DNA from: a virus
Lineage: Duplodnaviria; Heunggongvirae; Uroviricota; Caudoviricetes
Length of the DNA: 37,700 nt
Virus record (IMG/VR): IMGVR_UViG_2541047736_000004
Span: 1 to 37,700 of that record
Reading direction: 5' to 3' (one strand)
Shown here: positions 1 to 37,700 of the stretch, piece by piece
Layout: every line of letters begins with the position of its first letter
Position numbering within the stretch: the stretch's first letter is position 1
Made by a program: the position numbers and the translations under genes
Notes under the pieces: model-generated
Seen by the model: the letters and a program-made list of their open reading frames with translations, nothing else
Told to the model about the DNA's origin: nothing
Databases searched by the model: none

Positions 1-1248
1 ATGGCACTGAATATTCCATTCAGAAATGCGTACTATCGTTTTGCATCCAGTTACTCATTTCTCTTTTTTATTTCCTGGTCGCTGTGGTGGTCGTTATACG
101 CTATTTGGCTGAAAGGACATCTAGGGTTGACAGGGACGGAATTAGGTACACTTTATTCGGTCAACCAGTTTACCAGCATTCTATTTATGATGTTCTACGG
201 CATCGTTCAGGATAAACTCGGTCTGAAGAAACCGCTCATCTGGTGTATGAGTTTCATCCTGGTCTTGACCGGACCGTTTATGATTTACGTTTATGAACCG
301 TTACTGCAAAGCAATTTTTCTGTAGGTCTAATTCTGGGGGCGCTCTTTTTTGGCCTGGGGTATCTGGCGGGATGCGGTTTGCTTGACAGCTTCACCGAAA
401 AAATGGCGCGAAATTTTCATTTCGAATATGGAACAGCGCGCGCCTGGGGATCTTTTGGCTATGCTATTGGCGCGTTCTTTGCCGGCATATTTTTTAGTAT
501 CAGTCCCCATATCAACTTCTGGTTGGTCTCGCTATTTGGCGCTGTATTTATGATGATCAACATGTGTTTTAAAGATAAGGATCACCAGTGCGTAGCGGCG
601 GATGCGGGAGGGGTAAAAAAAGAGGATTTTATCGCAGTTTTCAAGGATCGAAACTTCTGGGTTTTCGTCATATTTATTGTGGGGACGTGGTCTTTCTATA
701 ACATTTTTGATCAACAACTTTTTCCTGTCTTTTATGCAGGTTTATTCGAATCACACGATGTAGGAACGCGCCTGTATGGTTATCTCAACTCATTCCAGGT
801 GGTACTCGAAGCGCTATGCATGGCGATTATTCCTTTCTTTGTGAATCGGGTAGGGCCAAAAAATGCATTACTTATCGGTGTTGTGATTATGGCGTTGCGT
901 ATCCTTTCCTGCGCGCTGTTCGTTAACCCCTGGATTATTTCATTAGTGAAGCTGTTACATGCTATTGAGGTTCCACTTTGTGTCATATCCGTCTTCAAAT
1001 ACAGCGTGGCAAATTTTGATAAGCGCCTGTCGTCGACGATCTTTCTGATTGGTTTTCAAATTGCCAGTTCGCTTGGGATTGTGCTGCTTTCAACGCCGAC
1101 TGGGATACTCTTTGACCACGCAGGCTACCAGACAGTTTTCTTCGCAATTTCGGGTATTGTCTGCCTGATGTTGCTATTTGGCATTTTCTTCTTGAGTAAA
1201 AAACGCGAGCAAATAGTTATGGAAACGCCTGTACCTTCAGCAATATAG
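1..1248 (+). CDS. cscB: Sucrose:H+ symporter, LacY-family MFS permease (415 aa)
   Basis: Full-length ORF with 12-TM MFS profile; sequence recognised from memory as E. coli CscB (N-terminus MALNIPFRNAYYRFASSYSF). Host gene flanking the prophage. Confidence 0.85.
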   Translation: MALNIPFRNAYYRFASSYSFLFFISWSLWWSLYAIWLKGHLGLTGTELGTLYSVNQFTSILFMMFYGIVQDKLGLKKPLIWCMSFILVLTGPFMIYVYEPLLQSNFSVGLILGALFFGLGYLAGCGLLDSFTEKMARNFHFEYGTARAWGSFGYAIGAFFAGIFFSISPHINFWLVSLFGAVFMMINMCFKDKDHQCVAADAGGVKKEDFIAVFKDRNFWVFVIFIVGTWSFYNIFDQQLFPVFYAGLFESHDVGTRLYGYLNSFQVVLEALCMAIIPFFVNRVGPKNALLIGVVIMALRILSCALFVNPWIISLVKLLHAIEVPLCVISVFKYSVANFDKRLSSTIFLIGFQIASSLGIVLLSTPTGILFDHAGYQTVFFAISGIVCLMLLFGIFFLSKKREQIVMETPVPSAI

Positions 1249-1690
1249 ACGTAAACTTTTTCCGGTTGTTGTCGATAGCTCTATATCCCTCAACCGGAAA
1301 ATAATAATAGTAAAATGCTTAGCCCTGCTAATAATCGCCTAATCCAAACGCCTCATTCATGTTCTGGTACAGTCGCTCAAATGTACTTCAGATGCGCGGT
1401 TCGCTGATTTCCAGGACATTGTCGTCATTCAGTGACCTGTCCCGTGTATCACGGTCCTGCGAATTCATCAAGGAATGCATTGCGGAGTGAAGTATCGAGT
1501 CACGCCATATTTCGCTATCAGGATTCTGTGTGATGGTTACATCGCCCGGCCCAGGGCTGTTTAGTCATCAGCGCTTTCTGACAGTGCTGAGATTTCAACC
1601 TGTTGCAGTAAAAATGAGTAGATATAAGGCAAGTGTGCTGCCAAACCCATCTTTTACGGGGTGAAGGTAGATTTCGTTTGAAGGGTATCT

Positions 1691-1705
1691 GGTGTCCCCT
1701 GCAGA
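1691..1705 (-). other. tRNA 3'-end fragment (candidate att core), identical to last 15 nt of tRNA-Arg(CCU) argW as recalled
   Basis: Plus strand reads TGGTGTCCCCTGCAG, the reverse complement of CTGCAGGGGACACCA (acceptor 3' strand ending ACCA); sequence beyond does not fold as a tRNA, so only the terminal core is present. Confidence 0.45.
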
Positions 1706-1777
1706 CATCTACTTGAAGCAGCAGGGGATTGATTGGAATGGTGTTTTTTAGATGTGAGAAATATTTTACCCGCTATT

Positions 1778-1978
1778 TTACCCATTGGCGCGGCTTAAGA
1801 GCTTATTTTTGAATTCACAATGGTCACGATATAACCATCTTGCTCGACCGTGGATAACTTTGGCTTTTGGCAGGTCGCCGGACTTAATCCGGTCATAGAT
1901 GAAGGTTTTACCAAAGCCAGTATCAGCCATGATGAATTTCAAATCAACCAGTGAATCAGGCTGTAGTTCGTGTTGCAT
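1778..1978 (-). CDS. AlpA-family phage transcriptional regulator / excisionase-like HTH protein (66 aa)
   Basis: Small ORF with the AlpA/Xis-like pattern (FIMADTGFGKTFIYDRIKSGDLPKAKVIHGRARWLYRDHCEF); sits at the prophage end where xis/int are expected. Confidence 0.7.
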   Translation of the reverse strand: MQHELQPDSLVDLKFIMADTGFGKTFIYDRIKSGDLPKAKVIHGRARWLYRDHCEFKNKLLSRANG

Positions 1979-1997
1979 GAGTGCTATCTCCGAATAG

Positions 1998-2013
1998 GGA
2001 ATCGAACCTGCAA
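1998..2013 (-). other. tRNA T-arm fragment (16 nt identical to the variable/T-arm segment of the same tRNA-Arg-like gene)
   Basis: Plus strand GGAATCGAACCTGCAA is the reverse complement of TTGCAGGTTCGATTCC; no pairing partner for a T-stem follows, so it is a fragment. Confidence 0.4.
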
Positions 2014-2018
2014 ATCAG

Positions 2019-2041
2019 GCAATAAAAAACCGCCATCAGGC
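2019..2041 (-). terminator. Intrinsic terminator between the 266-aa gene and the AlpA-like gene
   Basis: Minus-strand hairpin CCGCC-tgat-GGCGG followed by TTTTTTATTG. Confidence 0.5.
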
Positions 2042-2260
2042 GGCTTGGTGTTCTTTCAGTTCTTCAATTCGAATATTGGTTACGTCTGCATGTGCTATCT
2101 GCGCCCACAGCATCCAGTGGTCATAGCAGTCGTTGATGTTCTCTGCTTCGATAACTCTGTTGAATGGTTCTCCATTCCATTCACCTGTTACTCGGAAGTG
2201 CATTTATCATCTCCATAAAACAAAACTCGCCGTAGCGAGTTCAGATAAAAGAAATCCGCA

Positions 2261-3061
2261 TTAAGCGGCGTCGGTGAATTCAAATAAAAAACCGGCTTGC
2301 GCCGGCTCTCTCATCTTTCTGTCTACCCATGCTGATATCGATGGCGGGTGCACCTTTTCAATAGCAGCGCGAAGTACAGCTGTGCGTGCCAGTTTGTCGG
2401 TAATCTCAGGAAATCGCTTCTCTGTCTTCGGTACGTTAACAGCAACATTAGTAGAATCCGCACTGGCGAACGGATACATACCAAGAACTCTCACGTCGAG
2501 CATTCGAAGACCATGAATTTTCACTTTCAAATTACGATTGATATAAAGCTCAGTGAAAACTTCATCCATTCTCTGTTCCCACCATTTAGAGCGTATGTGC
2601 CTGTGTGGTCCGCAGCATCCAATCGCCACCCATTCAAATTTGCTAGAAAGGCGTAAAAGACGTTCAATTGATTCGTCGGTATGCCAGACCGGAACCGCTT
2701 TTGATTTTAGCCAATCAGGAACCAACTCAATCTGCTCGTCGTTTTCTGCCTCTGTCCCTTCGATAACGTCAGGTATAAGAAACCATTCAATTCTGCTGAA
2801 CCACTTCCCAACAAAGTCGTAGAATTTTGCTCGTCTCTTACTCCAGTCTACCGGAGTGCCTTTCTTTAATGCTTTCATCCAGTCGCTAAAAGCGCCGTTA
2901 TCAAGGCGTATATCACAAGGGAACATGGCAATCTTTTTCATCTGCTCTGGTCTGGCAAATGAAACAAAAGCCCCACCATCACGGTAAAGGGCTTTAATCA
3001 GCATATCTGTAGGGGCATGCTCATCCCCCCATATTGGGCTGCCGTGAAAGTGGATGGTCAT
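2261..3061 (-). CDS. Hypothetical protein (266 aa); weak resemblance to tRNA-guanine transglycosylase (TGT/DpdA-like) catalytic motif
   Basis: Long ORF with AT-rich upstream region; contains LDNGAF resembling the TGT catalytic motif TDSGGFQ, plus a second Asp-containing segment (ADSTNV). Assignment is motif-level only. Confidence 0.3.
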   Translation of the reverse strand: MTIHFHGSPIWGDEHAPTDMLIKALYRDGGAFVSFARPEQMKKIAMFPCDIRLDNGAFSDWMKALKKGTPVDWSKRRAKFYDFVGKWFSRIEWFLIPDVIEGTEAENDEQIELVPDWLKSKAVPVWHTDESIERLLRLSSKFEWVAIGCCGPHRHIRSKWWEQRMDEVFTELYINRNLKVKIHGLRMLDVRVLGMYPFASADSTNVAVNVPKTEKRFPEITDKLARTAVLRAAIEKVHPPSISAWVDRKMREPAQAGFLFEFTDAA

Positions 3062-3225
3062 ATTATCCCCATATAAAAGAAATCCCCGCGAGTGCGAGGA
3101 TTGTTATTCATTGCCGATATTTACATTTATTTCGAATATCTTTACTGGGTAATCGCCAAAGTCATATGTTTTTTATTCTGTTTTATAAGCACTACTAAGT
3201 ACTGCTTATTACAAATAAGAAAAGG

Positions 3226-3257
3226 CTGAAAAAATATTTAAGGCCACAACTGTGGCC
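3226..3257 (-). terminator. Intrinsic terminator of the LprI-like gene
   Basis: Minus-strand hairpin GGCCAC-agtt-GTGGCC followed by TTAAATATTTTTTCAG, immediately after the stop at 3268. Confidence 0.6.
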
Positions 3258-3267
3258 CTAAATTTAC

Positions 3268-3966
3268 TTACGGCACTGCGTTAATCAGATTACAAATACC
3301 TCTTTTGGCAGGGTCTGAATTCAACTTCTGGAAATTGGCGTTCAACATAGCAGTGTGTAAGTGATTCTCAACCTCAAAGAATAGGTCGATTTTGCCCTCT
3401 TTGGCTGCATGTTTCTTCCAAACATTCACTTGGTCATCAGCAATACGACTGGCGCAAGTGAACAAGAACGAACTGCCTCTAGGAATGGATGTCGTGCTGT
3501 AATACTCACCATCTACTTCTACATATTTAGCTCGGAATGACTCTAAGGTTAGCTTATTGCCGTTCTTGACCGACTTAGCTTCTGCCTTACTTGTTTCTTC
3601 CTGCTCTTTAGAATGTTTCTGCGCCGACGTGGGTATGTCATTGGCCGCTGTTACGCTGACTGAACTCCCCAAACCTTTGAGGCCATTAATTTGGATAAGA
3701 TAAGCCAGCTCCAGAGCCTTATTATCAGTGAGTTTTCCACGCATATTTACCCACTGACGTTGAACCATTTTTAGGGTGTCTGCGTTCTCTGGGTTTCCTT
3801 TGAGGGCACTAGAATAGGCAGAGCTAAGCTGTTCGTCTAATTTTGACAGACGTTCGTTATCGCAGATTTTATGTTCGATTGCTGTCGAAGCCTTTTGGCA
3901 GTCAAAGCTGGCTGCAAATGCACCCGGCGATGCCACTAACAATGATGCCAGTAGGATATTTTTCAT
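3268..3966 (-). CDS. Secreted DUF1311 / lysozyme-inhibitor LprI-like protein (232 aa from MKNILL start)
   Basis: Signal peptide MKNILLASLLVASPGAFA followed by FDCQKA...ICDN...LDEQL, typical of the LprI N-terminal domain; GGAG RBS before the internal ATG at 3966; own terminator and AT-rich upstream region. Confidence 0.6.
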   Translation of the reverse strand: MKNILLASLLVASPGAFAASFDCQKASTAIEHKICDNERLSKLDEQLSSAYSSALKGNPENADTLKMVQRQWVNMRGKLTDNKALELAYLIQINGLKGLGSSVSVTAANDIPTSAQKHSKEQEETSKAEAKSVKNGNKLTLESFRAKYVEVDGEYYSTTSIPRGSSFLFTCASRIADDQVNVWKKHAAKEGKIDLFFEVENHLHTAMLNANFQKLNSDPAKRGICNLINAVP

Positions 3967-4096
3967 ATTCACTCCATAAATACAAAAGCGCATTACTATA
4001 GCACTTAACCGATCGCTTATCTCGCCCGTTCGTCATTCTTATCTAACCAGAACATGCGACTGCCACAGCACATGTCGAGGATTGCTGCATGTCCAG

Positions 4097-4645
4097 TCAC
4101 TGGTTGCCTCCTTTGCGAAGCTGGGCGGCTAACTCATCACATATGTGCGTCAAAGAGCAAAGTTTGATTGATGGATGTTCGCGCATCATCTCCACCCCCT
4201 GCGCCCGTACTTCAGCCAGGAAAGCATCGGTGGCTGGCATATTTCCTGTTGCCTTCATGGCCTCCAAAATAACCAGAACACCATCTCTCCCAATCTCCTC
4301 GCAGATAACCTCGGTGCTGTCGCCAACAACATCGCAGAATTCCTGAACTGCTTTACGAGCCAGCTCATTCTCCGCCGCCAGCGCCGAAAACTTCTCGTGT
4401 GCCAACTTAACAGCTGCATCAGCCTGCTTAATTGACTCAGTCGCTTTCTGGTGGTCTTCGGCCAGCCCTGCTAAATCAGCCTCCAGTTCGGCTAGGCGTT
4501 CATTTAATGCATCTCGTTCATCCAGTAGAGCCAGCACAACCTGAGGTGTGACTTTCATACGAAATGCCAGCAATTTTTGAGGTGTTGCTACTGTTTCAAT
4601 TGCTACTGCCGCCTCACGCAGTGCCTGAGAGTTAATTTCGCTCAC
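4097..4645 (-). CDS. Ead/Ea22-like coiled-coil phage protein (182 aa)
   Basis: N-terminus MSEINSQALREAA... and coiled-coil composition resemble the Ea22-like family of lambdoid early-left regions; start overlaps the TraR-like stop (ATGA). Confidence 0.55.
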   Translation of the reverse strand: MSEINSQALREAAVAIETVATPQKLLAFRMKVTPQVVLALLDERDALNERLAELEADLAGLAEDHQKATESIKQADAAVKLAHEKFSALAAENELARKAVQEFCDVVGDSTEVICEEIGRDGVLVILEAMKATGNMPATDAFLAEVRAQGVEMMREHPSIKLCSLTHICDELAAQLRKGGNQ

Positions 4646-4863
4646 TTCGAACCTCTCTGTTTACTGATAAGTTCCAGATCCTCCTGGCAACTTGCACAAG
4701 TCCGACAACCCTGAACGGCCAGGCGTCTTCGTTCATCTAGCGGATCGCCACACTCACAACAATGAGTGGCAGATATAGCCTGGTGGTTCAGGCGGCGCAT
4801 TTTTATTGCTGTGTTGCGCTGTAATTCTTCAATTTCTGATGCTGAATCAATGATGTCTGCCAT
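4642..4863 (-). CDS. TraR/DksA-family C4 zinc-finger protein (73 aa)
   Basis: Two Cys pairs (CCEC ... CRTCASC) at the C-terminus; size and position typical of phage TraR-like proteins. Confidence 0.7.
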   Translation of the reverse strand: MADIIDSASEIEELQRNTAIKMRRLNHQAISATHCCECGDPLDERRRLAVQGCRTCASCQEDLELISKQRGSK

Positions 4864-4911
4864 CTTTCATTAATCCCTGAATTGTTGGTTAATACGCTTG
4901 AGGGTGAATGC

Positions 4912-4939
4912 GAATAAGAAAAAAGGAGCCTGTAGCTCC
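4912..4939 (-). terminator. Intrinsic terminator downstream of the DGQHR gene
   Basis: Minus-strand hairpin GGAGC-tacag-GCTCC followed by TTTTTTCTTATTCG. Confidence 0.55.
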
Positions 4940-5016
4940 ATGATGATTTTGTTTTTCATGCTCACCGTTCCTTAAAGACGCCGTACAGCATGCTGATATG
5001 AGACAATGTTGATTCA

Positions 5017-6081
5017 TTAAGTTGTTTCCAGACTTCCTTTGGTAAAAGCTTGTATCAGTCTGTTTGCTGCTGCTTTCTGCGCTGCCACATTGGCAATAAC
5101 CGATAGTTTTTCCTGGCTGGCTTTCGTGCAGATCCCCGCCCAGTTATCCATCAGAAAAAAATCCTCTCTTTCTGCAGAGCTGGTAGTTGCACAGAGTTTT
5201 TCGATCATAGAAGTTATTTCTGCGATGGAATGATTAACCATCATCTGTTGAACCGCAAAACCGAAAGCGTTAATCATTACTCCATGGAACTGAATATAAT
5301 CGCGCTTGTACGTAGCGTGGTGTACACCATGTCGGATTGAGTCAATCTGAGTTAGTGTAATCCATGCCTCCCAGACAGATTCTATATATCCCATTTCAAG
5401 TTGTTGATTGCCGTTCCTAGCAAACTTTGACGTTGCATCAGTGAGTGCCTTGAAACTCACCCACATATTACTTTTTAATGGCACTACGTTGTGTTCAAAA
5501 TCGGTTATATCGGCAAATACAGTATGTTGGGTCAGGAAGGATATCATTCCCTGAGCAATATCATCCCGGCCGTTATACGCCATATTGATGGTCGCTGATG
5601 GCTTAGAAACGTTGTTATTTATGTCCGAAAAGAACTGCTGCCGGGTTTTTAGCGGCAGATTCATTGTAAGCATCATGGGAACCATGAGCGTTGATGGGGA
5701 ACTTCGGCAAAATATCTCAATGCCAGCTGCACGATGTTGGCCATCAAAAAGTTTTATTTCGGCGTCGAGGGGAATTCTGGCTATACCAACATTTGTGTTG
5801 CCAAACGGTACAAATTCTATATTCGAATCACAGTTACCTACGAGAGGGGGAATGATAAAAGGCTCATTTCTTGAGTCTGCGTTAGTGAGATAATTTAAAA
5901 ATTTTCGTACTCGATTTGGATTAATTTCTCGCTGAGAGCGTTCCAGTGTATGGCCGTAATTATCTGAAGCGAGGAAACGAGCCAGCGATCTTCCTGGTAT
6001 GGTAAGGAAGAGTGTAACAGTACCACCCTGTACACCTTGCGATGCCGGAAATTCGAATGAATGATTACCAACCTGACTCAT
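5017..6081 (-). CDS. DGQHR-domain protein (DndB/DpdB-like, 354 aa)
   Basis: Exact DGQHR motif in KLFDGQHRAAGIEIF; size fits DndB-like proteins; start codon overlaps the stop of the upstream small ORF. Confidence 0.7.
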   Translation of the reverse strand: MSQVGNHSFEFPASQGVQGGTVTLFLTIPGRSLARFLASDNYGHTLERSQREINPNRVRKFLNYLTNADSRNEPFIIPPLVGNCDSNIEFVPFGNTNVGIARIPLDAEIKLFDGQHRAAGIEIFCRSSPSTLMVPMMLTMNLPLKTRQQFFSDINNNVSKPSATINMAYNGRDDIAQGMISFLTQHTVFADITDFEHNVVPLKSNMWVSFKALTDATSKFARNGNQQLEMGYIESVWEAWITLTQIDSIRHGVHHATYKRDYIQFHGVMINAFGFAVQQMMVNHSIAEITSMIEKLCATTSSAEREDFFLMDNWAGICTKASQEKLSVIANVAAQKAAANRLIQAFTKGSLETT

Positions 6082-6236
6082 ATATCCTCCTGTTTATTAT
6101 TTATCTTCTCAGCCAGCCGCTGTGCTTTCAGTGGATTTCTGATAACAGAAAGGCCGGGAAATACCCAGCCTCGCTTTGTAATGGAGTAGACGAAAGTGAT
6201 CGCGCCTACCCGGATATTATCGTGAGGATGCGTCAT
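6078..6236 (-). CDS. Small lambda orf60a-like protein (52 aa), translationally coupled to exo and the DGQHR gene
   Basis: ORF not in the supplied track (under 60 aa); translated by hand as [52 protein letters not shown]; ATG overlaps the exo stop (ATGA) and its stop overlaps the DGQHR start. Confidence 0.45.
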
Positions 6237-6913
6237 CGCCATTGCTCCCCAAATACAAAACCAATTTCAGCCAGTGCCTCGTCCATTTTTTCGATGAACT
6301 CCGGCACCATCTCGTCAAAACTCGCCATGTACTTTTCATCCCGCTCAACCACGACATAATGCAGTCCTTCACGCTTCATACGCGGGTCATAGTTGGCAAA
6401 GTACCAGGCATCTTTTCGTGTCACCCACATGCTGTACTGCACCTGGGCCATGTAAGCCGACTTTATGGCCTCGAAACCACCGAGCCGGAACTTCATGAAA
6501 TCCCGGGAGGTAAACGGGCATTTCAGCTCAAGGCCATTGCCGTTACTGCATAAACCATCGGGAGAGCAGGCGGTGCGCATACTTTCGTCGCGATAGATGA
6601 TCGGGGATTCAGTAACATTCACGCCGGAAGTGAATTCAAACAGGGTTCTGGCGTCGTTCTCGTACTGTTTTCCCCAGGCCAGCGCCTTAGCATTAACTTC
6701 CGGAGCCACACCGGTGCAAACCTCAGCCAGCAGGGTGTGGAAGTAGGACATTTTCATGTCAGGCCACTTCTTTCCTGAGCGGGGCTTTGCTATCACGTTG
6801 TGAACTTCTGAAGCGGTGATGACGCCGAGCCGTAATTTGTGCCATGCATCATCCCCCTGTTCGACAGCTCTCACGTCGATCCCGGTACGCTGCAGGATAA
6901 TGTCCGGTGTCAT
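6233..6913 (-). CDS. exo: Lambda exonuclease (Red-alpha), 226 aa
   Basis: Near-identical to lambda Exo as recalled; overlaps bet stop. Confidence 0.95.
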
Positions 6914-7695
6914 GCTGCCACCTTCTGCTCAGTGGCTTTCTGTTTCAGGAATCCAAGAGCTTTCACTGCTTCGGCCTGTGTCAGTTCTGACGATGCGCGA
7001 ATGTCGCGGCGAAATATCTGGGAACAGAGCGGCAATAAGTCGTCATCCCATGTTTTATCCAGGGCGATCAGCAGAGTGTTAATCTCCTGCATGGTTTCAT
7101 CGTTAACCGGAGTGATGTCGCGTTCCGGCTGACGTTCTGCAGTGTATGCAGTATTTTCGACAATGCGCTCGGCTTCATCCTTGTCATAGATACCAGCAAA
7201 TCCGAAGGCCAGACGGGCACACTGAATCATGGCTTTATGCCGTAACATCCGTTTGGGATGCGACTGCCACGGCCCCGTGATTTCTCTGCCTTCGCGGGTT
7301 TTGAATGGTTCGCGGCGGCATTCATCCATCCACTCGGTGACGCAGATGGGATGATTGCGGTCCTTGCGGTAAATCCGGCATGTACAGGATTCATTGTCCT
7401 GCTCAAAGTCCATACCATCAAACTGCTGGTTTTCATTGATGATGCGGGACCAGCCATCAACGCCCACCACCGGAACAATGCCGTTCTGCTTATCAGGGAA
7501 GGCGTAAATTTCTTTCGTCCACGGATTAAGGCCGTACTGGTTGGCGACGATCAACAATGCGATGAACTGCGCATCGCTGGCATCACCTTTAAATGCCGTC
7601 TGGCGAAGAGTGGTGATCAGTTCCTGTGGGTCGACAGAATCCATGCCGACACGTTCAGCCAGCTTCCCAGCCAGCGTTGCGAGTGCTGTACTCAT
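6910..7695 (-). CDS. bet: Lambda Bet (Red-beta) single-strand annealing protein, 261 aa
   Basis: Near-identical to lambda Bet as recalled. Confidence 0.95.
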
Positions 7696-7700
7696 CCGTT

Positions 7701-7997
7701 TTATACCTCTGAATCAATATCAAACTGGTGGTGAGCAATGATTTCAACCATGTACCGGATGTGTTCTGCCATGCGCTCCTGAAACTCAACATCGTCATCA
7801 AACGCACGGGTAATGGCTTTTTTGCTGGCCCCGTGGCGTTGCAAATGATCGATGCATAGCGATTCAAACAGGTGCTGGGGCAGGCCTTTTTCCATGTCGT
7901 CTGCCAGTTCTGCCTCTTTCTCTTCACGGGCGATCTGCTGGTAGTGACGTGCCCAGCTCTGAGCCTCAAGACGATCCTGAATGTAATAAGCGTTCAT
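7701..7997 (-). CDS. gam: Gam (RecBCD inhibitor), 98-aa short form
   Basis: Matches lambda GamS ([21 protein letters not shown]...). Confidence 0.9.
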
Positions 7998-8072
7998 GGC
8001 TGAACTCCTGAAAATGGCTGTGAAAATATCGCCCGCGAAATGCCAGGCTGATTAGGAAAACAGGAAAGGGGA

Positions 8073-8483
8073 TTAGTGATTCAGGCCGTTACCGCGTCCG
8101 TCGAGAAAAACTTCCACGAGCAAATCACGGGTATAAGTGCGCTCGATGCCGCGATGCAGATATAGCCGTCCGCGTAAATTAGCTGATGCAGTCCAGGTAC
8201 CATCTTTGTGTTTGACCAGCATTCCTGGCATGACCGCACCTCGATTAACGGTCTGCGTTCCGTAATGTTGATGAACCATAAAAACTCCTGCCCGTAAGCT
8301 GGGCTGCTGAACATATAGAGACTTCTGCGCGTATTCAGGCGGTGGATGGCCGCCGGTTGTCATAACTAAGTCGCCTCGTTGAAGCGACTGAGGTATGAAG
8401 TGTTGAGTTGATTTCAGCTGGTCACACCGACGTTCACGCGTCCGCTTCACCCCTCGCACTCCCCGGAGCCTGCTGAAATTCAA
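8073..8483 (-). CDS. Candidate N-like antiterminator, first gene of the pL operon (non-ATG start; alternative GTG at 8450)
   Basis: First ORF downstream of the pL-like promoter; Arg-rich N-terminal segment KRTRERR resembles the lambda N ARM (TRRRERR); otherwise no recognisable similarity. Confidence 0.3.
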
Positions 8484-8544
8484 GCTGCGGATCTAAGCGG
8501 TCATCGCAACGGTGAATCAGGTGATTGCCGTATCGTTGTGTTGT

Positions 8545-8625
8545 TGCGATGAATTCATTTAAAACTATAGTTGTTTTATCGTCAACAACAAAAGTTGTTT
8601 TATTGGTTGTTTTAGATATAACTGG
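8545..8625 (-). promoter_or_regulatory. pL-like promoter with OL operators
   Basis: Minus-strand GTTGTTGACGATAAAACAACTATAGTTTTAA is paralogous to the pR region; repeated GGTTGTT/AACAACC half-sites. Confidence 0.55.
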
Positions 8626-8717
8626 TTGTATTTAAGATGGATTTATTTTGTGACTTGCATCGCATAGCGATAACTGAAGCGAGGTCGTGGTGGTTTTTTG
8701 AACGGTTTGTGTGATGA

Positions 8718-8748
8718 GGGGAGGCAAAAGAAAACCCGGCACTGGGGC
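8718..8748 (-). terminator. Left half of the immunity-operon intrinsic terminator, split by IS4
   Basis: With IS4 and one duplication copy removed, the minus strand reads AAACCCGGC-cccagt-GCCGGGTTT followed by TCTTTTGCC; IS4 sits in the loop. Confidence 0.55.
8737..8748. repeat. IS4 target-site duplication, left copy (CGGCACTGGGGC)
   Basis: 12-bp direct repeat directly flanking both IS4 ends. Confidence 0.85.
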
Positions 8749-10174
8749 TAATGCCAGTCAGTTAAGCAACTGACTGGCTCTTTTTCGGGGCTGTGGGGTA
8801 TTTCCAGGGCCTCTCCTTTACCACTCTCGGGAAGGCCCTTTCCCTTCTTGTCGGTAATTTCACAAGTTGTCCCATACTTGCAAGATCGCGCATCAGCTCC
8901 GGTATACGTCCCGGTGAAGCGCCCTGCAATGTCATCAGCATTCTCATCACCATTCCGCATGATTCTGAGAAACTCAGTTGATTCGGCCAGTAACCTTTCA
9001 GATGTTCCGCCATTTTAATCATCTGATATCTCACCAGATTATAAGCCAGTAAGACACCCCACAGCTCTTGCTCCACAAGCTCCGGCTTTTTACTTCTCAG
9101 CGTCAGCCTGCTCCGTTGCATCGTCTGTTTTATCTCCCTGTATCCCAGTTCGATTTCCCAGCGATGACTGTACAGATCCCCCATTTCTCCTCCGGGGAAG
9201 CGCATGGCGTCCGTCATCGACGTCAGCAGATGGCAGACTTTTCCTTTGCGCGTCACGGTCAGCAGGCGGGCAGTCACTTCATTTCCCAGTCCCGGCCACT
9301 TTTTTCGTGCCTGCGGGCTGGTTTTCAGCTTCACCAGATGATCGCCTTTACCCAGTTTTCTGATCTCTTCATATTGCGCTCCCTTTCTGAGAGGTATCAT
9401 CCAGTGGCGGTGTTCTCCCGCCAGGCTCCAGGCATTTAACAGTCCCAGTGAGTAATAACCTTTATCCATTAACGTCAGAGTGTTATCGCCGGTTTGTTCT
9501 ATAAGTTGCTCAGCAAGCTCATTTTCGCTGTTCTTCATCGTGCCGAAGGCTGCAGCCGTCAGCAGATGGCTGGTCAGTTCCATCTGGCAGACCATTTTGA
9601 CCTGCGGGTAGAGCGCCGGGTTCCCGGCATGTGTCTGGCGGGGGAAGGCTGCATCGTTCTCTGGTGTATCCGGTGTGCGCCAGAACACACCATCGATGGC
9701 CAGCAGGGTCAGGCCGCACCAGTGCGGATGCGGCGTGGCGTTATGCCAGAGCTGCGCTGTTTTCGTGAACACGCGGCGGACAGCCTCACTTCCCAGGCGC
9801 TGGCGGGCCTGAATAACGGCACTGGGGGCAACGAAGGGGCGATTGCCCGGCAGCATGATGTCCAGGCGATTCACAATCTGGTGAAGAGGTTCTTTACGCT
9901 CAAGCGCCATGCCAACAATACACCAGACCATCATTTCGAGGGGAAGACGGCGCTTGCGTAGCGTTACAGTACCTGATTCGGCAAGGCAACGAGAGATGAG
10001 TTCGGGGTCGAGGTAATCCCCCAGAGAAGTCAGTGGGTTACGCAGAGAATCGTAACGGGATACCAGATCAAGAGCCTGTCCAATGTGCATAAAAAAATCC
10101 GGAAACAAGTGAGCGTTTCCGGATTCTTACACAGCCACTGGATCGGTCAACTGATCCTTAACTGATCGGCATTA
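8749..10174 (-). mobile_element. Insertion sequence IS4, complete (1426 bp)
   Basis: Terminal inverted repeats TAATGCCAGTCAG... and ...CTGATCGGCATTA; encodes the IS4 transposase; flanked by a 12-bp duplication. Confidence 0.95.
8762..10090 (-). CDS. insG: IS4 transposase (442 aa from MHIGQALDL start)
   Basis: Recognised as the IS4 transposase (DDE family); the supplied ORF carries a 6-codon upstream extension. Confidence 0.9.
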
Positions 10175-10186
10175 CGGCACTGGGGC
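10175..10186. repeat. IS4 target-site duplication, right copy (CGGCACTGGGGC)
   Basis: Identical to 8737-8748. Confidence 0.85.
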
Positions 10187-10193
10187 CGGGTTT
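10175..10193 (-). terminator. Right half of the IS4-split terminator
   Basis: Carries the GCCGGGTTT stem strand that pairs with AAACCCGGC at 8732-8740. Confidence 0.5.
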
Positions 10194-10268
10194 AGATGGA
10201 TAAGAAAGGGTAATAGGGAATGAAAAATCGCTTTGCGTAATGCAAGGTGGCGAGCAGTTTCTTAAGCA

Positions 10269-10709
10269 CTAAAGAAAAAAGTACATTGATAGCTTATAAA
10301 GACCTGTTCCTGCAGCGATGATTGCTGGAACACCAAGCAATACCGCAAGCTTTGCGTCTGAAATCTTTCTATCGACAGCATCGATGGAGGGTTTTTTGGC
10401 TAGTGAATCTTTTATTGAATCGAGTCGCTCCAGAACAGCGATCATGTTTCTGTCGATAGATTTGACATCTGTCTTAAGCTCATCAACGTCACGTCGGATA
10501 TAGGACACATCAGACTCAAGCTTTGCAACTTTCGATTCAAGCACATTATTACTCCCAGAGCCACCGCTACCACTTGATTGTAGCATAGGTACATTACCGC
10601 CAGACATACCAGCTGATTGAGAAAATGCTGCAGTGTGCAAAGATGATGATCTTGCCGCTTGTTCAAGCTTTTCAGTTAGGTTTGGAGCTTCGTAATAACC
10701 GTGTTTCAT
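10269..10709 (-). CDS. Hypothetical tail-anchored membrane protein with coiled coil (146 aa), rex-position cassette gene 2
   Basis: Gly/Ser-rich linker, heptad-like coiled-coil segment, single C-terminal TM helix (LAVLLGVPAIIAAGTGLYKLSMYFFL); follows the 89-aa ORF after a 8-bp gap, co-oriented with cI. Confidence 0.55.
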   Translation of the reverse strand: MKHGYYEAPNLTEKLEQAARSSSLHTAAFSQSAGMSGGNVPMLQSSGSGGSGSNNVLESKVAKLESDVSYIRRDVDELKTDVKSIDRNMIAVLERLDSIKDSLAKKPSIDAVDRKISDAKLAVLLGVPAIIAAGTGLYKLSMYFFL

Positions 10710-10717
10710 TGTTAATA

Positions 10718-10987
10718 TTATGACTTATTGGTTTTAGCTCTATCATGCTGATCGCGAATAAAGTCAGCGAGTTTAAGCATTAAATCTTCCGTCATGCGAA
10801 TTGTTGCAATGTTGTACTTTACGTTTTCAGTGTCATTACTACCATCAGCGCCCCATTCTGTAACATGCTGAAAGAAAGATATGGAGCCTAAGCGATCGTC
10901 ATCTTCCCCAAAAGATGAATATCCAAATGCATCAGCATATGCATCTACACAGTTATTTGATTTTTTTATAAGTTTTTTATCACTCAT
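10718..10987 (-). CDS. Hypothetical small acidic protein (89 aa), rex-position cassette gene 1
   Basis: ORF immediately downstream of cI on the same strand; no recognised domain. Confidence 0.5.
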   Translation of the reverse strand: MSDKKLIKKSNNCVDAYADAFGYSSFGEDDDRLGSISFFQHVTEWGADGSNDTENVKYNIATIRMTEDLMLKLADFIRDQHDRAKTNKS

Positions 10988-11066
10988 TTTTGCCTTTCCC
11001 GTAATGTTATTTTTATAAAGAATTCTTTCAGCGCATTACCCAAAAGCCTCATCAGCACGCAGCTGA

Positions 11067-11756
11067 TTATCCGTGTTTCCTATACGTCTGCGGCATACTG
11101 CCAATAACCTTCCCGAAAATGAACACCCGGTTCATCTCGTCTTTCTCGATCGGGTCCCACGGTGAGTAGCTCTTGTTATCAGAGATAACCAGTAGCTTAT
11201 CTTTCATCATTTGCAGGCGCTTTACATGGGCTGTGTCGTCGTACAGAAACGCATAGATACCATCACCGTCGAAAGATTTAACCGTGATATCAACGAACAG
11301 CAGATCACCTGGTTCGATCGTTCCTGACATGCTGTCACCACGCACGTTAATGATGCGGATATTTTCCGCCTTCCTGCCATCGAACATGTGACGAGCATCG
11401 TCAAACGAGTACTCAACCGAGCGTAGAACTTCTACAAACTCACGGTTGATTACACCCGGCCCGGCACTGACTTCTATATCAAGAACGTCAATTTTGAAGT
11501 ATTTGGAATGGCTGACAGTTGATTGTATTGGTTGCACTGTACTGTCTGACATATTTCCAACGCCAGAAGATAACCATTCTGCGCGCACACCCAAAGCGTT
11601 CGCGATCTCCACGATTTTAGTTGTTTGGTTAGCTTTCCCTGTTTCGATTTTCTGAATAGCAGCCTGGCTAACCCCGACCAAATCCCCAAGCGCCTTTTGT
11701 GTAAGGCCTCGCGCTAATCTGGCTTCTTTAAGTCTTTCTGAGAGTGTTGTTTTCAT
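11067..11756 (-). CDS. CI-type prophage repressor, HTH-XRE plus S24 LexA-like peptidase (229 aa from MKTTLSERL)
   Basis: N-terminal HTH (LTQKALGDLVGVSQAAIQKIE), Ala-Gly cleavage site (SAGPG), Ser and Lys catalytic motifs (GDSMSGT, HVKRL); the internal ATG at 11756 is preferred because the upstream extension would cover the OR palindrome. Confidence 0.85.
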   Translation of the reverse strand: MKTTLSERLKEARLARGLTQKALGDLVGVSQAAIQKIETGKANQTTKIVEIANALGVRAEWLSSGVGNMSDSTVQPIQSTVSHSKYFKIDVLDIEVSAGPGVINREFVEVLRSVEYSFDDARHMFDGRKAENIRIINVRGDSMSGTIEPGDLLFVDITVKSFDGDGIYAFLYDDTAHVKRLQMMKDKLLVISDNKSYSPWDPIEKDEMNRVFIFGKVIGSMPQTYRKHG

Positions 11757-11860
11757 AGACCAAATGTACAACCAAGGTTTTATTTCATCAAACGAAAATG
11801 GTTGTTGACTAAAAACAACCATAGTTTTAATCTTGATTCGGATTAACCACGGAGGTTGTT
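11757..11860. promoter_or_regulatory. OR operator / pR-pRM divergent promoter region
   Basis: Palindrome TGGTTGTTGACTAAAAACAACCA at 11799-11821 with embedded -35 TTGACT; candidate -10 in TAGTTTTAAT upstream of cro. Confidence 0.6.
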
Positions 11861-12091
11861 ATGAACCCAGCAATCAAAACAGCGATCAATATCGTTGGTT
11901 CACAAAAGAAACTAGGCGATGCCTGCGAAGTTTCACAGCAGGCCGTCTATAAGTGGCTTCACAACAAAGCAAAGGTATCCCCTGAACATGTCGGCAGCAT
12001 TGTTACGGCTACTGGTGGAGTTGTGAAGGCATACCAGATTCGCCCGGATCTTCCGAAGTTGTTTCCACACACCGAAAAGAACGCAGCTTAA
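11861..12091 (+). CDS. Cro-like / YdaS-family HTH regulator (76 aa)
   Basis: Small HTH protein divergent from cI; resembles Rac-prophage YdaS as recalled. Confidence 0.7.
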   Translation: MNPAIKTAINIVGSQKKLGDACEVSQQAVYKWLHNKAKVSPEHVGSIVTATGGVVKAYQIRPDLPKLFPHTEKNAA

Positions 12092-12160
12092 ATTTCCATT
12101 TCACGCTCTTTAACAATAAGCAATCAACTTAACAGTCAATTCAAACTAAAGGAGTCAATT

Positions 12161-12700
12161 ATGCAACCACTTACATACCAACAGACTAGCGGATTTATTC
12201 CGACTGCGGTGATAAATCGTTCTCAAACAAAACAAGCTCCAGGCCACGAAAAAATCCGTGATGCCGTCCGCGCCTGGTCGGCTGTAGATAATCAGGATGT
12301 CGTTGCCGCACTCATTGTGAATGAGTATCGGGAGCAGGGCGACGGCACCATCGATTTCCCTGATGATGTCAGCCGTGCACGCCAGAAGCTGTTCCGCTTC
12401 CTCGATAACAAATTCGATTCTGAAAAATACCGAAATAACGTGCGTGAACTGACCCCGGCAATTCTGGCGGTACTACCGCTGGAATATCGCGGTTACCTGG
12501 TTGAGCAGGATAGCTTCATGACTCGGTTGGCTGAAATGGAAAAGGAACTCAGTGAGGCAAAACAGGCTGTCATTCTCAACGCACCACGCCACCAGAAACT
12601 GAAGGAAATTAGTGAAGGTATTGTGTCGATGTTTCGTGTGGACCCAGATCTGGCTGGTCCATTGATGGCGATGGTTACTACCATGCTGGGGGCGATATGA
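12161..12700 (+). CDS. YdaT-like protein in the cII position (179 aa)
   Basis: LTPAILAVLPLEYRGYL matches the Rac YdaT segment IPAILAILPRELR as recalled. Confidence 0.55.
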   Translation: MQPLTYQQTSGFIPTAVINRSQTKQAPGHEKIRDAVRAWSAVDNQDVVAALIVNEYREQGDGTIDFPDDVSRARQKLFRFLDNKFDSEKYRNNVRELTPAILAVLPLEYRGYLVEQDSFMTRLAEMEKELSEAKQAVILNAPRHQKLKEISEGIVSMFRVDPDLAGPLMAMVTTMLGAI

Positions 12701-12786
12701 CAGGTTCAGAAATGGCGAAAGCCGGTCTGCGCGAACAGAACCGACTTTCAGGTGCAAATCGTAACACACTCATTGCGGGAGGAATT

Positions 12787-13692
12787 ATGGCAAACACTGC
12801 TGAGATATTCAATTTTCCAGTGCCGGATGAGGCACAAAAGGAGCAGCGCGTGGCAGATCTCGATGATGGTTATACGCGCATTGCAAATGAGTTGCTGGAA
12901 GCTGTGATGCTGGCCGGATTAACACAGCACCAGCTTCTGGTCTTTCTGGCTGTCATGCGCAAAACATATGGCTTTAATAAAAAACAGGATTGGGTTAGCA
13001 ACGAGCAACTTTCCGAATTAACCGGGATATTGCCGCACAAGTGTTCTGCTGCAAAAAGTGTTCTGGTAAAGCGTGGGATTTTAATTCAGAGCGGGCGGAA
13101 TATCGGCATCAATAATGTGGTCAGTGAATGGTCAACATTACCCGAATCGGGTAAGAAAAATAAAGTTTACCTGAAAGAGGTAAATTTACCTAAATCAGGT
13201 AAAGGCGTTTACCCGAATCAGGTAAACACAAAAGACAAACTAACAAAAGACAATATAAAACCTTTTTCGTCCGAGAATTCTGGCGAATCCTCTGACCAGC
13301 CAGAAAACGATCTTCCTGTGGTGAAACCGGATGCTGCAATTCAGAGCGGCTGCAAGTGGGGGACAGCAGAAGACCTGACCGCCGCAGAGTGGATGTTTGA
13401 CATGGTGAAGACCATCGCGCCATCAGCCAGAAAACCGAATTTTGCAGGGTGGGCTAACGATATCCGCCTGATGCGTGAACGTGACGGACGTAACCACCGC
13501 GATATGTGTGTACTGTTCCGCTGGGCATGCCAGGACAACTTCTGGTCCGGTAACGTGCTGAGTCCGGCCAAACTCCGCGACAAGTGGACCCAGCTCGAAA
13601 TCAACCGTAACAAGCAACAGGCAGGCATGACAGCCGGCAAACCAAAACTCGACCTGACGAACACTGACTGGATTTACGGGGTGGATTTATGA
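12787..13692 (+). CDS. O: Replication initiator O (301 aa), lambda-like C-terminal half with a divergent N-terminal DNA-binding half
   Basis: C-terminal ~140 aa near-identical to lambda O as recalled; GGAGG RBS before the ATG at 12787; iterons lie inside the gene. Confidence 0.85.
   Translation: MANTAEIFNFPVPDEAQKEQRVADLDDGYTRIANELLEAVMLAGLTQHQLLVFLAVMRKTYGFNKKQDWVSNEQLSELTGILPHKCSAAKSVLVKRGILIQSGRNIGINNVVSEWSTLPESGKKNKVYLKEVNLPKSGKGVYPNQVNTKDKLTKDNIKPFSSENSGESSDQPENDLPVVKPDAAIQSGCKWGTAEDLTAAEWMFDMVKTIAPSARKPNFAGWANDIRLMRERDGRNHRDMCVLFRWACQDNFWSGNVLSPAKLRDKWTQLEINRNKQQAGMTAGKPKLDLTNTDWIYGVDL
13138..13225. repeat. Origin of replication: four 17-bp iterons (TTACC-N7-GGTAA) inside O, followed by an AT-rich stretch
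   Basis: Iterons at 13138-13154, 13167-13183, 13186-13202 and 13209-13225; AT-rich DNA at 13226-13262. Confidence 0.75.
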
Positions 13693-14411
13693 AAAACATC
13701 GCCGCACAGATGGTTAACTTTGACCGTGAGCAGATGCGCCGGATCGCCAACAATATGCCGGAACAGTACGACGAAAAGCCGCAGGTACAGCAGGTAGCGC
13801 AGATCATCAACGGTGTGTTCAGCCAGTTACTGGCAACTTTCCCTGCGAGCCTGGCTAACCGGGATCAGAACGAACTGAACGAAATCCGCCGTCAGTGGGT
13901 TCTGGCTTTCCGGGAAAACGGGATCACCACAATGGAACAGGTTAACGCAGGAATGCGCGTAGCCCGTCGGCAGAATCGACCATTCCTGCCATCACCCGGG
14001 CAGTTTGTTGCCTGGTGCCGGGAAGAAGCATCCGTTACCGCCGGGCTGCCAAACGCCAGCGAGCTGGTTGATATGGTTTACGAGTATTGCCGGAAGCGTG
14101 GCCTGTATCCGGACGCAGAGTCTTATCCATGGAAATCAAACGCGCACTACTGGTTGGTTACCAACCTGTACCAGAACATGCGGGCCAATGCGCTGACTGA
14201 CGCGGAATTACGGCGTAAAGCTGCCGATGAGCTGACCTGTATGACCGCGCGAATTAACCGTGGTGAGGCGATACCTGAACCAGTAAAACAACTTCCTGTC
14301 ATGGGCGGTAGGCCTCTAAATCGTGCACAGGCTCTGGCGAAGATCGCAGAAATCAAAGCTAAGTTTGGGCTGAAAGGGGGAAAAGCATTATATAAAAAGA
14401 TTTCGAAATAA
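13689..14411 (+). CDS. P: Replication protein P (DnaB helicase loader), 240 aa
   Basis: Near-identical to lambda P as recalled; start overlaps O stop (ATGA). Confidence 0.95.
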   Translation: MKNIAAQMVNFDREQMRRIANNMPEQYDEKPQVQQVAQIINGVFSQLLATFPASLANRDQNELNEIRRQWVLAFRENGITTMEQVNAGMRVARRQNRPFLPSPGQFVAWCREEASVTAGLPNASELVDMVYEYCRKRGLYPDAESYPWKSNAHYWLVTNLYQNMRANALTDAELRRKAADELTCMTARINRGEAIPEPVKQLPVMGGRPLNRAQALAKIAEIKAKFGLKGGKALYKKISK

Positions 14412-14563
14412 TGCATTGATTTTTATGTTTTTTTCTGTTCAGGTCCTATTGGTTGAAATTAATGCCACTGGGAATAAAAGTTTTAGCAAAGCCCTTCAAA
14501 AATGTTGCTGTTGTAAGCTAGAATAATGCGCCAAATTTACATTGCTGAAACCTGGAATATAGG

Positions 14564-15229
14564 ATGAAAATCATACAGTTACAAATGGTATTTTTTTACG
14601 ATTCATCAACGACTGTCGATTTCGATGGAATGTCGTATTTTATTAGGCAAACTTTTAAAAAGAAGGCAGGTATTGAATTAACAAACAATATGATGTTGGG
14701 CGTTTTACCTATGGATACCCCACCAGAGATTCCTCGTCTCCAATTGTTTTCTATAGATAATAAATTTAGAGTTCAATGCTCACTGCAGAGATGTGATTTG
14801 TTTTTTGAACGTATGGATTCTGAGCAAGAGGTAGACTTACATTTGTTTCAAGAAGTTTTCGATAGTGTGGTTGATATCCATAAAGAACTCAATAAGGATA
14901 TTATCAGAATAGGCTTGGTGGCCGTTAAGGCGGAATTAAACAACAACCCAAACAAAGAGATTGTTAAAAACTATCTTAGTAACAACATGCAGAATGATAG
15001 CGAAATAATTGAAGATATTAATTTAATGTATAATAAAAAATTCGAGTTTGAGCAGTCCATATTTAATTGTCATTTGTCGATTATGTCAGGATATGATATT
15101 GTCAGAGAACAACCAATGCTAGTGAAACAGATCGATGTGAATACAATCGAGAGTTTTATATTTAAAGATAAATATACCGCAGAAAAAACAAAAAAAGCCT
15201 TTTTAAGTAAAGTGAATGAAATTCAGTAA
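14564..15229 (+). CDS. Hypothetical soluble protein (221 aa), AT-rich island gene 1
   Basis: ORF in strongly AT-rich DNA; no recognised motif. Confidence 0.55.
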   Translation: MKIIQLQMVFFYDSSTTVDFDGMSYFIRQTFKKKAGIELTNNMMLGVLPMDTPPEIPRLQLFSIDNKFRVQCSLQRCDLFFERMDSEQEVDLHLFQEVFDSVVDIHKELNKDIIRIGLVAVKAELNNNPNKEIVKNYLSNNMQNDSEIIEDINLMYNKKFEFEQSIFNCHLSIMSGYDIVREQPMLVKQIDVNTIESFIFKDKYTAEKTKKAFLSKVNEIQ

Positions 15230-15243
15230 TGTGAGGTGGCTGA

Positions 15244-16203
15244 ATGAATAAGGATGATAATAAAAAGGATATAAAAAGAACTGCAAAAAATAATGCTATA
15301 GTCAACGATGACATGGCAAAAAGAACTGCGCATCATTCACTTTATTCTAATTCACAAGTATCGAATAGTACATCTACGTATACAGGAGGGGTACAAAAAA
15401 TTAGTAATTTGCAGATAGATAATAAAACTGCAACAGCTTCAAATAAAGAGCGGGAAAGTATATCCATCAAAGACGCGGCACCACAAAAATTAATAAAAAC
15501 CTCTCTTTTTGTTAATGAAAAAGAAATGTTGCATGAAGCTATAAAATACAGTTCAAAAGCAACTGTGCCGGTGATGGATAATACTGTCTCTAATGCCATT
15601 TTATCTAATTACTTTGTTAATAATAATTCTGAATCTACAATTTCTTTTAATAAAGAGAATGTAAAAAAATATACAAAAAGTGATATTGATAACATCCTCT
15701 GGAAAAATACCAATGATCAACTAACCAATTTTTCGCAAGAGTTGAATAAGAGCAAAAAGAATATTAATGATACTAAAAGAAAAATAGGTAAGGTAATGTC
15801 TTCATTATCTCAGCAAACTGCAAAGATTGAGCAATTTGATGCAACATTATCAAATGCTGAAAAAGATATACATGAGAAAGTTAAAAGCTTTGAATCGGAA
15901 GTAATTACAGCAAGGAACTCAATGCTGGGTGTCATTGCTTTATTTGCTTCTTTCTTTACTTTCATTTCTATTTCAGTAAACGTATTTTCTCGCGATATGT
16001 CTTTAAGCATGTCAATCTCAGTTTTGTTAGTGATATGGTCGTGCTTAATTAGCTTTATCTTTGTTTTTATGGCAGGAATTAGCAAGGGAGGAGCTTTTTT
16101 TACAAGCTCATCATTTATTAAGCATGCCATTTTTATGGTTGTGCTTTTTATTTCATCTTTCGCACTCCCTAAAGTTATTTTTAATATCTTTGCAATTAGC
16201 TGA
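15244..16203 (+). CDS. Hypothetical membrane protein (319 aa), three C-terminal TM helices, AT-rich island gene 2
   Basis: Asn/Lys/Ser-rich coiled-coil-like N-terminal region; three hydrophobic helices in residues ~230-315; starts 14 bp after gene 1. Confidence 0.55.
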   Translation: MNKDDNKKDIKRTAKNNAIVNDDMAKRTAHHSLYSNSQVSNSTSTYTGGVQKISNLQIDNKTATASNKERESISIKDAAPQKLIKTSLFVNEKEMLHEAIKYSSKATVPVMDNTVSNAILSNYFVNNNSESTISFNKENVKKYTKSDIDNILWKNTNDQLTNFSQELNKSKKNINDTKRKIGKVMSSLSQQTAKIEQFDATLSNAEKDIHEKVKSFESEVITARNSMLGVIALFASFFTFISISVNVFSRDMSLSMSISVLLVIWSCLISFIFVFMAGISKGGAFFTSSSFIKHAIFMVVLFISSFALPKVIFNIFAIS

Positions 16204-16315
16204 CTATCAGATGTTATCTTCAGTTGTTTAGGGTTGATTTAAAAGCGAATCTTAATATTTTCAAGTTTTGAATTTAGAAATAAAAAAGCCATAATATTGT
16301 CATCGGAGCCTAAAA

Positions 16316-16420
16316 AACTCCGGTGACTTCTGCGCTAAACGGGGACGTTTATGCGCACACACAATCCAAACTCTCATCTCCATTCACAGATGCAGAAATG
16401 CACCTACGATTTTTTACATT
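16316..16420. repeat. Direct repeat copy A (~105 bp, ~95% identical to 18250-18354)
   Basis: AACTCCGGTGACTTCTGCGCTAAACGGGGACGTTTATGCGCACA... occurs twice, flanking the Bro-N / 169-aa module. Confidence 0.85.
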
Positions 16421-16834
16421 CGGTGTTTTACTTCGACAGCCAGAATTGGGAGTCTCTATTCGTCTGGCGGCTAAAGGTGATATGGAAATCGTTATGTTTT
16501 GGCCTGAGGTAGTTGTAACTGTTGTAGCAGCTATGGCTGTGATCATCATGGTGTCCATTTACTGGGGTTGACGACATGATTTATCCGGCGCTATATTCTG
16601 TGCGTTGCCGCAAAATCGGCACACGGGATTGGCGTCCCGGGATACTACTCAACGCATACCGCGTTAAGCGGTTTTTTTGTGCGCTAAGCACGGCTATGCC
16701 CAAATTATGGTGGGCTGTGTGAGGGCTTCTTCGGAAGCGCCGGGTTTGAGTAGCCGGTTACGCCAACCTTACACAGTTCACCACCAGTCGATTGGCGTCG
16801 TTGGTGGTGATGGTTAACCTGATGAGGTGATACT

Positions 16835-17443
16835 ATGACTACTCAATTAGCATTCCACAAAACGACGTTTACCCCGATTTGCCACAATAACAGAATTTGG
16901 CTTACTGCCACTGAAGTTGGTTTAGCACTGGAATATGCGGACGATAAAGCAGTTCAGCGCATTTACTCTCGGCACTCAGATGAATTCACAGATATGATGA
17001 CAAGGGTGGTCAAAGTGACCACCCCTCGTGGAATGCAGGAGTCTCGAGTATTTAGCCTTCGCGGAGCCCATTTGATCGCCATGTTTGCTCGTACTCCTGT
17101 GGCCAAAGAATTCCGCCGCTGGGTTCTGGATATTCTCGATCGAGAAGTTCAACAATCCCCAATCACAAAACAATTCACTGATAACGAACTTTGCACACTC
17201 GCCTGGTTATGGCGAGCAAGTGATACGATGTTAACCGCCTGCCAGAACGTTACGCCCCTTCTTCAGGTCGCAGAGCATCGCGAAGCAGGTAGATTCACTT
17301 CAATCGAACAAGAATATCCTCGGATACTCAACAGGGCGCGAGAAATCCTTGCCAGAGAAACGGCGCATGTAAAATTCCAACCGTGGCAGGATGATAAGTG
17401 GAGTCGTGTGTTACCATATTTCCGTCAGAATCTGTTGCAATAA
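16835..17443 (+). CDS. Bro-N domain antirepressor-like protein (202 aa)
   Basis: N-terminal pattern FxxxxxxxRxxxxxGEPWF-like (ICHNNRIWLTATEVGLALEY) typical of Bro-N/KilA-N proteins. Confidence 0.6.
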   Translation: MTTQLAFHKTTFTPICHNNRIWLTATEVGLALEYADDKAVQRIYSRHSDEFTDMMTRVVKVTTPRGMQESRVFSLRGAHLIAMFARTPVAKEFRRWVLDILDREVQQSPITKQFTDNELCTLAWLWRASDTMLTACQNVTPLLQVAEHREAGRFTSIEQEYPRILNRAREILARETAHVKFQPWQDDKWSRVLPYFRQNLLQ

Positions 17444-17678
17444 AGTCACTAGTTAGAAATACTGCCAGCATTCTGCGATGACGGAAGTGCTGGCATTTTT
17501 TTTGGTAATGTGCGAGTCCATTTCATAAAATACGGGTACTGGAACTGGACGATATAATCTAAAAGATACCATTATCAGTAGCATTAAAATCGCTATGTGC
17601 CGATACGGATATAAATTATATTGATTGTTCACATACCTTATTGGATATTACTGAGGGGTGTTTATATAAGGTGTAACG

Positions 17679-18188
17679 ATGATGTGGAACTTTGACAGTG
17701 CCGACTTAAGTGCAATAGCAGCAGGCATTTCTGCGTTTGGCACATTAGCCGCAGCGGGGTCGGCGCTTGCAAGTTGGTACACGTCAAAAAAAGCGCTGCA
17801 GCTACAAAATAGAGTTTACCTTTATGAGTCTTTAAAGGCTTGCGCTGAGAGAGCCAATTCATCAGCTAAAGATAAGCGCGGATCTGAATGGAGCGTTAAT
17901 GATGCAGCGGATATCATCAGGTGCCTAGTACGGGCGATGGAGATCATCAAGCAGGATAGCCAGCAGAAAGAAGGTAATCAGGCATTAATGTTGAAACAGT
18001 ACTTTGTTAATCTGCTAATAATGGAACTGTACGAGGAAGTTCATAACGGTGATGCGGCTGATTCTGTTTTTAAAAGTACGGAACCTACACAAGTACTTGA
18101 TAACTTATGGAGCAAATGGCAGGAGGCTATAGCTTTTTTTGATATTTGGAATTACCCAGTTGCGACTGAGGAAGACTTGGCAGACTAA
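17679..18188 (+). CDS. Hypothetical protein with N-terminal hydrophobic helix (169 aa)
   Basis: ORF with a plausible RBS (AAGGTG); residues ~9-31 hydrophobic (LSAIAAGISAFGTLAAAGSALASWY); no recognised domain. Confidence 0.45.
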   Translation: MMWNFDSADLSAIAAGISAFGTLAAAGSALASWYTSKKALQLQNRVYLYESLKACAERANSSAKDKRGSEWSVNDAADIIRCLVRAMEIIKQDSQQKEGNQALMLKQYFVNLLIMELYEEVHNGDAADSVFKSTEPTQVLDNLWSKWQEAIAFFDIWNYPVATEEDLAD

Positions 18189-18249
18189 TTTTCAGCACAT
18201 TTGATTTCCAATAATCAACCAGCCATAATCATGCCATTGGAGCTTGAAC

Positions 18250-18354
18250 AACTCCGGTGACTTCTGCGCTAAACGGGGACGTTTATGCGCACATACAATC
18301 CAAACTCTCTTCTCCCTTCACAGATGCAGAGATGCACCTGCGATTTTTTGCATC
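18250..18354. repeat. Direct repeat copy B (partner of 16316-16420), directly upstream of ninB
   Basis: See copy A. Confidence 0.85.
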
Positions 18355-18382
18355 CAGCGTTTGACCTCTGCGGAGGTGAAGC

Positions 18383-18838
18383 GTGAACCTCCCACAAGAC
18401 GGCATCAAATTGCATCGTGGTAACTTCACTGCTATCGGTCAGCAGATCCAGCCTTATCTGGAGGAAGGCAAATGCTTTCGCATGGTGCTTAAACCGTGGC
18501 GTGAGAAACGCAGTCTTTCCCAGAATGCACTCAGCCACATGTGGTACAGCGAAATCAGTGAATACCTCATCAGCAGGGGTAAAACGTTCGCCACTCCAGC
18601 TTGGGTAAAAGATGCTCTCAAACACACATATCTCGGTTATGAAACCAAAGACCTGGTTGATGTCGTAACCGGTGATATCACCACTATCCAGTCGTTACGC
18701 CATACCTCCGATCTTGATACCGGAGAGATGTATGTCTTCCTGTGTAAGGTTGAAGCCTGGGCGGTGAATATTGGCTGCCACCTGACTATTCCGCAGAGCT
18801 GCGAGTTCCAGCTGCTCCGCGACAAGCAGGAGGCGTAA
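18383..18838 (+). CDS. ninB: NinB-family recombination protein (151 aa)
   Basis: [20 protein letters not shown] resembles the lambda NinB core (RSLDQNRKLWACLGDVS). Confidence 0.7.
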
Positions 18839-19008
18839 TGGCTACACCGCTTATTCGTGTCATGAACGGACACATCTACAGAGTATCAAATCGTCGTAAG
18901 CGTAAGCCTGAGCTGAAGCCATCCGAAATACCAACACTGCTCGGATATACCGCTAGCCTGGTTGATAAAAAATGGTTGCGACTGGCAGCAAGGAGGAATC
19001 ATGGCTGA
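18838..19008 (+). CDS. ninE: NinE-family small protein (56 aa)
   Basis: ORF under the track threshold, translated by hand ([56 protein letters not shown]); overlaps ninB stop and ybcO start. Confidence 0.55.
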   Translation: MATPLIRVMNGHIYRVSNRRKRKPELKPSEIPTLLGYTASLVDKKWLRLAARRNHG

Positions 19009-19291
19009 TTTGAGAAAAGCAGCGCGTGGTCGGGAATGCCAGGTAAGAATCCCTGGCGTATGTAATGGCAATTCTGAAACGTCTGTACTGGCACATATCC
19101 GGCTGGCTGGATTGTGCGGTACCGGTATCAAACCGCCAGACCTGATTGCCACCATTGCATGTTCTGCCTGCCACGACGAAATCGACCGCCGCACACATTT
19201 TGTCGATGCTGCATATGCAAAAGAATGCGCGCTGGAAGGTATGGCGAGAACACAGGTTATCTGGCTGAAAGAGGGGGTTATTAAGGCGTGA
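19001..19291 (+). CDS. ybcO: YbcO-like DUF1364 protein (96 aa from [14 protein letters not shown])
   Basis: Matches DLP12 YbcO as recalled; the supplied ORF has a 13-codon upstream extension. Confidence 0.8.
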
Positions 19292-19650
19292 ATACCTACA
19301 GTATCACATTACCCTGGCCTCCGAGCAATAATCGCTATTACCGCCATAATCGCGGGCGCACGCACGTCAGCGCAGAGGGGCAGGCATACCGCGATAACGT
19401 CGCCCGAATCATTAAAAACGCAATGCTGGATATCGGCCTGGCTATGCCTGTGAAAATCCGCATTGAGTGCCACATGCCGGATCGCCGTCGCCGTGACCTG
19501 GATAATCTGCAAAAAGCCGCTTTTGACGCACTCACTAAAGCAGGTTTCTGGCTGGATGATGCTCAGGTCGTTGATTACCGCGTTGTGAAGATGCCTGTTA
19601 CCAAAGGTGGGAGGCTGGAACTGACCATCACCGAAATGGGGAATGAATGA
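19288..19650 (+). CDS. rusA: RusA Holliday-junction resolvase (120 aa)
   Basis: Matches E. coli RusA as recalled; GTG start overlapping ybcO stop. Confidence 0.9.
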
Positions 19651-19787
19651 TGTTTGAGTTTAATATGGCAGAACTTCTTCGCCACCGCTGGGGGCGTCTG
19701 CGCTTATATCGTTTCCCCGGTTCTGTTTTGACCGATTACCGAATACTGAAGAATTACGCCAAAACCCTGACAGGAGCAGGAGTATGA
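19647..19787 (+). CDS. ylcG: YlcG-like small protein (46 aa)
   Basis: ORF under the track threshold, translated by hand ([46 protein letters not shown]); overlaps rusA stop. Confidence 0.65.
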
Positions 19788-19872
19788 AGTCAGAGATAAC
19801 AATCAACTAATACTGTTTTGTTGATTTTTGCTTGTAATTGGCGTTCTGGTCTGATTTTTGTGGAGTAAGTTG

Positions 19873-20256
19873 ATGCGTGATATTCAGATGGTTCTTGAGC
19901 GTTGGGGAGCGTGGGCGGCTAATAATCATGAAGATGTGACCTGGTCGTCCATTGCCGCCGGTTTTAAGGGATTAATTACTTCAAAAGTAAAATCTCGCCC
20001 GCAATGTTGTGACGATGACGCGATGATCATTTGCGGGTGCATGGCCCGTCTGAAAAAGAACAACAGTGATTTGCACGATTTATTAGTAGATTATTATGTA
20101 GTCGGTATGACATTCATGTCACTGGCAGGTAAGCATTGCTGCTCTGATGGTTATATCGGGAAAAGGTTACAGAAGGCTGAGGGTATAATTGAAGGGATGT
20201 TAATGGCATTAGATATCCGGTTAGAGATGGATATCGTTGTTAATAACTCTAATTAA
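19873..20256 (+). CDS. quuD: Late-gene antiterminator Q, phage 82 / DLP12 QuuD type (127 aa from [10 protein letters not shown])
   Basis: Matches DLP12 QuuD as recalled; the supplied ORF starts 5 codons upstream. Confidence 0.85.
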
Positions 20257-20271
20257 TATGCCAATTGTTTA

Positions 20272-20307
20272 CTAAAAATTATTAAAAATGGGGCGTTGAG
20301 ACGCCCC
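20272..20307 (-). terminator. Intrinsic terminator, probably for nmpC
   Basis: Minus-strand hairpin GGGGCG-tctcaa-CGCCCC followed by ATTTTTAATAATTTTT. Confidence 0.5.
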
Positions 20308-20444
20308 CAAAAATAAAGGGTAATATATAACAGAAGGTTTATATAGTTAGAAGCAAGGTTGTGCTTCTAAAGGAAGTGGCTTGAGGGAGCCACTTATATG
20401 TTGGGGAGGCAAAGCCTCCCGCAACATATCTTTTAGTAATCAAA

Positions 20445-21527
20445 TTAGAACTGGTAAACCATACCTACAGCAACGATATCATCGGTAGCAACGCCAGATG
20501 CTTTCGTGAAATCGCTCTTATCAATCAGGTTGATTTTGTAATCAACAAAAGTGGACATATTTTTGTTGAAGTAATAGGTTGCACCTACATCAATATATTC
20601 AACCAGGTCCTGATCACCCCACGCACCCAAGTCTTTTCCTTTAGATTGCAGGTAAGCAACGGACGGACGCAGACCGAAGTCGAACTGATATTGTGCAACT
20701 ACTTCGAAGTTTTGTGCTTTGTTGGCAATATGGTTATTACCAAAAACAGTCATGTTCTGGGTTTCAGAATAGGTGGTAGCCAGATAGATGTTGTTCGCAT
20801 CATATTTCAGACCAGCTGCCCATACTTCAGCATTTTGACCAGATGCATTCAGGCTGTTGTTACCGTAGATAACCTGATTATTAGTGCGGTCAGATTTAGC
20901 ATAGGTTGCACCTACACCGAATCCTTCATACTCATAAGTAGTGGAGAAACCGAAACCATCACCATTAGCTTCAGTTACGTCAGTGCGGTCATTTTTACCC
21001 TGATACTGAGCAGCAAAGTTCAGACCATCAACCAGACCAAAGAAGTCGTTGTTACGATAAGTTGCAACACCAGTGGTGCGACCAGTCATGAACACATCTG
21101 TTTGGGTCCAGGTATCGCCACCGAATTCTGGCAGAACGTCAGTCCACGCACCGATGTCGTATGCTACACCGTAGTTACGGCCGTAATCGATTGAGCCGTA
21201 GTCACCGAATTTCAGGCCTGCAAATGCAAGACGGGTTTTGTCTTTGGAGGAACCTTGAGATTCAGCGCGGTTGCCTTTGAATTCATATTCCCACTGACCG
21301 AAACCAGTCAGTTGATCGTTGATTTGGGTTTCACCTTTGAAGCCAAGACGGGCATAAGTAGTATCACCATCATCTGCATCATTAGAGGAGAAGTAGTGCT
21401 TAGCATTAACTTTCCCGTACAGATCCAGCTTGTTACTGTCTTTATTATAAATTTCAGCTGCCTGAGCAGACATCGCCATCAGTACTGATGCAGCTACAGC
21501 AGAAATTGCCACTGTTAATTTTTTCAT
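20445..21527 (-). CDS. nmpC: Outer-membrane porin of the OmpC/OmpF family (360 aa), prophage moron
   Basis: Signal peptide plus typical porin beta-barrel sequence ending in F; recognised as NmpC of DLP12-type prophages; antisense to the late operon. Confidence 0.9.
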
Positions 21528-21955
21528 CGTGAGCCCTTTTTTTTGAACTATTATTAAAAAATGATGTCACTGCGCGATAAATATTCATCTAATCAATGTG
21601 ATTATTTCAAGATGTAAGTTTTGGTTTCTCGTTTGATTTGTGAAGTAGATCTCTATTTTTATCTGAACTTTTTTCTATCGAATCCTATTCATAGCTCTTG
21701 GCTGAATAAAAATAAATCTATTAGCCAATTTATATTAACGGCTGTTATTTATAAGTGCTCTATAATTTGAAGGTTCAATTTAAATCGGCTAAAAATAACA
21801 CTGGAAATTATTTGTTGGTTATTTGTTGAGATTTGCTTATGTATTTGTAGTGGTGTTTTCAATACTCGGTAGCATTCTCGCAAATATCATTTAGTGGTTT
21901 ACGTACGTAAAAAATTGGTTATGCTGTTAAGAGTGGTTACTTCGTCACACAGCTT

Positions 21956-21988
21956 AAACCCGCCGTCGAGCGGGTTTTTCCATTTTTT
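21956..21988 (+). terminator. Intrinsic terminator upstream of the lysis cassette (tR'-like candidate)
   Basis: Plus-strand hairpin AAACCCGC-cgtcga-GCGGGTTT followed by TTCCATTTTTTG. Confidence 0.5.
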
Positions 21989-22100
21989 GAGTCTCGATAT
22001 TAGCTGATAACCCAATACCTGAGTTATTCACTGACTCCGAGTCTGTTACGTTTCGTAGTATTCCCTCAATTTACACCCGCTTTGTCTGCGAGGTGGGGTT

Positions 22101-22316
22101 ATGAAATCCATGGATAAGTTAACAACGGGTGTCGCCTATGGCACCTCAGCAGGTAGTGCCGGGTACTGGTTTTTACAGCTGCTAGATAAAGTCACGCCCT
22201 CACAGTGGGCGGCAATTGGAGTGCTGGGTAGCCTGGTATTTGGCCTGCTGACGTACCTGACAAACCTTTATTTCAAGATTAAAGAAGATAAGCGTAAGGC
22301 TGCGAGAGGTGAATAA
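22101..22316 (+). CDS. essD: Holin, phage 21 S-type class II (71 aa)
   Basis: Two TM segments; matches DLP12 EssD / S21 as recalled. Confidence 0.9.
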
Positions 22317-22813
22317 TGTCGCCATCATTACGCAAGGCTGTAGCAGCTGCTATTGGTGGTGGGGCTGTTGCCATAGCGTCTGTGCTCATCACTGGTCCGA
22401 GTGGTGACGATGGTCTGGAAGGTGTCAGCTACATACCATATAAAGATATTGTTGGTGTATGGACTGTATGTCACGGGCATACAGGAAAAGACATCATGCT
22501 CGGTAAAACGTATACCAAAGCAGAATGCAAAGCACTCTTGAATAAAGACCTTGCCACTGTCGCCAGACAAATTAACCCGTACATCAAAGTCGATATACCG
22601 GAAACAACGCGCGGCGCTCTTTACTCATTCGTTTACAACGTGGGTGCTGGCAATTTCAGAACATCGACGCTTCTTCGCAAAATAAACCAGGGCGATATCA
22701 AAGGCGCATGTGATCAGCTACGTCGCTGGACATATGCTGGCGGTAAGCAATGGAAAGGTCTCATGACTCGTCGTGAGATTGAGCGTGAAATCTGTTTGTG
22801 GGGTCAGCAATGA
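22316..22813 (+). CDS. rrrD: SAR endolysin, lysozyme (165 aa)
   Basis: N-terminal signal-anchor-release segment and lysozyme core; matches DLP12 RrrD as recalled. Confidence 0.9.
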
Positions 22814-23271
22814 ACAGAGTAACCGCGATTATCTCCGCTCTGGTTATCTGCATCATCGTCTGCCTGTCATGGGCTGTTAATCATTACCGTGATAACGCCA
22901 TTACCTACAAAGCCCAGCGCGACAAAAATGCCAGAGAACTGAAGCTGGCGAACGCGGCAATTACTGACATGCAGATGCGTCAGCGTGATGTTGCTGCGCT
23001 CGATGCAAAATACACGAAGGAGTTAGCTGATGCGAAAGCTGAAAATGATGCTCTGCGTGATGATGTTGCCGCTGGTCGTCGTCGGTTGCACATCAAAGCA
23101 GTCTGTCAGTCAGTGCGTGAAGCCACCACCGCCTCCGGCGTGGATAATGCAGCCTCCCCCCGACTGGCAGACACCGCTGAACGGGATTATTTCACTCTCA
23201 GAGAGAGGCTGATCACGATGCAAAAACAACTGGAAGGAACCCAGAAGTATATTAATGAGCAGTGCAGATAG
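22810..23271 (+). CDS. rzpD: Rz i-spanin (153 aa from MNRVTAI)
   Basis: N-terminal TM plus coiled-coil periplasmic domain; start overlaps endolysin stop. Confidence 0.85.
23030..23212 (+). CDS. rzoD: Rz1 o-spanin lipoprotein (60 aa), embedded in the +1 frame of Rz
   Basis: Lipobox LVVVGC and proline-rich sequence; nested within Rz. Confidence 0.85.
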
Positions 23272-23302
23272 AGCTGCCCATATCGATGGGCAACTCATGC
23301 AA

Positions 23303-23596
23303 TTATTGTGAGCAATACACCCGCGCTTCCAGCGGAGTATAAATGCCTAAAGTAATAAAACCGAGCAATCCATTTACGAATGTTTGCTGGGTTTCTGTTT
23401 TAACAACATTTTCTGCGCCGCCACAAATTTTGGCTGCATCAACAGTTTTCTCCTGTCCAATTCCCGAAACGAAGAAATGATGGGTGATGGTTTCCTTTGG
23501 TGTTACTGCTGTCGGTTTGTTTCCAACAGTAAACGTCTGTTGAGCACATCCTGTAATAAGCATTGCCAGAGCGGCAGAAAACAACATTTTTTTCAT
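23303..23596 (-). CDS. bor: Bor lipoprotein (97 aa from MKKMLF)
   Basis: Near-identical to lambda Bor as recalled, with lipobox ITGC. Confidence 0.9.
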   Translation of the reverse strand: MKKMLFSAALAMLITGCAQQTFTVGNKPTAVTPKETITHHFFVSGIGQEKTVDAAKICGGAENVVKTETQQTFVNGLLGFITLGIYTPLEARVYCSQ

Positions 23597-24072
23597 CTTA
23601 TTATCCTGCATTGTTAAAAACGGCAGAATCCTATGTGACAACAATTAAACGATAGTTAAATGGATTGATGAAAAATAAAACTATATAGGTGGATGCTCAG
23701 CCTATTGGAGGAGGGGGGCACTCAGAATCCTGTGGAATGAAATAAACCGCTCTATCTGTCCATTACCCTTTTAGCTGCGCTGTATCGTCGCCGTATTCCC
23801 GCATTAGCCATCACCGTAGCCCGACGGGGAATTCCTTCTGCGTGAGTGTGCGGGAATAATCAAAAACGATGCACACCGGGTTTTTACCGCGTTTATGGTT
23901 CGCGGGGGTGTCCCTCATGCTCGCCAGTCCTGTGCGGGGGTGGAAGAAACAGGACGTGTATTCAGGTCTGTGTGACTGTGGTCGCAAGACTTTTGTCGTT
24001 CAGCTATTAAATCCCATTACGAAGTAGACCAGAACGGCCAACGGGTCCTTTCCGGCGATCCGACAGGTTACG

Positions 24073-24084
24073 GGGCGGCGACCT
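24073..24084 (+). other. cosN: 12-nt cohesive-end sequence GGGCGGCGACCT within the cos site (cosQ-cosN-cosB about 24000-24260)
   Basis: Sequence around it matches the lambda left and right ends as recalled. Confidence 0.9.
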
Positions 24085-24261
24085 CGCGGGTTTTCGCTAT
24101 TTATGAAAATTTTCCGGTTTAAGGCGTTTCCGTTCTTCTTTGCCGTAACTTAATGTTTTTATTTAAAACACCCTCTGAAAAGAAAGGAAACGACAGGTGC
24201 TGAAAACGAGCTTTTTGGCCTCTGTCGTTTCCTTTCTCTGTTTTTGTCCGTGGAATGAACA

Positions 24262-24781
24262 ATGGAAGTCAACAAAAAGCAGCTGGCTGACATTTTCGGC
24301 GCGAGTATCCGTACCATTCAGAACTGGCAGGAGCAGGGAATGCCCGTTCTGCGGGGTGGAGGCAAGGGTAATGAAGTGCTTTATGACTCTGCCGCCGCCA
24401 TAAAATGGTATGCCGAAAGGGATGCTGAAATTGAGAACGAAAAGCTGCGCCGGGAAGTTGAAGAACTGCGGCAGGCCAGCGAGACAGATCTCCAGCCAGG
24501 GACTATTGAGTACGAACGCCATCGACTTACGCGTGCGCAGGCCGACGCACAGGAGCTGAAAAATGCCAGAGACTCCGCTGAAGTGGTGGAAACCGCATTC
24601 TGTACTTTCGTGCTGTCGCGGATCGCAGGTGAAATTGCCAGTATTCTCGACGGGATCCCCCTGTCGGTGCAGCGGCGTTTTCCGGAACTGGAAAACCGAC
24701 ATGTTGATTTCCTGAAACGGGATATCATCAAAGCCATGAACAAAGCAGCCGCGCTGGATGAACTGATACCGGGGTTGCTGA

Positions 24782-24807
<26 letters not shown>
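24262..24807 (+). CDS. nu1: Terminase small subunit Nu1 (181 aa)
   Basis: Near-identical to lambda Nu1 as recalled. Confidence 0.95.
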
Positions 24808-28488
<3,681 letters not shown>

Positions 28489-28508
<20 letters not shown>

Positions 28509-29820
28509 TCTCCCGCATATTGCCAGCATGGCTTTTAATGAGCCGCTGATGCTTGAACCCGCCTATGCGCGGGTTTTCTTTTGTGCGCTTGCAGGCCAGC
28601 TTGGGATCAGCCGCCTGACGGATGCGGTGTCCGGCGACAGCCTGACTGCCCAAGAGGCACTCGCGACGCTGGCATTATCCGGTGATGATGACGGACCACG
28701 ACAGGCCCGCAGTTATCAGGTCATGAACGGCATCGCCGTGCTGCCGGTGTCCGGCACGCTGGTCAGCCGGACGCGGGCGCTGCAGCCGTACTCGGGGATG
28801 ACCGGTTACAACGGCATTATCGCCCGTCTGCAACAGGCTGCCAGCGACCCGATGGTGGACGGCATTCTGCTCGATATGGACACACCGGGCGGAATGGTGG
28901 CGGGAGCATTTGACTGCGCTGACATCATCGCCCGTGTGCGTGACATAAAGCCGGTATGGGCGCTGGCCAATGACATGAACTGCAGCGCAGGTCAGCTGCT
29001 TGCCAGTGCCGCCTCCCGGCGTCTGGTCACGCAGACCGCCCGGACAGGCTCCATCGGCGTCATGATGGCTCACAGTAATTACGGCGCTGCACTGGAGAAA
29101 CAGGGCGTGGAAATCACGCTGATTTACAGCGGCAGCCATAAGGTGGATGGCAACCCCTACAGCCATCTACCGGATGATGTCCGGGAAACATTGCAGTCCC
29201 GGATGGATGCAACCCGCCGGATGTTTGCACAGAAGGTGTCGGCATATACCGGCCTGTCCGTGCAGGCTGTGCTGGATACCGAGGCTGCAGTGTACAGCGG
29301 TCAGGAGGCCATTGATGCCGGACTGGCTGATGAACTTGTTAACAGCACCGATGCGATCACCGTCATGCGTGATGCACTGGATGCACGTAAATCCCGTCTC
29401 TCAGGAGGGCGAATGACCAAAGAGACTCAATCAACAACTGTTTCAGCCACTGCTTCGCAGGCTGACGTTACTGACGTGGTGTCAGCGACGGAGGGCGAAA
29501 ACGCCAGCGCGGCGCAGCCGGACGTGAACGCGCAGATCACCGCAGCGGTTGCGGCAGAAAACAGCCGCATTATGGGGATCCTCAACTGTGAGGAGGCTCA
29601 CGGACGCGAAGAACAGGCACGCGTGCTGGCCGAAACCCCCGGTATGACCGTGGAAACGGCCCGCCGCATTCTGGCCGCAGCACCACAGAGTGCACAGGCG
29701 CGCAGTGACACTGCGCTGGATCGTCTGATGCAGGGGGCACCGGCACCGCTGGCTGCAGGTAACCTGGCATCTGATATCCATAAAGAATTACTTAATACAC
29801 CTGAAGCTTTACCGGTATAA
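28489..29820 (+). CDS. C: Head maturation protease C with nested scaffold Nu3 (GTG start)
   Basis: Sequence from VTAELRNLPHIASMAFNEP matches lambda gpC as recalled; the supplied ORF has an N-terminal extension overlapping B. Confidence 0.9.
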
Positions 29821-29829
29821 GAGGCAGTT

Positions 29830-30162
29830 ATGGCGACAAAAGAAGAGTTTAACCATTACCAGCCGCTGGGTAACAGTGATCCGGTTCATACAGCAATTGC
29901 GCCTGGCGGATTGAGTGCGAAAACGCCTGCAATGACCCCGCTGATGCTGGATGGCACTACCCGTAAGCTGGTTGTGTGGGATGGCACCACCGACGGTGCT
30001 GCCGTTGGCATTCTGGCGGTTGCTGCTGACCAGACCAGCACCACACTGACGTTCTACAAGTCCGGCTCGTTCCGTTATGAGGATGTGCTCTGGCCGGAGG
30101 CTGCCAGCGACGAGACTAAAAAACGGACCGCGTTTGCCGGAACGGCAATCAGCATCGTTTAA
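29830..30162 (+). CDS. D: Head decoration protein D (110 aa)
   Basis: Matches lambda gpD as recalled. Confidence 0.95.
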
Positions 30163-30217
30163 TCTTCCCCTTCATCAACAAAGGCCGCCTGTGCGGCTTT
30201 TTTTATGGAAATAATTT

Positions 30218-31243
30218 ATGTCTGTATATACAACTGCAGAATTACTGGCATCGACCCAGCATCACTTTAAGTTCGATCCGCTGTTTCTGCGCCTGTTTTT
30301 CCGTGAAACCTATCCTTTCACCACGGAGAAAGTCTATCTCTCACAAATTCCGGGACTGGTAAACATGGCGCTGTACGTTTCGCCGATTGTTTCCGGTGAG
30401 GTTATCCGATCCCGTGGCGGCTCCACCTCTGAATTTACGCCGGGTTATGTCAAACCCAAGCATGAGGTGAATCCGCAGATGACCCTGCGTCGCCTGCCGG
30501 ATGAAGATCCGCAGAACCTGGCTGACCCGGCTTACCGTCGTCGCCGTATTATTCGGCAGAATATGCTGGATGAAAATCTGGCGATTGCCCAGGTCGAAGA
30601 GATGCAGGCAGTTTCTGCCGTGCTTAAGGGCAAATACACCATGACCGGTGAAGCCTTCGATCCGGTTGAGGTGGATATGGGCCGCAGTGAGGCGAATAAC
30701 ATCACGCAGTCCGGCGGCACGGAGTGGAGCAAGCGTGACAAGTCCACGTATGACCCGACCGACGATATCGAAGCCTACGCGCTGAACGCCAGCGGCGTGG
30801 TGAATATCATCGTGTTTGACCCGAAAGGCTGGGCGCTGTTCCGTTCCTTCAAAGCCGTCAAGGAGAAGCTGGATACCCGTCGCGGCTCTCATTCCGAACT
30901 GGAGACAGCGGTAAAAGACTTGGGCAAAGCGGTGTCTTATAAGGGAATGTATGGCGATGTGGCCATCGTCGTGTATTCCGGGCAGTACGTGGAAAACGGT
31001 GTCAAAAAGAACTTCCTGCCGGACAACACGATGGTGCTGGGGAACACTCAGGCACGCGGTCTGCGCACCTATGGCTGCATTCAGGATGCGGACGCACAGC
31101 GCGAAGGCATTAACGCCTCTGCCCGTTACCCGAAAAACTGGGTGACCACCGGCGATCCGGCGCGTGAGTTCACCATGATTCAGTCAGCACCGCTGATGCT
31201 GCTGGCTGACCCTGATGAGTTCGTGTCCGTACAACTGGCGTAA
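30218..31243 (+). CDS. E: Major capsid protein E (341 aa)
   Basis: Matches lambda gpE as recalled. Confidence 0.95.
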   Translation: MSVYTTAELLASTQHHFKFDPLFLRLFFRETYPFTTEKVYLSQIPGLVNMALYVSPIVSGEVIRSRGGSTSEFTPGYVKPKHEVNPQMTLRRLPDEDPQNLADPAYRRRRIIRQNMLDENLAIAQVEEMQAVSAVLKGKYTMTGEAFDPVEVDMGRSEANNITQSGGTEWSKRDKSTYDPTDDIEAYALNASGVVNIIVFDPKGWALFRSFKAVKEKLDTRRGSHSELETAVKDLGKAVSYKGMYGDVAIVVYSGQYVENGVKKNFLPDNTMVLGNTQARGLRTYGCIQDADAQREGINASARYPKNWVTTGDPAREFTMIQSAPLMLLADPDEFVSVQLA

Positions 31244-31284
31244 TCATGGCCCTTCGGGGCCATTGTTTCTCTGTGGAGGGGTTC

Positions 31285-31683
31285 ATGACGAAAGATGAAC
31301 TGATTGCCCGTCTCCGTTCGCTGGGTGAACAACTGAACCGTGATGTCAGCCTGACGGGGACGAAAGAAGAACTGGCGCTCCGTGTGGCAGAGCTGGAAGA
31401 GGAGCTTGATGACACGGATGACGCTGCCGGTCAGGATACATCTGTCAACCCGGAAAATGCGCTGACCGGACATGAAAATGAGGTGGTATCAGCGCAGCCG
31501 GATACCGTGATTCAGGATACGGCTGCTCTGGTCACGGTCGTGGCACTGGTGACGCTGCATACCGATGCACTTCACGCCACGCGGGATGAACCTGTGGCAT
31601 TTGCGCTGCCGGGAACGGCGTTTCGTGTCTCTGCCGGTATGGCAGCCGAAATGACAGAACGTGGCCTGGCCAGAATGCAATAA
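31285..31683 (+). CDS. FI: DNA packaging protein FI (132 aa from MTKDELIARL)
   Basis: Matches lambda FI as recalled. Confidence 0.9.
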   Translation: MTKDELIARLRSLGEQLNRDVSLTGTKEELALRVAELEEELDDTDDAAGQDTSVNPENALTGHENEVVSAQPDTVIQDTAALVTVVALVTLHTDALHATRDEPVAFALPGTAFRVSAGMAAEMTERGLARMQ

Positions 31684-31694
31684 CGGGAGGCGCT

Positions 31695-32048
31695 GTGGCT
31701 GATTTCGATAACCTGTTCGATGCTGCCATTGCCCGCGCCGATGAAACGATACGCGGGTACATGGGAACGTCAGCCACCATGACATCCGGTGAGCAGTCCG
31801 GCGCAGTAATACGTGGTGTTTTTGATGACCCTGAAAATATCAGCTATGCCGGACAGGGCGTGCGCGTTGAAGGCTCCAGCCCGTCCCTGTTTGTCCGGAC
31901 TGATGATGTGCGGCAACTGCGGCGTGGAGACACGCTGACCATCGGTGAGGAAAACTTCTGGATAGACCGGATTTCGCCGGATGATGGCGGAAGCTGTCAT
32001 CTCTGGCTTGGGCGGGGCGTACCGCCTGCCGTTAACCGTCGCCGCTGA
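31695..32048 (+). CDS. FII: Head-tail connector FII (117 aa)
   Basis: Matches lambda FII as recalled. Confidence 0.9.
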   Translation: MADFDNLFDAAIARADETIRGYMGTSATMTSGEQSGAVIRGVFDDPENISYAGQGVRVEGSSPSLFVRTDDVRQLRRGDTLTIGEENFWIDRISPDDGGSCHLWLGRGVPPAVNRRR

Positions 32049-32059
32049 AAGGGGGATGT

Positions 32060-32638
32060 ATGGCCATAAAAGGTCTTGAGCAGGCCGTTGAAAACCTCAG
32101 CCGTATCAGCAGAACGGCGGTGCCCGGTGCCGCCGCAATGGCCATTAACCGCGTTGCTTCATCCGCGATATCGCAGTCGGCGTCACAGGTTGCCCGTGAG
32201 ACAAAGGTACGCCGGAAACTGGTAAAGGAAAGGGCCAGGCTGAAAAGGGCCACGGTCAAAAATCCGCAGGCCAGAATCAAGGTTAACCGGGGGGATTTGC
32301 CCGTAATAAAGCTGGGTAACGCGCGGATTGTCCTGTCCCGACGCAGGCGTCGTAAAAAGGGGCAGCGTTCAGCCCTGAAAGGTGGCGGCAGCGTGCTTGT
32401 GGTGGGAAACCGTCGTATTCCCGGCGCGTTTATTCAGCAACTGAAAAATGGCCGCTGGCATGTCATGCAGCGTGTGGCTGGGAAAAACCGTTACCCCATT
32501 GATGTGGTGAAAATCCCGATGGCGGTGCCGCTGACCACGGCGTTTAAACAGAATATTGAGCGGATACGGCGTGAGCGTCTTCCGAAAGAGCTGGGCTATG
32601 CGCTGCAGCATCAACTGAGGATGGTAATAAAGCGATGA
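32060..32638 (+). CDS. Z: Tail completion protein Z (192 aa)
   Basis: Matches lambda gpZ as recalled. Confidence 0.9.
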   Translation: MAIKGLEQAVENLSRISRTAVPGAAAMAINRVASSAISQSASQVARETKVRRKLVKERARLKRATVKNPQARIKVNRGDLPVIKLGNARIVLSRRRRRKKGQRSALKGGGSVLVVGNRRIPGAFIQQLKNGRWHVMQRVAGKNRYPIDVVKIPMAVPLTTAFKQNIERIRRERLPKELGYALQHQLRMVIKR

Positions 32639-33030
32639 AACATACTGAACTCCGTGCAGCCATACTGGATGCACTGGAGAAGCATGACACCGGGGCGACG
32701 TTTTTTGATGGTCGCCCCGCTGTTTTTGATGAGGCGGATTTTCCGGCAGTTGCCGTTTATCTCACCGGCGCTGAATACACGGGCGAAGAGCTGGACAGCG
32801 ATACCTGGCAGGCGGAGCTGCATATCGAAGTTTTCCTGCCTGCTCAGGTGCCGGATTCAGAGCTGGATGCGTGGATGGAGTCCCGGATTTATCCGGTGAT
32901 GAGCGATATCCCGGCACTGTCAGATTTGATCACCAGTATGGTGGCCAGTGGCTATGACTACCGGCGCGACGATGATGCGGGCCTGTGGAGTTCTGCCGAT
33001 CTGACTTATGTCATTACCTATGAAATGTGA
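32635..33030 (+). CDS. U: Tail terminator protein U (131 aa)
   Basis: Matches lambda gpU as recalled. Confidence 0.9.
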
Positions 33031-33037
33031 GGACGAT

Positions 33038-33778
33038 ATGCCTGTACCAAATCCAGCAATACCGGTGAAAGGTGCCGGAACCACCCTGTGGGTTTATAAC
33101 GGGAGCGGCGACCCTTATGCGAAACCGCTTTCAGACGTTGACTGGTCGCGTCTGGCTAAAGTTAAAGACCTGACGCCCGGCGAACTGACCGCTGAGTCCT
33201 ATGACGACAGTTATCTCGATGATGAAGATGCGGACTGGACCGCGACCGGGCAGGGGCAGAAATCCGCCGGAGATACCAGCTTCACGCTGGCGTGGATGCC
33301 CGGAGAGCAGGGGCAGCAGGCGCTGCTGGCGTGGTTTAATGAAGGTGATACCCGTGCCTATAAAATCCGCTTCCCGAACGGCACGGTCGATGTGTTCCGT
33401 GGCTGGGTCAGCAGTATCGGTAAGGCGGTGACGGCGAAGGAAGTGATCACCCGTACGGTGAAGGTCACCAATGTGGGCCGTCCGTCAATGGCAGAAGATC
33501 GCAGTACGGTGACGGCGGCAACCGGTATGACTGTGACGCCTGCCAGCTCCTCGGTGGTGAAAGGGCAGAGCACCACGCTGACCGTGGCATTCCAGCCGGA
33601 AGGCGCAACTGACAAGAGCTTCCGTGCGGTGTCAGCGGATAAAACAAAAGCCACCGTGTCGGTCAGTGGTATGACCATCACCGTGAAAGGCGTTGCTGCA
33701 GGTAAGGTCAACATTCCGGTTGTATCCGGTAATGGTGAACTTGCTGCGGTTGCAGAAATCACTGTCACCGACAGTTAA
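33038..33778 (+). CDS. V: Major tail tube protein V (246 aa from MPVPNP)
   Basis: Matches lambda gpV as recalled, including the C-terminal Ig-like domain. Confidence 0.95.
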
Positions 33779-33793
33779 TCCGGAGAGTCAGCG

Positions 33794-34216
33794 ATGTTCC
33801 TGAAAACCGAATCATTTGAACATAACGGCGTGACCGTCACGCTTTCTGAACTGTCAGCCCTGCAGCGTATTGAGCATCTCGCCCTGATGAAACGGCAGGC
33901 AGAACAGGCGGAGTCAGACAGCAACCGGAAGTTTACTGTGGAAGACGCCATCAGAACCGGTGCTTTTGTGGTGGCTATGTCCCTGTGGCATAACCATCCG
34001 CAGAAGACAAAGCAGCCTTCCATGAATGAAGCCGTTAAACAGATTGAGCAGGAAGTGCTTACCACCTGGCCTACAGAGGCAATTTCTCATGCTGAAAACG
34101 TGGTGTACCGGCTGTCCGGTATGTATGAGTTTGTGGTGAATGATGCCCGTGAACAGGCAGAGGACGCTGGGCCTGCAGAGCCTGTTTCTGCGGGAAAGTG
34201 TTCGACGGTGAGCTGA
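33794..34216 (+). CDS. G: Tail assembly chaperone G (140 aa)
   Basis: Matches lambda gpG as recalled. Confidence 0.9.
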   Translation: MFLKTESFEHNGVTVTLSELSALQRIEHLALMKRQAEQAESDSNRKFTVEDAIRTGAFVVAMSLWHNHPQKTKQPSMNEAVKQIEQEVLTTWPTEAISHAENVVYRLSGMYEFVVNDAREQAEDAGPAEPVSAGKCSTVS

Positions 34217-34632
34217 GTTTTGCCCTGAAACTGGCGCGCGAGATGGGGCGACCCGACTGGCGTGCCATGCTTGCCGGGATGTCATCCACGGAGTATGCCG
34301 ACTGGCATCGCTTTTACAGTACCCATTATTTTCATGATGTTCTGCTGGATATGCACTTTTCCGGGCTGACGTACACCGTGCTCAGCCTGTTTTTCAGCGA
34401 TCCGGATATGCATCCGCTGGATTTCAGTCTGCTGAACCGGCGCGAGGCTGACGAAGAGCCTGAAGATGATGTGCTGATGCAGAAAGCGGCAGGGCTTGCC
34501 GGAGGCGTCCGCTTTGGCCCGGACGGGAATGAAGTTATCCCCGCTTCCCCGGATGTGGCGGACATGACGGAGGATGACGTAATGCTGATGACAGTATCAG
34601 AAGGGATCGCAGGAGGAGTCCGGTATGGCTGA
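33794..34632 (+). CDS. T: G-T fusion tail assembly chaperone produced by -1 frameshift; T frame is the supplied ORF 34198-34632
   Basis: T-frame translation matches lambda gpT as recalled and overlaps the end of G in the -1 frame. Confidence 0.85.
34192..34198 (+). promoter_or_regulatory. Programmed -1 ribosomal frameshift slippery heptamer G_GGA_AAG (G to G-T fusion)
   Basis: GGGAAAG lies in the zero frame near the end of G; the T reading frame opens in the -1 frame at this point. Confidence 0.85.
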
Positions 34633-37186
34633 ACCGGTAGGCGATCTGGTCGTTGATTTGAGTCTGGATGCGGCCAGATTTGACGAGCAGATGGCCAGAG
34701 TCAGGCGTCATTTTTCCGGTACGGAAAGTGATGCGAAAAAAACAGCGGCAGTCGTTGAACAGTCGCTGAGCCGACAGGCACTGGCTGCACAGAAAGCGGG
34801 GATTTCCGTCGGGCAGTATAAAGCCGCCATGCGTATGCTGCCTGCGCAGTTCACCGACGTGGCCACGCAGCTTGCAGGCGGGCAAAGTCCGTGGCTGATC
34901 CTGCTGCAACAGGGTGGTCAGGTGAAGGACTCCTTCGGCGGGATGATCCCCATGTTCAGGGGGCTTGCCGGTGCGATCACCCTGCCGATGGTCGGGGCCA
35001 CCTCGCTGGCGGTGGCGACCGGTGCGCTGGCGTATGCCTGGTATCAGGGCAACTCAACCCTGTCCGATTTCAACAAAACGCTGGTCCTTTCCGGCAATCA
35101 GGCAGGACTGACGGCAGATCGTATGCTGGTCCTGTCCAGAGCCGGGCAGGCGGCAGGGCTGACGTTTAACCAGACCAGCGAGTCACTCAGCGCACTGGTT
35201 AAGGCGGGGGTAAGCGGTGAGGCTCAGATTGCGTCCATCAGCCAGAGTGTGGCGCGTTTCTCCTCTGCATCCGGCGTGGAGGTGGACAAGGTCGCTGAAG
35301 CCTTCGGGAAGCTGACCACAGACCCGACGTCGGGGCTGACGGCGATGGCGCGCCAGTTCCATAACGTGACGGCGGAGCAGATTGCGTATGTTGCTCAGTT
35401 GCAGCGTTCCGGCGATGAAGCCGGGGCATTGCAGGCGGCGAACGAGGCCGCAACGAAAGGGTTTGATGACCAGACCCGCCGCCTGAAAGAGAACATGGGC
35501 ACGCTGGAGACCTGGGCAGACAGGACTGCGCGGGCATTCAAATCCATGTGGGATGCGGTGCTGGATATTGGTCGTCCTGATACCGCGCAGGAGATGCTGA
35601 TTAAGGCAGAGGCTGCGTTTAAGAAAGCAGACGACATCTGGAATCTGCGCAAGGATGATTATTTTGTTAACGATGAAGCGCGGGCGCGTTACTGGGATGA
35701 TCGTGAAAAGGCCCGTCTTGCGCTTGAAGCCGCCCGAAAGAAGGCTGAGCAGCAGACTCAACAGGACAAAAATGCGCAGCAGCAGAGTGATACCGAAGCG
35801 TCACGGCTGAAATATACCGAAGAGGCGCAGAAGGCTTACGAACGGCTGCAGACGCCGCTGGAGAAATATACCGCCCGTCAGGAAGAACTGAACAAGGCAC
35901 TGAAAGACGGGAAAATCCTGCAGGCGGATTACAACACGCTGATGGCGGCGGCGAAAAAGGATTATGAAGCGACGCTGAAAAAGCCGAAACAGTCCGGCGT
36001 GAAGGTGTCTGCGGGCGATCGTCAGGAAGACAGTGCTCATGCTGCCCTGCTGACGCTTCAGGCAGAACTCCGGACGCTGGAGAAGCATGCCGGAGCAAAT
36101 GAGAAAATCAGCCAGCAGCGCCGGGATTTGTGGAAGGCGGAGAGTCAGTTCGCGGTACTGGAGGAGGCGGCGCAACGTCGCCAGCTGTCTGCACAGGAGA
36201 AATCCCTGCTGGCGCATAAAGATGAGACGCTGGAGTACAAACGCCAGCTGGCTGCACTTGGCGACAAGGTTACGTATCAGGAGCGCCTGAACGCGCTGGC
36301 GCAGCAGGCGGATAAATTCGCACAGCAGCAACGGGCAAAACGGGCCGCCATTGATGCGAAAAGCCGGGGGCTGACTGACCGGCAGGCAGCGCGGGAAGCC
36401 ACGGAACAGCGCCTGAAGGAACAGTATGGCGATAATCCGCTGGCGCTGAATAACGTCATGTCAGAGCAGAAAAAGACCTGGGCGGCTGAAGACCAGCTTC
36501 GCGGGAGCTGGATGGCAGGCCTGAAGTCCGGCTGGAGTGAGTGGGAAGAGAGCGCCACGGACAGTATGTCACAGGTTAAAAGTGCAGCCACGCAGACCTT
36601 TGATGGTATTGCACAGAATATGGCGGCGATGCTGACCGGCAGTGAGCAGAACTGGCGCAGCTTCACCCGCTCCGTGCTGTCCATGATGACAGAAATTCTG
36701 CTTAAGCAGGCAATGGTGGGGATTGTCGGGAGTATCGGCAGCGCCATTGGCGGGGCTGTTGGTGGCGGCGCATCCGCGTCAGGCGGTACAGCCATTCAGG
36801 CCGCTGCGGCGAAATTCCATTTTGCGACCGGGGGATTTACGGGAACCGGCGGCAAATATGAGCCAGCGGGGATTGTTCACCGTGGTGAATTTGTCTTCAC
36901 GAAGGAGGCAACCAGCCGGATTGGTGTCGGCAACCTGTACCGCCTGATGCGGGGCTATGCGGAAGGTGGTTATGTGGGCGGTGCCGGAAGTCCGGCGCAG
37001 ATGCGGCGGGCTGAAGGCATTAATTTTAATCAGAACAATCACGTGGTGATTCAGAACGACGGTACGAATGGTCTGCCAGGTCCACAGATGATGAAGGCAG
37101 TGTATGACATGGCCCGCAAGGGTGCCCGTGATGAAATTCAGACACAGATGCGTGATGGTGGCCTGTTCTCCGGAGGTGGACGATGA
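34625..37186 (+). CDS. H: Tail tape measure protein H (853 aa)
   Basis: Matches lambda gpH in length and sequence as recalled. Confidence 0.95.
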   Translation: MAEPVGDLVVDLSLDAARFDEQMARVRRHFSGTESDAKKTAAVVEQSLSRQALAAQKAGISVGQYKAAMRMLPAQFTDVATQLAGGQSPWLILLQQGGQVKDSFGGMIPMFRGLAGAITLPMVGATSLAVATGALAYAWYQGNSTLSDFNKTLVLSGNQAGLTADRMLVLSRAGQAAGLTFNQTSESLSALVKAGVSGEAQIASISQSVARFSSASGVEVDKVAEAFGKLTTDPTSGLTAMARQFHNVTAEQIAYVAQLQRSGDEAGALQAANEAATKGFDDQTRRLKENMGTLETWADRTARAFKSMWDAVLDIGRPDTAQEMLIKAEAAFKKADDIWNLRKDDYFVNDEARARYWDDREKARLALEAARKKAEQQTQQDKNAQQQSDTEASRLKYTEEAQKAYERLQTPLEKYTARQEELNKALKDGKILQADYNTLMAAAKKDYEATLKKPKQSGVKVSAGDRQEDSAHAALLTLQAELRTLEKHAGANEKISQQRRDLWKAESQFAVLEEAAQRRQLSAQEKSLLAHKDETLEYKRQLAALGDKVTYQERLNALAQQADKFAQQQRAKRAAIDAKSRGLTDRQAAREATEQRLKEQYGDNPLALNNVMSEQKKTWAAEDQLRGSWMAGLKSGWSEWEESATDSMSQVKSAATQTFDGIAQNMAAMLTGSEQNWRSFTRSVLSMMTEILLKQAMVGIVGSIGSAIGGAVGGGASASGGTAIQAAAAKFHFATGGFTGTGGKYEPAGIVHRGEFVFTKEATSRIGVGNLYRLMRGYAEGGYVGGAGSPAQMRRAEGINFNQNNHVVIQNDGTNGLPGPQMMKAVYDMARKGARDEIQTQMRDGGLFSGGGR

Positions 37187-37512
37187 AGACCTTCCGCTGG
37201 AAAGTGAAACCCGGTATGGATGTGGCTTCGGCCCCTTCTGTAAGAAAGGTGCGCTTTGGTGATGGCTATTCCCAGCGAGCGCCTGCCGGGCTGAATGCCA
37301 ACCTGAAAACGTACAGCGTGACGCTTTCTGTCCCCCGTGAGGAGGCCACGGTACTGGAGTCGTTTCTGGAAGAGCACGGGGGCTGGAAAGCCTTTCTGTG
37401 GACGCCGCCTTATGAGTGGCGGCAGATAAAGGTGACCTGCGCAAAATGGTCGTCGCGGGTCAGTATGCTGCGTGTTGAGTTCAGCGCAGAGTTTGAACAG
37501 GTGGTGAACTGA
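37183..37512 (+). CDS. M: Tail tip protein M (109 aa)
   Basis: Matches lambda gpM as recalled. Confidence 0.9.
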   Translation: MKTFRWKVKPGMDVASAPSVRKVRFGDGYSQRAPAGLNANLKTYSVTLSVPREEATVLESFLEEHGGWKAFLWTPPYEWRQIKVTCAKWSSRVSMLRVEFSAEFEQVVN

Positions 37513-37700
37513 TGCAGGATATCCGGCAGGAAACACTGAATGAATGCACCCGTGCGGAGCAGTCGGCCAGCGTGGTGCTCTGGGAAATCGACCTGACAGA
37601 GGTCGGTGGAGAACGTTATTTTTTCTGTAATGAGCAGAACGAAAAAGGTGAGCCGGTCACCTGGCAGGGGCGACAGTATCAGCCGTATCCCATTCAGGGG
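37512..37700 (+). CDS. L: Tail tip protein L, N-terminal 63 codons (cut by window end)
   Basis: ATG overlapping M stop; MQDIRQETLNECTRAEQSASVVLWEIDL matches lambda gpL as recalled. Confidence 0.85.
   Translation, partial: MQDIRQETLNECTRAEQSASVVLWEIDLTEVGGERYFFCNEQNEKGEPVTWQGRQYQPYPIQG

Follow-up and report, generated by a model that had tools for sequence, protein, structure and literature searches.

A probable minimal, zinc-less DpdA-type transglycosylase encoded at the left end of a lambdoid prophage

Results

A small gene at the left end of a lambdoid prophage probably encodes a minimal phage DpdA, reduced to the barrel and devoid of zinc, that belongs to the 'DpdA-only' clade described by Hutinet et al. 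2019 in phages of gamma-proteobacteria, is carried as a stand-alone cassette and acts without the DGQHR protein encoded nearby. The gene, dpdA, lies on the minus strand at 2261..3061 (ATG at 3061, stop at 2261) of the 37,700-nucleotide stretch of viral DNA analysed here (the window); the interval 2261–3267 consists of its coding sequence and the 206-nt intergenic region upstream. By its sequence, the compact 266-aa product is a member of the already described DpdA family of phage enzymes, the DNA 7-deazaguanine transglycosylases, which exchange guanine in DNA for a 7-deazaguanine base. The gene is of an already known kind and is under-annotated.

Family assignment and conserved motifs

The protein matched PHROG_887 ('queuine tRNA-ribosyltransferase') over residues 1–265 with an E-value of 1.3e-102. 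Searches with tblastn identified homologues in phage HK106 (98.5% identity), PEAT2 (64%), Salmonella phage 7-11 (58%) and Pantoea phage MED16 (43%), with BLAST E-values of 1e-84 for the 7-11 DpdA and 3e-58 for that of MED16. The 'DpdA-only' phages in the Supplementary Data of Hutinet et al. 2019 include HK106 (YP_007151699), 7-11, PEAT2, SEN1, SPN3UB and BTP1. Scans against Pfam, with the TGT family (PF01702) included, gave no family at E≤1, scans against NCBIfam gave no family and PADLOC gave no match; sequence searches of the PDB returned chance matches only, whether the protein alone or a 66-sequence profile served as the query. In hhalign comparisons, the family profile scored a probability of 0.3% against a single E. 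coli TGT sequence and 95.9% (E=5.9e-9) against the experimentally validated CAjan DpdA1. The latter alignment pairs LDNGAFS with LDSGAFS and FASADSTNV with YSCDSSSW, and also matches the VPxxH and K(I/L)H motifs.

The LDNGAF and ADSTNV motifs occupy residues 53–58 and 201–206, respectively. Across an alignment of 66 homologues with identities down to about 44%, D54, N55, A57 and D202 do not vary and G56, F58 and S203 hardly do, which marks these motifs as more than chance resemblances. No CxCxxC...H motif was found in the protein, and its sole cysteine cluster (C149 and C150, kept in 37/66 and 48/66 homologues, respectively) is only partly conserved, such that there is no conserved zinc site.

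Predicted structure and putative active site

The AF2 model of the protein (pLDDT 93.5, pTM 0.89) contains eight alternating strands and helices arranged as a TGT-like (β/α)8 barrel. The model stops after the barrel and two additional helices, with residues 256–266 disordered. All of the named structural neighbours in BFVD at E≤1e-3 are phage proteins annotated as 'queuine tRNA-ribosyltransferase'. A Foldseek search against the PDB returned generic TIM barrels only, with the bacterial enzyme bDpdA (PDB code 7UI4) at rank 46; only 212 residues of the window protein align to bDpdA. The invariant residues S34, D54, D98, H127, H183 and D202 are located at, or just past, the C-terminal ends of the predicted barrel strands. 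D54 (in LDNGAF) and D202 (in ADSTNV) are the predicted catalytic pair and would be equivalent to D95 and D256, the two essential aspartates of bDpdA.

An earlier sequence-only reading of this DNA had noted a real 266-aa ORF with both motifs and no zinc-binding motif, and had proposed a transglycosylase of DpdA type. The family, fold and catalytic-motif evidence agree with that proposal: the predicted structure is a TGT-like barrel, and the profile comparison with CAjan DpdA1 aligned both aspartate motifs.

Prophage context and cassette boundaries

The host gene cscB ends at 1248 and a TorI-type excisionase gene is found at 1778–1978, which places dpdA at the left end of the prophage, as had been supposed. 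Within the leftward early gene block it is placed at the end nearest the excisionase gene, a slot that it shares with the HK106 gene. Between dpdA and the excisionase gene is a minus-strand 55-aa ORF of the lambda 'lambdap35' type (2036..2203), whose product is 96% identical to HK106 gp28 and which also accompanies dpdA in HK106. This ORF is part of the context of dpdA; E. coli W has a different ORF in its place. The annotation of an identical prophage lists lambdoid phage genes and morons only. The accessory genes near dpdA, encoding an LprI-family secreted protein, Iss and an OmpC-like porin, are of the lysogenic-conversion type.

On its 3' side, about 20 nt past the stop codon, the cassette is delimited by a minus-strand terminator-like hairpin (2223..2242). 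The conserved 5' leader (3062..3108, minus strand) contains a second terminator-like hairpin (3102–3081) followed by a T-run and, by inspection, a ribosome-binding site, GGGGA, at 3070–3066; a further terminator-like hairpin is located upstream at 3263–3236. Nucleotide homology to HK106 spans 2016–3108 of the window, and homology to the E. coli W prophage starts at 2201 and ends at 3162, where it breaks. Recombination breakpoints of this mosaic flank dpdA alone and, together with the hairpins, bracket it as a self-contained cassette.

The region upstream of dpdA had been read as the gene's own AT-rich upstream region. It is AT-rich indeed (GC content of 33%, compared with 49.6% for the whole window), but a promoter of its own finds no backing there: the region contains two hairpins and a scan of the coding strand across all 206 nt gave no match to the sigma-70 consensus, and it is therefore no evidence for a separate dpdA promoter. 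In HK106 and E. coli W, dpdA follows the preceding early gene on the same strand after about 42 nt, which indicates read-through transcription from an early promoter. An IS4 element (8749–10174) breaks the leftward early region upstream of dpdA in the window and may impair its expression.

A VUT/YhhQ gene (preQ0-transporter family) is the direct neighbour of dpdA at 12 of the 60 genomic loci, and several phages show the same adjacency. Three independent assemblies contain a 76%-identical homologue that forms a fusion with a Dam DNA methyltransferase and overlaps the Vut_1 gene before it. YhhQ/VUT transporters and DNA methyltransferases are the recurrent neighbours of dpdA.

The neighbouring DGQHR gene

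The DGQHR gene (5017–6081, minus strand) is located 1,955 bp upstream of dpdA, with three unrelated genes between them; the two genes are, as the earlier reading had acknowledged, not adjacent. Its product scores 188.8 bits with TIGR03187 (cutoff 58.85) and matches Pfam DndB (E=3.8e-46) and PADLOC DndB (4.3e-37), yet remains below the DndB equivalog cutoff (106.9 compared with 328 bits), and is best described, from these profile matches, as a DndB-like protein. The window contains no dndCDE or ssp genes. The gene overlaps by 4 nt a DUF1317 gene that lies next to exo, and DUF1317 is annotated beneath the DGQHR match in every E. coli record among the matches listed. In SPN1S, the DGQHR gene is followed by a DNA methyltransferase gene.

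The sequence-only reading had suggested that the two genes might form a split DpdA/DpdB-like pair; in such an arrangement, the DGQHR protein would supply a DpdB-type ATPase or targeting function. Such a two-component system has some basis in the bacterial enzyme, since bDpdA strictly needs ATP and the ParB-fold ATPase DpdB, a DndB relative with a DGQQR motif whose gene accompanies dpdA in 92% of dpdA genomes. The window protein has a bona fide DGQHR domain by TIGR03187 and Pfam DndB, both genes are on one strand in one early region, and six E. coli genomes, with two arrangements, hold them within 2 kb of each other. Their distribution, however, makes the pairing very unlikely. No DGQHR homologue was found within 10 kb in any of 60 DpdA loci from different bacterial species. 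Among 5,426 E. coli genomes, 82 contain dpdA, 284 contain DGQHR and 359 contain either; both are present in seven, compared with about 4.3 expected by chance, and they are linked in only the six genomes with the two arrangements, as counted with an artificial query of dpdA, 3 kb of random filler and DGQHR. Each gene also occurs alone in sequenced phages and prophages, dpdA in HK106 and E. coli W, and DGQHR in SPN1S and a Klebsiella phage. In the window itself, the two are kept apart by the three intervening genes and three terminator-like hairpins, the recombination breakpoints flank dpdA rather than the two together, and the gene adjoining DGQHR is that of DUF1317, not dpdA. Furthermore, the neighbour carries DGQHR and matches DndB models, as opposed to the DGQQR of DpdB, and phage DpdA2 enzymes are active in E. 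coli without DpdB: those of nt-1 and VH7D alone insert preQ0 or preQ1, dependent on host queD. The genes assort independently, and the DGQHR protein was rejected as the dpdA partner on distribution (0/60 loci; 6/82 dpdA-positive E. coli linked).

Comparison with known systems

HK106 gp29 (YP_007151699) is identical in 98.5% of amino acids across all 266 residues and occupies the same slot in the leftward early region, with the 55-aa lambdap35-like ORF and the excisionase gene downstream. The arrangement had been thought unrecognized among lambdoid phages, a suggestion that this HK106 gene, catalogued as a DpdA in 2019, does not support. HK106 differs in having a lambda-type int beside xis and DUF4752 and HK620-like ORFs as upstream neighbours, and in lacking the LprI-family and DGQHR genes. 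The literature searched yielded no DNA-modification data for HK106.

The 7-11 and MED16 phages encode DpdA homologues detectable by BLAST, and neither encodes a preQ0 pathway. The 7-11 DNA contains dADG at 50 per 10^6 nt (0.02% of G) and that of MED16 at about 0.13% of G. Protection of MED16 DNA by dADG was not detectable with the restriction enzymes that were tried. Both phages are virulent and have unrelated genomes; the evidence tying dADG to the gene is correlative, and the dADG level is very low. The 7-11 protein was placed among singleton DpdA proteins in a 2019 paper.

The validated DNA preQ0 transglycosylase DpdA1 of CAjan/9g has 306 aa and about 18% identity to the window protein. It replaces 25–32% of G and is encoded with folE, queD, queE, queC and a preQ0 transporter in virulent Queuovirinae; deletion of CAjan dpdA abolishes dPreQ0. 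The bDpdA of Salmonella Montevideo (413 aa) has a structural zinc site and four insertions that are absent from the window protein. It is encoded in a dpdA-K island with restriction genes, and no dpdC or dpdD-K genes are linked in the window according to the annotation of the identical prophage. Bacterial TGT and archaeal arcTGT (PF01702) have no detectable sequence match to the window protein, which lacks the zinc subdomain and the C-terminal and PUA domains of these enzymes and whose substrate is presumed to be DNA. A search of the literature on DpdA in temperate phages and lysogens found no study of this DpdA clade; in the papers on V. cholerae WASA and on E. coli HS phages, DpdA comes up in connection with Queuovirinae only.

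Discussion

The analyses above establish the family and fold of the protein, the conservation of its catalytic motifs, its independence from DGQHR and its recurrent linkage to YhhQ/VUT transporters and DNA methyltransferases. Which substrate it uses, whether it targets phage or host DNA, when it is expressed and what benefit it brings are matters that we infer in the following model. By homology, transcription of the leftward early genes in the lytic cycle would include dpdA, and the enzyme would exchange bases in double-stranded DNA by TGT-type double displacement, in which Asp202 attacks C1' and displaces guanine, with Asp54 as the general acid/base. The base put in would be a free 7-deazaguanine, either preQ0 or its amide ADG, supplied by the Que pathway of the host, and the exchange would proceed without the DGQHR protein. 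Extrapolation from 7-11 and MED16 predicts little dADG or dPreQ0, roughly 0.02–0.13% of G, which amounts to between a few and tens of sites in each genome; bulk replacement of G is not expected. In E. coli, preQ0 is synthesized by FolE, QueD, QueE and QueC. Homologues of folE, queC, queD, queE, YhhQ and Dam were sought in the window and none was found, and the use of host-made preQ0, raised in the sequence-only reading and proposed in the literature for 'DpdA-only' phages, fits this lack of a preQ0-pathway gene. The base detected in relatives is dADG, not dPreQ0, and an amide-forming enzyme is not evident in the window. By analogy with the ATPase need of bDpdA, enzymes of this clade may require some host or phage partner.

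Other substrates were weighed against this model. The enzyme has the fold and motifs of the TGT superfamily, and the name 'queuine tRNA-ribosyltransferase' given by RefSeq to the HK106, PEAT2, 7-11 and BTP1 genes implies an enzyme that remodels host or phage tRNA during infection. A tRNA target is nevertheless highly improbable for a protein that has no Pfam TGT match even up to E=1, consists of the barrel only (266 aa, compared with 375 for E. coli TGT) and has neither a conserved zinc site nor a C-terminal domain or tRNA-binding elements. Moreover, its closest structural match is the DNA enzyme, its relatives are fused to or beside DNA methyltransferases, phages with close relatives contain modified DNA and a scan of the window found no tRNA genes. 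It would be equally surprising if this TGT-fold enzyme acted on something other than DNA or tRNA, either in the manner of Cap10, with deazaguanine transferred onto a protein or nucleotide, or in base salvage: no CD-NTase or QueC-like Cap9 gene is present in the window, profile similarity points to CAjan DpdA1, the named viral structural neighbours are all of DpdA type, and the genes that recur beside its relatives encode DNA methyltransferases and precursor transporters.

The same chemistry could instead be directed at the chromosome of the lysogen, with dpdA as a prophage-expressed moron that marks host DNA rather than protecting virion DNA, possibly for self-marking, superinfection-related functions or evasion of host systems. 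The hairpin-bracketed cassette moves as a unit among prophage backbones, as is typical of morons, its neighbours include the conversion-type LprI-family, Iss and OmpC-like porin genes, and the marks placed on host DNA by the bacterial Dpd system are similarly sparse. This is unlikely, however, given an upstream region without a sigma-70-like promoter, the read-through indicated by the 42-nt gap in HK106 and E. coli W, the close homologues in the virulent phages 7-11, PEAT2 and MED16, and the absence of restriction-type partner genes from the window. Also rather improbable is the idea that, in lambdoid and P22-like temperate phages, the barrel-only, zinc-less DpdA serves as a site-specific 'epigenetic' writer and not as a bulk anti-restriction device. 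Such a writer would use host precursors only and place a few 7-deazaguanines, perhaps the QueC intermediate ADG directly, at particular positions in phage or lysogen DNA. Their role would differ from classical restriction evasion and might lie, for example, in evading or triggering particular defence systems or in marking DNA for packaging or replication. In a weaker variant, confined to the rare prophages that also have the DGQHR gene, the DGQHR protein would boost or retarget DpdA in a DpdB-like manner. A stand-alone phage DpdA that modifies DNA at low density is the preferred reading.

The main practical value of this assignment is a correction of annotation. Sequences matching dpdA are present in 82 complete E. 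coli genomes, including that of the laboratory strain E. coli W, and RefSeq lists the product as a 'hypothetical protein' in every E. coli record among the matches listed; the Pfam, NCBIfam and PADLOC models miss this member of a described DNA-hypermodification family. As the DGQHR protein is not its partner, a false call of a new two-gene system is avoided, and the phage DGQHR/DndB-like protein (284 E. coli genomes, beside the DUF1317 gene next to exo) is to be treated as a separate gene. The near-identical copies in HK106 and the E. coli W prophage make the 'DpdA-only' question of 2019–2023, namely the role of this large group, the base that it inserts and the reason for its low density, easily testable.

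Locus and open reading frame

The window opens with cscB, the host sucrose permease gene (1–1248), after which comes a lambdoid prophage whose first gene encodes a TorI-type excisionase (1778–1978, minus strand). The dpdA gene, also on the minus strand, runs from an ATG at 3061, preceded by a GGGGA ribosome-binding site, to a stop at 2261 and encodes 266 residues, with LDNGAF at residues 53–58 and ADSTNV at residues 201–206. The reading frame, both motifs and the AT-rich upstream region are present as the sequence-only reading described, and the lack of a CxCxxC...H motif in the protein was confirmed. The 206-nt upstream spacer has a GC content of 33%, compared with 49.6% for the window. It contains two terminator-like hairpins (3263–3236, which closes the LprI-family gene, and 3102–3081), and a sigma-70 consensus scan of its coding strand gave no match; therefore, the AT-rich spacer alone is no sign of an independent promoter. 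The other flank of dpdA carries a stem-loop at 2242–2223.

Terminator-like hairpins are abundant between window positions 1200 and 6300 (13, versus 4.3 ± 1.9 after shuffling). The majority fall on the minus strand, at the edges of gene cassettes (2046–2027, 2242–2223, 3102–3081, 3263–3236 and 4939–4925), and their positions match the mosaic recombination breakpoints relative to the lambdoid phage HK106 and the prophage of E. coli W. Nucleotide homology to HK106 covers window positions 2016–3108 and is then lost, while homology to the E. coli W prophage, which has the same cscB junction, covers 2201–3162 before being lost. The segment common to both consists of dpdA and its flanking stem-loops (3102–3081 and 2242–2223), so dpdA acts as a mobile cassette. 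In these two relatives, differing upstream genes stop about 42 nt before dpdA on the same strand, which argues for placement of dpdA within the leftward early transcript.

The AT-rich spacer also contains a 23-nt near-palindrome (3186–3208, minus strand TAAGCAGTACTTAGTAGTGCTTA), which falls outside the common segment and could be a protein-binding site. The LprI-family (lysozyme-inhibitor-like) gene (3268–3993) has an N-terminal signal-like sequence and its own strong terminator hairpin at 3263–3236, and is inserted between dpdA and an Ea22-like gene. Many E. coli genomes, often those of avian or poultry isolates, have the LprI-Ea22-TraR block but lack dpdA, and the LprI-family gene looks like a lysogenic-conversion moron.

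Family assignment

Scans of the protein against Pfam, NCBIfam and PADLOC assigned no family, and RefSeq labels dpdA in E. coli as 'hypothetical protein'. In a phage-specific library, PHROG_887 (queuine tRNA-ribosyltransferase) matches residues 1–265 with an E-value of 1.3e-102. Searches of phage genomes with tblastn identified homologues in HK106 (98.5% identity; RefSeq name queuine tRNA-ribosyltransferase), Pectobacterium phage PEAT2 (64%), Salmonella phage 7-11 (58%), Pantoea phage MED16 (43%) and P22-like phages including BTP1 and SPN3UB (about 35%). According to the Supplementary Data of Hutinet et al. 2019, these phages encode DpdA and no preQ0/archaeosine pathway, and HK106 YP_007151699 is among the DpdA entries (PMC6884629). 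The same study described 'singleton' DpdAs that form a cluster restricted to phages of gamma-proteobacteria (PMC6884629).

On the basis of these sequence matches, the protein belongs to the phage DpdA family, a classification that is already known, and the DpdA-type assignment guessed from a six-residue motif was correct. The suggestion that the arrangement is new to lambdoid phages did not hold, as the HK106 gene was published as DpdA in 2019; the window gene is effectively an allele of HK106 gp29 in a prophage integrated beside cscB. Membership of the Pfam TGT (tRNA-guanine transglycosylase) family was rejected, as Pfam gave no match, and membership of the bacterial Dpd system was rejected since DpdB, the zinc site and the dpdC–K genes are missing.

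Predicted structure and active site

The structure prediction proposed earlier as a check on the family was performed with AlphaFold2, using an alignment of 66 homologues. The resulting model has a mean pLDDT of 93.5 and a pTM of 0.89, with eight strands and helices in alternation, consistent with a barrel. Structural comparison gave a small margin above unrelated barrels (PdxJ 13.7), and a Foldseek search against the PDB was uninformative. Among predicted viral structures there were 25 matches at E≤1e-3, and all of the named ones are phage 'queuine tRNA-ribosyltransferase'.

The active sites of TIM-barrel enzymes are located at the C-terminal ends of the strands. Ten residues are invariant in the alignment (S34, D54, N55, A57, D98, H127, H183, D202, R226 and E235), of which S34, D54, D98, H127, H183 and D202 are at or just past the C-terminal ends of predicted strands 2, 3, 4, 5, 7 and 8. 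Profile comparison with DpdA1 of phage CAjan, a validated preQ0 DNA transglycosylase, gave a probability of 95.9% (E=5.9e-9) and paired LDNGAFS with LDSGAFS, VPVWH with LPCFH, KIHG with KLHA, and FASADSTNV with YSCDSSSW (window family first). Deletion of dpdA1 abolishes dPreQ0 in CAjan DNA (PMC6884629). In bDpdA, the bacterial DpdA of the Dpd restriction-modification system, Asp95 is the general acid/base and Asp256 the nucleophile (PMC10164549). From motif order and the CAjan alignment, we infer that D54 and D202 are the respective predicted equivalents. Cys149 is kept in just 37 of the 66 sequences and Cys150 in 48, and the chain ends soon after the barrel, so the protein lacks the structural zinc site that TGT and bDpdA have.

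Genomic neighbours and the DGQHR gene

In 60 DpdA-like loci sampled across bacterial species, a gene of the VUT/YhhQ preQ0-transporter family directly adjoins dpdA in 12 (single-query tblastn), a DNA methyltransferase does so in several, and preQ0 biosynthesis genes were found in none. VUT is also beside dpdA in the phage records PEAT2, PS25B.1, Tbat1_6 and Phleasolo-like phages. Additionally, a 76%-identical DpdA homologue carries a Dam DNA N6-adenine methyltransferase as an in-frame C-terminal fusion (460 aa; prophage record L070:4540–6383, also L071 and L072), and a Vut_1/YhhQ-family gene precedes the fusion, overlapping its start by 4 nt. This arrangement, located in the early region of a P22/lambda-like prophage in three independent assemblies, would make up a compact module of the type 'import precursor + two DNA modifications'.

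The Pfam DndB (3.8e-46) and TIGR03187 (188.8 bits) profiles identify the product of 5017–6081 as a true DGQHR/DndB-like protein; it does not reach the DndB equivalog cutoff. The sequence-only reading had tentatively paired it with DpdA as a split DpdA/DpdB-like system, which the distribution of the two genes contradicts. No DGQHR homologue was found within 10 kb of DpdA in any of the 60 loci. Among 5,426 complete E. coli genomes, dpdA is present in 82 and the DGQHR gene (at least 99% identity) in 284; with 359 carrying either, seven have both anywhere, compared with about 4.3 expected under independence. A linkage query of dpdA, random filler and DGQHR, searched on the same genomes, found the two within about 2 kb in exactly six, four with the window arrangement and two with a second. 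DGQHR is missing from HK106 and E. coli W, which have dpdA; conversely, DpdA is missing from Salmonella phage SPN1S and Klebsiella phage ST101-KPC2phi6.3, which have DGQHR (62–65% identical). Thus, DGQHR is not linked to dpdA beyond the window arrangement and one other prophage arrangement.

In the window, the two genes are separated by the LprI-family, Ea22-like and TraR-like genes and three terminator-like hairpins. The DGQHR gene overlaps by 4 nt a DUF1317 gene downstream of exo (the pair spanning 5017–6236), and all the listed E. coli records with a DGQHR match have DUF1317 annotated next to it. Neither dnd, ssp nor dpd genes are found with the DGQHR gene. In SPN1S, a DNA methyltransferase gene follows the 65%-identical homologue.

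Other features of the prophage

An IS4-family insertion (8749–10174, 1,426 bp) with a 12-bp target duplication on its flanks encodes a 448-aa transposase (8762–10108, minus strand). The element sits between a kil-like gene and the immunity region, within the leftward early region, and thus may exert a polar effect in this strain on gam, bet, exo, DGQHR, dpdA and xis. The prophage of strain 2024CK-00188 is without the insertion and otherwise 99–100% identical. An OmpC-like porin gene (~20445–21527) and the serum-survival lipoprotein gene iss (~23303–23596) are near the lysis cassette, positions being converted by the IS4 offset from 19007–20089 and 21865–22158 in L002, a counterpart prophage record. 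The layout is KplE1-like, with the integrase located away from the excisionase end, and the 37,700-nt window contains no tRNA genes. This dpdA is carried at 99.1% identity by NZ_CP026085.1 and NZ_CM135829.1, labelled 'DH5alpha', as well as by E. coli W. At 4.83 Mb, these 'DH5alpha' genomes are larger than expected of a K-12 derivative, so the labels are possibly wrong.

Proposed function

Regarding the substrate base, DNA target, timing and purpose of DpdA, we infer that during lytic development the enzyme would replace a small fraction of the guanines of double-stranded DNA with a 7-deazaguanine base made by the host, through a TGT-type covalent mechanism. The only relatives with analysed DNA are 7-11, with dADG at 0.02% of G (PMC6884629), and MED16, with about 0.13% (PMC8306585); at such levels, a few to a few tens of sites would be expected per 40–50 kb genome. 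No protection from the restriction enzymes tested was seen for MED16 (PMC8306585).

An enzyme acting on tRNA, as the PHROG_887 name reads, and a Cap10-like enzyme with a non-DNA substrate are both less probable than lytic DNA modification; the VUT and methyltransferase links suggest that a 7-deazapurine precursor is imported and that DNA is the substrate. Modification of the lysogen's own chromosome would share that substrate and is likewise rated below lytic modification. Joint action of DpdA with DGQHR would parallel bDpdA, which requires DpdB (PMC10164549). However, DpdA2 of nt-1 and VH7D, when expressed alone in E. coli, inserts preQ0 or preQ1, and insertion depends on queD (PMC10516641), so the need for DpdB is not general to phage enzymes, and the pairing is also the less probable reading.

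The classification of dpdA is known, yet the gene is mis- or un-annotated in bacterial genomes. HK106 and E. coli W, which carry this exact gene, are two easy experimental systems for studying what use 'DpdA-only' temperate phages, which encode DpdA without a preQ0 pathway, make of a few deazaguanines.

Follow-up and report, generated by a model that had tools for sequence, protein, structure and literature searches.

To our knowledge, proteins of the DGQHR/DndB type have been known only as components of the Dnd systems of hosts, and DpdB, a cousin with the motif DGQQR, only as a component of Dpd systems. DndB is a homodimer that represses the operon to which it belongs, including dndCDE, and its gene stands first there, ahead of the modification genes (PMC4507180). 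DpdB of S. Montevideo carries the motif DGQQR, and the DpdB ATPase is required for base exchange by DpdA (PMC10164549). A DndB-like protein with a C-helix (KHCAKIVDYLSR), a C-loop (EFFLP) and a Box II (GQHRVEA) binds both ATP and GTP, and fusions of a ParB fold to a methyltransferase (MTase) are enriched in prophages, where an anti-defence role has been proposed for them (PMC12704722).

The window analyzed here is the whole 37,700-nt stretch of a Caudoviricetes virus (IMG/VR record IMGVR_UViG_2541047736_000004). It is a lambda-like prophage and encodes a DGQHR protein in its leftward early operon. Comparison of this locus with its relatives reveals a conserved orphan DGQHR branch that lives on mobile elements and is repeatedly wired to orphan DNA MTases; new in this respect are the MTases that follow DGQHR genes and the plasmid relatives in leading regions, one of them with an IncN CUP early promoter.

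Identity and conservation of the DGQHR protein

The gene occupies positions 5017 to 6081 on the minus strand and encodes a 354-aa protein carrying KLFDGQHRAAGIEIF, with the DGQHR codons at 5745-5731 (residues 113-117), which confirms both the open reading frame and the exact motif described in an earlier note on this DNA. The profile searches on which that note let its reading of the motif depend all match: the NCBIfam DGQHR-domain model TIGR03187 with 188.8 bits (cutoff 58.85, E = 1.5e-55), Pfam DndB PF14072 with 158.2 bits (cutoff 29.1, E = 3.8e-46) and the PADLOC DndB model with E = 4.3e-37. All motifs of the DGQHR domain are invariant in 23 relatives at 52-73% identity, and the gene is under purifying selection, with a dN/dS of approximately 0.085 (against the 73% clade) and 18 synonymous vs. 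7 non-synonymous changes within the E. coli clade. The DGQHR motif is no chance match, and the protein is a genuine DGQHR-domain member of the DndB superfamily, of an uncharacterized variant.

It is not DndB proper, since the DndB equivalog model TIGR03233 gives 106.9 bits against a cutoff of 328, the DndB operator TACGN10CGTA is absent from the whole window, and no dndCDE genes accompany it. Its identity to an annotated Salmonella DndB is approximately 25%. PAPS-reductase/DndC, DndD and DndE were found nowhere in the window, in agreement with the earlier statement that no DndA/C/D/E gene is adjacent, and DndC/D/E were also missing from the loci surveyed more widely (41 from IMG/VR, 41 at species level from genomes and 51 additional viral ones) and from the plasmids; they are likewise absent from the Pfam families of the ±2 neighbors (~40 species-level loci) and from annotated phage and plasmid contexts. 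A distant exception is the DGQHR relative of Pseudoalteromonas phage KB12-38, which has PAPS-reductase genes nearby. With DndB (e.g., that of S. enterica Cerro 87; TIGR03233/PF14072), the best-scoring characterized family, the protein shares the DGQHR domain with its exact motif, a length of about 355 aa and the ParB/sulfiredoxin fold, and many of its relatives are encoded upstream of genes for DNA-modifying enzymes, as dndB is. The relatives differ in their location, which is the early operon of a phage or the leading region of a plasmid rather than the vicinity of dndC/D/E, and in having SAM-dependent MTases as partner genes instead of a sulfur-insertion complex.

Fold and predicted nucleotide site

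Foldseek comparison with the PDB, the route to placement proposed earlier, assigns a ParB/sulfiredoxin-like fold to the N-terminal domain, the only part of the protein that was matched, whereas the helical C-terminal domain gave no informative structural match. PadC is the best structural match, as it is for DpdB (PMC10164549), and DUF262/GmrSD-type proteins are among the matches. Sequence searches of the PDB with the single protein and then with a family profile returned no significant match.

The conserved motifs of a nucleotide site (C-motif helix and loop, Box II arginine) are present in the protein. The segments NRVRKFLNYL, PFIIPPL and GQHRAAG, invariant in the family, match the C-helix, the C-loop and Box II, respectively, of the ATP/GTP-binding DndB-like protein and make up a predicted nucleotide site. 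No nuclease domain or motif was found, and the helical C-terminus has no HNH, DUF1524 or EHxxP-type match.

Genomic context in the window

The gene lies in a foreign cassette of ~1.08 kb (4998 to 6078, minus strand) in the exo-xis region, which replaces lambda 30748-31193, i.e., orf61 and orf63. By blastn, window positions 6079-7800 on the exo side correspond to lambda 31194-32915 (97%), and 4601-4997 on the other flank to lambda 30352-30747 (96%). The DGQHR gene has a GC content of 43.1% vs. approximately 52% for exo and bet. Its position right after exo in the leftward early operon is as the earlier note had it; what was called an insertion into the Red operon is better described as a cassette swap for orf61 and orf63 within a mosaic exo-xis accessory region. 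The lambda genes share this genomic slot with the DGQHR gene and have no sequence or fold relationship to it.

Upstream in the same operon are exo (6233 to 6913, minus strand; Pfam YqaJ 6e-30), which is 97% identical to that of lambda, and beyond it bet (6910-7695) and then gam (7701-7997; Gam 1.2e-63). Between exo and the cassette lies a small orf60a-like open reading frame (6078 to 6242, minus strand; Pfam DUF1317 4.4e-31, PHROG 1998) of 52-54 aa, the 52-aa form of which starts within the exo stop (ATGA, 6236-6233) and the 54-aa form at an upstream ATG at 6242. As read from the sequence, its stop overlaps the DGQHR start (ATGA, 6081-6078), so the previously described coupling to both neighbors holds. 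This small gene is part of the lambda-type backbone and as such was rejected as a universal partner of the DGQHR gene. The next gene downstream is of the TraR/DksA zinc-finger type (4642 to 4863, minus strand; zf-dskA_traR 2.9e-07, TIGR02419 8e-14, PHROG 54) and neighbors the DGQHR gene at practically every E. coli-clade locus.

An intrinsic terminator had been placed at 4912-4939. A consensus scan does recover a terminator-like hairpin with a T-run at 4915 to 4939 on the minus strand, downstream of the DGQHR gene, in which GGAGCTACAGGCTCC (a 6-bp stem with 4 GC pairs and a 3-nt loop) is followed by TTTTTTCTTA (4939-4925), but folding of the region is no better than that of shuffled sequence (z = 0.05). 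As the hairpin is a weak consensus match in the lambda-homologous backbone, we do not count it as a feature of the cassette. No promoter of the gene's own rises above chance within the long operon, and inverted repeats around the gene are unremarkable, with no notable flanking palindrome. The Red genes are separated from the immunity region by an IS4-family element, which makes expression of the DGQHR gene in the window uncertain. A search of the whole window for an MTase gave no match.

The DpdA-family neighbor

A separate cassette of the same leftward operon, located ~1.95 kb further downstream than the DGQHR gene, contains a gene for a 266-aa DpdA-family (TGT-like DNA transglycosylase) protein (2261 to 3061, minus strand; PHROG 887 “queuine tRNA-ribosyltransferase” 1.3e-102) of the gamma-proteobacterial “singleton DpdA” group. 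The protein shows 98.5% identity to its counterpart in HK106, 58% to gp032 of Salmonella phage 7-11 and 43% to gp38 of Pantoea phage MED16, and is thus a homolog of phage DpdAs with an experimental link to 7-deazaguanine in DNA; the DNA of phages 7-11 and MED16 carries dADG (PMC6884629, PMC8306585). The protein has no Pfam or NCBIfam TGT match, and a 27-sequence profile reached no PDB entry. The absence of adjacent Dpd genes stated in the earlier note therefore does not hold for the window, and the description of the DGQHR gene as an orphan applies to the family but not to the window itself. Over the IMG/VR, species-level and further viral loci and the plasmids taken together, DndC/D/E are missing and a DpdA gene occurs near the DGQHR gene at a single locus, 1 of the 41 from IMG/VR. 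Among E. coli genomes the DGQHR gene occurs in 284 and the DpdA allele of the window in 82, with a contiguous stretch from DpdA to DGQHR in 4.

The DGQHR motif had also been read as a signature common to DndB and DpdB, of which the DndB half is borne out by the superfamily profiles, whereas the published DpdB has DGQQR (PMC10164549), a form that belongs to the SspE/DUF262 branch. DpdB and the window protein are alike in being of the ParB/sulfiredoxin-fold NTPase type, in having a C-terminal domain that is helical and in lacking a nuclease motif, and the enzyme with which DpdB works has a family member in the operon of the DGQHR gene. They differ in motif and in linkage, which for the DGQHR gene is confined to the 4 of 284 genomes; in addition, no dpdC-K genes are present in the window, and its DpdA is of the phage singleton type, not bDpdA. 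At E ≤ 10, only DGQHR/DndB models of NCBIfam and PADLOC match the protein, the presence of a DpdB model in these libraries being unconfirmed. Judged by the published motif and the lack of a conserved dpdA adjacency, the protein does not appear to fit DpdB.

Relatives in phages and prophages

In temperate phages (lambda-like, Uetakevirus (SPN1S), Klebsiella and Vibrio), DGQHR relatives reside in the leftward early operon, a first-expressed operon in which the gene holds the exo-xis slot. At species-level loci, DNA MTases of five Pfam families account for 11 of 67 open reading frames at +1/+2 and for 1 of 63 at -1/-2, a directional bias (Fisher p = 0.0045) in neighbor counts that are not phylogenetically independent. 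The IMG/VR data replicate this behavior, with an MTase of the Dam (PF05869), MT-A70 or N6_N4 type at +1/+2 in 8 of 17 close phage lineages (95% clusters) and none upstream. The MTase gene often overlaps the DGQHR stop by 4 nt (ATGA), and the order of DGQHR gene then MTase recurs in Vibrio phage Va_PF430-3_p42. Salmonella phage SPN1S likewise has a DGQHR gene together with an MT-A70 MTase gene (SPN1S_0033/0032).

The clade of the window has no adjacent MTase, nor has about one in two of the close lineages or the majority of the distant ones; clustering of neighbors yielded no universal partner gene. With so many relatives lacking an MTase, the DGQHR protein must be able to act alone, or else the synteny may be mere clustering of accessory genes. 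The arrangement resembles the ParB-CTPase-fold/MTase fusions (PMC12704722) in combining the same superfold with MTases of the N6_N4, MT-A70 or other types. The fusions are single polypeptides with a canonical ParBc domain (PF02195), whereas the DGQHR/DndB branch is separately encoded, often without an MTase and otherwise with one as an adjacent, often overlapping gene.

Most E. coli copies lie in a decayed, e14-like prophage at icd in which bet is truncated and no early promoter region is evident in the annotation. The DGQHR gene is intact in this prophage, with an AAA ATPase gene and mcrC approximately 4-7 kb away.

Relatives on plasmids

Relatives of approximately 42% identity are found on 1,071 plasmids, of which 885 are conjugative, and lie in the leading region with ssb, klcA, ardB, ardR and psiA as neighbors. 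The gene order on an IncL/M plasmid is RadC...DGQHR...methyltransferase...KlcA...SSB, while on an IncN-like plasmid the DGQHR operon lies between mucAB and ardB-ardR and, by repeat analysis, shares the CUP repeat and promoter with ardB, ccgC and ccgD, whose CUP/ArdK regulon has been described (PMC5027574, PMC9723621). The ArdK-type operator TTGACA-N4-TTGACA had no match in the plasmid locus. Identity of the DGQHR protein with IncN ArdK was considered, given the place of the gene ahead of ardB, and rejected, since ArdK is a 102-aa KorA-family HTH protein (PMC9723621); it is also disfavored by the classic IncN plasmid N3, which runs from mucA straight to ardB (PMC3347995).

The likeness to ardB, ardR and klcA lies in a common neighborhood and regulon and is positional and regulatory only. 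The DGQHR gene, orf61/orf63, ardB, klcA and ardC are all non-essential and early-expressed, with no sequence or fold kinship. In common IncL-size plasmids of 63.6 kb, which we take to be of the pOXA-48 type, the DGQHR gene is split by IS1, and a plasmid of great success can thus do without it.

Proposed role in establishment

The reading we prefer, held tentatively and with rather less than even confidence, is that the DGQHR protein is an early NTP-binding ParB/sulfiredoxin-fold protein that helps incoming DNA escape restriction, probably together with DNA-modifying enzymes. Its location among the first-expressed genes and the MTase often found directly downstream suggest protection of newly arrived DNA from host restriction, and a role alongside a modification enzyme seems reasonable since both characterized relatives, DndB and DpdB, work with such enzymes. 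The protein would represent a stand-alone DndB-type branch of the ParB/sulfiredoxin NTPase fold that is specialized for mobile elements, and its gene would be transcribed with the earliest genes, in the leftward operon after exo in the prophage and from ArdK/CUP-type leading-region promoters on plasmids. The C-motif and the DGQHR motif (Box II), both invariant, would serve it to bind ATP or GTP, and it would also bind DNA as a dimer and help newly entered or newly replicated element DNA past host restriction. The most likely route would be cooperation with a DNA-modifying enzyme by loading, activating or tuning it, the partner being a phage adenine MTase in many relatives and possibly the DpdA transglycosylase or a host enzyme in the window mosaic. 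The earlier suggestion of a part in DNA modification or anti-restriction thus has the right direction, as indicated by the MTase synteny and the plasmid leading regions, while the effect itself is one that we infer.

A more specific form of this proposal, which we regard as speculative and rather unlikely, is that stand-alone DGQHR proteins are unrecognized establishment factors, acting on DNA as clamps or loaders gated by NTP, and that they recruit or activate whichever DNA-modifying enzyme is available, so that incoming DNA is modified fast enough to evade restriction. The enzymes recruited may be phage Dam, MT-A70 or N6_N4 MTases, DpdA, or host enzymes, and DndB and DpdB may be defence-system versions of the same principle. 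If the DGQHR branch does aid restriction evasion, it would be a new component of the anti-defence repertoire by which the host ranges of phages and of resistance plasmids are shaped, and there would be a functional rationale for the widespread association of ParB folds with MTases.

Alternative explanations

The kinship with DndB could instead reflect a transcription factor, i.e., a sequence-specific, NTP-modulated repressor or activator of accessory genes (e.g., the downstream MTase), phage genes or host genes, with phage or host targets that, like other exo-xis genes, influence the choice between lysis and lysogeny. Such a role would agree with DndB, the best-scoring characterized relative, which as a homodimer represses the operon that its gene heads (PMC4507180), with the order of DGQHR gene then MTase, which mirrors dndB then dndCDE, and with the modulation of phage development by the replaced lambda orf61 and orf63 (PMC6213356, PMC5575149). 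We nonetheless find it doubtful: neither TACGN10CGTA in the window nor a notable palindrome flanking the gene was found, the gene sits inside a long operon where a promoter of its own is not above chance, the 4-nt MTase overlaps imply co-translation and not control from a separate promoter, and solo copies have no obvious target gene. Very improbable, in our estimate, is the decoy or regulator of host Dnd (phosphorothioation) put forward in the earlier note, in which a phage DndB look-alike would mis-regulate dndBCDE or titrate Dnd proteins. With the identity to DndB at ~25%, the equivalog score far below its cutoff and the operator missing, this claim is unsupported, and repression of the modification genes alone would leave phage DNA open to DndFGH. 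As far as we know, moreover, the DGQHR family is widespread in hosts, most of them without Dnd. What speaks for a decoy is that DndB is the best characterized match and that phages are known to counter Dnd, though via an unrelated kinase (PMC12345140); the anti-Dnd protein in question, JSS1_004, was considered as a relative of the DGQHR protein and rejected, being of the T7 gp0.7 type (PMC12345140).

A prophage or plasmid defence or exclusion factor, an NTPase sensing foreign or modified DNA by analogy with the DUF262 domains of GmrSD, SspE and BrxU, would account for the structural similarity to DUF262/GmrSD-type proteins, and the decayed prophage of many E. coli genomes, with its intact DGQHR gene and the nearby AAA ATPase and mcrC genes, is consistent with it, although abundance in E. 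coli may be largely clonal, to judge by strain names. GmrSD, SspE and BrxU (motif DGQQR) have a related fold and nucleotide-site motif, but they are host defence effectors with a C-terminal DUF1524/HNH nuclease, whereas the DGQHR protein has no nuclease and is encoded in early operons of mobile elements. These operons (leftward early; ArdK/CUP) should be under repression once the element is established and active when it enters the cell or is induced, and the neighbors are anti-restriction genes, not defence genes, so that we consider a defence role improbable. A phage DpdAB-like pair, in which the DGQHR protein would be the ATPase partner of DpdA and boost insertion of host-made preQ0 (then dPreQ0/dADG), also strikes us as a slim prospect. 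Linkage of the two genes is as rare as the counts given above, each lies in a cassette with its own lambda-backbone junctions, and HK106, 7-11 and MED16, which have DpdA, are absent among the DGQHR matches; the motif of the published DpdB differs, and no DpdB model was matched in libraries whose content in this respect is unconfirmed. Phage DpdAs alone, moreover, insert preQ0 in E. coli (PMC6884629, PMC10516641). On the other side, both genes share one leftward operon, bacterial DpdA needs the ParB-fold ATPase DpdB (PMC10164549), and phages 7-11 and MED16 with their singleton DpdA modify just ~0.02-0.13% of G (PMC6884629, PMC8306585), a level at which a helper could matter. The window prophage, with genes for both a singleton DpdA and a DGQHR protein, is a rare natural test case for whether phage DpdAs can use a ParB-fold helper.

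Identity and Family Placement of the DGQHR Protein

The DGQHR gene, at 5017–6081 (−), encodes a 354-aa protein of the DndB superfamily with a ParB/Srx fold that contains KLFDGQHRAAGIEIF, the DGQHR codons lying at 5745–5731. The exact motif described in the earlier note is borne out by profile searches, in which the protein scored 188.8 bits with NCBIfam TIGR03187 (DGQHR domain; cutoff 58.85; E = 1.5e-55) and also matched Pfam DndB PF14072 (3.8e-46), PADLOC DndB (4.3e-37) and PHROG 7901 (function unknown, 7e-216); since all four match, a chance occurrence of the motif can be dismissed. The gene is real and under constraint, with a dN/dS of ~0.085 relative to a homologue of 73% identity and, within the E. 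coli clade, codon changes of which 18 are synonymous against 7 non-synonymous; one allele has an internal stop.

Its relatives form a coherent, Enterobacterales-wide clade of ~355 aa proteins (53–73% identity), all annotated solely as “DGQHR domain-containing protein” and sharing the invariant motifs RSQRExN..R..KF..YL, PFIIPxLxGNC, LFDGQHRA and RxQFFSDINNNxSKP. Only 586 representatives (50% clustering level) matched at E ≤ 1e-3 among 1.84 billion proteins. ATP and GTP binding has been demonstrated for a DndB-like protein with a Box II (GQHRVEA), a C-helix (KHCAKIVDYLSR) and a C-loop (EFFLP) (PMC12704722), and these three have counterparts in the family invariants GQHRAAG, NRVRKFLNYL and PFIIPPL. 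Because these motifs match, we infer on good grounds that the DGQHR protein would bind NTP.

Assignment as DndB proper was rejected, with a TIGR03233 score of 106.9 against a cutoff of 328, and an annotated Salmonella DndB is only ~25% identical. Unlike DndB proper, the gene has no dndCDE in any of its close contexts, and a pattern search found no copy of the DndB operator in the window. The suggestion that DGQHR also marks DpdB did not hold, as the DpdB of S. Montevideo has the motif DGQQR and resembles SspE/DUF262 (PMC10164549). No DpdB model matched in NCBIfam or PADLOC, either of which may hold none, even at E ≤ 10; judged by its motif, a DpdB identity does not fit.

Operon Position and Cassette Structure

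Upstream of the DGQHR gene lie gam (7701–7997), bet (6910–7695) and exo (6233–6913), and between exo and the gene is a DUF1317/orf60a-like ORF (6078–6242), which shares ATGA overlaps with the stop of exo and the start of the DGQHR gene, as first described. Comparison with lambda aligns 6079–7800 with lambda 31194–32915 (orf60a, exo, bet) at 97% and 4601–4997 with lambda 30352–30747 at 96%. Because the junctions are sharp and the intervening 1.08 kb (4998–6078) has a GC content of 43% vs. ~52% in the flanks, the cassette stands in place of lambda orf61 and orf63 in the exo-xis region. Insertion into the Red operon, as originally proposed, is better described as replacement by a foreign cassette. 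The exo-xis region is known to be a mosaic of non-essential early genes with modulating effects on phage development (orf61/orf63: PMC6213356, PMC5575149).

The terminator proposed to follow the gene is seen as a hairpin GGAGCTACAGGCTCC and T-run at 4939–4925, but it matches the consensus weakly and the regional fold is no better than that of shuffled sequence; it belongs to the lambda-type backbone, outside the cassette. The stretch 2261–6081 is a 100% match to E. coli strain 2024CK-00188. Between gam and the repressor gene, the leftward early region has taken in an IS4-family transposase gene (Nterm_IS4 and DDE_Tnp_1; 8762–10108, −), an element that may cut off early transcripts before they reach the Red, DGQHR and DpdA genes of this prophage. 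One more exo-xis accessory cassette, in the ea8.5-side slot that separates ea22 from the DpdA gene, is a gene (3268–3993, −; PHROG 4675) for a 241-aa LprI-domain protein that apparently begins with a signal sequence.

A DpdA-Family Gene in the Same Operon

The gene was initially described as an orphan with no Dpd gene adjacent, but a DpdA-family gene (2261–3061, −; 266 aa) shares its leftward operon 1.95 kb downstream. This ORF matches PHROG 887 “queuine tRNA-ribosyltransferase” (1.3e-102) and is 98.5% identical to a gene of phage HK106, 58% to gp032 of Salmonella phage 7-11 and 43% to gp38 of Pantoea phage MED16; searches of Pfam and NCBIfam gave no hit, and a 27-sequence profile found no relative in the PDB, so that its TGT fold is putative. 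The 7-11 and MED16 genes belong to the “singleton DpdA” group and come from phages that have dADG in their DNA and depend on host preQ0 (PMC6884629, PMC8306585). On the lambda-type backbone the cassette adjoins the ea8.5 slot (~lambda 29330), and a 460-aa homologue (P0275, 76% identical) is a DpdA-methyltransferase fusion with a phage Dam (PF05869) domain.

What stands of the orphan claim is that the pairing is a rare mosaic. Among 5,426 complete E. coli genomes the DGQHR gene is carried by 284 (≥99% identity) and the DpdA allele by 82, the contiguous stretch that spans both being present in only 4; a DpdA homologue lies near the gene in 1 of 41 IMG/VR loci (L013), and relative to lambda the two are separate cassettes. 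Most E. coli copies have just the TraR-DGQHR segment in common with the window. A sampled example from E. coli (L044, NZ_CP018965.1 4178537–4197950) lies in the remnant of an e14-like prophage at icd, with the order int-xis-DUF4222-TraR-DGQHR-DUF1317-exo-truncated bet. Its DGQHR gene has mcrC and an AAA ATPase gene within a few kb.

Methyltransferase Synteny and Plasmid Relatives

In phage contexts the gene is always at the distal end of the early-left operon, close to recombination genes: RecT, xis, DUF1317, DGQHR, methyltransferase (MTase; 4-nt overlap), int in SPN1S-type Uetakeviruses; RecT...PerC, DGQHR, MT-A70, DUF1382, int in a prophage at guaA; ParB-HTH, DGQHR, ..., dATP/dGTP pyrophosphohydrolase, exonuclease, int in Klebsiella prophages; and DGQHR, a 500-aa MTase, int in Vibrio phage Va_PF430-3_p42. 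In a census of one genome per species (41 loci, 30–100% identity), the two downstream ORFs included 11 DNA MTases of five Pfam families (MT-A70 ×5, Dam PF05869 ×3, D12, N6_N4, C5) and the two upstream ORFs 1 (Fisher p = 0.0045, for neighbor counts that are phylogenetically non-independent). Several loci have an ATGA overlap between the DGQHR stop and the MTase start. An IMG/VR replicate on a clade of 63–74% identity (51 loci, 17 clusters at 95% identity) had an MTase at the downstream positions in 8/17 clusters and upstream in 0/17, and all 6 representatives tested against Pfam were Dam, MT-A70 or N6_N4. The E. coli clade to which the window belongs is the solo form, with no MTase next to the gene, and none was found within the whole window.

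In the largest IMG/VR lineage (24 loci; L132:7065–7526) the DGQHR gene and a phage Dam gene are separated by a conserved ORF of 154 aa that lacks a Pfam match; this ORF immediately follows the DGQHR gene in L053 and L054 too, and could be a third component of a DGQHR-Dam module. In Pseudoalteromonas phage KB12-38 (L094, 48741–59688) a distant DndB-like gene (31% identity) has a C5 methyltransferase and two PAPS-reductase-like genes around it, perhaps forming a DndB/DndC-like modification module carried by the phage.

Relatives of ~42% identity occur on 1,071 plasmids, 885 of them conjugative, and a relative of 53% identity shares a conjugative-plasmid-like contig with genes for topoisomerase III, H-NS, TrbM and PilM. 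An IncL/M plasmid has the gene in its leading region (RadC...DGQHR...methyltransferase...KlcA...SSB). In 63.6-kb plasmids (H235–H250, e.g., NZ_CP068321.1 30197–31929), which we take to be of pOXA-48 size and type, the homologue is split by IS1 in many near-identical copies from Klebsiella, E. coli, Citrobacter and Enterobacter. The IncN-like plasmid NZ_CP116079.1 (L097:6149–8266) carries a 126-aa ORF with no Pfam match and a gene for a 425-aa DGQHR protein between mucAB and ardB-ardR, an operon missing from the classic IncN plasmid N3 (PMC3347995). In front of it is a repeat and promoter, GTACTTGTATTGACTTTAAGGGCGTAATCACCGATAATTAAA, shared with ardB, ccgD, ccgC and a korA/ardK-like gene, which places it in the ArdK-controlled CUP regulon, whose genes are expressed on entering a new host (PMC5027574, PMC9723621).

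Possible Roles of the DGQHR Protein

The best-supported reading, held tentatively and short of probable, is that the protein would be an NTP-binding, DNA-associated establishment factor that may aid restriction escape of newly entered element DNA, most likely by cooperating with DNA-modifying enzymes. It draws on the fact that both characterized relatives act alongside such enzymes, DndB regulating dndCDE (PMC4507180) and the DpdB ATPase enabling DpdA (PMC10164549), on the prophage enrichment of ParB-fold-MTase fusions (PMC12704722), on the early or leading-region location and on the directional MTase synteny. Against it stand the lack of an adjacent MTase in many lineages, the window's included, the non-independence of the neighbor counts, the decayed prophage setting of most E. 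coli copies (one context sampled) and the disruption by IS1, which shows that the gene is dispensable in successful 63.6-kb plasmids. The IS4-family element also leaves expression in the window uncertain, since it separates the immunity region from the Red genes.

A DndB-like transcription factor is unlikely but the foremost of the alternatives; the regulatory role of DndB suggests it, and the missing DndB operator argues against it. [quoted passage not shown] About as improbable is an NTPase for defence or exclusion, which structural similarity to DUF262/GmrSD-type proteins suggests and the early and leading-region location argues against. Least likely is an anti-Dnd decoy, which the DndB kinship would permit and the low identity to annotated DndB does not favor.

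Databases already list the family, under “DGQHR domain-containing protein” and as PHROG 7901, and our literature search found no paper on orphan DGQHR proteins of phages or plasmids. What is new is a DndB-superfamily predicted NTPase outside any Dnd/Dpd system, with a testable link to orphan methyltransferases and plasmid leading regions. For specialists, the noteworthy features are the mobile-element distribution and the MTase synteny, the mechanism being inferential.

Other Features of the Prophage

The window begins within an MFS permease gene (1–1248), presumably cscB, and a Xis/AlpA-like ORF lies at 1778–1978. The left end of the prophage appears to be without int, since there is no integrase gene between these two and no tRNA gene in the whole window. 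The prophage also includes a Gram-negative porin gene (Porin_1, 3e-153; 20445–21527, −), read from the opposite strand, that looks like an accessory (moron) gene.

Follow-up and report, generated by a model that had tools for sequence, protein, structure and literature searches.

The window analysed here is a stretch of 37,700 nucleotides of a caudoviricete virus (IMG/VR record IMGVR_UViG_2541047736_000004, positions 1 to 37,700), and within it a copy of the insertion sequence IS4 lies between the repressor operon of a prophage and its promoter pL. This locus raises the questions of what was interrupted by IS4 and at what cost to the immunity region, and of how the element came to be inserted at this very point. 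In our opinion, the best explanation as a whole, and a highly probable one, is a recent transposition of IS4 into the predicted terminator of the leftward repressor operon, with termination probably relocated into the element.

The genes and regulatory sequences around the site are as follows.

Positions 8073 to 8363, minus strand: kil homologue (phrog_294), first recognisable gene downstream of pL
Positions 8560 to 8640, minus strand: pL/OL region, in which the minus-strand sequence TTGTTGTTGACGATAAAACAACTATAGTTTTAA is almost the same as pR/OR and is followed by more GTTGTT half-sites
Positions 10269 to 10709, minus strand: third and last gene of the repressor operon, encoding a protein of 146 aa whose C-terminus is hydrophobic (phrog_3556, a PHROG family of unknown function)
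Positions 10718 to 10987, minus strand: second gene of the repressor operon, encoding a protein of 89 aa (phrog_4231, a PHROG family of unknown function)
Positions 11067 to 11756, minus strand: CI-type repressor with HTH_3 and Peptidase_S24 domains, 229 aa according to the annotation in relatives
Positions 11799 to 11835, plus strand: pR/OR, palindrome GGTTGTTGACTAAAAACAACC overlapping TTGACT-17-TAATCT, upstream of a cro-like gene at 11861

The minus strand at about 8595 to 8560 was assigned to pL/OL because its sequence is almost the same as that of pR/OR at 11799 to 11835. Thus, the placement of pL/OL beyond IS4 in the sequence-only reading, made without database searches, was correct, and the region lies to the left of the insertion site. 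The same reading had called the two accessory genes rex-like, which holds for their position and not for homology, since both proteins fall into PHROG families without known function and no match to RexA or RexB was found in Pfam or PADLOC. The N-like gene that it had placed after pL has to be abandoned. The first pL gene is a Kil homologue, and no N-family antiterminator was matched in Pfam or PHROGs. In the open reading frame at 8073 to 8483, residues 60–136 match Kil (phrog_294, 1.4e-38), and the homologue is annotated in relatives as a cell-division inhibitor. Phage IdasGreatGrand has an annotated Kil of 96 aa, from which the start at 8363 was inferred, and RefSeq relatives give only 8073 to 8279 (68 aa). 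An Rfam scan of positions 7900 to 12300 returned nothing relevant and no nut- or put-like hit, and the fold of the pL leader (8360 to 8555, minus strand) is unremarkable (z = -2.0).

The window shares with the lambda immunity region (pRM-cI-rexA-rexB-terminator, OL/pL) the order of an S24/HTH repressor, two co-oriented accessory genes, a predicted terminator and OL/pL. As in lambda, pL and pR have a common operator-promoter sequence, pR/OR is divergent from the repressor and pL/OL is distant. The differences are that no similarity to RexA or RexB could be detected in the accessory proteins, that the positions of cro and cII are occupied by YdaS- and YdaT-family proteins, and that kil, without a detected N homologue, is the first gene of pL.

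The inserted element has the following parts.

Positions 8749 to 10174, transposase gene on the minus strand: IS4, labelled "IS4-like element IS4 family transposase" in matching genomes
Positions 8749 to 8766: terminal inverted repeat of IS4 at the end distal to the transposase start, 16/18 against the other end
Positions 10157 to 10174: terminal inverted repeat at the end proximal to the transposase start, 16/18 against the other end
Positions 8762 to 10090, minus strand: transposase coding sequence, intact, 442 aa from ATG, or 448 aa from TTG at 10108

The element is exactly 1426 bp long and is bounded by imperfect 18-bp repeats, TAATGCCAGTCAGTTAAG and CTTAACTGATCGGCATTA. Its transposase is encoded by a single open reading frame that begins with MHIGQ, has no internal stop and contains Nterm_IS4 (PF13006, 3.1e-33) and DDE_Tnp_1 (PF01609, 3e-31) domains. 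The Y(2)R(3)E(6)K motif, as defined in PMC2266710, was read straight from the translation. IS4 duplicates about one helical turn of its target (11–13 bp); the duplication is 12 bp here, and other copies have 11–14 bp. Compared with the annotated IS4 of E. coli strain 3090, the copy differs in 5 of 1426 nucleotides (99.65% identity) and 2 amino acids, and 3,472 collection blocks are indexed as containing exactly its 448-aa product; an exact-protein look-up led only to other IS4 sites. With E. coli IS4, the type element of the IS4 family (IS4 subgroup) with transposase InsG, the window copy shares the repeats beginning with TAATGCC, the length of 1426 bp, the 442-aa DDE/YREK transposase with both domains and a duplication within the range of other copies. 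It differs in location only. The element is IS4 itself, seemingly intact and looking competent for transposition, and its coordinates, end repeats and uninterrupted reading frame agree with the intact IS4 described before.

The sequences split by IS4 and the duplication that flanks it are listed below.

Positions 8726 to 8734, minus strand: U-tract of the interrupted terminator, AAAAGAAAA on the plus strand and UUUUCUUUU in minus-strand RNA, conserved in related phages
Positions 8732 to 8740, minus strand: downstream arm of the terminator hairpin as read on this strand, AAACCCGGC on the plus strand
Positions 8737 to 8748: left copy of the target-site duplication, CGGCACTGGGGC
Positions 10175 to 10186: right copy of the target-site duplication, CGGCACTGGGGC
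Positions 10185 to 10193, minus strand: upstream arm of the terminator hairpin as read on this strand, GCCGGGTTT on the plus strand

When IS4 and one duplicate are deleted, the plus strand reads AAACCCGGC-ACTGGG-GCCGGGTTT. The minus strand then folds into a 9-bp stem (AAACCCGGC/GCCGGGUUU) with six G-C pairs and a 6-nt loop, followed by UUUUCUUUU. The predicted energy is -15.1 kcal/mol (z = -3.6), and none of 200 shuffled sequences folded as well. The hairpin starts 76 nt past the stop codon (10269 to 10271) of the 146-aa gene, on the same strand, and is situated about 140 nt before pL. Both proposals of the sequence-only reading, that removal of IS4 restores a hairpin with a T-run on the minus strand and that the element sits in the terminator loop, are borne out by these data: the restored sequence occurs naturally, and what was hit is a terminator-like hairpin, in its loop and inner stem, just past the last gene of the operon.

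Phage IdasGreatGrand, phage PhiR68_2 and strain LWY24 (L085, L086 and L087) all retain the stem and its U-tract on the minus strand. IdasGreatGrand has a different two-gene cassette, and PhiR68_2 has both a different cassette and different operators, with the hairpin retained in both. The loop is variable among relatives (ACTGGG, ACGGTG or ACGGG). The stem is identical, with no compensatory changes and hence no support from covariation. The hairpin is best read as a predicted terminator that closes the accessory cassette, a variable part of the repressor operon, and by analogy as the positional counterpart of the terminator of the lambda immunity region. In lambdoid phages, a cassette of accessory genes as a rule ends in a terminator.

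The stem arms are now 1.4 kb apart, so that the original hairpin cannot form, and the predicted terminator is lost for transcripts of the repressor operon. At the right junction, only a 4-bp mini-hairpin without a U-tract is left. These transcripts would now enter IS4 at its transposase-proximal end, where the following features are found together with a counterpart at the other end.

Positions 10093 to 10128, minus strand: internal hairpin of IS4 with a 15-bp stem and a 6-nt loop, followed by U7 and ending right before the transposase AUG, -22.8 kcal/mol, with an inferred function
Positions 10123 to 10150, minus strand: promoter-like TTGACC-16-AAGAAT with TG, a candidate transposase promoter by consensus match only
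Positions 8753 to 8778, plus strand: end hairpin of IS4 with an 11-bp stem followed by TCTTTTT, terminator-like for transcripts entering from the left, -18.7 kcal/mol

The internal hairpin lies 47–82 nt inside the end entered by the repressor-operon transcripts. It is absent from the list of the terminator scan, and its terminator-like character was deduced from folds. With its 15-bp stem and U7 it would probably end incoming transcripts and also mask the start of the transposase. In that case, pL and kil would remain largely insulated from read-through of the repressor operon, and the effect of the insertion would be nearly neutral. Since such a strong terminator-like hairpin is located just inside the entered end of IS4, termination was probably relocated by about 90 nt and replaced, not abolished. 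Some new leftward read-through into pL and kil may occur, though it would be weak, and the effects on termination and read-through suggested by the sequence-only reading are probably overstated.

The hairpin at 8753 to 8778 and its T-run face inward, mirroring the hairpin of the other end. A hybrid terminator at the left junction, composed of CTGGCATTAGCCCCAGTGCCGG and GTTTTCTTTT and flagged by the scan, was also considered and was rejected, as it is outcompeted in folds by this stronger end hairpin of IS4.

A real regulatory effect of the insertion should be weighed against this near neutrality. With the terminator lost, with transcripts leaving IS4 or with an additional 1.4 kb between OL and OR, the immunity or inducibility of the prophage could change, as could the expression of kil, gam, bet and exo. 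The splitting of the original hairpin and the poor structure of the right junction are consistent with this reading, as is the orientation of the transposase gene, which points at pL with only a weak 5-bp residual (hybrid) hairpin and the old U-tract between its stop and this promoter. The spacing between OL and OR has nearly doubled, from about 1.8 kb to about 3.2 kb. On the other hand, IS4 brings a stronger hairpin with U7 (-22.8 against -15.1 kcal/mol) no more than 82 nt from the point of entry, and no prophage gene and neither of the operator regions is damaged or differs from its counterpart in IS4-free relatives. In many genomes, IS4 is found in terminators after essential or highly expressed genes (eno, glmS, typA and adhE), so that insertions of this kind are commonly tolerated. 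The wider spacing should weaken any looping by this repressor, itself hypothetical, only modestly; lambda CI can form loops over 2.4 kb, and over greater distances in engineered constructs. A regulatory effect of this kind is thus considered unlikely.

Another explanation denies the hairpin its role as a terminator. According to it, the structure is chiefly a recombination linker at the boundary of mosaic modules, or a plain hot spot of IS4, and its resemblance to a terminator is incidental. It is true that the homology of phages with differing post-repressor cassettes ends exactly at the end of the stem, and that a block of about 110 nt from OL to the hairpin is common even to PhiR68_2 with its different operators. 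However, the variation among relatives is in the loop and spares the stem, and on the minus-strand side the U-tract is conserved, whereas the plus-strand side past the stem diverges. The hairpin also stands shortly after the last co-oriented stop codon and just before a promoter that needs to be silent in the lysogen, and a terminator is usual at this place in lambdoid phages. The roles of linker and terminator are not mutually exclusive, and we regard it as quite unlikely that the linker role is the principal one. A predicted terminator, therefore, remains the preferred identity of the target.

The way in which IS4 arrived there can be traced by means of the duplication and of natural empty sites. 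The 12-bp duplication is perfect and does not extend past 12 bp, exactly as it had been described before, and the chance that a given 12-mer recurs at the exact opposite end is about 6e-8. Eleven nucleotides of the duplication recur within IS4 at 9818 to 9828. A mechanistic link was considered for this match and discarded as probable chance, other duplications matching IS4 by 6–10 nt in unrelated places.

An empty site of 424 nt was rebuilt by joining 8549–8748 to 10187–10410 and was searched for in complete E. coli genomes. It was found with 100% identity over its whole length in 3 genomes and with at least 99% identity in 22, and a single match spanning at least 80% of the query was obtained in 186 genomes. 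With a junction query consisting of 189 nt of flank and 192 nt of IS4, IS4 at the site of the window was found in none of the 5,426 complete E. coli genomes searched. When the viral and genome collections were scanned for IS4 ends, no flank matched that of the window. The insertion into this prophage appears to be private to the strain of the window.

The same prophage is carried by E. coli 2024CK-00188, of which 36.3 kb were aligned to the window. The alignment is free of gaps across all 37.7 kb apart from 1438 bp, which correspond to IS4 and one duplicate. It forms two blocks, 1–8748 and 10175–37700, that overlap by exactly the 12-bp duplication, and only two mismatches were found between 4918 and 15710. 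The insertion is accordingly clean, recent and simple. The left part of the window has matches with 100% identity in strains 2024CK-00188, 673, EC19 and TK3888. The comparison with related prophages lacking IS4, which the sequence-only reading had proposed, has therefore left the boundaries of IS4 and the duplication in place, and the natural empty sites carry the restored hairpin; its conclusion that the element was transposed and not recombined into the site is likewise upheld by the perfect duplication and the near-isogenic prophage. Arrival by homologous recombination or a larger IS4-mediated rearrangement is extremely improbable, for although recombination between IS4 copies does happen (two copies with swapped flanks in GCA_052122925.1, L095 and L096), the natural empty site, with both flanks contiguous in IS4-free genomes, and the gap-free alignment on either side refute a rearrangement, and the perfect duplication also speaks against it.

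The choice of the site can be understood from other copies of IS4. Scans for IS4 ends in the viral and genome collections yielded 67 unique right flanks and 23 left flanks, and these approximately 70 other sites show a sharp consensus of an A-run, a palindrome and a T-run. The strongest positions are given below.

Right flank, position 1: C in 56 of 67
Right flank, position 4: C in 53 of 67
Right flank, positions 9 and 10: G in 38 and 37 of 67
Right flank, positions 17 to 20: T in 45–55 of 67
Left flank, position -4: G in 19 of 23
Left flank, positions -17 to -20: A in 14–18 of 23

The pattern may be written as a short palindrome C-N-S-C...G-S-N-G, of which 11–14 bp are duplicated, with an A-run about 17–20 nt away on one side and a T-run about 17–20 nt away on the other. 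The site in the window agrees with the strongest consensus positions. A weight matrix built without the window placed position 8737 first in the window freed of IS4 (ranks 1, 2 and 5 of 144,768 position-length combinations, z = 4.8). The matrix thus singles out the insertion point in a 36-kb prophage, and IS4 sites appear to be largely predictable from sequence.

A strict terminator test was passed by 9 of 20 rebuilt IS4 targets, compared with 2.7% of random positions. Because only 45% of the targets pass it, the preference of IS4 is for a sequence pattern and not for terminators as such. Chromosomal copies were found directly after typA, adhE, glmS, eno, mukB and glgP. Ten further copies with gene calls are located directly after adhE, mukB, glmS, eno, glgP or aroA, or between phage tail genes, with restored hairpins of up to -23 kcal/mol. 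At several sites, IS4 has one orientation in some genomes and the opposite one in others (for example, L009/L015 and L035/L055).

The best BLAST matches to the junction query ran 27 nt past the end of IS4 and belong to an IS4 that many E. coli genomes have between typA and yihL. At that site, AAAAAAAAACCTGCC-ATCGCT-GGCAGGTTTTTT is split by the element, with a 12-bp duplication GCCATCGCTGGC centred on the loop, and the geometry is the same as in the window. Unlike the seemingly private prophage site, this one is a widespread chromosomal site behind a housekeeping gene. Mayaux and co-workers reportedly described, in 1984, IS4 in the pheST attenuator and a consensus AAA-N20-TTT, which the target in the window fits. 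The combination of A-run, palindrome and T-run is the standard target of IS4, a circumstance that the sequence-only reading had overlooked, and the insertion is an ordinary case of a known element at a known kind of target.

Taken together, the preferred explanation has the following course. A canonical IS4 was inserted lately, by ordinary cut-and-paste DDE transposition, into the predicted terminator of the operon of the repressor, the 89-aa protein and the 146-aa protein. The site was chosen for its fit to the target preference of IS4, and intrinsic terminators share the architecture of the preferred target. Staggered cuts around the loop and inner stem led to duplication of both.

The internal hairpin of IS4 resembles a known way of protecting insertion sequences. 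Davis, Simons and Kleckner are said to have found, in 1985, that fold-back inhibition shields IS10/Tn10 from outside transcription. The -10 hexamer of the candidate IS4 promoter lies in the 5' arm of the internal hairpin, so that IS4's own transcript would lack this arm. IS4 thus shares with IS10 a transposase-proximal hairpin with its 5' arm upstream of the predicted own start, which would be formed only by incoming transcripts. It differs in the U7 that follows and makes the structure resemble a true terminator as well, and protection of IS4 is proposed by analogy.

The importance of the finding beyond annotation is small, as it concerns a textbook IS4 at its preferred type of site. A broader idea, which we offer tentatively and consider doubtful, is that IS4 is a self-insulated terminator-homing element, seeking A-run/palindrome/T-run sites and carrying inward terminator-like hairpins at both ends (10093 to 10128, minus strand, and 8753 to 8778, plus strand) that replace the destroyed terminator in either orientation. 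If this were true, insertions of IS4 would be nearly neutral, and its persistence after essential genes and in a prophage immunity region would be explained. In a weaker variant of this idea, residual read-through of the repressor operon could couple expression of the IS4 transposase to the lysogenic state of this prophage. The window and 2024CK-00188 (also 673, EC19 and TK3888) form a nearly isogenic pair made by nature, in which the terminator of a prophage immunity region either contains IS4 or is free of it, and this pair may be used for asking whether IS4 functionally replaces the terminators that it splits.

The OL operators are separated from the terminator hairpin of the repressor operon by a block of about 110 nt (8638-8748, TTTGTGACTTGCATCGCATAGCGATAACTGAAGCGAGGTCGTGGTGGTTTTTTGAACGG...), which was found to be conserved on comparison with phages IdasGreatGrand and PhiR68_2 and strain LWY24, and which is kept even in PhiR68_2, despite the differing operators and post-repressor cassette of this phage. 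Rfam gave no match for the block, and the only open reading frames lying in it, or mostly in it, are the two short ones listed first below. On the other side of pL, an arginine-rich stretch precedes the Kil homologue in the same frame.

Short coding features around the conserved block
8637-8714, plus strand: ORF of 25 aa
8632-8742, minus strand: ORF of 36 aa
8364-8483, minus strand: region upstream of the Kil homologue with an arginine-rich stretch of 21 residues

The arginine-rich stretch bears a superficial resemblance to an N-type arginine-rich motif. Family searches gave no match for it, a separate ORF of 31 aa is annotated at its place in phage IdasGreatGrand, and the leader fold upstream of the Kil homologue is unremarkable.

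Within IS4 itself, at 9818-9828, 11 nt of the target duplication (CGGCACTGGGG; 8737-8747 and 10175-10185) recur, or 12 nt when the match is extended by the A that comes before it at the right junction. The probability that a random 12-mer would have such a match in IS4 is about 1.4e-3. The match is probably due to chance, because other IS4 duplications match the element over just 6-10 nt and at unrelated positions.

IS4 copies at other loci were also considered. Another copy in a lambda-like regulatory region was observed in IMGVR_UViG_2547132127_000009 (L007, about 5190-6700), flanked by the 13-bp duplication CACCTATGGTGTA in the context ...AAACCACACCTATGGTGTATGCATTTATTTGC; the part of this context just upstream of the element, GCCCTGAAAAAGGGC, we take to be the lambda nutR boxB. 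Two copies in GCA_052122925.1 (CM125673.1), at about 1.88 and 1.90 Mb, are in opposite orientation some 22 kb apart, and their flanking duplications, CGACAATGTGCCG and CACATTACGGCG, are swapped between them, which is consistent with the mukB-aroA segment having been inverted between two IS4 copies. In three pairs of contigs (L009/L015, L035/L055 and L010/L025) the targets are identical and the orientation of IS4 is reversed; they are independent insertions at shared hot spots and agree with a symmetric IS4 target.

The prophage carries several further genes, and in its nin-like region a sequence of about 133 bp is directly repeated with about 90% identity (16287-16419 and 18221-18353), as detected via cross-matches in the BLAST of the window against its near-identical relative, the E. 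coli 2024CK-00188 prophage.

Cargo and other genes of the prophage
5017-6081, minus strand: DGQHR-domain protein of 354 aa (PADLOC DndB match, 4.3e-37)
20445-21527, minus strand: OmpC-type porin gene (Porin_1, 3e-153)
About 23300-23600, adjoining the lysis genes: iss (serum survival) lipoprotein gene, as annotated in 2024CK-00188

The DndB-matching gene stands alone in the early-left operon, with DUF1317/exo on one side and a TraR/DksA-like gene on the other. The porin and iss genes are cargo typical of lysogenic conversion.

At positions 1-2000 the prophage adjoins an oligosaccharide MFS transporter gene, and its first gene is a torI-type excisionase; there is no integrase at this end. The closest relative of the immunity region, in strain TD225-C4, adjoins icd and carries its own integrase and excisionase. 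Since the neighbour is the MFS transporter gene in one case and icd in the other, prophages with different attachment sites share the same immunity module.

Follow-up and report, generated by a model that had tools for sequence, protein, structure and literature searches.

Organisation of the immunity region

The window, the whole 37,700 nt stretch of viral DNA analysed here, carries on its minus strand an immunity operon in which a cI-type repressor gene is followed by two small co-oriented genes, orf89 and orf146, 8 nt apart (Table 1). The repressor scores 6.5e-13 on HTH_3 and 1.5e-18 on Peptidase_S24, and is identical to the RefSeq protein WP_000858975.1, named S24 family peptidase. Operator clusters flank the cassette on both sides, OL and OR, making this a lambda-type immunity region: exact matches to the palindrome ACAACN4GTTKT are confined to 8561-8601 (OL/pL) and 11768-11859 (OR), and with up to one mismatch 14 are found against 5.0 ± 2.8 expected. 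By sequence reading the OR palindromes lie 23-24 bp apart, centre to centre, and the promoter regions of OL/pL and OR share matches of 19-23 nt, including a 19-nt stretch that is 95% identical. The hexamers TTGACG (-35) and TTAAAT (-10) at OL/pL would form the leftward early promoter. A sequence-only reading of this DNA had placed two genes in the slot held by rexAB in lambda and judged the segment AT-rich. Both genes are where it put them, the operator clusters confirm the slot independently, and the cassette region has 40.7% GC against 46.7% in cI and 49.6% in the window, with GC3 values of 0.29 and 0.33 for the cassette genes and 0.50 for cI.

The spacer between cI and orf89 contains neither a terminator nor a convincing promoter, as judged by promoter/terminator scan and RNA folding (z = -0.95, U-tract absent), and an SD-like AAGG lies within it, 5 nt 5' of the orf89 ATG. 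No Shine-Dalgarno sequence of its own was seen for orf146 on reading the sequence. Scanning 7900-12300 with Rfam recovered no credible RNA. Because the N gene is absent, a put-like RNA acting in antitermination 3' of pL was also considered, and was rejected as its fold is not significant (z = -0.77).

At its 3' end the cassette had been read as closing on an intrinsic terminator, which does not hold in that form. The backbone terminator has been split by an IS4 element, and just its 5' part (10175-10190, the 5' arm and loop) adjoins the cassette, at the end of the tail. The insertion generated a 12 bp target duplication, GCCCCAGTGCCG, one copy of which is 10175-10186, and the native hairpin with its T-tract, CCCGGCcccagtGCCGGGTTTTCTTTT, is intact in IS-free relatives. 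Strain Sx181-0-1 (NZ_CP078137) is one carrier of the cassette without IS4. IS4 is not part of the cassette, which it now parts from the terminator and OL/pL, and its junction is absent from every complete E. coli genome searched. A hairpin with a T-tract inside IS4 (10091-10123), about 60 nt further on, was noticed by eye and was not flagged by the terminator scan. Slot alignment shows that the backbone has one and the same terminator whether the slot is empty or holds the cassette or the DUF3800 gene; the cargo therefore lies upstream of the operon's terminator. It appears to use the signals of the cI operon, with a terminator that belongs to the backbone.

Table 1. Features of the cassette and the surrounding immunity region (window coordinates)
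Feature	Position (nt)	Strand	Basis or remark
OR region with divergent pRM/pR	11757-11860	.	Operator pattern search; promoter hexamers inferred
Operator-like palindromes in OR	11768-11781, 11815-11828, 11846-11859; weaker: 11792-11805		Pattern search
cI-type repressor, HTH_3 and Peptidase_S24, first gene of the immunity operon	11067-11756	-	Pfam
cI-orf89 spacer, 79 nt	10988-11066	-	Promoter/terminator scan, RNA fold, sequence reading
orf89	10718-10987	-	Small acidic soluble protein
orf146	10269-10709	-	Predicted tail-anchored membrane protein
orf146 N-terminal partner-specific peptide	10620-10709		Residues 1-30
orf146 Gly/Ser hinge	10551-10619		Residues 31-53
orf146 possible internal start	10542-10544		GTG, V56; GGAG precedes
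orf146 coiled coil	10398-10550		Residues 54-104
orf146 transmembrane helix	10287-10355		Residues about 119-141
Cassette 3' untranslated tail	10175-10268	-	Comparison with IS-free relative L001; alignment of empty and filled slots
IS4, 1426 bp	8749-10174	-	Pfam Nterm_IS4 and DDE_Tnp_1; transposase 8762-10108
Distal half of split immunity-operon terminator	8725-8748	-	Second duplication copy, GG, T-tract
OL/pL	8555-8640	-	Palindromes 8561-8574, 8585-8598 and further ACAACC half-sites

The two proteins

The anatomy proposed by the sequence-only reading holds for both products. The protein encoded by orf89 (89 aa) is acidic (pI 4.98), has no hydrophobic segment and is soluble by hydropathy; its fold, three β-strands followed by an α-helix, finds no confident match. 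The AlphaFold model of the 146-residue product of orf146 shows helices at residues 9-30, 54-104 (the long coiled-coil segment) and 109-145, with a disordered Gly/Ser linker between the first two, and the best 19-residue hydrophobic window falls at residues 119-137 (Kyte-Doolittle 1.80), giving a single C-terminal transmembrane (TM) helix. There is no signal peptide, and basic residues are more frequent on the N-terminal side of the TM helix. The coiled coil is probably trimer-like, and in combination with a single TM helix it offers no obvious pore. Compared with an 81%-identical allele, orf89 has a dN/dS of 0.076 and orf146 one of 0.24, and both are genuine coding genes under purifying selection.

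Profile and structure searches, which the sequence-only reading had proposed as a check, returned no known family and no confident fold. Neither protein has a significant match in Pfam, NCBIfam or PADLOC (none at all in PADLOC for orf89), nor to any component of the known and candidate anti-phage systems in PADLOC-DB 2.0, and the cassette matches none of the established families of defence, Rex, SieA or lysis proteins. RexA and RexB are absent from the Pfam (E <= 0.1) and PADLOC (E <= 1) matches, in keeping with the claim that neither gene resembles its lambda counterpart. PHROGs places both proteins solely in families of unknown function, orf146 in phrog_3556 (4e-54). The PADLOC matches of orf146 to GajA (0.006) and LmuB (0.02), like the sequence matches to solved structures of Lpp and a P22-type tail needle (gp26-like, E ~0.01), were rejected as coiled-coil noise. 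Literature searches by RefSeq accession or locus tag, and on tail-anchored anti-phage proteins, yielded nothing on the orf146 family.

This family comprises 1246 related clusters with a common plan of variable N-terminus, poly-Gly hinge, coiled coil and C-terminal TM helix, the hydrophobic C-terminal segment being present in 104 of the 127 small relatives. Within the Gly-run the relatives have a conserved SD-like GGAGG, about 7 nt 5' of an almost invariant Met at the start of the coiled coil, a statistical hint that the gene possibly gives two products via an internal start. Gammaproteobacterial environmental relatives of the form ME.RIARLESDVAHIRSD...ARGFGWL, in which the Gly-run is mostly absent, as is usually an adjacent upstream gene on the same strand, were set aside as a separate subfamily and provide no evidence on the cassette.

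The upstream partner gene tracks the N-terminal peptide of the orf146-family protein and not its coiled-coil/membrane module. Thus the 'YYE.PNL' N-terminus with which orf89 pairs is joined to three or more distinct C-terminal modules, and partners of 153 and 160 aa (71% identical) pair with a 'MVRAIDI' N-terminus on two C-terminal types. The 147- and 148-aa partners (49% identical) pair with a 'VQLRPNQD' N-terminus, yet identity falls to 25% between them and the partner of a protein whose C-terminal type is the same. By hhalign the orf89 family and the family of 136-160-aa partners are unrelated, and partners of at least two unrelated families are therefore exchanged on one effector module. 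This co-variation, drawn from about a dozen loci, argues for docking on the N-terminal peptide, and orf89 probably binds the N-terminus of orf146 in this way.

Distribution of the cassette and its relatives

The repressor allele is present in 2210 of 5426 E. coli genomes. In most of these the slot is empty, as in one relative (L021) with an identical cI protein, and about 200 have the cassette, in two alleles. Other occupants of the slot on the same cI backbone are PDC-S42 (a PADLOC candidate, 3e-86), a DUF3800 protein and a Cor/BamE-like lipoprotein. Where cassettes are compared, the flanks are mostly 90-100% identical and the cassette body is divergent. Being present or absent in near-identical backbones, and deviant in base composition, the cassette has the marks by which a moron, in the Hendrix/Juhala sense, is recognised, and we are confident that it is one, carried within the cI operon. 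The cI-N interval has been described as a moron hot spot, and bstA, which occupies it, is transcribed from the cI promoter (PMC7067206). The insertion inside the immunity operon means that the pair would likewise be part of the repressor transcript of lysogens, a conclusion that the layout supports well.

The pair is not confined to this backbone. Prophages of Klebsiella, Citrobacter, Salmonella, Enterobacter and Phaseolibacter have a partner gene and an orf146 homolog directly 3' of different cI alleles, with a repressor-to-cassette gap of 1 nt in Salmonella and a Cor-like gene after the pair in the Citrobacter loci. The partner has 144 aa in the Klebsiella version and 136 aa in the Citrobacter version. 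In P22-like genomes (UPF_BP1, Serratia and Leclercia) the pair directly follows mnt, with a 4-8 nt overlap, and precedes gene 16. Among sequenced phages megablast of the cassette gave no match, and UPF_BP1 was reached by tblastn only. The partner gene lies upstream of the orf146 homolog in all phage-type contexts examined. Relatives in Morganella and Xenorhabdus lie on the same strand as the tail genes, adjoining the tape-measure gene, and these may be expressed late and not in lysogens; simple promoter/terminator scans of the tail-region relatives gave no clear signal. In Mannheimia lambda-like phages a one-TM gene with an XhlA domain is listed beside cI (PMC4553209).

Comparison with known prophage systems

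The closest positional parallel is lambda RexAB, the standard example of abortive infection by a system that lysogens express; it is transcribed from pRM and excludes T4 rII and other phages. Both pairs sit between cI and OL/pL, co-oriented with cI and inside the immunity operon, and both comprise a gene for a soluble product followed by one for an inner-membrane product. However, there is no sequence relationship, and sizes and folds differ: RexA is a protein of about 279 aa and RexB has four TM helices, forming an ion channel that RexA activates, whereas the soluble protein of the cassette has 89 residues and a polytopic membrane component of the RexAB type was not found, orf146 having one C-terminal hydrophobic helix in addition to its coiled coil. 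BstA of prophage BTP1 is also a prophage defence gene directly downstream of cI, in the same hot spot, but it acts in abortive infection as one large, soluble protein that binds DNA, and has no likeness to the cassette in sequence or architecture.

Three further systems invite comparison. P22 SieA is a prophage-expressed inner-membrane protein, as orf146 is predicted to be, and the sieA position, downstream of mnt in the immI region, is held by homologs of the pair in the three P22-like genomes; this applies to the homologs only, since the window itself has a lambda-type immunity region. XhlA (PF10779), from the lysis cassette of Bacillus PBSX, is small like orf146 and has the same plan of a cytoplasmic coiled coil towards the N-terminus and a TM helix at the C-terminus. 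It differs in that orf146 has in addition a variable N-terminus, a poly-Gly hinge and a dedicated upstream partner, and lies beside a repressor gene and not beside a holin and an endolysin. The P22/lambda SieB-Esc gene and the dual-start holin/antiholin genes each give two products from one gene, as orf146 possibly does, although its internal codon in the window is GTG, against ATG in other alleles.

Alternative functions

The SieA parallel suggests that the pair could exclude superinfecting phages at DNA entry and without cell death, the complex disturbing the injection apparatus or an inner-membrane host factor. P22 SieA and HK97 gp15 act at this step, and gp15 is encoded within the tail-gene cluster, where some relatives of the pair also lie as morons. 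The inner-membrane anchor predicted for orf146 points the same way, as does the presence of the pair, in the three P22-like genomes, in the slot after mnt and before gene 16 that holds sieA in P22 (PMC10883804). SieA, however, is one protein of 162-164 aa with three TM helices that is sufficient alone to block DNA injection (PMC10883804), whereas the cassette has two genes, one TM helix and most of its predicted mass in the cytoplasm. Indeed the prediction puts all of orf89 and nearly all of orf146 in the cytoplasm and leaves only some 5-9 residues of orf146 to reach the periplasm, which makes it difficult to see how proteins located or ejected there would be contacted. A variable soluble partner also fits intracellular sensing better, and we regard exclusion at DNA entry as unlikely. 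The pair could alternatively serve lysogenic conversion or prophage maintenance without any defence role, as is the case for many morons, either by stabilising the prophage as a toxin-antitoxin-like pair in which orf89 would neutralise a membrane-toxic orf146, or as a modulator of membrane or ribosome physiology in the host like ElaB/YqjD, which have a comparable tail-anchored coiled-coil architecture. Gene order and charge indeed fit a type II pair, with the acidic protein first and the membrane protein second at close spacing. Against this, orf89 lacks a recognisable DNA-binding antitoxin domain and matches no antitoxin family or fold, neither protein matches a toxin-antitoxin or DUF883 family, the exchange of unrelated partner families on one effector would be unusual for an addiction module, and truncated orf146 variants are rare, most copies being intact. 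A maintenance function is accordingly not one that we think probable.

The resemblance to XhlA raises the question of an accessory role in lysis or late development, acting with a holin and not in the lysogen. Some orf146 relatives have the first half of their coiled coil in common with proteins named 'hemolysin XhlA' in NCBI and UniRef, one (P0103) reaching 1.9e-5 and 25.2 bits on PF10779; orf146 weakly matches PHROG 'hemolysin' families, and some relatives are co-oriented within late operons. But 25.2 bits lies below the gathering threshold of 34.7 bits, just 4 of the 71 family representatives match PF10779, all weakly and below the gathering score, and orf146 has no match to it. The cassette is in the immunity operon, tied to repressor transcription and some 11 kb upstream of the lysis genes of the window (from ~22300), and a lysis protein made constitutively would be harmful to lysogens. 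A lysis role is therefore very improbable, and the XhlA-like resemblance, being weak, is not the strong lysis homology by which the sequence-only reading would have been refuted. With the same annotation comes a proposal, made for the Mannheimia XhlA-domain gene beside cI (PMC4553209), of a cell-associated haemolysin or virulence factor. The name is indeed present in databases, but orf146 has no signal peptide and is almost entirely cytoplasmic by prediction. Moreover the Pfam description of PF10779 concerns a large secreted Xenorhabdus haemolysin, unrelated to these proteins of roughly 100-150 aa, and we give the haemolysin reading hardly any credence.

A proposed membrane-tethered anti-phage moron

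We favour an account in which the two genes are horizontally acquired cargo, placed 3' of the cI stop codon and ahead of the backbone terminator, with OL/pL beyond it, and in which their products would protect the lysogen against other phages. The two proteins would assemble at the inner membrane, on its cytoplasmic side, with orf146 tail-anchored by its C-terminal TM helix, probably oligomerised via the coiled coil, and exposing its short N-terminal peptide by way of the flexible Gly/Ser hinge; soluble orf89 would dock on this peptide. In this arrangement orf89 would be the specificity or sensor part, and the coiled-coil/TM module a membrane-acting effector that disturbs or permeabilises the inner membrane, so that the logic would be Rex-like and the architecture holin/XhlA-like. 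The components of this account differ in strength. An anti-phage function of some kind is, by a narrow measure, the outcome we would expect; an abortive mechanism acting by membrane permeabilisation is a tentative suggestion; and the explanation taken whole is plausible but stands at somewhat less than an even chance.

The sequence-only reading had called the pair a candidate lysogen-expressed exclusion system. Its position, and by inference from the layout its expression, agree with that description. For exclusion the case is circumstantial, resting on a slot shared with a defence candidate and a Cor-like lipoprotein, which is guilt by association, on the P22 sieA position, and on sensor-like and effector-like modules that evolve separately. 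Speculatively, the family may form an undescribed and widespread prophage immune module, in which a tail-anchored coiled-coil effector with a hypervariable N-terminal 'socket' on a poly-Gly hinge recruits interchangeable, unrelated soluble sensors. Sensors and effectors would then be shuffled independently among lambdoid rex, P22 sieA and tail-gene moron sites, giving plug-and-play specificity towards different phages, and a short internal-start isoform may also regulate the effector.

Anti-phage genes that lysogens express, rexAB and bstA among them, are classically found between cI and pL, and a single immunity backbone common in E. coli has no fewer than five different cargos at this site. 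The orf146 family, whose small membrane proteins fall into more than 1,000 sequence clusters and lack a description in any curated library, provides one of these cargos; some records mislabel its members 'haemolysin XhlA'. Should the role in defence hold, the cassette would represent a compact two-gene architecture with exchangeable sensor and effector, and a model for the swapping of specificity modules, and would account for repressor-adjacent genes in prophages of Escherichia, Salmonella, Klebsiella, Citrobacter, Enterobacter, Serratia and probably Mannheimia. If the function is not defence, the pair would still be a conserved product of the repressor operon.

Results

The window is a lambda-type prophage, with the layout listed in the table. 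Both ORFs of the cassette, orf89 and orf146, follow the repressor gene (cI) directly, with the coordinates, orientation, 8-nt spacing and place that the sequence-only reading had given them. An IS-free relative (L001), whose cassette is 100% identical to that of the window, has the leftward-strand order cI, orf89, orf146, hairpin with T-tract (CCCGGCcccagtGCCGGGTTTTCTTTT), operator/promoter block and KilR-like gene. In the block left of the hairpin, ACAACC-type operator repeats surround a promoter (TTGACG-17-TTAAAT), and 19 nt of it recur, inverted, between cI and cro with 95% identity. Exact matches to ACAACN4GTTKT in the window all fall within 8561-8598 or 11768-11828, and allowing one mismatch there are 14, against 5.0 ± 2.8 by chance. 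This clustering at two sites puts the cassette between OL and OR, as rexAB in lambda, and with the inverted match between the promoter regions it upholds the rexAB position first proposed.

Features of the window and of the orf146 protein
Feature	Position	Strand	Remark
LacY-type permease gene	1-1248	+	incomplete at window start
DndB/DGQHR-domain gene	5017-6081	-	early-left operon
exo, bet, gam	6233-7997	-	lambda-like
KilR-like gene	8073-8279	-	
12-bp duplication	8737-8748, 10175-10186		
IS4	8749-10174		1426 bp
Hairpin and T-tract	10091-10123		just inside IS4 end
orf146	10269-10709	-	
GGAG to GTG (V56)	10542-10565	-	orf146 codons 49-56
orf89	10718-10987	-	
HTH + S24 repressor gene	start 11756 (RefSeq)	-	directly upstream of orf89
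YdaS/Cro-like gene	11861-12091	+	
YdaT-like gene, then O and P	12161-14411	+	
AT-rich gene pair	14564-15229, 15244-16203	+	221 and 319 aa
Q	19858-20256		right of O/P, as are porin and late genes
OmpC/NmpC-type porin gene	20445-21527	-	
orf146 helix	residues 9-30		model
orf146 disordered Gly/Ser hinge	residues 31-53		model
orf146 long helix (coiled coil)	residues 54-104		model
orf146 helix with sole hydrophobic stretch (119-137)	residues 109-145		model and hydropathy

The AT-richness suspected relative to the phage core is also evident, orf89 and orf146 having 36.3% and 42.6% GC (GC3 0.29 and 0.33) compared to 46.7% (0.50) for cI and 49.6% GC for the window. Comparison with an 81%-identical allele (L004; O26/O111-type strains) gives a dN/dS of 0.076 for orf89. 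For orf146 the value is 0.24, falling to 0.07 over the coiled coil and rising to 0.48 over the N-terminal 55 residues. The two alleles differ chiefly in the cassette body, with identity mostly at 90-100% in cI, OR, OL/pL and the TM-coding end.

When the slot is aligned in its empty (L021), cassette-bearing (L001) and DUF3800-bearing (L022) forms, all three share the terminator and the whole region to its left: the terminator is prophage backbone, and cargo sits between it and the cI stop codon. About 35 nt directly after that stop codon are shared by the cassette- and DUF3800-bearing versions and missing from the empty one. This cI allele is present in 2210 of 5426 complete E. coli genomes, most of which have the empty slot, with ~130 nt from cI to terminator. 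Other genomes that share this cI protein, or have an allele almost identical to it, carry as cargo this cassette (211 genomes, 198 full-length matches, two main alleles), the DUF3800 protein, a protein of 313 aa with a match to PADLOC candidate PDC-S42 (3e-86; L023), or a BamE/Cor-like lipoprotein (L024). The cI-N interval has been described as a mosaic moron site, where bstA is transcribed from the cI promoter (PMC7067206).

In the window, IS4 abuts the left edge of the segment first noted (10175-11066) and sits inside the terminator hairpin, with a 12-bp duplication (GCCCCAGTGCCG). The intrinsic terminator claimed as the cassette's end is thus true of the ancestral arrangement only, the hairpin being split here. 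Read-through from the cassette would meet a further hairpin with T-tract just inside the IS4 end, which was read from the sequence and not flagged by the terminator scan. The window's IS4 junction was absent from all complete E. coli genomes searched. Strain SMS-3-5 has another IS4 copy between aroA and ycaL (L057 1791-1925), whose site is likewise a hairpin (CGGCA..TGCCG) with a T-tract after it; the location of both copies suggests that IS4 targets terminator-like hairpins.

Elsewhere in the window, no integrase was identified beside the permease gene, the two adjacent ORFs having no integrase domain; relatives carry int/xis at this prophage end. Between pL and the KilR-like gene (8280-8560, minus strand) an N-like antiterminator gene is absent, as in IS-free relatives, and the 280-nt leader downstream of pL has no Rfam match and no significant fold (z = -0.77). 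The DndB/DGQHR-domain gene (Pfam 3.8e-46; PADLOC DndB 4e-37) lies upstream of exo with no further dnd genes nearby, and the porin gene separates Q from the lysis genes, an arrangement shared with DLP12-like prophages. Directly after P, in the ren/nin position, the AT-rich pair (31% GC) is annotated as two hypothetical proteins without Pfam or PADLOC match; just 21 complete E. coli genomes carry the whole of it, and it is a candidate for another moron.

Model and hydropathy agree with the anatomy anticipated for orf146, a Gly/Ser linker, coiled coil and single C-terminal TM helix. Some 5-9 residues follow the hydrophobic stretch, there is no signal peptide, and basic residues are more numerous on its N-side, so the bulk of the protein is probably cytoplasmic. 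Neither orf89 nor orf146 has a significant match in Pfam, NCBIfam or PADLOC, in keeping with the earlier statement that they resemble neither RexA nor RexB, and PHROG places them in 'unknown function' families (3556 and 4231).

Conservation of the last 90 residues of orf146 extends across Enterobacterales (108 clusters). A family profile search of 1.84 billion representatives returned 1246 clusters at E <= 1e-3, mostly of 90-190 aa, with a C-terminal hydrophobic segment in 104 of 127 small members. The phage-type signature is a variable N-terminus, a poly-Gly run, an M(L)E.RVA.LE.DV..I motif and a transmembrane helix; Pfam does not cover the family, XhlA being matched weakly by 4 of 71 members. 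The ME.RVA.LE.DV..I motif also occurs up to ten times in metagenome proteins of 800-2365 aa (P0134, P0144, P0145, P0159), possibly fibres. Homologs directly follow different cI-type repressors in Klebsiella, Citrobacter, Salmonella (1-nt gap), Enterobacter and Phaseolibacter, and in P22-like UPF_BP1, Serratia and Leclercia genomes the pair directly follows mnt with a 4-8 nt overlap, at the site where P22 carries sieA-orf59a-mnt (PMC10883804). Others lie within tail gene clusters, running against the tail genes in Erwinia, Citrobacter and Raoultella and in their direction in Morganella and Xenorhabdus. An opposite-strand ORF of 67-80 aa, without Pfam match or apparent counterpart in the window, stands between cassette and early-left genes in Klebsiella, Citrobacter and Salmonella (L006 5411-5614, L009 5886-6110, L017 4405-4611).

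The Met opening the coiled coil is nearly invariant in the family alignment, and several database gene calls begin there. SD-like GGAG or GGAGG, supplied by Gly-run codons, stands about 7 nt ahead of it; GGAGG precedes it by 4-10 nt in 10 of 15 loci, where equal use of the Gly codons would predict 6.6 and the codon usage of E. coli 3.3. These sequences are related to each other, so the signal is a hint of an internal start giving a short isoform. The window has GGAG, 7 nt, then GTG.

In these phage contexts the membrane-protein gene always has another gene before it, which in some loci is orf89 and in others encodes a protein of 136-160 aa. These longer partners make up a divergent family of their own (A5; phrog_5893), for which hhalign gave no relation to orf89. 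The partner varies with the membrane protein's N-terminal peptide rather than with the coiled-coil/TM module. Orf89 accompanies 'YYE.PNL...SSSLH'-type N-termini joined to the E. coli C-module, a different one in UPF_BP1 and an XhlA-like one in Leclercia; in Serratia and Raoultella both the orf89 homolog and the N-terminus are more divergent, and the C-terminal module is different again. The 153/160-aa partners (71% identical) go with 'MVRAIDI' and the 147/148-aa partners (49% identical) with 'VQLRPNQD', each across two C-terminal types, and the 147-aa partner is just 25% identical to that of a protein sharing its C-terminal type. The simplest reading of this co-variation is that the soluble partner docks on the N-terminal peptide, which a flexible hinge would carry at the membrane.

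Discussion

It is very probable that the cassette is cargo of the repressor operon and hence made in lysogens, and its two products likely form a membrane-tethered complex. As to purpose, we lean slightly towards an anti-phage role, which is favoured by the slot and its equivalence to the sieA slot, by Cor-like genes nearby and by a modular exchange that resembles one of sensors and effectors. How it might act is more tentative: our best guess is an abortive mechanism of the Rex kind, exerted by the membrane module, placed ahead of a block of phage entry, which we consider rather doubtful. Placement and two-component soluble-plus-membrane logic are those of RexAB, but in sequence and architecture the cassette belongs with neither RexAB nor SieA, and it likewise falls outside XhlA.

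A toxin-antitoxin-like or host-physiology role is similarly doubtful. In a Mannheimia phage a 161-aa, one-TM, XhlA-domain gene listed beside cI was interpreted as a haemolysin (PMC4553209); for our cassette position and topology count against such a role, which is highly improbable, and also against an accessory part in lysis, itself unlikely. The protein families, tail-anchored architecture and peptide-partner modularity are undescribed in the literature searched, which one relevant survey lies outside; as a repressor-linked prophage moron, probably protective, the cassette is of a well-known kind.

Follow-up and report, generated by a model that had tools for sequence, protein, structure and literature searches.

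Within a 37,700-nucleotide stretch of prophage DNA (the window) we found a two-gene cassette in which a soluble protein, gene 1 (g1), is followed by a membrane protein, gene 2 (g2). The interpretation that we favor, and to which we give about half of our confidence, is that g1 is a sensor or antitoxin and g2 a membrane effector. Together they would act as a mobile conflict module with a toxin-antitoxin (TA)-like build, most likely in anti-phage abortive infection or exclusion. A TA or addiction role would account for the same data about equally well. The pair has a defined anatomy, is strictly co-inherited and mobile, has its own promoter-like region and is absent from named families.

The two open reading frames were confirmed as originally predicted, on the same strand and 14 bp apart, at 14564-15229 (221 aa) and 15244-16203 (319 aa). 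Both are kept full length in other genera and therefore are real genes. The features of the cassette and its edges are as follows.

14378-14411, + strand: left junction, where lambda P homology stops and P gains a new AT-rich tail of 11 codons
14412-14563, + strand: AT-rich upstream region with a promoter-like site (consensus scan, alignment)
14564-15229, + strand: gene 1, encoding the 221-aa soluble protein (ORF, AF2, HMMER family)
15244-15663, + strand: g2 residues 1-140, Asn/Ser/Lys/Thr-rich and predicted disordered (AF2, homologue alignment)
15676-15918, + strand: g2 residues 145-225, predicted cytoplasmic helical stalk of ~80 aa (AF2, heptad register)
15919-16203, + strand: g2 residues 226-319 and the stop codon, three transmembrane helices (hydropathy, AF2)
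16204-16278, + strand: 3′ spacer that closes the island before the conserved junction sequence; the AT-rich profile persists to ~16300
16279-16434, + strand: right boundary, a 156-nt conserved junction sequence (repeat search, megablast)

A consensus scan of the upstream region identified a promoter-like site with a -35 element TTCAAA at 14495-14500 and a -10 element TAGAAT at 14519-14524. When seven upstream regions from seven genera were aligned we observed a conserved CTTyAAAA…TAnAAT…ATG block. This suggests that the promoter-like block travels with the cassette, where it may function as a promoter. A terminator-like site at 16091-16109 was dismissed, as it lies inside g2 and the number of such sites is that expected by chance.

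The original prediction held that this DNA is foreign, AT-rich and recently acquired from a low-GC source. We computed a GC content of 31.4% for 14412-16322 compared to 49.5% for the whole window, which bears out the contrast with the flanks, the earlier estimate of 25-30% having been slightly low. By gene, GC is 31.7% for g1 and 30.6% for g2, against 48.5% for O and 54.6% for P, and GC at third codon positions is 0.34 and 0.26 against 0.51 and 0.59, respectively. Over 1911-nt segments of the window (mean GC 49.5%, SD 6.4%) the island was the minimum and the next lowest value elsewhere was 39.5%. Thus the composition supports a foreign origin. The case for recent acquisition is weaker: the cassette is AT-rich in all of its enterobacterial hosts and shows 39-64% identity between hosts, and it therefore appears to be an old, circulating and horizontally mobile cassette.

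By family search O and P lie upstream of the island and NinB downstream, which places it between P and the nin region as proposed. An antirepressor cassette, distinct from the island, separates it from ninB, and repressor-like genes of the prophage are found ~3 kb upstream. In an alignment with lambda P-ren (J02459), P homology ends at ~14378, the P/ren boundary, and a P tail, …GGKALYKKISK*, takes the place of the P/ren overlap. We detected no Ren homology in this alignment, in which identity is lost at the P/ren boundary and the sequence beyond is unrelated; other E. coli prophages carry ren at this position. This indicates that in this lambda-like E. coli prophage the island has taken the place of the whole of ren, starting at the P/ren boundary, and the earlier assignment to the ren slot stands. 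The same prophage also bears conversion-type cargo, namely Iss/Bor, an OmpC-like porin and an LprI-like protein.

When the island was compared to phage genomes by megablast, the flanks were matched and nothing else. Matches near the left edge reach only window positions 14300-14377, and on the right positions 16266-16419 matched phage 82 (X92588) and many lambdoid phages. The 156-nt junction sequence (repeat family D1) has a second copy at 18213-18368 with 87% identity and is common to phage 82 and lambda-like phages, where it lies upstream of the nin region. This junction appears to be the edge of the cassette slot and to lie outside the module itself. The boundaries of the cassette are exactly 14378-16278.

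The prediction that g1 is soluble and without a recognized motif agrees with a maximum KD19 of 0.54 and with the lack of a match in named families. The AF2 model of g1 (pLDDT 90.1, pTM 0.87) is a duplicated beta-alpha-beta-beta-beta-alpha sandwich with no close solved relative, and the g1 family profile gave 0 matches to PDB sequences at E<=10. The model has a conserved polar patch on the beta-sheet strands plus a Pro-rich loop. Residue conservation, measured across 142 and 44 sequences, identified P49, P53, E55 and P57 (the ‘DAPPEIP’ loop), R76, D78, R115, G117, N168, D191 and N193, and the g1 of the window carries every one of these.

An exhaustive HMMER search at E<=1e-3 retrieved 927 cluster representatives of the g1 family, nearly all of them 220-235 aa long. 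The family comprises ~900 clusters at 50% identity, extends from the Enterobacteriaceae to the Nitrospirota and Omnitrophota and reaches non-phage contexts in distant phyla. A search for related loci with a narrower g1 family alignment found only four loci in genomes and three in viruses. A tblastn search with the window g1 and with a distant member (P0047) found nothing among 50,697 deposited phage genomes, and within E. coli no g1 homologue had an identity between 64% and 100%. A match of g1 to a ‘MobQ relaxase’ was noise (17.5 bits versus a cutoff of 200).

The three hydrophobic helices expected at the C-terminus of g2 were recovered by a Kyte-Doolittle scan and by AF2, which placed helices at 145-249, 254-281 and 289-315. 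The N-terminus was expected to be Asn/Lys/Ser-rich and coiled-coil-like. The composition was as described, but the coiled coil is not there: residues 1-140 are predicted to be disordered (AF2 pLDDT <50) and the coiled coil lies at ~145-225. In this stalk the a and d positions are hydrophobic in 61% of cases in the best register, 57% in an overlapping one and 8-22% in the other five, and the helix runs unbroken into TM1. The disordered region has a mean column identity of 0.32 and is hypervariable across genera in length as well as sequence. In TM1 column identity is 0.96 and in TM2 it is 0.90, with a stretch near-invariant across genera (…VTARNSLLAVIALFASFFTFISISVNIFSRDMSLS…). Since TM1 and TM2 are 90-96% invariant while g1 drops to 39-64% identity, g2 may well have a specific membrane-embedded function. 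The likely topology is N-terminus in and C-terminus out, with no signal peptide and two Lys in loop 2.

We considered a pore-lining polar stripe on the TM helices of g2 and dropped it. The Ser/Thr stripe was indistinguishable from shuffles (p = 0.17-0.29), and therefore there is no direct sign of a pore. A holin or lysis role was also rejected, as the prophage has its own essD-rrrD-rzpD cassette ~7 kb downstream and g2 has no holin match in Pfam. For g2, Pfam models searched at E<=0.1 gave only coiled-coil noise and a sub-threshold DUF2207_C match, itself noise (18.4 versus a cutoff of 33). NCBI gives the name Yip1 to one homologue only (P0012), and the Pfam scan at E<=0.1 gave no Yip1 match.

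Neither protein had been matched to a named family, and this held in searches of Pfam, NCBIfam, PADLOC and lambda RexA/RexB. Against PADLOC-DB v2.0.0, which includes Kiwa, Zorya, CBASS effectors and PD-T4/T7/lambda among others, g1 and g2 were unmatched at E<=1 and ten distant g1 relatives were unmatched at E<=0.1. Searches of Pfam, NCBIfam, PADLOC and PHROGs with g1, g2 and these ten relatives returned two function-unknown PHROGs and nothing else. With respect to type II TA systems, Pfam and NCBIfam showed no domain in either protein, so no recognized antitoxin, DNA-binding or toxin family was found. The soluble-first, tightly coupled operon layout is compatible with TA-like working.

A g2 homologue follows g1 in all 20 of the 20 loci for which downstream sequence is present, with gaps of ~10-20 bp; among these informative loci the pair is strictly co-inherited. 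We found the pair in 21 of 5,426 complete E. coli genomes (0.4%). One of these (H52) has IS1 inserted in the island. At least four enterobacterial genera have prophages that carry the same pair (E. coli, Klebsiella, Kosakonia and Erwinia), and three further genera have it in islets or prophage remnants, as expected of a mobile two-gene unit. In the prophages of E. coli, Klebsiella and Kosakonia the slot is the one after P, and in the Erwinia prophage the pair is beside Dam/methylase-Exc-Int. In Scandinavium it adjoins icd, in Citrobacter it sits in a prophage remnant, and on viral contigs it is near the contig ends. Some of the chromosomal islets bearing the pair have no phage genes nearby.

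We then compared the partners of more distant g1 relatives. In the distant core a C-terminally anchored membrane protein comes next in 9/9 contexts examined, tightly coupled and usually overlapping. Some of these partners are g2-like, with a coiled coil, 3 TM helices and the motif ALAIFxALFTFxS (L013, L038 and L039), and others are short, Ser-rich and 2-TM (L011, L014-L016 and L037). Homology between long and short membrane partners was unsupported (hhalign probability 0.7%), so that they have architecture alone in common. An outer g1 branch (L017-L020) has soluble partners or none. Among these more distant relatives, one has a PIN gene downstream and another lies in an hsdS-hsdM locus. A recognized defense system adjoins only one sampled locus (L019), and the L013 pair is flanked by grpE and dnaK, an unusual setting for defense genes. 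It is typical of immune and TA systems that one module stays constant while its partners are exchanged. The pairing, mobility, rarity (0.4%), variable partners and hypervariable region beside an invariant core are hallmarks of conflict systems.

The same data bear on whether the pair is an addiction module in the strict sense, with g2 a membrane toxin and g1 its antidote, stabilizing the carrier by post-segregational killing. A distant-core pair provides the only ORFs resembling genes on a 2.6-kb ColE1-type plasmid, and related pairs are found on other plasmids of 3-7 kb, which is consistent with a maintenance role. Also fitting are the tight coupling and the gene order (soluble first, a layout shared by many TA operons), the varied downstream partners of g1-like modules, one of which has a PIN gene after it, and the IS1 in the island of one E. 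coli genome. However, at 221 aa g1 has neither a DNA-binding nor a known antitoxin domain, no toxin or antitoxin family named in Pfam or NCBIfam matches either gene, and the need for addiction in prophages that carry the pair in the ren slot is not obvious. We regard strict addiction as unlikely, although TA and defense are not mutually exclusive and this explanation overlaps the main one.

It is more doubtful that the pair is a membrane-associated accessory function without genetic conflict, such as an envelope, stress or lysogenic-conversion factor that helps the host. In its favor, the prophage carries the conversion-type cargo described above, and one distant pair is inside the grpE-dnaK chaperone locus. 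The argument against it is indirect: the coupling, mobility, rarity, variable partners and variable region beside an invariant core are unlike housekeeping or conversion genes. About equally doubtful is a ren-like function in the phage life cycle driven from pR, for example membrane-based superinfection exclusion or an injection block, or modulation of host physiology or replication in lytic growth. In its favor, the cassette is an exact ren replacement within the early-right operon of pR, with P on one side and the nin genes on the other, the module occurs in several prophage types and inner-membrane exclusion proteins such as P22 SieA and HK97 gp15 are common in temperate phages. Against it, tiny plasmids and islets without phage genes carry the pair as well, the pair has its own promoter-like region and belongs to a family found in non-phage contexts of distant phyla, and a strictly conserved soluble partner sets it apart from the known exclusion proteins, which are single genes.

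One further line of evidence for the conflict module comes from DefensePredictor. In Table S10 of that work the cluster containing g1, with WP_021526100.1 as its representative, is labeled ‘Predicted novel defense gene’ with a log-odds of 4.99 (cutoff 4) and, according to the entry, zero homology to known defense proteins; WP_224204944.1 in NZ_CP083585.1 is given as a member (DeWeirdt, Mahoney and Laub, Science 2026). The NZ_CP083585.1 locus (hit H49, 99.5% DNA identity) has WP_224204944.1 as its g1 orthologue. RefSeq names the window-identical g1 in NZ_CP150019 WP_021526100.1, and thus g1 belongs to the listed cluster. The score is barely above the cutoff, and TUs scoring 4-6 were validated at 6/16 (DeWeirdt, Mahoney and Laub, Science 2026).

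What the table offers is a single-gene machine-learning score, one among those of 1,041 listed clusters, without a partner gene, structure, family, distribution or experiment; the pair is defined here. We did not find g2 among the Table S10 entries listed, and the pair is absent from the 94 tested TUs and from the validated DS systems of DefensePredictor. Identity with the tested DS-13, TMRA or TMO2 was rejected because sizes and sequences do not fit. By its accessions, which differ from those of the pair, D670 (1,614 bp, log-odds 3.59) is probably another unit, and the gap between 64% and 100% identity among E. coli homologues of g1 points the same way. Literature searches by accession or PHROG id returned zero papers, and no published phage-plating test was found. 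Taken together, the accessory slots, the tiny plasmids, the hsdS-hsdM case, the promoter-like region and the machine-learning score lend circumstantial support to the original suggestion of a defense module, which we continue to treat as a candidate.

If the pair is a conflict module, it would be expressed in the lysogen, where g1 would be a cytoplasmic, antitoxin-like sensor or regulator presenting its conserved polar patch and Pro-rich loop. The effector would be g2, anchored in the inner membrane by its three C-terminal helices, probably oligomerizing via the coiled-coil stalk and exposing its hypervariable disordered tail on the cytoplasmic side. In this arrangement g1 would interact with g2 and hold it in check, and the trigger would be a phage protein or the loss of g1 control. 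Once triggered, the membrane block of g2 would compromise membrane integrity or energization, and phage production would be halted.

A broader proposal is possible, and we put it forward only tentatively. The two genes may be the founding example of a widespread, unrecognized two-component family in which a new-fold sensor, a duplicated AdoMetDC/TBP-like sandwich, controls modular effectors and the hypervariable tail serves as the specificity element. In such a family the effector would most often be a coiled-coil-stalked, C-terminally anchored membrane protein. If so, prophages and the smallest plasmids would carry a membrane-effector immunity of a new kind.

A defense or TA-like role would add a family without detectable relation to any catalogued system, in a unit that occupies the classic lambdoid ren slot and is small enough for a 2.6-kb plasmid with little else. 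Where there was only a machine-learning score for a single gene, our analysis provides a testable unit with boundaries, an obligate partner and a candidate promoter. It also delivers a confident g1 structure, conserved residues for mutation, a g2 domain map and natural variants for comparison with long 3-TM, short 2-TM or soluble partners. The large g1 family, with hundreds of clusters, proves to be wholly without annotation in Pfam, NCBIfam and PADLOC.

Among known systems, lambda Ren shares the position of the island directly after P and ahead of the nin region, and both are accessory, non-essential cargo. However, Ren is a single 96-aa protein while the island has two genes, with no sequence shared. 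The cassette also resembles lambda RexA/RexB, a prophage two-gene unit of a lambdoid phage in which a soluble protein is encoded ahead of an inner-membrane protein and for which a cytoplasmic sensor controlling a membrane effector has been proposed. Homology was rejected (hhalign 0.1% for the g1 profile against RexA and 0.3% for the g2 profile A4 against RexB). RexB is a compact 144-aa polytopic protein with four TM helices by published description, whereas g2, at 319 aa, combines a disordered tail and a coiled-coil stalk with three C-terminal TM helices. The rexAB genes adjoin cI in the immunity region, whereas the cassette genes lie after P in the ren slot (14564-16203). With its long 3-TM, short 2-TM or soluble partners, g1 is also like the systems in which one constant module works with exchangeable effectors, small membrane toxins among them, such as the PanA-type antitoxins and the CBASS and retron TM effectors.

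Sliding-window calculation of GC content bore out the original prediction that the two genes following P lie in DNA far lower in GC than its flanks. The region 14412-16322 is 31.4% GC (gene 1, 31.7%; gene 2, 30.6%), compared with 48.5% for O, 54.6% for the lambda-homologous part of P and 49.5% for the whole window. It is the minimum among all 1911-nt windows (mean 49.5%, SD 6.4%), and the next-lowest region outside the island is 39.5%. Third-position GC was 0.34 for gene 1 and 0.26 for gene 2 versus 0.51 for O and 0.59 for P. Two open reading frames were present on the same strand with 14 bp between them, and the feature had been accurately described. The layout is as follows.

Upstream of the island: O (Phage_rep_O) and P (Phage_lambda_P)
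14495-14500 and 14519-14524: candidate promoter, -35 TTCAAA and -10 TAGAAT
14564-15229 (+): gene 1, soluble protein of 221 aa
15244-16203 (+): gene 2, membrane protein of 319 aa
Downstream of the island: NinB-like gene

Alignment with lambda showed that P is near-identical to its lambda counterpart until ~14378, the point matching the overlap of the lambda P stop and ren start, and diverges completely beyond it. P in the window gains an island-contributed, AT-rich tail of 11 codons (GGKALYKKISK, 14378-14411) which replaces the lambda P C-terminus. On the right, similarity to phage 82 and other lambdoid phages restarts at ~16266-16279. Since lambda P homology stops and lambdoid homology resumes at these points, the inserted unit is ~14378-16278 and replaces ren, which is found at that position in E. 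coli prophages whose flanks are similar (genome matches H53-H60). The island is a real, sharply bounded and uncharacterised feature.

Next to the right edge is a 156-nt direct repeat (16279-16434 and 18213-18368, 87% identity), a sequence that phage 82 and many lambdoid phages also have, in conserved form, ahead of the nin region. Between the copies lies another cassette, made up of an antirepressor-like gene (Bro-N/P22AR_C) and a 169-aa gene. The repeat looks like a junction sequence at which homologous recombination can exchange or stack accessory cassettes. In the DNA immediately preceding the Bro/antirepressor gene (16835-17443), Rfam searches found c4-a1b1 targets at 16591-16643 (39.6 bits, below the 46.7-bit gathering score), isrK at 16606-16678 (58.7 bits) and C4 antisense RNA at 16703-16788 (74.8 bits). 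Together with that gene they form an antisense-controlled antirepressor cassette, similar to P1/P7 immI or Gifsy-1 isrK-anrP, within a lambdoid early-right operon. Between it and ninB, the 169-aa ORF (17679-18188; phrog_1779, function unknown; Ala/Gly-rich hydrophobic N-terminus) had no Pfam, NCBIfam or PADLOC match and is further uncharacterised accessory cargo. The same prophage in NZ_CP150019 encodes a DGQHR-domain (DndB-like) protein in its early-left region (L001:10156-11220), together with a TraR/DksA-family regulator, an LprI-like lysozyme inhibitor, Iss/Bor and an OmpC-like porin; the prophage thus has much accessory and candidate defence cargo besides the island.

Neither island protein matched Pfam, NCBIfam or PADLOC; each matched one function-unknown PHROG only, and all database names found for them were "hypothetical protein". 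The AF2 model of gene 1 is confident (pLDDT 90.1, pTM 0.87) and predicts an internally duplicated beta-alpha-beta-beta-beta-alpha sandwich. Its Foldseek-PDB matches were weak and generic (AdoMetDC, TBP and ARO/CYC at TM <=0.41), a BFVD search gave a single unnamed viral protein, and the family profile found nothing among PDB sequences. While a word-indexed search returned only 13 clusters, an exhaustive HMMER profile search returned 927 cluster representatives at E<=1e-3 (281 at E<=1e-10), almost all 220-235 aa long; none of ten sampled distant relatives had a Pfam, NCBIfam or PADLOC match. Conservation falls on a Pro-rich loop (P49, P53, E55, P57) and on polar beta-strand residues (R76 and D78 of strand 4, R115 of strand 5, N168 of strand 7, D191 and N193 of strand 8), which suggests a binding or active surface.

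For gene 2, AF2 predicted a disordered region (residues 1-140), then a single unbroken helix (145-249) that has a clear heptad register in its stalk and runs into TM1, followed by TM2 (254-281) and TM3 (289-315), in agreement with the three C-terminal hydrophobic helices originally proposed. Charge distribution and the absence of a signal peptide suggest that the N-terminus is cytoplasmic. Over 25 homologues, the N-terminal tail has a column identity of 0.32 and the stalk one of 0.53, compared with 0.96 for TM1 and 0.90 for TM2; the TM helices gave no significant signal for a polar stripe. The Citrobacter werkmanii homologue P0012 is named "Yip1 family protein" at NCBI; gene 2 of the window has no detectable Yip1 Pfam match, and the name is probably an over-annotation.

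We found the intact island in 21 of 5,426 complete E. coli genomes, always adjoining P, and in none of 50,697 deposited phage genomes at the DNA or protein level (gene 1 as protein query). In one further E. coli genome (NZ_OZ546938.1, H52; 26% of the query covered) it is broken by IS1B, an insertion that may have inactivated a cassette that was toxic or costly. Homologous pairs likewise follow P in prophages of Klebsiella aerogenes and Kosakonia oryzae, lie beside Dam/methylase-Exc-integrase in an Erwinia prophage, in a prophage remnant in Citrobacter and adjoining icd in Scandinavium, and also occur in Leclercia and 12 IMG/VR viral contigs. Gene 1 was followed by a gene 2 homologue in all 20 loci with downstream sequence, and seven genera share a promoter-like block that moves with the cassette.

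In all nine core contexts examined among distant relatives, a membrane protein gene comes next after the gene 1-like gene, tightly coupled to it and in most cases overlapping it. One partner class is long and gene 2-like (coiled coil, three TM helices, TM1 motif ALAIFxALFTFxS; L013, L038 and L039; gene 2 versus the L013 partner, BLASTP E=2e-5). The other is short, with a Ser/Thr-rich N-terminus, charged helix, two TM helices and C-terminal "GEK…K", and occurs in L011, L037 and small enterobacterial ColE1-type plasmids; on a 2.6 kb plasmid of this type the pair are the only ORFs resembling genes. In remoter relatives (Nitrospiraceae, Omnitrophota and gammaproteobacterial MAGs) the partners are soluble, a PIN gene comes after one of them, and one relative lies in an hsdS-hsdM-x-IS21 arrangement. 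In two unrelated metagenomic loci a DUF3467 protein (91-96 aa) directly adjoins the pair (L013:5704-5979, L038:2231-2521) and may be a third component of this subfamily; in L013 the three genes are inserted between grpE and dnaK. A 6.8-kb K. pneumoniae plasmid (L016) with a gene 1-like/2-TM pair also carries, at 3689-4809 (-), an unrelated overlapping pair of hypothetical genes (214 and 158 aa, both soluble), a candidate for another two-gene module.

Literature searches with the accessions and PHROG ids found no mention. Table S10 of the DefensePredictor study (DeWeirdt, Mahoney and Laub, Science 2026, PMC13092281) includes the gene 1 orthologue WP_224204944.1 as a "Predicted novel defense gene" (log-odds 4.99, cutoff 4) without homology to known defence proteins, and its cluster representative, WP_021526100.1, is the RefSeq accession of the window-identical gene 1. 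The pair is absent from the 94 tested and 42 validated transcription units: Table S6 has no unit matching it, and its diagnostic motifs were missing from all supplement sequences; similar-sized two-gene units encode different proteins. Units scoring 4-6 in Table S6 were validated in 6 of 16 cases (PMC13092281), a modest prior. Novelty is tempered because gene 1 was already flagged computationally; to judge from the searchable literature, the partner gene, structure, family, distribution and boundaries are first established here.

The pair has features characteristic of genetic-conflict modules (defence, abortive-infection or toxin-antitoxin): the two genes are strictly coupled, have a promoter-like region of their own, are rare within the species and reside in accessory slots of mobile elements unrelated to one another; a constant soluble module is combined with interchangeable, mostly membrane partners; and a hypervariable gene 2 tail adjoins an invariant membrane core. 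The defence role originally proposed is reasonable but unproven, and we give about even weight to a defence module of sensor or antitoxin plus membrane effector, in which gene 1 would sense a trigger and activate gene 2, which would then damage the membrane. A pure addiction toxin-antitoxin pair, which overlaps with the defence module, is unlikely, and a function unrelated to conflict is rather improbable. An early-operon role in the phage life cycle or exclusion is slightly less probable still, and the non-phage contexts and mobile promoter speak against it. The proposed layout, a soluble regulator with a membrane effector carried as mobile-element cargo, is of a known kind. The pair's nearest functional analogue among lambdoid phages is RexAB, to which it has no homology and from which it differs in both architecture and location.

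Follow-up and report, generated by a model that had tools for sequence, protein, structure and literature searches.

Results

A pair of direct repeats brackets an antirepressor module upstream of ninB. The window, meaning the whole 37,700-nt stretch of viral DNA analysed here, holds a single direct-repeat family, whose copies A and B are offset by 1934 nt and are 87% identical over 156 nt (Table 1). Aligned in register, 16316-16420 and 18250-18354 agree at 98 of 105 positions (93.3%), identity reaches 95% between 16316-16415 and its copy-B counterpart, and homology fades left of ~16287 and right of ~16434. The sequence-only reading had reported near-identical repeats of about 105 bp that bracket genes for a Bro-N and a 169-aa protein, with copy B directly upstream of ninB. 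Self-comparison bears this out: the repeats are real, both ORFs lie between them, and copy B ends at the ninB/ybcN GTG start at 18383. The window contains a 29-nt core pattern at two places and no others, with 0 occurrences expected from 100 shuffles. A covariance model built from other phages' leaders also matches twice only, both times on the + strand (16295-16422 and 18229-18356). Genes of the operon that begins at copy B are ordered ybcN-ninE-ybcO-rusA-ylcG-quuD.

Table 1. Features of the repeat pair, the bracketed module and the start of the ninB operon (window coordinates)
Feature	Position	Strand	Remarks
Promoter-like site, copy A	16268-16295	+	TTGAAT, 16-nt spacer, CATAAT; consensus match
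Direct repeat, copy A	16279-16434	+	Putative paralogous ninB-type leader at head of inserted module; covariance-model match 77.6 bits
Hairpin H1, copy A	16300-16326	+	9 bp; loop CCUAAAAAA, variant of conserved CCUGAACAA; single-sequence fold
Hairpin H2, copy A	16331-16357	+	GGGA loop is mini-ORF Shine-Dalgarno (SD); ATG 16351 in 3' arm
orf33'-like mini-ORF, copy A	16351-16512	+	53 codons; ninB-coupled end lost; overruns start of membrane-peptide ORF
Conserved block/H3' terminator-like hairpin and U-run, copy A	16385-16413	+	Stem weakened by G>A at 16406
29-aa hydrophobic membrane-peptide ORF	16482-16571	+	MEIVMFWPEVVVTVVAAMAVIIMVSIYWG; preceded by AAGGTGAT; phrog_4612
isrK promoter-like site	16568-16597	+	TTGACG, 18-nt spacer, TATATT; 10/12 match
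IsrK sRNA and terminator	16606-16678	+	Rfam RF01394, 58.7 bits (gathering score 50); hairpin 16658-16672, U-run
C4-type antisense RNA	16703-16788	+	Rfam RF01695, 74.8 bits (gathering score 45); orf45/STnc1160-equivalent region of Gifsy-1 (PMC4825925)
Antirepressor, AnrP/Ant-like, 202 aa	16835-17443	+	Bro-N (E = 4e-10), P22_AR_C (E = 2e-17); PHROG anti-repressor families; PGAP
Intrinsic terminator after antirepressor gene	17462-17503	+	GC-rich stem and U8; -22.3 kcal/mol, z = -3.4
169-aa cargo gene	17679-18188	+	Hydrophobic N-terminus; variable slot; phrog_1779 only
Promoter-like site, copy B	18201-18229	+	TTGATT, 17-nt spacer, CATAAT; consensus match
Perfect palindrome, copy B	18201-18218		TTGATTTCCAATAATCAA; overlaps -35 box
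Direct repeat, copy B	18213-18368	+	Canonical ninB leader; covariance-model match 80.2 bits
Hairpin H1, copy B	18235-18259	+	Fold and covariation; in phage 82 a 'possible regulator-binding site'
Hairpin H2, copy B	18265-18291	+	GGGA loop is SD; ATG 18285 in 3' arm; IR4 of phi80
33-codon mini-ORF, copy B (phage 82 orf33)	18285-18386	+	TGA overlaps ninB GTG (GTGA, 18383-18386); PGAP CDS
Conserved block/H3' terminator-like hairpin and U-run, copy B	18319-18347	+	
Hairpin H4	18357-18384	+	Predicted in local folds to sequester ninB SD (GGAGG, 18372-18376) and start codon
ninB/ybcN	18383-18838	+	Orf-family recombination mediator; first gene of operon

The bracketed segment holds small RNA genes, an antirepressor gene and cargo that varies. 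Two RNA genes absent from the sequence-only reading, isrK and a C4-type RNA, precede the Bro-N gene on the copy-A side; the c4-a1b1 target model stayed below threshold (39.6 versus 46.7). A 46-codon ORF in the orf45 frame (16677-16817) ends in a TAA 18 nt before the antirepressor ATG; an ATGA is present, the frame having closed earlier. The 169-aa protein has no match in Pfam, PADLOC or NCBIfam, and PADLOC and NCBIfam gave none for the 221-aa and 319-aa proteins either. At loci L125 and L004 the cargo slot holds a HEPN-domain gene with a hypothetical gene, or other ORFs, in place of the 169-aa gene. Insertion by a transposon, IS element or integrase was rejected, there being no recombinase or transposase domain among the ORFs of the segment. 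So was a target-site duplication or att repeat, the repeat being 105-156 nt long, imperfect and a pre-existing functional element.

By alignment, the repeat is a conserved leader upstream of ninB/ybcN in prophages of the phage-82/DLP12/phi80 type. Of 5426 complete E. coli genomes, 2750 carry the sequence, K-12 DLP12 included; it also occurs in phages 82, phi80, HK639 and HK225, and in Enterobacter and Klebsiella phages. Sampling based on ninB also recovered it from Citrobacter, Siccibacter, Enterobacter and Phytobacter genomes. Over 150 nt, copy B shares 88% identity with the orf33 region of phage 82 (X92588). In 126 instances the gene following the leader was most often a YbcN-type NinB (70) or a lambda-type NinB (42), with the copy-A arrangement in about 8; in one case the leader is coupled straight to a gene for a Q antiterminator, and a second leader-flanked example brackets pyocin-type cargo. 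Conservation of the H3 block is overstated, since that block served to collect the first set of loci. What had been read as a conserved linker or junction is instead a widespread functional gene start, with a promoter-like site, a structured leader and orf33 ahead of ninB, and this stands alongside a supported module junction.

The leader begins with a promoter-like site whose -35 box overlaps a palindrome. TTGATT occurs in 75 of 99 unique homologues and the 17-nt spacing in 90 of 99, and the palindrome TTGATT-N6-AATCAA is conserved in sequence across homologues. Copy A has a degenerate -35 box and palindrome because AT-rich foreign DNA abuts there; other A copies keep TTGATT...AATCAA. The phage 82 record annotates a putative -35 and -10, an inverted repeat, an RBS and orf33 at the leader. 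Promoter activity is predicted by us from consensus matches, as are the terminators, and the number of such calls in the region equals chance. The palindrome may well be an operator, although in copy A it falls outside the well-conserved part of the repeat. Two regulators were considered and set aside: the PR'-like region upstream of essD, considered for Q, has no motif in common with the leader, and the site of HusR (YnfL), reported as 'upstream of rusA', falls within ybcO and not at the leader.

Covariation indicates that the leader folds as an RNA. The same H1 and H2 hairpins appear in eight single-sequence folds, both window copies included. In an alignment of 57 distinct sequences fitted to the proposed structure, 96% of cells pair and 25 of 30 pairs change on both sides, a level reached by 0 of 500 shuffles, and slid registers pair at 26-34%. 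All 10 pairs of H1 covary. H1 and H2 together contain about 89 G.U cells versus 26 non-pairs, which points to + strand RNA. Conservation resides in the loops of H1 and H2 rather than in their arms, so that H1 presents a conserved loop on a freely covarying stem, and the mini-ORF start codon lies within the H2 3' arm in every H2 variant. Local folds pair the ninB SD in H4 in 72 of 75 unique homologues. For the H3' terminator, considered as a lambda tR2-like barrier at the start of the nin region, a consensus scan flags 18325-18342 with its T-run; the stem is weak and shows few compensatory changes. Neither H3 model gained solid covariation in the structure-fitted alignment, and a long H3 hairpin proposed as an antiterminator alternative covaried no better than shuffles. 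Pairing of IsrK or C4 with the leader was also discarded, as RNAduplex energies, crude on long RNAs, resembled those of shuffles (z -1.0 to +1.5).

The leader RNA is strongly covarying, very common and without a matching Rfam family. Neither copy matches any family in Rfam 15 at the gathering threshold or at E <= 5. The searchable literature reports no function for the leader or for ylcH, which appears only in gene lists. In E. coli K-12 DLP12, we take the 33-aa CDS upstream of ybcN to be ylcH.

The mini-ORF is maintained as a reading frame rather than as a peptide. It spans 31-33 codons across the family, and its frame is open in all homologues and shows no third-position bias. Indels come in multiples of 3, so the frame, the start position in H2 and the stop/start overlap are retained; the overlap with the next gene (ATGA or GTGA) is kept in about 116 of 126 homologues. 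A conserved orf33 peptide was rejected, since all three codon positions take an even share of the variable sites, and in divergent leaders the ORF persists although its peptide differs.

In alignment, copy A matches the leader as far as mini-ORF codon ~25 and was apparently fused long ago to the 29-aa peptide ORF. Its mini-ORF stop does not overlap ninB, and the leader continues into different sequence; in NIID080884, PGAP calls the equivalent mini-ORF a partial pseudogene with its C-terminus missing. The 29-aa peptide ORF exists as two alleles that differ by an in-frame 6-nt indel, with a premature stop in L085 and L125. Copy A may function poorly in this window, given its mismatched H3' stem and the degeneracy of its -35 box and palindrome.

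The 82-aa ORF at 16323-16571 is present as a mechanical ORF only. It had been taken for an orphaned 5' gene fragment, a view that does not survive comparison: the frame has stops in 19 of 25 and in 52 of 52 homologous leaders. The conserved ORF of the repeat lies in another frame (ATG 16351 or 18285); the separate 29-aa ORF accounts for the 3' end of the 82-aa one. A real 82-aa gene was likewise rejected, the frame being closed across homologues and free of codon periodicity, and we therefore attribute to chance that four of five A/B substitutions are synonymous in it.

The leader-module-leader layout is recurrent, and occupancy of the site is polymorphic. About 300 E. coli genomes have the layout, as do sequenced phages, including the functional phages PhiR26_1 and IdasGreatGrand; it is common to phages that carry different cargo and are only 81-91% identical. 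The isrK-containing stretch follows copy A in 308 genomes, and all eight copy-A loci with enough sequence have copy B 1.9-2.5 kb downstream. On a DUF4041/PD-lambda-1 left flank, 46 E. coli genomes are empty (a single leader, then ybcN) and 83 are occupied (leader A, then the module), with flanks otherwise about 98% identical. At one empty locus the left part of the single leader resembles A and the right part resembles B, and the switch falls in a ~30-nt stretch shared by A and B within H2, the outcome predicted by homologous recombination within the repeat. This polymorphism, together with a switch inside the leader, supports gain and loss of the module by homologous recombination at the leader, as judged from these allele comparisons. 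The earlier proposal of insertion or loss by recombination between the repeats is supported for the DUF4041 flank; for the window's own left flank, no deletion or empty-site variant occurs among 5426 complete E. coli genomes.

Discussion

We consider it likely that the repeats are two paralogous copies of a conserved cis-regulatory ninB leader, and that copy A heads an inserted antirepressor cassette. The unit would consist of a sigma-70-type promoter with its palindrome, H1, H2 gating orf33, a terminator-like hairpin, and H4 burying the next RBS. Ribosomes starting on the mini-ORF, gated by H2, would melt H4 and allow ninB expression by translational coupling, and they would probably also suppress the internal terminator. 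Through these two effects the leader would throttle expression of the operon from ninB to Q. We infer this coupling and terminator logic. Coupling may be partial, because ninB has a strong SD of its own. According to one report (PMC12844172), chromosomal rusA is expressed at a low level in K-12, so that little expression gets as far as the genes downstream in this cryptic prophage. The cassette itself would comprise the 29-aa peptide ORF, the isrK-C4-antirepressor unit, which brings a promoter and terminator of its own, and the variable cargo gene; with leaders at both its ends, leader-leader homologous recombination could insert or delete it precisely.

A bolder proposal, which we offer tentatively and would not favour over its negation, is that the leader defines an undescribed class of structured cis-regulatory RNA and acts as a portable 'cassette head'. 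A trans factor would read the invariant H1 loop CCUGAACA and the H2 SD/start hairpin; candidates are the protein made from the operon's first gene, some other phage protein or an sRNA. If so, with the leader ahead of the antirepressor module, ninB and even Q, the lysis-lysogeny antirepressor and the path to late-gene expression would come under one common post-transcriptional switch, and duplicated leaders would be landing pads that recruit defence-like or toxin cargo.

Could the leader instead be mainly a small RNA gene of about 115 nt acting in trans, its mini-ORF incidental or part of a dual-function RNA like IsrK? A conserved promoter-like site with a terminator-like hairpin and U-run ~115 nt downstream would suit such a gene, as would a conserved H1 loop on a covarying stem, which is expected of a recognition loop, and a second copy away from ninB. 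The ylcH RNA is also a separate entry in a K-12 transcriptome study (PMC8910356). We nonetheless find this unlikely: the ORF frame, its start in H2 and the stop/start overlap persist through indels in multiples of 3, H4 and SD occlusion tie the element to cis control, and the H3' hairpin, besides being weak, has poor support. Nor did a target emerge, and neither IsrK nor C4 gave a pairing signal.

Less probable still is a recent local duplication or insertion, with the repeat a neutral linker, the 82-aa ORF an orphaned 5' fragment and the segment unstable. The two copies are indeed 93% identical and flank a discrete 1.9-kb segment, PGAP labels a related genome's copy-A mini-ORF a truncated pseudogene, and empty-site variants exist, although for another left flank and for none of the complete E. 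coli genomes with the window's own. This reading is largely refuted. A copies match the A copies of other genomes (95-100%) better than their own B (91%), and at one locus A and B are only 76% alike. Moreover, the layout's spread over so many genomes and over phages of differing cargo, the closed 82-aa frame and the structural selection on the repeated sequence all argue against it.

That the inverted repeats work at the DNA level, with a dimeric regulator binding them as operators and the repeat being a duplicated operator-promoter region, is very improbable: the phage 82 annotation of H1 and the conserved palindrome over the -35 box would fit, but the H1 and H2 stems vary freely with pairing kept, their loops rather than arms are conserved, the ~89 G.U cells would turn into A.C mismatches on the opposite strand or in DNA, and copy A has the palindrome beyond the well-conserved part of its repeat.

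The reading as a paralogous ninB leader has consequences for annotation and for phage regulation. Annotation should omit the 82-aa ORF and treat the copy-A mini-ORF as a leader remnant, and isrK, C4 and the 29-aa peptide ORF sit in seemingly intergenic DNA. A regulatory leader would double as the homology by which cassettes enter and leave the nin region, and natural empty and occupied alleles document the exchange. Cassettes seen at leaders comprise antirepressor modules, unknown cargo, HEPN-type genes and pyocin-type genes. The leader is a candidate covariance-model family, relevant to how lambdoid phages meter expression from ninB to Q.

The antirepressor cassette with its second leader is an ordinary kind of phage mosaicism. 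In lambdoid phages, the modular-exchange model describes mosaic joints and conserved boundary sequences, in which conserved sequence flanks interchangeable cargo. The window resembles these joints in that a crossover within shared sequence separates empty from occupied alleles. Here, however, the shared sequence is a functional, structurally constrained regulatory leader of ~130-190 nt rather than a short neutral linker.

Copy B closely resembles the region of phage 82 orf33 upstream of orf151, a ninB homologue (X92588), and that of K-12 DLP12, in its -35/-10, inverted repeat, RBS and 33-codon ORF overlap, and the ybcN-ninE-ybcO-rusA-ylcG-Q order is the same. Phage 82 and DLP12 have a single copy, while the window has a second that is detached from ninB. 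In describing the leader, their records go no further than a putative promoter, an inverted repeat and a hypothetical ORF.

The bracketed unit belongs beside Gifsy-1 isrK-orf45-anrP (Hershko-Shalev et al. 2016, PMC4825925) and the P1/P7 immI c4-icd-ant module. It shares with them a C4-type RNA at the orf45 position, a Bro-N/P22AR antirepressor and an IsrK RNA that has a promoter and a leaky terminator of its own. The Gifsy-1 unit is downstream of the Q-like antQ; that of the window lies between the replication genes and ninB and, unlike Gifsy-1, is preceded by a leader copy and a membrane-peptide ORF. In Gifsy-1, orf45 overlaps the antirepressor start (AUGA), whereas the orf45-frame ORF of the window stops 18 nt short. 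The leader itself recalls uORF coupling leaders such as orf45-anrP (PMC4825925): it likewise has a short uORF, an unconserved peptide, a stop/start overlap and a predicted RBS-occluding hairpin.

The direct repeat and the module it brackets

The window belongs to an E. coli lambdoid prophage that resembles DLP12 and phage 82. Strain 2024CK-00188 has a segment of 100% identity, for which PGAP gives the order replication O, P, two hypotheticals, a P22AR-domain protein, a hypothetical, a 33-aa hypothetical, ybcN, ninE, ybcO, rusA, ylcG, quuD, ompC, essD and onward. A repeat search found one long direct repeat, 156 nt at 87% identity with an offset of 1934, of which copy A heads an antirepressor module and copy B lies upstream of ninB (see table). 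The sequence-only reading had proposed that repeats of about 105 bp bracket a Bro-N and 169-aa module, and this arrangement was borne out: its 105-nt cores, compared in register, are 93.3% identical (95% over the first 100 nt), and the 29-nt core pattern of the repeat occurs twice against zero expected. That reading overlooked two Rfam-level RNA genes, isrK and C4, directly after copy A.

Features of the window, in order of position
Feature	Position	Strand	Remarks
YdaT_toxin-domain gene	12161-12700	+	occupies the cII position, ahead of replication gene O; Pfam E = 2.6e-30
Low-GC cassette	14564-16203	+	221-aa and 319-aa ORFs; separates replication gene P from leader A
Copy A (leader A)	16279-16434		
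29-aa hydrophobic ORF	16482-16571	+	AAGGTGAT upstream; phrog_4612 match
isrK promoter-like site	16568-16597	+	upstream of IsrK
Sub-threshold c4-a1b1 (C4 RNA target) match	16591-16643	+	Rfam, 39.6 bits vs gathering 46.7; overlaps 5' part of IsrK
isrK, with terminator	16606-16678	+	Rfam, 58.7 bits
C4 antisense RNA	16703-16788	+	Rfam, 74.8 bits
Antirepressor gene			Bro-N + P22_AR_C; after C4 RNA
Strong terminator	17462-17503		downstream of antirepressor gene
Promoter-like site	17502-17531		precedes 169-aa gene
169-aa ORF	17679-18188	+	phrog_1779, no other family matched; hydrophobic N-terminus
Perfect palindrome of leader B	18201-18218	+	TTGATTTCCAATAATCAA
Copy B (leader B)	18213-18368		
OmpC/NmpC-type porin gene	20445-21527	-	between quuD and lysis genes, opposite strand
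Likely PR'-tR' unit	21880-21990	+	upstream of essD; TTTACG-17-TATGCT, then terminator AAACCCGCCGTCGAGCGGGTTTTT
iss/bor-type lipoprotein gene	23303-23596	-	after lysis genes

A widespread leader with a maintained mini-ORF

The repeated sequence is present in 2750 of 5426 complete E. coli genomes, mostly as a single copy, and in K-12 it spans a 33-aa CDS between ybcM and ybcN. It also occurs in phages 82, phi80, HK639 and HK225 and in Enterobacter and Klebsiella phages. Sampling through the NinB protein, independent of the element, placed the leader upstream of ninB in Citrobacter, Siccibacter, Enterobacter and Phytobacter genomes; it was absent there in the Pantoea and Rosenbergiella loci so sampled. 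Parts of the element have been annotated before. The phage 82 record carries putative -35/-10 signals, an inverted repeat labelled 'possible regulator-binding site', an RBS and orf33 (the mini-ORF), with orf151, a ninB homologue, downstream; the phi80 record names part of it IR4.

More than 120 IMG/VR loci together with genome loci define a common anatomy. Among 99 unique upstream sequences, the promoter-like site reads TTGATT in 75 and has a 17-nt spacer in 90, followed by CATAAT, AATAAT, CATACT or TATAAT as the -10. A palindrome, TTGATT-N6-AATCAA, overlaps the -35 and is perfect in leader B, where it is a candidate operator. Most leaders keep its half-sites, and in some the alternative palindrome ATCATTTTTCAAAAGTGAT takes its place. 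Hairpin H1 keeps its loop CCUGAACA on a freely variable stem, and H2 has a constant GGGA loop on at least five unrelated stem sequences, with ATG or GTG at a constant place in its 3' arm. The mini-ORF of 31–33 codons is open in all homologues, the other frames containing stops; its length changes by multiples of three, and its stop overlaps the next start (ATGA or GTGA) in about 116 of 126 cases. Its variable sites lack a third-position excess and divergent leaders retain the ORF while the peptide sequence changes, so selection appears to act on the act of translation rather than on the peptide. Inside the leader, a small hairpin trailed by a U-run can fold from the conserved block CACAGATGCAGAAATGCACCTGCGATTTT, and in 72 of 75 unique sequences H4 pairs the Shine-Dalgarno of the next gene.

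Covariation supports an RNA structure

Eight single-sequence folds gave identical H1 and H2, with z-scores of -2.3 to -7.2. Trained on 15 sequences from a single subtype, a covariance model recovered all other subtypes. Across 57 distinct sequences on this model, 96% of cells pair and both sides change in 25 of 30 pairs; none of 500 shuffles attained any of these measures, and slid registers gave 26–34% pairing. Pairs covary at 10/10 positions in H1 and 9/10 in H2, counts somewhat inflated by an alignment fitted to the model; independent folds and a raw MAFFT alignment give the same picture of both hairpins. H1 and H2 together hold about 89 G.U cells against 26 non-pairs, an excess that argues for a plus-strand RNA over a DNA palindrome.

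For the H3 region the structure is less certain: its block served to choose the first locus set, and the small H3 hairpin shows only a few compensatory events (loci L131 and L154), its loop being replaced in L146, L165 and L198. The alternative long hairpin has zero compensatory events among leader homologues.

Copy A fits the covariance model end to end. Up to about codon 25 of the mini-ORF it follows the ninB leaders and then diverges from all of them; its own mini-ORF starts at ATG 16351 and extends to 53 codons, and in the window its -35/palindrome is degenerate and the H3' stem carries a mismatch. The 82-aa ORF there, previously taken for an orphaned gene fragment, proved spurious: its frame is closed in 19 of 25 and in 52 of 52 homologues, and the ORF is a chance fusion of a non-conserved leader frame with the 29-aa ORF. 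The latter exists as two conserved alleles differing by an in-frame 6-nt indel and has a premature stop in the EHEC-type loci L085 and L125. Its stop falls within the isrK promoter -35 box, and PGAP leaves it unannotated.

Downstream genes and a proposed metering role

Directly after the leader, the first sample showed a YbcN-type NinB in 70 cases, a lambda-type NinB in 42 and the copy-A arrangement in about 8. A second sample, anchored elsewhere, again showed leaders leading into ninB, the exception being locus L206, whose second leader copy couples directly to a Q antiterminator gene (Pfam Antiterm). In this stretch of L206 (6872-11919) the copies lie 4.1 kb apart and flank a tail-fibre-like gene, an S-type-pyocin/cytotoxic-domain gene and a small ORF; the first precedes an apparently truncated ninB. 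Running into ninB, and in L206 into Q, the leader thus serves as a portable head of the genes that lead to Q.

We propose that, whether transcription begins at the leader promoter or further upstream, the RNA would carry H2, which holds the mini-ORF start. Ribosomes translating the mini-ORF would open H4 and then restart at the ninB start that overlaps the mini-ORF stop, and in crossing the conserved block they would prevent the weak terminator-like hairpin from forming. Start gating in H2, coupling and terminator suppression would together let the leader meter entry into ninB...Q, and this role may be likened to that of the lambda nin-region terminators. The direct coupling to Q, a single case, fits this role. 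Copy A would likewise gate the membrane peptide and read-through into the antirepressor unit, but with its degenerate -35/palindrome and H3' mismatch it may work poorly in the window.

The module is gained or lost at the leader

The layout leader A, peptide, isrK, C4, ant, cargo, leader B, ninB is recurrent. Copy B lies 1.9–2.5 kb downstream in all eight copy-A loci with sufficient sequence; complete E. coli genomes with the isrK-containing stretch after copy A number 308, those with the full 2.18-kb segment 112, and the sequenced phages PhiR26_1 and IdasGreatGrand share the layout. Cargo between ant and leader B varies: the window has the 169-aa ORF, strain NIID080884 a HEPN-domain gene and a hypothetical gene, and IdasGreatGrand small ORFs. 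This slot, bounded on its left by the antirepressor terminator, is variable also across loci L125, L004, L096 and L026. The slot between P/ren and leader A holds an AT-rich two-gene cassette in the window and a DUF4041 gene in others (annotated PD-lambda-1 in PhiR26_1).

The window's copy A is 100% identical to the A copy of strain B2, 95% to those of loci L026 and L096 and 91% to its own copy B. Within L026, A and B are only 76% alike because its B has a different H2 type. By these identities the A copies are a separate lineage, closer to the A copies of other genomes than to their own B, and the duplication is therefore old and moves with the module.

Behind the DUF4041 left flank, 46 genomes are empty (a single leader, then ybcN) and 83 occupied (leader A and the module), and the single leader of locus L031 matches A on its left and B on its right, switching within the shared H2 stretch. 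These cases document that the leader is where the module enters or leaves. The left flank that the module has in the window occurs in about 21 genomes, all occupied, with the predicted deletion product found in none. Of the earlier proposal of insertion or loss by recombination at a conserved linker, the recombination stands; the repeat itself is a functional, widespread gene-start leader.

Neighbouring accessory genes

The low-GC cassette has 28–34% GC against about 45–54% in its flanks. Its two proteins match only phrog_24110 and phrog_25335 (function not assigned), and the 319-aa protein has C-terminal hydrophobic helices. Since related phages carry the DUF4041 gene in the same slot, it may be a defence or exclusion cassette of an uncharacterised type. 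The porin and iss/bor genes, placed as in DLP12-type prophages, are morons that may have host-fitness roles. No motifs common to the leader and the PR'-tR' unit upstream of essD were found.

Comparison with known systems

The leader had no Rfam match even at E <= 5. This strongly covarying RNA is the single fresh point amid an ordinary lambdoid mosaicism of known parts. The isrK-to-antirepressor part is the isrK-orf45-anrP operon of Gifsy-1, related to P1 immI, and the sub-threshold c4-a1b1 match suggests that IsrK is the counterpart of the a1b1 region in P1-type immI operons. In Gifsy-1, short IsrK acts through an upstream ORF to activate translation of the read-through mRNA (PMC4825925). The window's orf45-frame ORF, running from 16677, ends in a TAA (16815-16817) that falls 18 nt short of the antirepressor ATG. 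The ATGA through which Gifsy-1 couples the overlapping frames is retained at 16835-16838.

What the first reader, a model, noticed from the sequence alone, without database searches (positions are those of the whole stretch)
17679..18188. 169-aa protein with an N-terminal membrane anchor in the nin-region cargo module
This ORF has a hydrophobic N-terminal helix (residues ~9-31) followed by a soluble domain with no motif I recognise, sitting downstream of the Bro-N gene and inside the repeat-bounded module. Single small membrane-anchored proteins in this region of lambdoid phages are often superinfection-exclusion or toxin-like factors.
Basis: inference. Interest (0 to 1): 0.45.

Follow-up and report, generated by a model that had tools for sequence, protein, structure and literature searches.

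The report
Orphan membrane-anchored prophage cargo protein
This is a real, stand-alone accessory gene of lambda-like prophages that encodes a small protein anchored in the inner membrane; its function is unknown, but other prophages carry anti-phage defence genes at the same spot, so it is a reasonable though unproven candidate for a new phage-exclusion factor.

Summary
The ORF is real: 17679..18188, + strand, 169 aa (possibly starting at 17682). It equals E. coli WP_000990013.1 and matches phrog_1779 (function unknown) over its full length. It has no Pfam, NCBIfam, PADLOC, PDB-sequence or significant fold match.

The family is tiny: 35 clusters among 1.84 billion representatives, and every context examined was a lambdoid prophage or a prophage remnant. 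All 32 aligned members share four features:
- an acidic N-tail of about 9 residues;
- an uncharged Ala/Gly/Ser-rich helix, median 21 residues;
- a Lys/Arg cluster after that helix;
- a helical domain of about 120 residues, often ending in an acidic T-D-E-D-L-x-D tail.

This pattern fits a single-pass membrane protein with the N-terminus outside and the domain in the cytoplasm.

The gene is its own unit. It follows the strong terminator of a C4/IsrK-controlled antirepressor gene. An invariant TTG-N20-GATATT promoter-like element precedes it, and a conserved terminator-bearing leader of ybcN/ninB follows it. In other E. coli prophages the same slot holds BstA, a HEPN gene pair or other orphan genes.

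The exclusion/toxin reading is plausible by position but untested. The protein is not homologous to SieA, SieB, Ren, BstA or HEPN.

The parts
16279..16434 (+). Left copy of the 156-nt direct repeat. It duplicates the ylcH-containing leader that normally precedes ybcN/ninB and marks the left joint of the inserted module.
   Evidence: the repeat finder family D1, 87% identity; pairwise alignment.
16591..16788 (+). Regulatory RNA region of the upstream antirepressor gene: c4-a1b1 targets (16591-16643), IsrK (16606-16678) and C4 antisense RNA (16703-16788). This is context, not part of the 169-aa unit.
   Evidence: Rfam: IsrK 58.7 bits (gathering score 50); C4 74.8 bits (gathering score 45). The layout matches isrK-orf45-anrP of Gifsy-1 (PMC4825925).
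16835..17443 (+). Antirepressor-type gene (Bro-N + P22AR C-terminal domain), the upstream neighbour.
   Evidence: Pfam PF02498 at 4.4e-10 and PF10548 at 1.7e-17; PHROG anti-repressor families.
17463..17504 (+). Intrinsic terminator of the antirepressor gene: a hairpin with about 13 base pairs followed by A and eight U. It separates that gene from the 169-aa gene.
   Evidence: RNA fold -23.2 kcal/mol, z = -2.3; sequence read.
17621..17649 (+). Conserved sigma-70-like promoter element: TTGATT, 17-nt spacer, GATATT. It lies 30-58 nt upstream of the ATG.
   Evidence: TTG and GATATT are invariant at fixed spacing in 6 loci whose flanks have diverged (alignment A4; pattern scan). Two further loci have a perfect TGnTATAAT at the equivalent place. 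It scores 8/12, just under the scanner's threshold.
17668..17673 (+). Shine-Dalgarno sequence AAGGTG.
   Evidence: Read from the sequence.
17679..18188 (+). Coding sequence of the 169-aa protein (alternative start at 17682); member of phrog_1779; identical to WP_000990013.1.
17706..17777 (+). Codons 10-33: the Ala/Gly/Ser-rich uncharged helix, the predicted transmembrane anchor. The N-tail is acidic (D6, D9) and K37, K38 and R45 follow the helix.
   Evidence: Hydropathy and charge statistics. AlphaFold2 gives one continuous helix 7-63 projecting from the domain.
17811..18143 (+). Codons about 45-155: compact all-helical domain, predicted to be cytoplasmic. Conserved motifs are L-K-x-x-A-E-R-A-N, W-x-F-x-x-A-A-N-I, K-x-Y-F, P-D and W...F-F.
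   Evidence: Alignments A1 and A2; AlphaFold2 block-mean pLDDT of about 73-98 over residues 41-150.
18165..18185 (+). Codons 163-169: conserved acidic C-terminal tail T-E-E-D-L-A-D (family consensus T-D-E-D-L-x-D).
   Evidence: Positions T163, E165, D166, L167 and D169 are invariant in A1. The tail is present in most of A2 but not all.
18189..18382 (+). Conserved structured leader between the gene and ybcN; it contains the right copy of the repeat (18213-18368). It holds a promoter-like TTGATT-17-CATAAT (18201-18229), two hairpins, a terminator-like hairpin plus U-run (18325-18352) and most of the small ORF ylcH.
   Evidence: The RNAalifold consensus has 13 pairs kept through compensatory changes. 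ylcH is annotated. P22 carries a terminator at the same place before ninB.

Best explanation
The gene is a stand-alone accessory ('moron'-type) cassette of lambdoid prophages.

It encodes a single-pass inner-membrane protein. The acidic N-tail of about 9 residues faces the periplasm. A weakly hydrophobic, small-residue-rich helix spans the membrane. A non-enzymatic all-helical domain of about 120 residues, with an acidic C-terminal tail, sits in the cytoplasm.

The gene probably has its own sigma-70 promoter, so it could be expressed from the repressed prophage and immediately on infection. It is also read through from PR during lytic growth.

The most likely role is in phage-phage conflict. 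The protein would bind a host or incoming-phage component at the cytoplasmic face of the inner membrane and exclude superinfecting phages.

Shown here: the gene, the conservation of its architecture, its autonomy from neighbours, its slot and its recent spread. Inferred: membrane insertion and topology, promoter activity, and the exclusion function.
For: Architecture:
- Every one of 32 aligned members has an N-terminal run of 15-27 residues without charged or strongly polar residues. The flanks follow the positive-inside rule, -1.2 on the N side and +2.1 on the C side.
- The only fusion in the family (P0042, 288 aa) adds three ordinary transmembrane helices. Their topology also puts the domain in the cytoplasm.
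- AlphaFold2 (pLDDT 82.5) gives one helix 7-63 projecting from a five-helix domain.
- The nearly invariant residues are mostly hydrophobic plus N60, Q43 and S32. There is no catalytic-looking set.

Autonomy:
- A strong terminator lies upstream.
- The TTG-N20-GATATT element is invariant in six diverged loci, and TGnTATAAT is present in two more.
- A conserved terminator-like hairpin lies downstream, and a strong terminator directly follows the gene in L011.
- GC content is 0.44, against 0.50-0.53 for the neighbouring core genes.
- No partner gene is conserved.

Mobility: among six E. coli prophages the gene has pS of at most 0.03, while the adjacent ybcN has pS of 0.08-0.24. This points to a recently spread cassette on diverged backbones.

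Slot: the same position holds BstA (PADLOC 4e-70), a HEPN gene with a partner, or other orphan genes in related prophages. The adjacent slot holds PD-lambda-1/SNIPE. [quoted passage not shown]
Against: - There is no homology or significant fold similarity to any characterised exclusion or defence protein.
- Guilt by position is weak. The same prophage type also carries non-defence cargo such as emrE, a porin, a lipocalin and GNAT.
- In this allele the helix is only marginally hydrophobic (Kyte-Doolittle 1.59, Hessa +2.7).
- No dedicated topology predictor could be run, and there are no expression data.
- Distant members sit at other prophage positions, for example after N in the PL operon or beside a pyocin gene. 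The slot argument therefore applies only to the close subfamily.
- pN/pS of about 0.4-2 rests on at most 8 changes per pair.
Confidence: 0.35

Rival explanations
1. Counter-defence or anti-exclusion factor for the phage itself. The membrane-tethered protein would neutralise a membrane-associated host or prophage defence (of the Rex, Zorya, Kiwa or SNIPE kind) early in infection. In lambda, Ren occupies this position between P and ninB.
For: - The gene occupies the Ren-equivalent position, directly before the ninB/ybcN block and on the early rightward strand.
- Its own promoter would allow expression before N antitermination acts.
- It is carried by viable phages, PhiR26_1 and PhiR5_1.
Against: - There is no similarity to Ren (hhalign probability below 1%).
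- PhiR26_1 and PhiR5_1 carry ren as well as this gene.
- The identifiable alternatives in the same slot are defence-type genes, not anti-defence genes.
Confidence: 0.2
2. Abortive-infection effector. The cytoplasmic domain senses an infection cue, and the small-residue-rich helix then oligomerises into a leak or pore, or leaves the membrane as SAR domains do, collapsing the membrane potential.
For: - About 60% of the helix residues are Ala/Gly/Ser/Thr family-wide, and 74% in this allele. An ordinary transmembrane helix of P0042 has 26%.
- This composition favours tight helix-helix packing and resembles SAR and pinholin helices (that resemblance is from general knowledge).
- BstA, an abortive-infection protein, occupies the same slot elsewhere.
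Against: - The charge pattern is the reverse of SAR endolysins: an acidic N-tail and a basic C-flank.
- There is only a single helix.
- No antidote or self-immunity element is evident, and no partner gene is conserved.
- No toxicity data exist.
Confidence: 0.15
3. Lysogenic-conversion factor unrelated to phages. A membrane protein would modulate host envelope physiology or stress tolerance, like other DLP12-type cargo.
For: DLP12-like prophages carry emrE, nmpC/ompD-type porins, bor, a lipocalin and ybcL/ybcM in the same general regions (the K-12 gene order is from general knowledge).
Against: - In every context examined the family was in a lambdoid prophage or a prophage remnant, never in a chromosomal operon.
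- It is rare (181 of 5426 E. coli genomes) and recently spread. That pattern is more typical of conflict genes.
Confidence: 0.15
4. Not a membrane anchor. The Ala-rich helix would be a soluble oligomerisation helix (an Alacoil-type coiled coil) or a cleavable signal peptide that exports the domain.
For: - The helix of this allele is only marginally hydrophobic.
- A-L-A-S at residues 29-32 resembles an AxA cleavage site (read from the sequence).
- AlphaFold2 confidence for residues 1-30 is moderate, 53-75.
Against: - Every member has an uninterrupted uncharged run of about 21 residues followed by a Lys/Arg cluster, and the region ahead of the helix is acidic rather than basic.
- A signal peptide needs a basic N-region and a shorter hydrophobic core.
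- P0042 places this helix fourth, after three bona fide transmembrane helices.
Confidence: 0.1

Closest known systems
P22 SieA and P22/lambda SieB (prophage superinfection-exclusion membrane proteins)
   Same: - Small (164-192 aa), single-gene, prophage-encoded inner-membrane proteins.
- P22 sieA and sieB have annotated promoters of their own.
- P22 sieA sits beside the immI antirepressor region, as this gene sits beside a C4/IsrK-controlled antirepressor.
   Different: - No sequence relationship: hhalign probability is below 1% for each.
- SieA and SieB have several strongly hydrophobic helices. This protein has one weak Ala-rich helix and a larger cytoplasmic domain.
- No Esc-like internal product is evident.
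HK97 gp15 and lactococcal Sie2009 (moron-encoded proteins with an N-terminal anchor that block DNA entry)
   Same: The general design is shared: a moron gene encoding a protein of about 160-180 aa with an N-terminal membrane anchor, acting alone (from general knowledge; not tested here).
   Different: - Their sequences were not compared here.
- Sie2009 exposes its domain outside the cell, whereas here the charge pattern puts the domain in the cytoplasm.
- No function has been shown for this family.
SNIPE / PD-lambda-1 (membrane-tethered nuclease that cleaves injected phage DNA)
   Same: - N-terminal transmembrane anchor with the working domains in the cytoplasm (bioRxiv 10.1101/2025.11.03.685801).
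- Encoded in the neighbouring cargo slot of the same prophage type: PhiR26_1 carries both genes.
   Different: - SNIPE has DUF4041 and GIY-YIG nuclease domains and is about 500 aa.
- This protein has no nuclease or any other recognisable domain, and no PADLOC hit.
BstA and HEPN cargo occupying the same slot in other E. coli prophages
   Same: The genomic position is identical: between the P22AR antirepressor gene (or its remnant) and ylcH-ybcN.
   Different: - Unrelated proteins: hhalign against the O157 HEPN protein gives a probability below 1%, and there is no BstA hit.
- A few HEPN toxins appear among Foldseek hits only at E of 0.5-3, and no Rx4-6H motif is conserved.
Pf3 coat protein type of membrane topology (N-terminus outside, C-terminus inside, no signal peptide)
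   Same: A short acidic N-tail, a single hydrophobic helix and a basic C-flank (the Pf3 comparison is from general knowledge).
   Different: Pf3 coat is a 44-residue virion protein. Here the helix carries a cytoplasmic domain of about 135 residues, and the gene lies in the early accessory region.

Membership tests
phrog_1779 (PHROGs, function unknown) | Full-length match to the family HMM | tested here: met
   E=1.2e-102 over residues 1-169 of 169. All 32 aligned relatives match it.
Moron (autonomous accessory cassette of a temperate phage) | Own promoter upstream of the gene | tested here: inconclusive
   TTG-N20-GATATT is invariant in 6 diverged loci, and a perfect extended -10 is present in 2 more. 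Promoter activity was not measured.
Moron (autonomous accessory cassette of a temperate phage) | Flanking terminators and base composition unlike the neighbours | tested here: met
   Terminator at 17463-17504 upstream. Conserved terminator-like hairpin at 18325-18352 downstream. GC 0.44 against 0.50-0.53.
Moron (autonomous accessory cassette of a temperate phage) | Present or absent, or replaced by unrelated genes, in otherwise related phages | tested here: met
   Six different slot contents were found in related E. coli prophages. pS is at most 0.03, against 0.08-0.24 for the adjacent ybcN.
Moron (autonomous accessory cassette of a temperate phage) | Expression from the repressed prophage | not testable with these tools
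   Needs RNA-seq or 5'-RACE on a lysogen.
Single-pass inner-membrane protein, N-terminus outside and C-terminus inside | One hydrophobic span of about 20 residues with positive-inside flanks | tested here: met
   Uncharged run of median 21 residues in 32 of 32 members. Kyte-Doolittle maximum at or above 1.6 in 27 of 31. Flank charges -1.2 and +2.1. The topology of the P0042 fusion agrees.
Single-pass inner-membrane protein, N-terminus outside and C-terminus inside | Demonstrated membrane insertion and orientation | not testable with these tools
   No dedicated topology predictor or experiment was available.
SieB (Pfam PF14163; lambda and P22) | Sequence or profile similarity to SieB | tested here: not met
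   No Pfam hit for the window protein, and PF14163 is absent from the families listed for the 32 members. hhalign probability is 0.5% against lambda SieB and 0.9% against P22 SieB.
SieA (P22) | Sequence or profile similarity to SieA | tested here: not met
   hhalign probability 0.1%.
Ren (lambda) | Sequence or profile similarity to Ren | tested here: not met
   hhalign probability 0.05%. Ren is encoded separately in PhiR26_1 and PhiR5_1.
HEPN ribonuclease toxins | Conserved Rx4-6H motif and a HEPN profile match | tested here: not met
   No conserved Arg...His pair in A2. No PF05168 hit. hhalign probability 0.06% against the O157 HEPN protein.
HEPN ribonuclease toxins | HEPN four-helix fold | tested here: inconclusive
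SAR (signal-anchor-release) domain proteins | Weakly hydrophobic helix rich in Gly/Ala/Ser/Thr | tested here: met
   74% small residues in this allele and 60% family-wide, against 26% in an ordinary helix of P0042.
SAR (signal-anchor-release) domain proteins | Basic N-terminus, N-in/C-out orientation and a periplasmic enzymatic domain | tested here: not met
   The N-tail is acidic and the C-flank basic. No lysozyme or other enzyme domain is present.
BstA and other PADLOC-listed defence proteins | Match to a PADLOC model | tested here: not met
   No PADLOC family at E up to 1.
Sec-exported protein with a cleavable signal peptide | Basic N-region, a hydrophobic core of 7-15 residues and an AxA site | tested here: not met
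   The N-region has D6 and D9 and no Lys or Arg. The uncharged run is 27 residues here and has a median of 21 in the family. An A-L-A motif alone is present.

The most novel reading that the evidence does not exclude
phrog_1779 would be a previously unrecognised single-protein anti-phage system. A sentinel with its N-terminus outside is held in the inner membrane by a deliberately weak, SAR-like Ala/Gly-rich helix. Its cytoplasmic helical domain and acidic tail recognise an incoming-phage component at the injection site. The protein then either blocks genome entry or is triggered to oligomerise or leave the membrane and abort infection.
Probability: 0.12. Interest if true: 0.7.

Novelty: new member of a known kind. 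Interest (0 to 1): 0.35.

Why it matters
If the protein excludes phages, it would add a structurally new, very small, single-gene membrane defence. It would also define the short slot between the antirepressor gene and the ninB/ybcN leader as a second cargo hotspot of DLP12-type lambdoid prophages, next to the one that carries PD-lambda-1/SNIPE and HepS. Several unknown genes in that slot would then become candidates as well.

The gene is easy to test. It is 510 bp, acts alone, and is carried by two phages that were isolated on laboratory strains. If it has no phage phenotype, it remains one more orphan prophage membrane protein.

Tried and rejected
- **Domain and sequence libraries:** nothing for this protein in Pfam, NCBIfam, PADLOC or PDB sequences, whether searched with the single sequence or the profile.
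- **HEPN lead:** I rejected the weak HEPN-toxin Foldseek hits, because no Rx4-6H motif is conserved and hhalign is negative.
- **Known exclusion proteins:** hhalign against lambda SieB, lambda Ren, P22 SieA and P22 SieB was negative in every case.
- **Partner gene:** the small ORFs next to distant members are unrelated to each other.
- **Obligate link to the Bro-N gene:** rejected, because the upstream neighbours differ in other genera.
- **tRNA genes in the window:** none.
- **Operator link:** the conserved upstream element is unrelated to the cI/cro intergenic (operator) region of this prophage and is not repeated in the window beyond chance.
- **Literature:** no paper mentions WP_000990013 or phrog_1779, and none found for PhiR26_1, PhiR5_1 or their accessions describes this gene; the one defence paper containing the string 'PhiR5' showed nothing about it in the passages read.
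- **Genome scan:** the wide alignment A2 was too divergent to seed the genome-contig scan. With A1 it returned only three loci.
- **Diversifying selection:** too few substitutions to conclude anything.

Full report
**1. The observation**

The ORF lies at 17679..18188 on the + strand and encodes 169 aa. An AAGGTG Shine-Dalgarno sequence sits 5 nt upstream. In three other E. coli alleles (PhiR5_1, B7A, PCP06021) the first ATG is ATA, so the second ATG at 17682 is sufficient as a start.

The protein is identical to WP_000990013.1, which RefSeq annotates as 'hypothetical protein'. The window is a DLP12-type lambdoid prophage. In E. coli AR_0077 a prophage that matches the window identically at this gene and shares the same gene order from the replication genes to the antiterminator Q gene sits next to tRNA-Arg and intD.

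Residues 10-36 contain no charged or strongly polar residue. In this allele the segment is only marginally hydrophobic: best 19-residue Kyte-Doolittle mean 1.59, summed Hessa scale +2.7 kcal/mol, 74% Ala/Gly/Ser/Thr.

The upstream gene carries Bro-N and P22AR_C domains. A 156-nt direct repeat with 87% identity bounds the module.

**2. A real but orphan protein family**

- The protein matches phrog_1779 (function unknown) end to end, E=1e-102.
- It has no Pfam, NCBIfam, PADLOC or PDB-sequence match, with either the single sequence or a profile.
- The family is very small: 15 clusters among 5.8 billion proteins and 35 representatives among 1.84 billion.
- The gene occurs in 181 of 5426 complete E. 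coli genomes and in 2 of 50,697 phage records.
- The full-length members are 150-180 aa, except P0042 (288 aa).
- With the 32-sequence alignment, AlphaFold2 reaches pLDDT 82.5. It predicts one continuous helix 7-63, five further helices to residue 154, and a short C-terminal helix.

**3. Membrane anchor and topology (inferred)**

- Every one of the 32 aligned members has an N-terminal run of 15-27 residues (median 21) free of D/E/K/R/N/Q/H/P. Elsewhere in the proteins the longest such run has a median of 6 and a maximum of 9.
- The family mean Kyte-Doolittle maximum is 1.89, and 27 of 31 members reach 1.6.
- The 12 residues before the helix carry a mean net charge of -1.2, and the 15 after it carry +2.1. 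By the positive-inside rule the short N-tail is periplasmic and the domain is cytoplasmic.
- P0042 adds three ordinary hydrophobic helices after a basic N-terminus. The family helix then becomes the fourth span, and the domain again ends up in the cytoplasm.
- The helix is unusually rich in small residues, about 60% against 26% for an ordinary helix of P0042. This composition favours helix-helix packing and recalls SAR and pinholin helices. The charge pattern is the opposite of SAR endolysins, so I do not file the protein as a SAR protein.
- A cleavable signal peptide is unlikely, because the N-region is acidic and the hydrophobic core is too long.

**4. The cytoplasmic domain**

The nearly invariant positions are mostly hydrophobic core residues plus S32, Q43 and N60. 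No conserved His, Cys or Asp set suggests catalysis. The tail T-D-E-D-L-x-D is invariant in the close subfamily and present in many distant members. I therefore infer a binding or scaffolding role rather than an enzyme.

**5. Gene organisation**

Upstream of the Bro-N gene, Rfam finds IsrK (58.7 bits), C4 antisense RNA (74.8 bits) and the a1/b1 targets. That gene is therefore an RNA-controlled antirepressor of the Gifsy-1 isrK-orf45-anrP type (PMC4825925). It ends in a strong intrinsic terminator at 17463-17504.

The 169-aa gene begins 236 nt after the stop codon of the antirepressor gene (174 nt after its terminator), and 30-58 nt upstream of its ATG lies TTGATT-17 nt-GATATT. The TTG and the GATATT are invariant at the same spacing in six loci from different hosts whose flanking intergenic sequence has diverged. 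Two other loci carry a perfect TGnTATAAT there. I read this as a conserved sigma-70 promoter, but activity is untested.

Downstream, a leader of about 190 nt is conserved in front of ybcN or ninB in the window, L004, L005, L006 and L009. It contains a promoter-like TTGATT-17-CATAAT, hairpins with compensatory changes, a terminator-like hairpin with a U-run, and the small ORF ylcH. P22 has an annotated terminator at the same place before ninB. The left copy of the 156-nt repeat is a second copy of this leader. The module of C4/IsrK RNA, antirepressor gene and 169-aa gene therefore looks as if it entered by recombination within the leader.

GC content is 0.44, against 0.50-0.53 for P, ybcN and rusA.

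**6. What the gene is linked to**

In Enterobacter, Phytobacter, Scandinavium and metagenomic lambdoid phages, the close homologues (44-77% identity) are always the last gene before the NinB or DUF1367 block, on the early rightward strand. Their upstream neighbours differ: DUF551, Ea8.5 or unknown genes. The link to Bro-N is therefore local to E. coli.

Distant members sit in other accessory places of lambdoid prophages:
- after N in the leftward operon, followed by a strong terminator (sequence);
- between replication genes and a pyocin S gene;
- in a prophage remnant.

No neighbouring gene is conserved.

**7. The slot is variable and carries defence genes**

In E. coli prophages with the same flanks, the space between the P22AR gene (or its remnant) and ylcH-ybcN holds different contents:

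| Strain or phage | Slot content |
|---|---|
| Window, AR_0077, PhiR26_1, PhiR5_1, Ec-U3, B7A, PCP06021 | the 169-aa gene |
| STEC306 | BstA, cut by IS2 (PADLOC 4e-70) |
| 99RCEF | 58-aa + 210-aa unknown genes |
| TK3889 | 260-aa unknown gene |
| FORC_041 | 118-aa unknown gene |

The neighbouring slot, between the replication genes and the antirepressor, holds PD-lambda-1/SNIPE in PhiR26_1. In Gifsy-1 that slot holds the defence gene hepS, and the authors note that accessory genes are often encoded there in lambdoid prophages (PMC13043305).

Among six E. coli prophages the 169-aa gene differs at pS of at most 0.03, while the adjacent ybcN differs at pS 0.08-0.24 with pN/pS 0.07-0.19. The gene is thus a recently spread cassette on diverged backbones. 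Its few changes are mostly amino-acid replacements (pN/pS 0.4-2), but there are too few of them to claim selection.

**8. Interpretation**

The anatomy supports a stand-alone accessory gene for a single-pass inner-membrane protein, with the N-terminus outside and a cytoplasmic binding domain. I put about 0.8 on the membrane anchor and about 0.85 on accessory status.

The function is inferred from position only. I consider a role in phage-phage conflict most likely, either exclusion at the inner membrane (0.35) or abortive infection (0.15). Counter-defence (0.2), a host-physiology role (0.15) and a non-membrane protein (0.1) remain open.

**9. Comparison with known systems and verdict**

By design the gene resembles P22 SieA/SieB, HK97 gp15, lactococcal Sie2009 and the membrane-tethered SNIPE. 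Membership in SieA, SieB, Ren, HEPN and BstA was tested and not met. HK97 gp15 and Sie2009 were not compared.

It is therefore a new, unrelated example of a familiar kind of thing: a moron-encoded small membrane protein. Its function is unknown. Interest is moderate: a specialist would not be surprised, but the gene is rare, well delimited, sits in a defence-rich slot and is simple to test.

Noticed in passing
window 14564-16203: This is an AT-rich two-gene cassette (GC 0.31 against 0.50 for the window). It encodes a 221-aa protein (phrog_24110) and a 319-aa protein (phrog_25335) with weak coiled-coil-type Pfam hits and a hydrophobic C-terminal region. Neither has a Pfam, NCBIfam or PADLOC match. 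The cassette fills the slot between replication gene P and the antirepressor module, where PhiR26_1 carries PD-lambda-1/SNIPE and Gifsy-1 carries hepS. It is found in 22 of 5426 E. coli genomes, both genes together in 21 of them. It is a candidate two-gene defence system.
   Followed up: partly
window 16591-16788 and 16835-17443: The Bro-N/P22AR gene is preceded by IsrK, C4 antisense RNA and the a1/b1 target sites, all but the targets above the Rfam gathering scores. A 46-codon ORF (16677-16817) sits where Gifsy-1 has orf45. This is an isrK-orf45-anrP-type, RNA-controlled antirepressor module.
   Followed up: partly
window 18189-18382 and 16255-16451; L004, L005, L006, L009: A conserved structured leader lies in front of ybcN/ninB. 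It has a promoter-like TTGATT-17-CATAAT, three hairpins with compensatory base changes (the last followed by a U-run) and the small ORF ylcH. It is present twice in the window. It may be the tR2-equivalent terminator or attenuator, or the start of the antQ-operon transcript described for Gifsy-1.
   Followed up: partly
L023 4671-5467; L027 3010-5275; L025 3051-3856; L026 2986-3768; L028 3273-3629: In other E. coli prophages the slot occupied here by the 169-aa gene holds a HEPN gene plus a 133-aa partner (O157:H7), an IS2-disrupted BstA gene (STEC306), or three different unknown genes of 118-260 aa. None of the unknown genes has a Pfam or PADLOC hit.
   Followed up: partly
window 17679-17681: The start codon is polymorphic. 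The first ATG is ATA in PhiR5_1, B7A and PCP06021, and RefSeq annotates those genes from the second ATG. The functional start may be 17682.
   Followed up: yes
window 17453-17632, minus strand: A 59-codon GTG-started ORF with a hydrophobic stretch (IAILMLLIMVSF) lies antisense in the AT-rich spacer between the antirepressor terminator and the 169-aa gene. It is not annotated in any record I looked at and may be a chance ORF.
   Followed up: no
window 20445-21527, minus strand: An OmpC/NmpC-type porin gene (360 aa) lies between the Q antiterminator gene and the lysis genes, as in PhiR26_1, where it is annotated OmpD. Strain AR_0077, identical to the window across the 169-aa region, has lipocalin, YbgA and HTH genes there instead. 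The window and AR_0077 therefore differ downstream of Q.
   Followed up: no
P0042 (288 aa, metagenomic relative): This is the only domain fusion in the family. Three ordinary transmembrane helices precede the family's own Ala-rich helix and domain. Its genomic context could not be looked up.
   Followed up: partly
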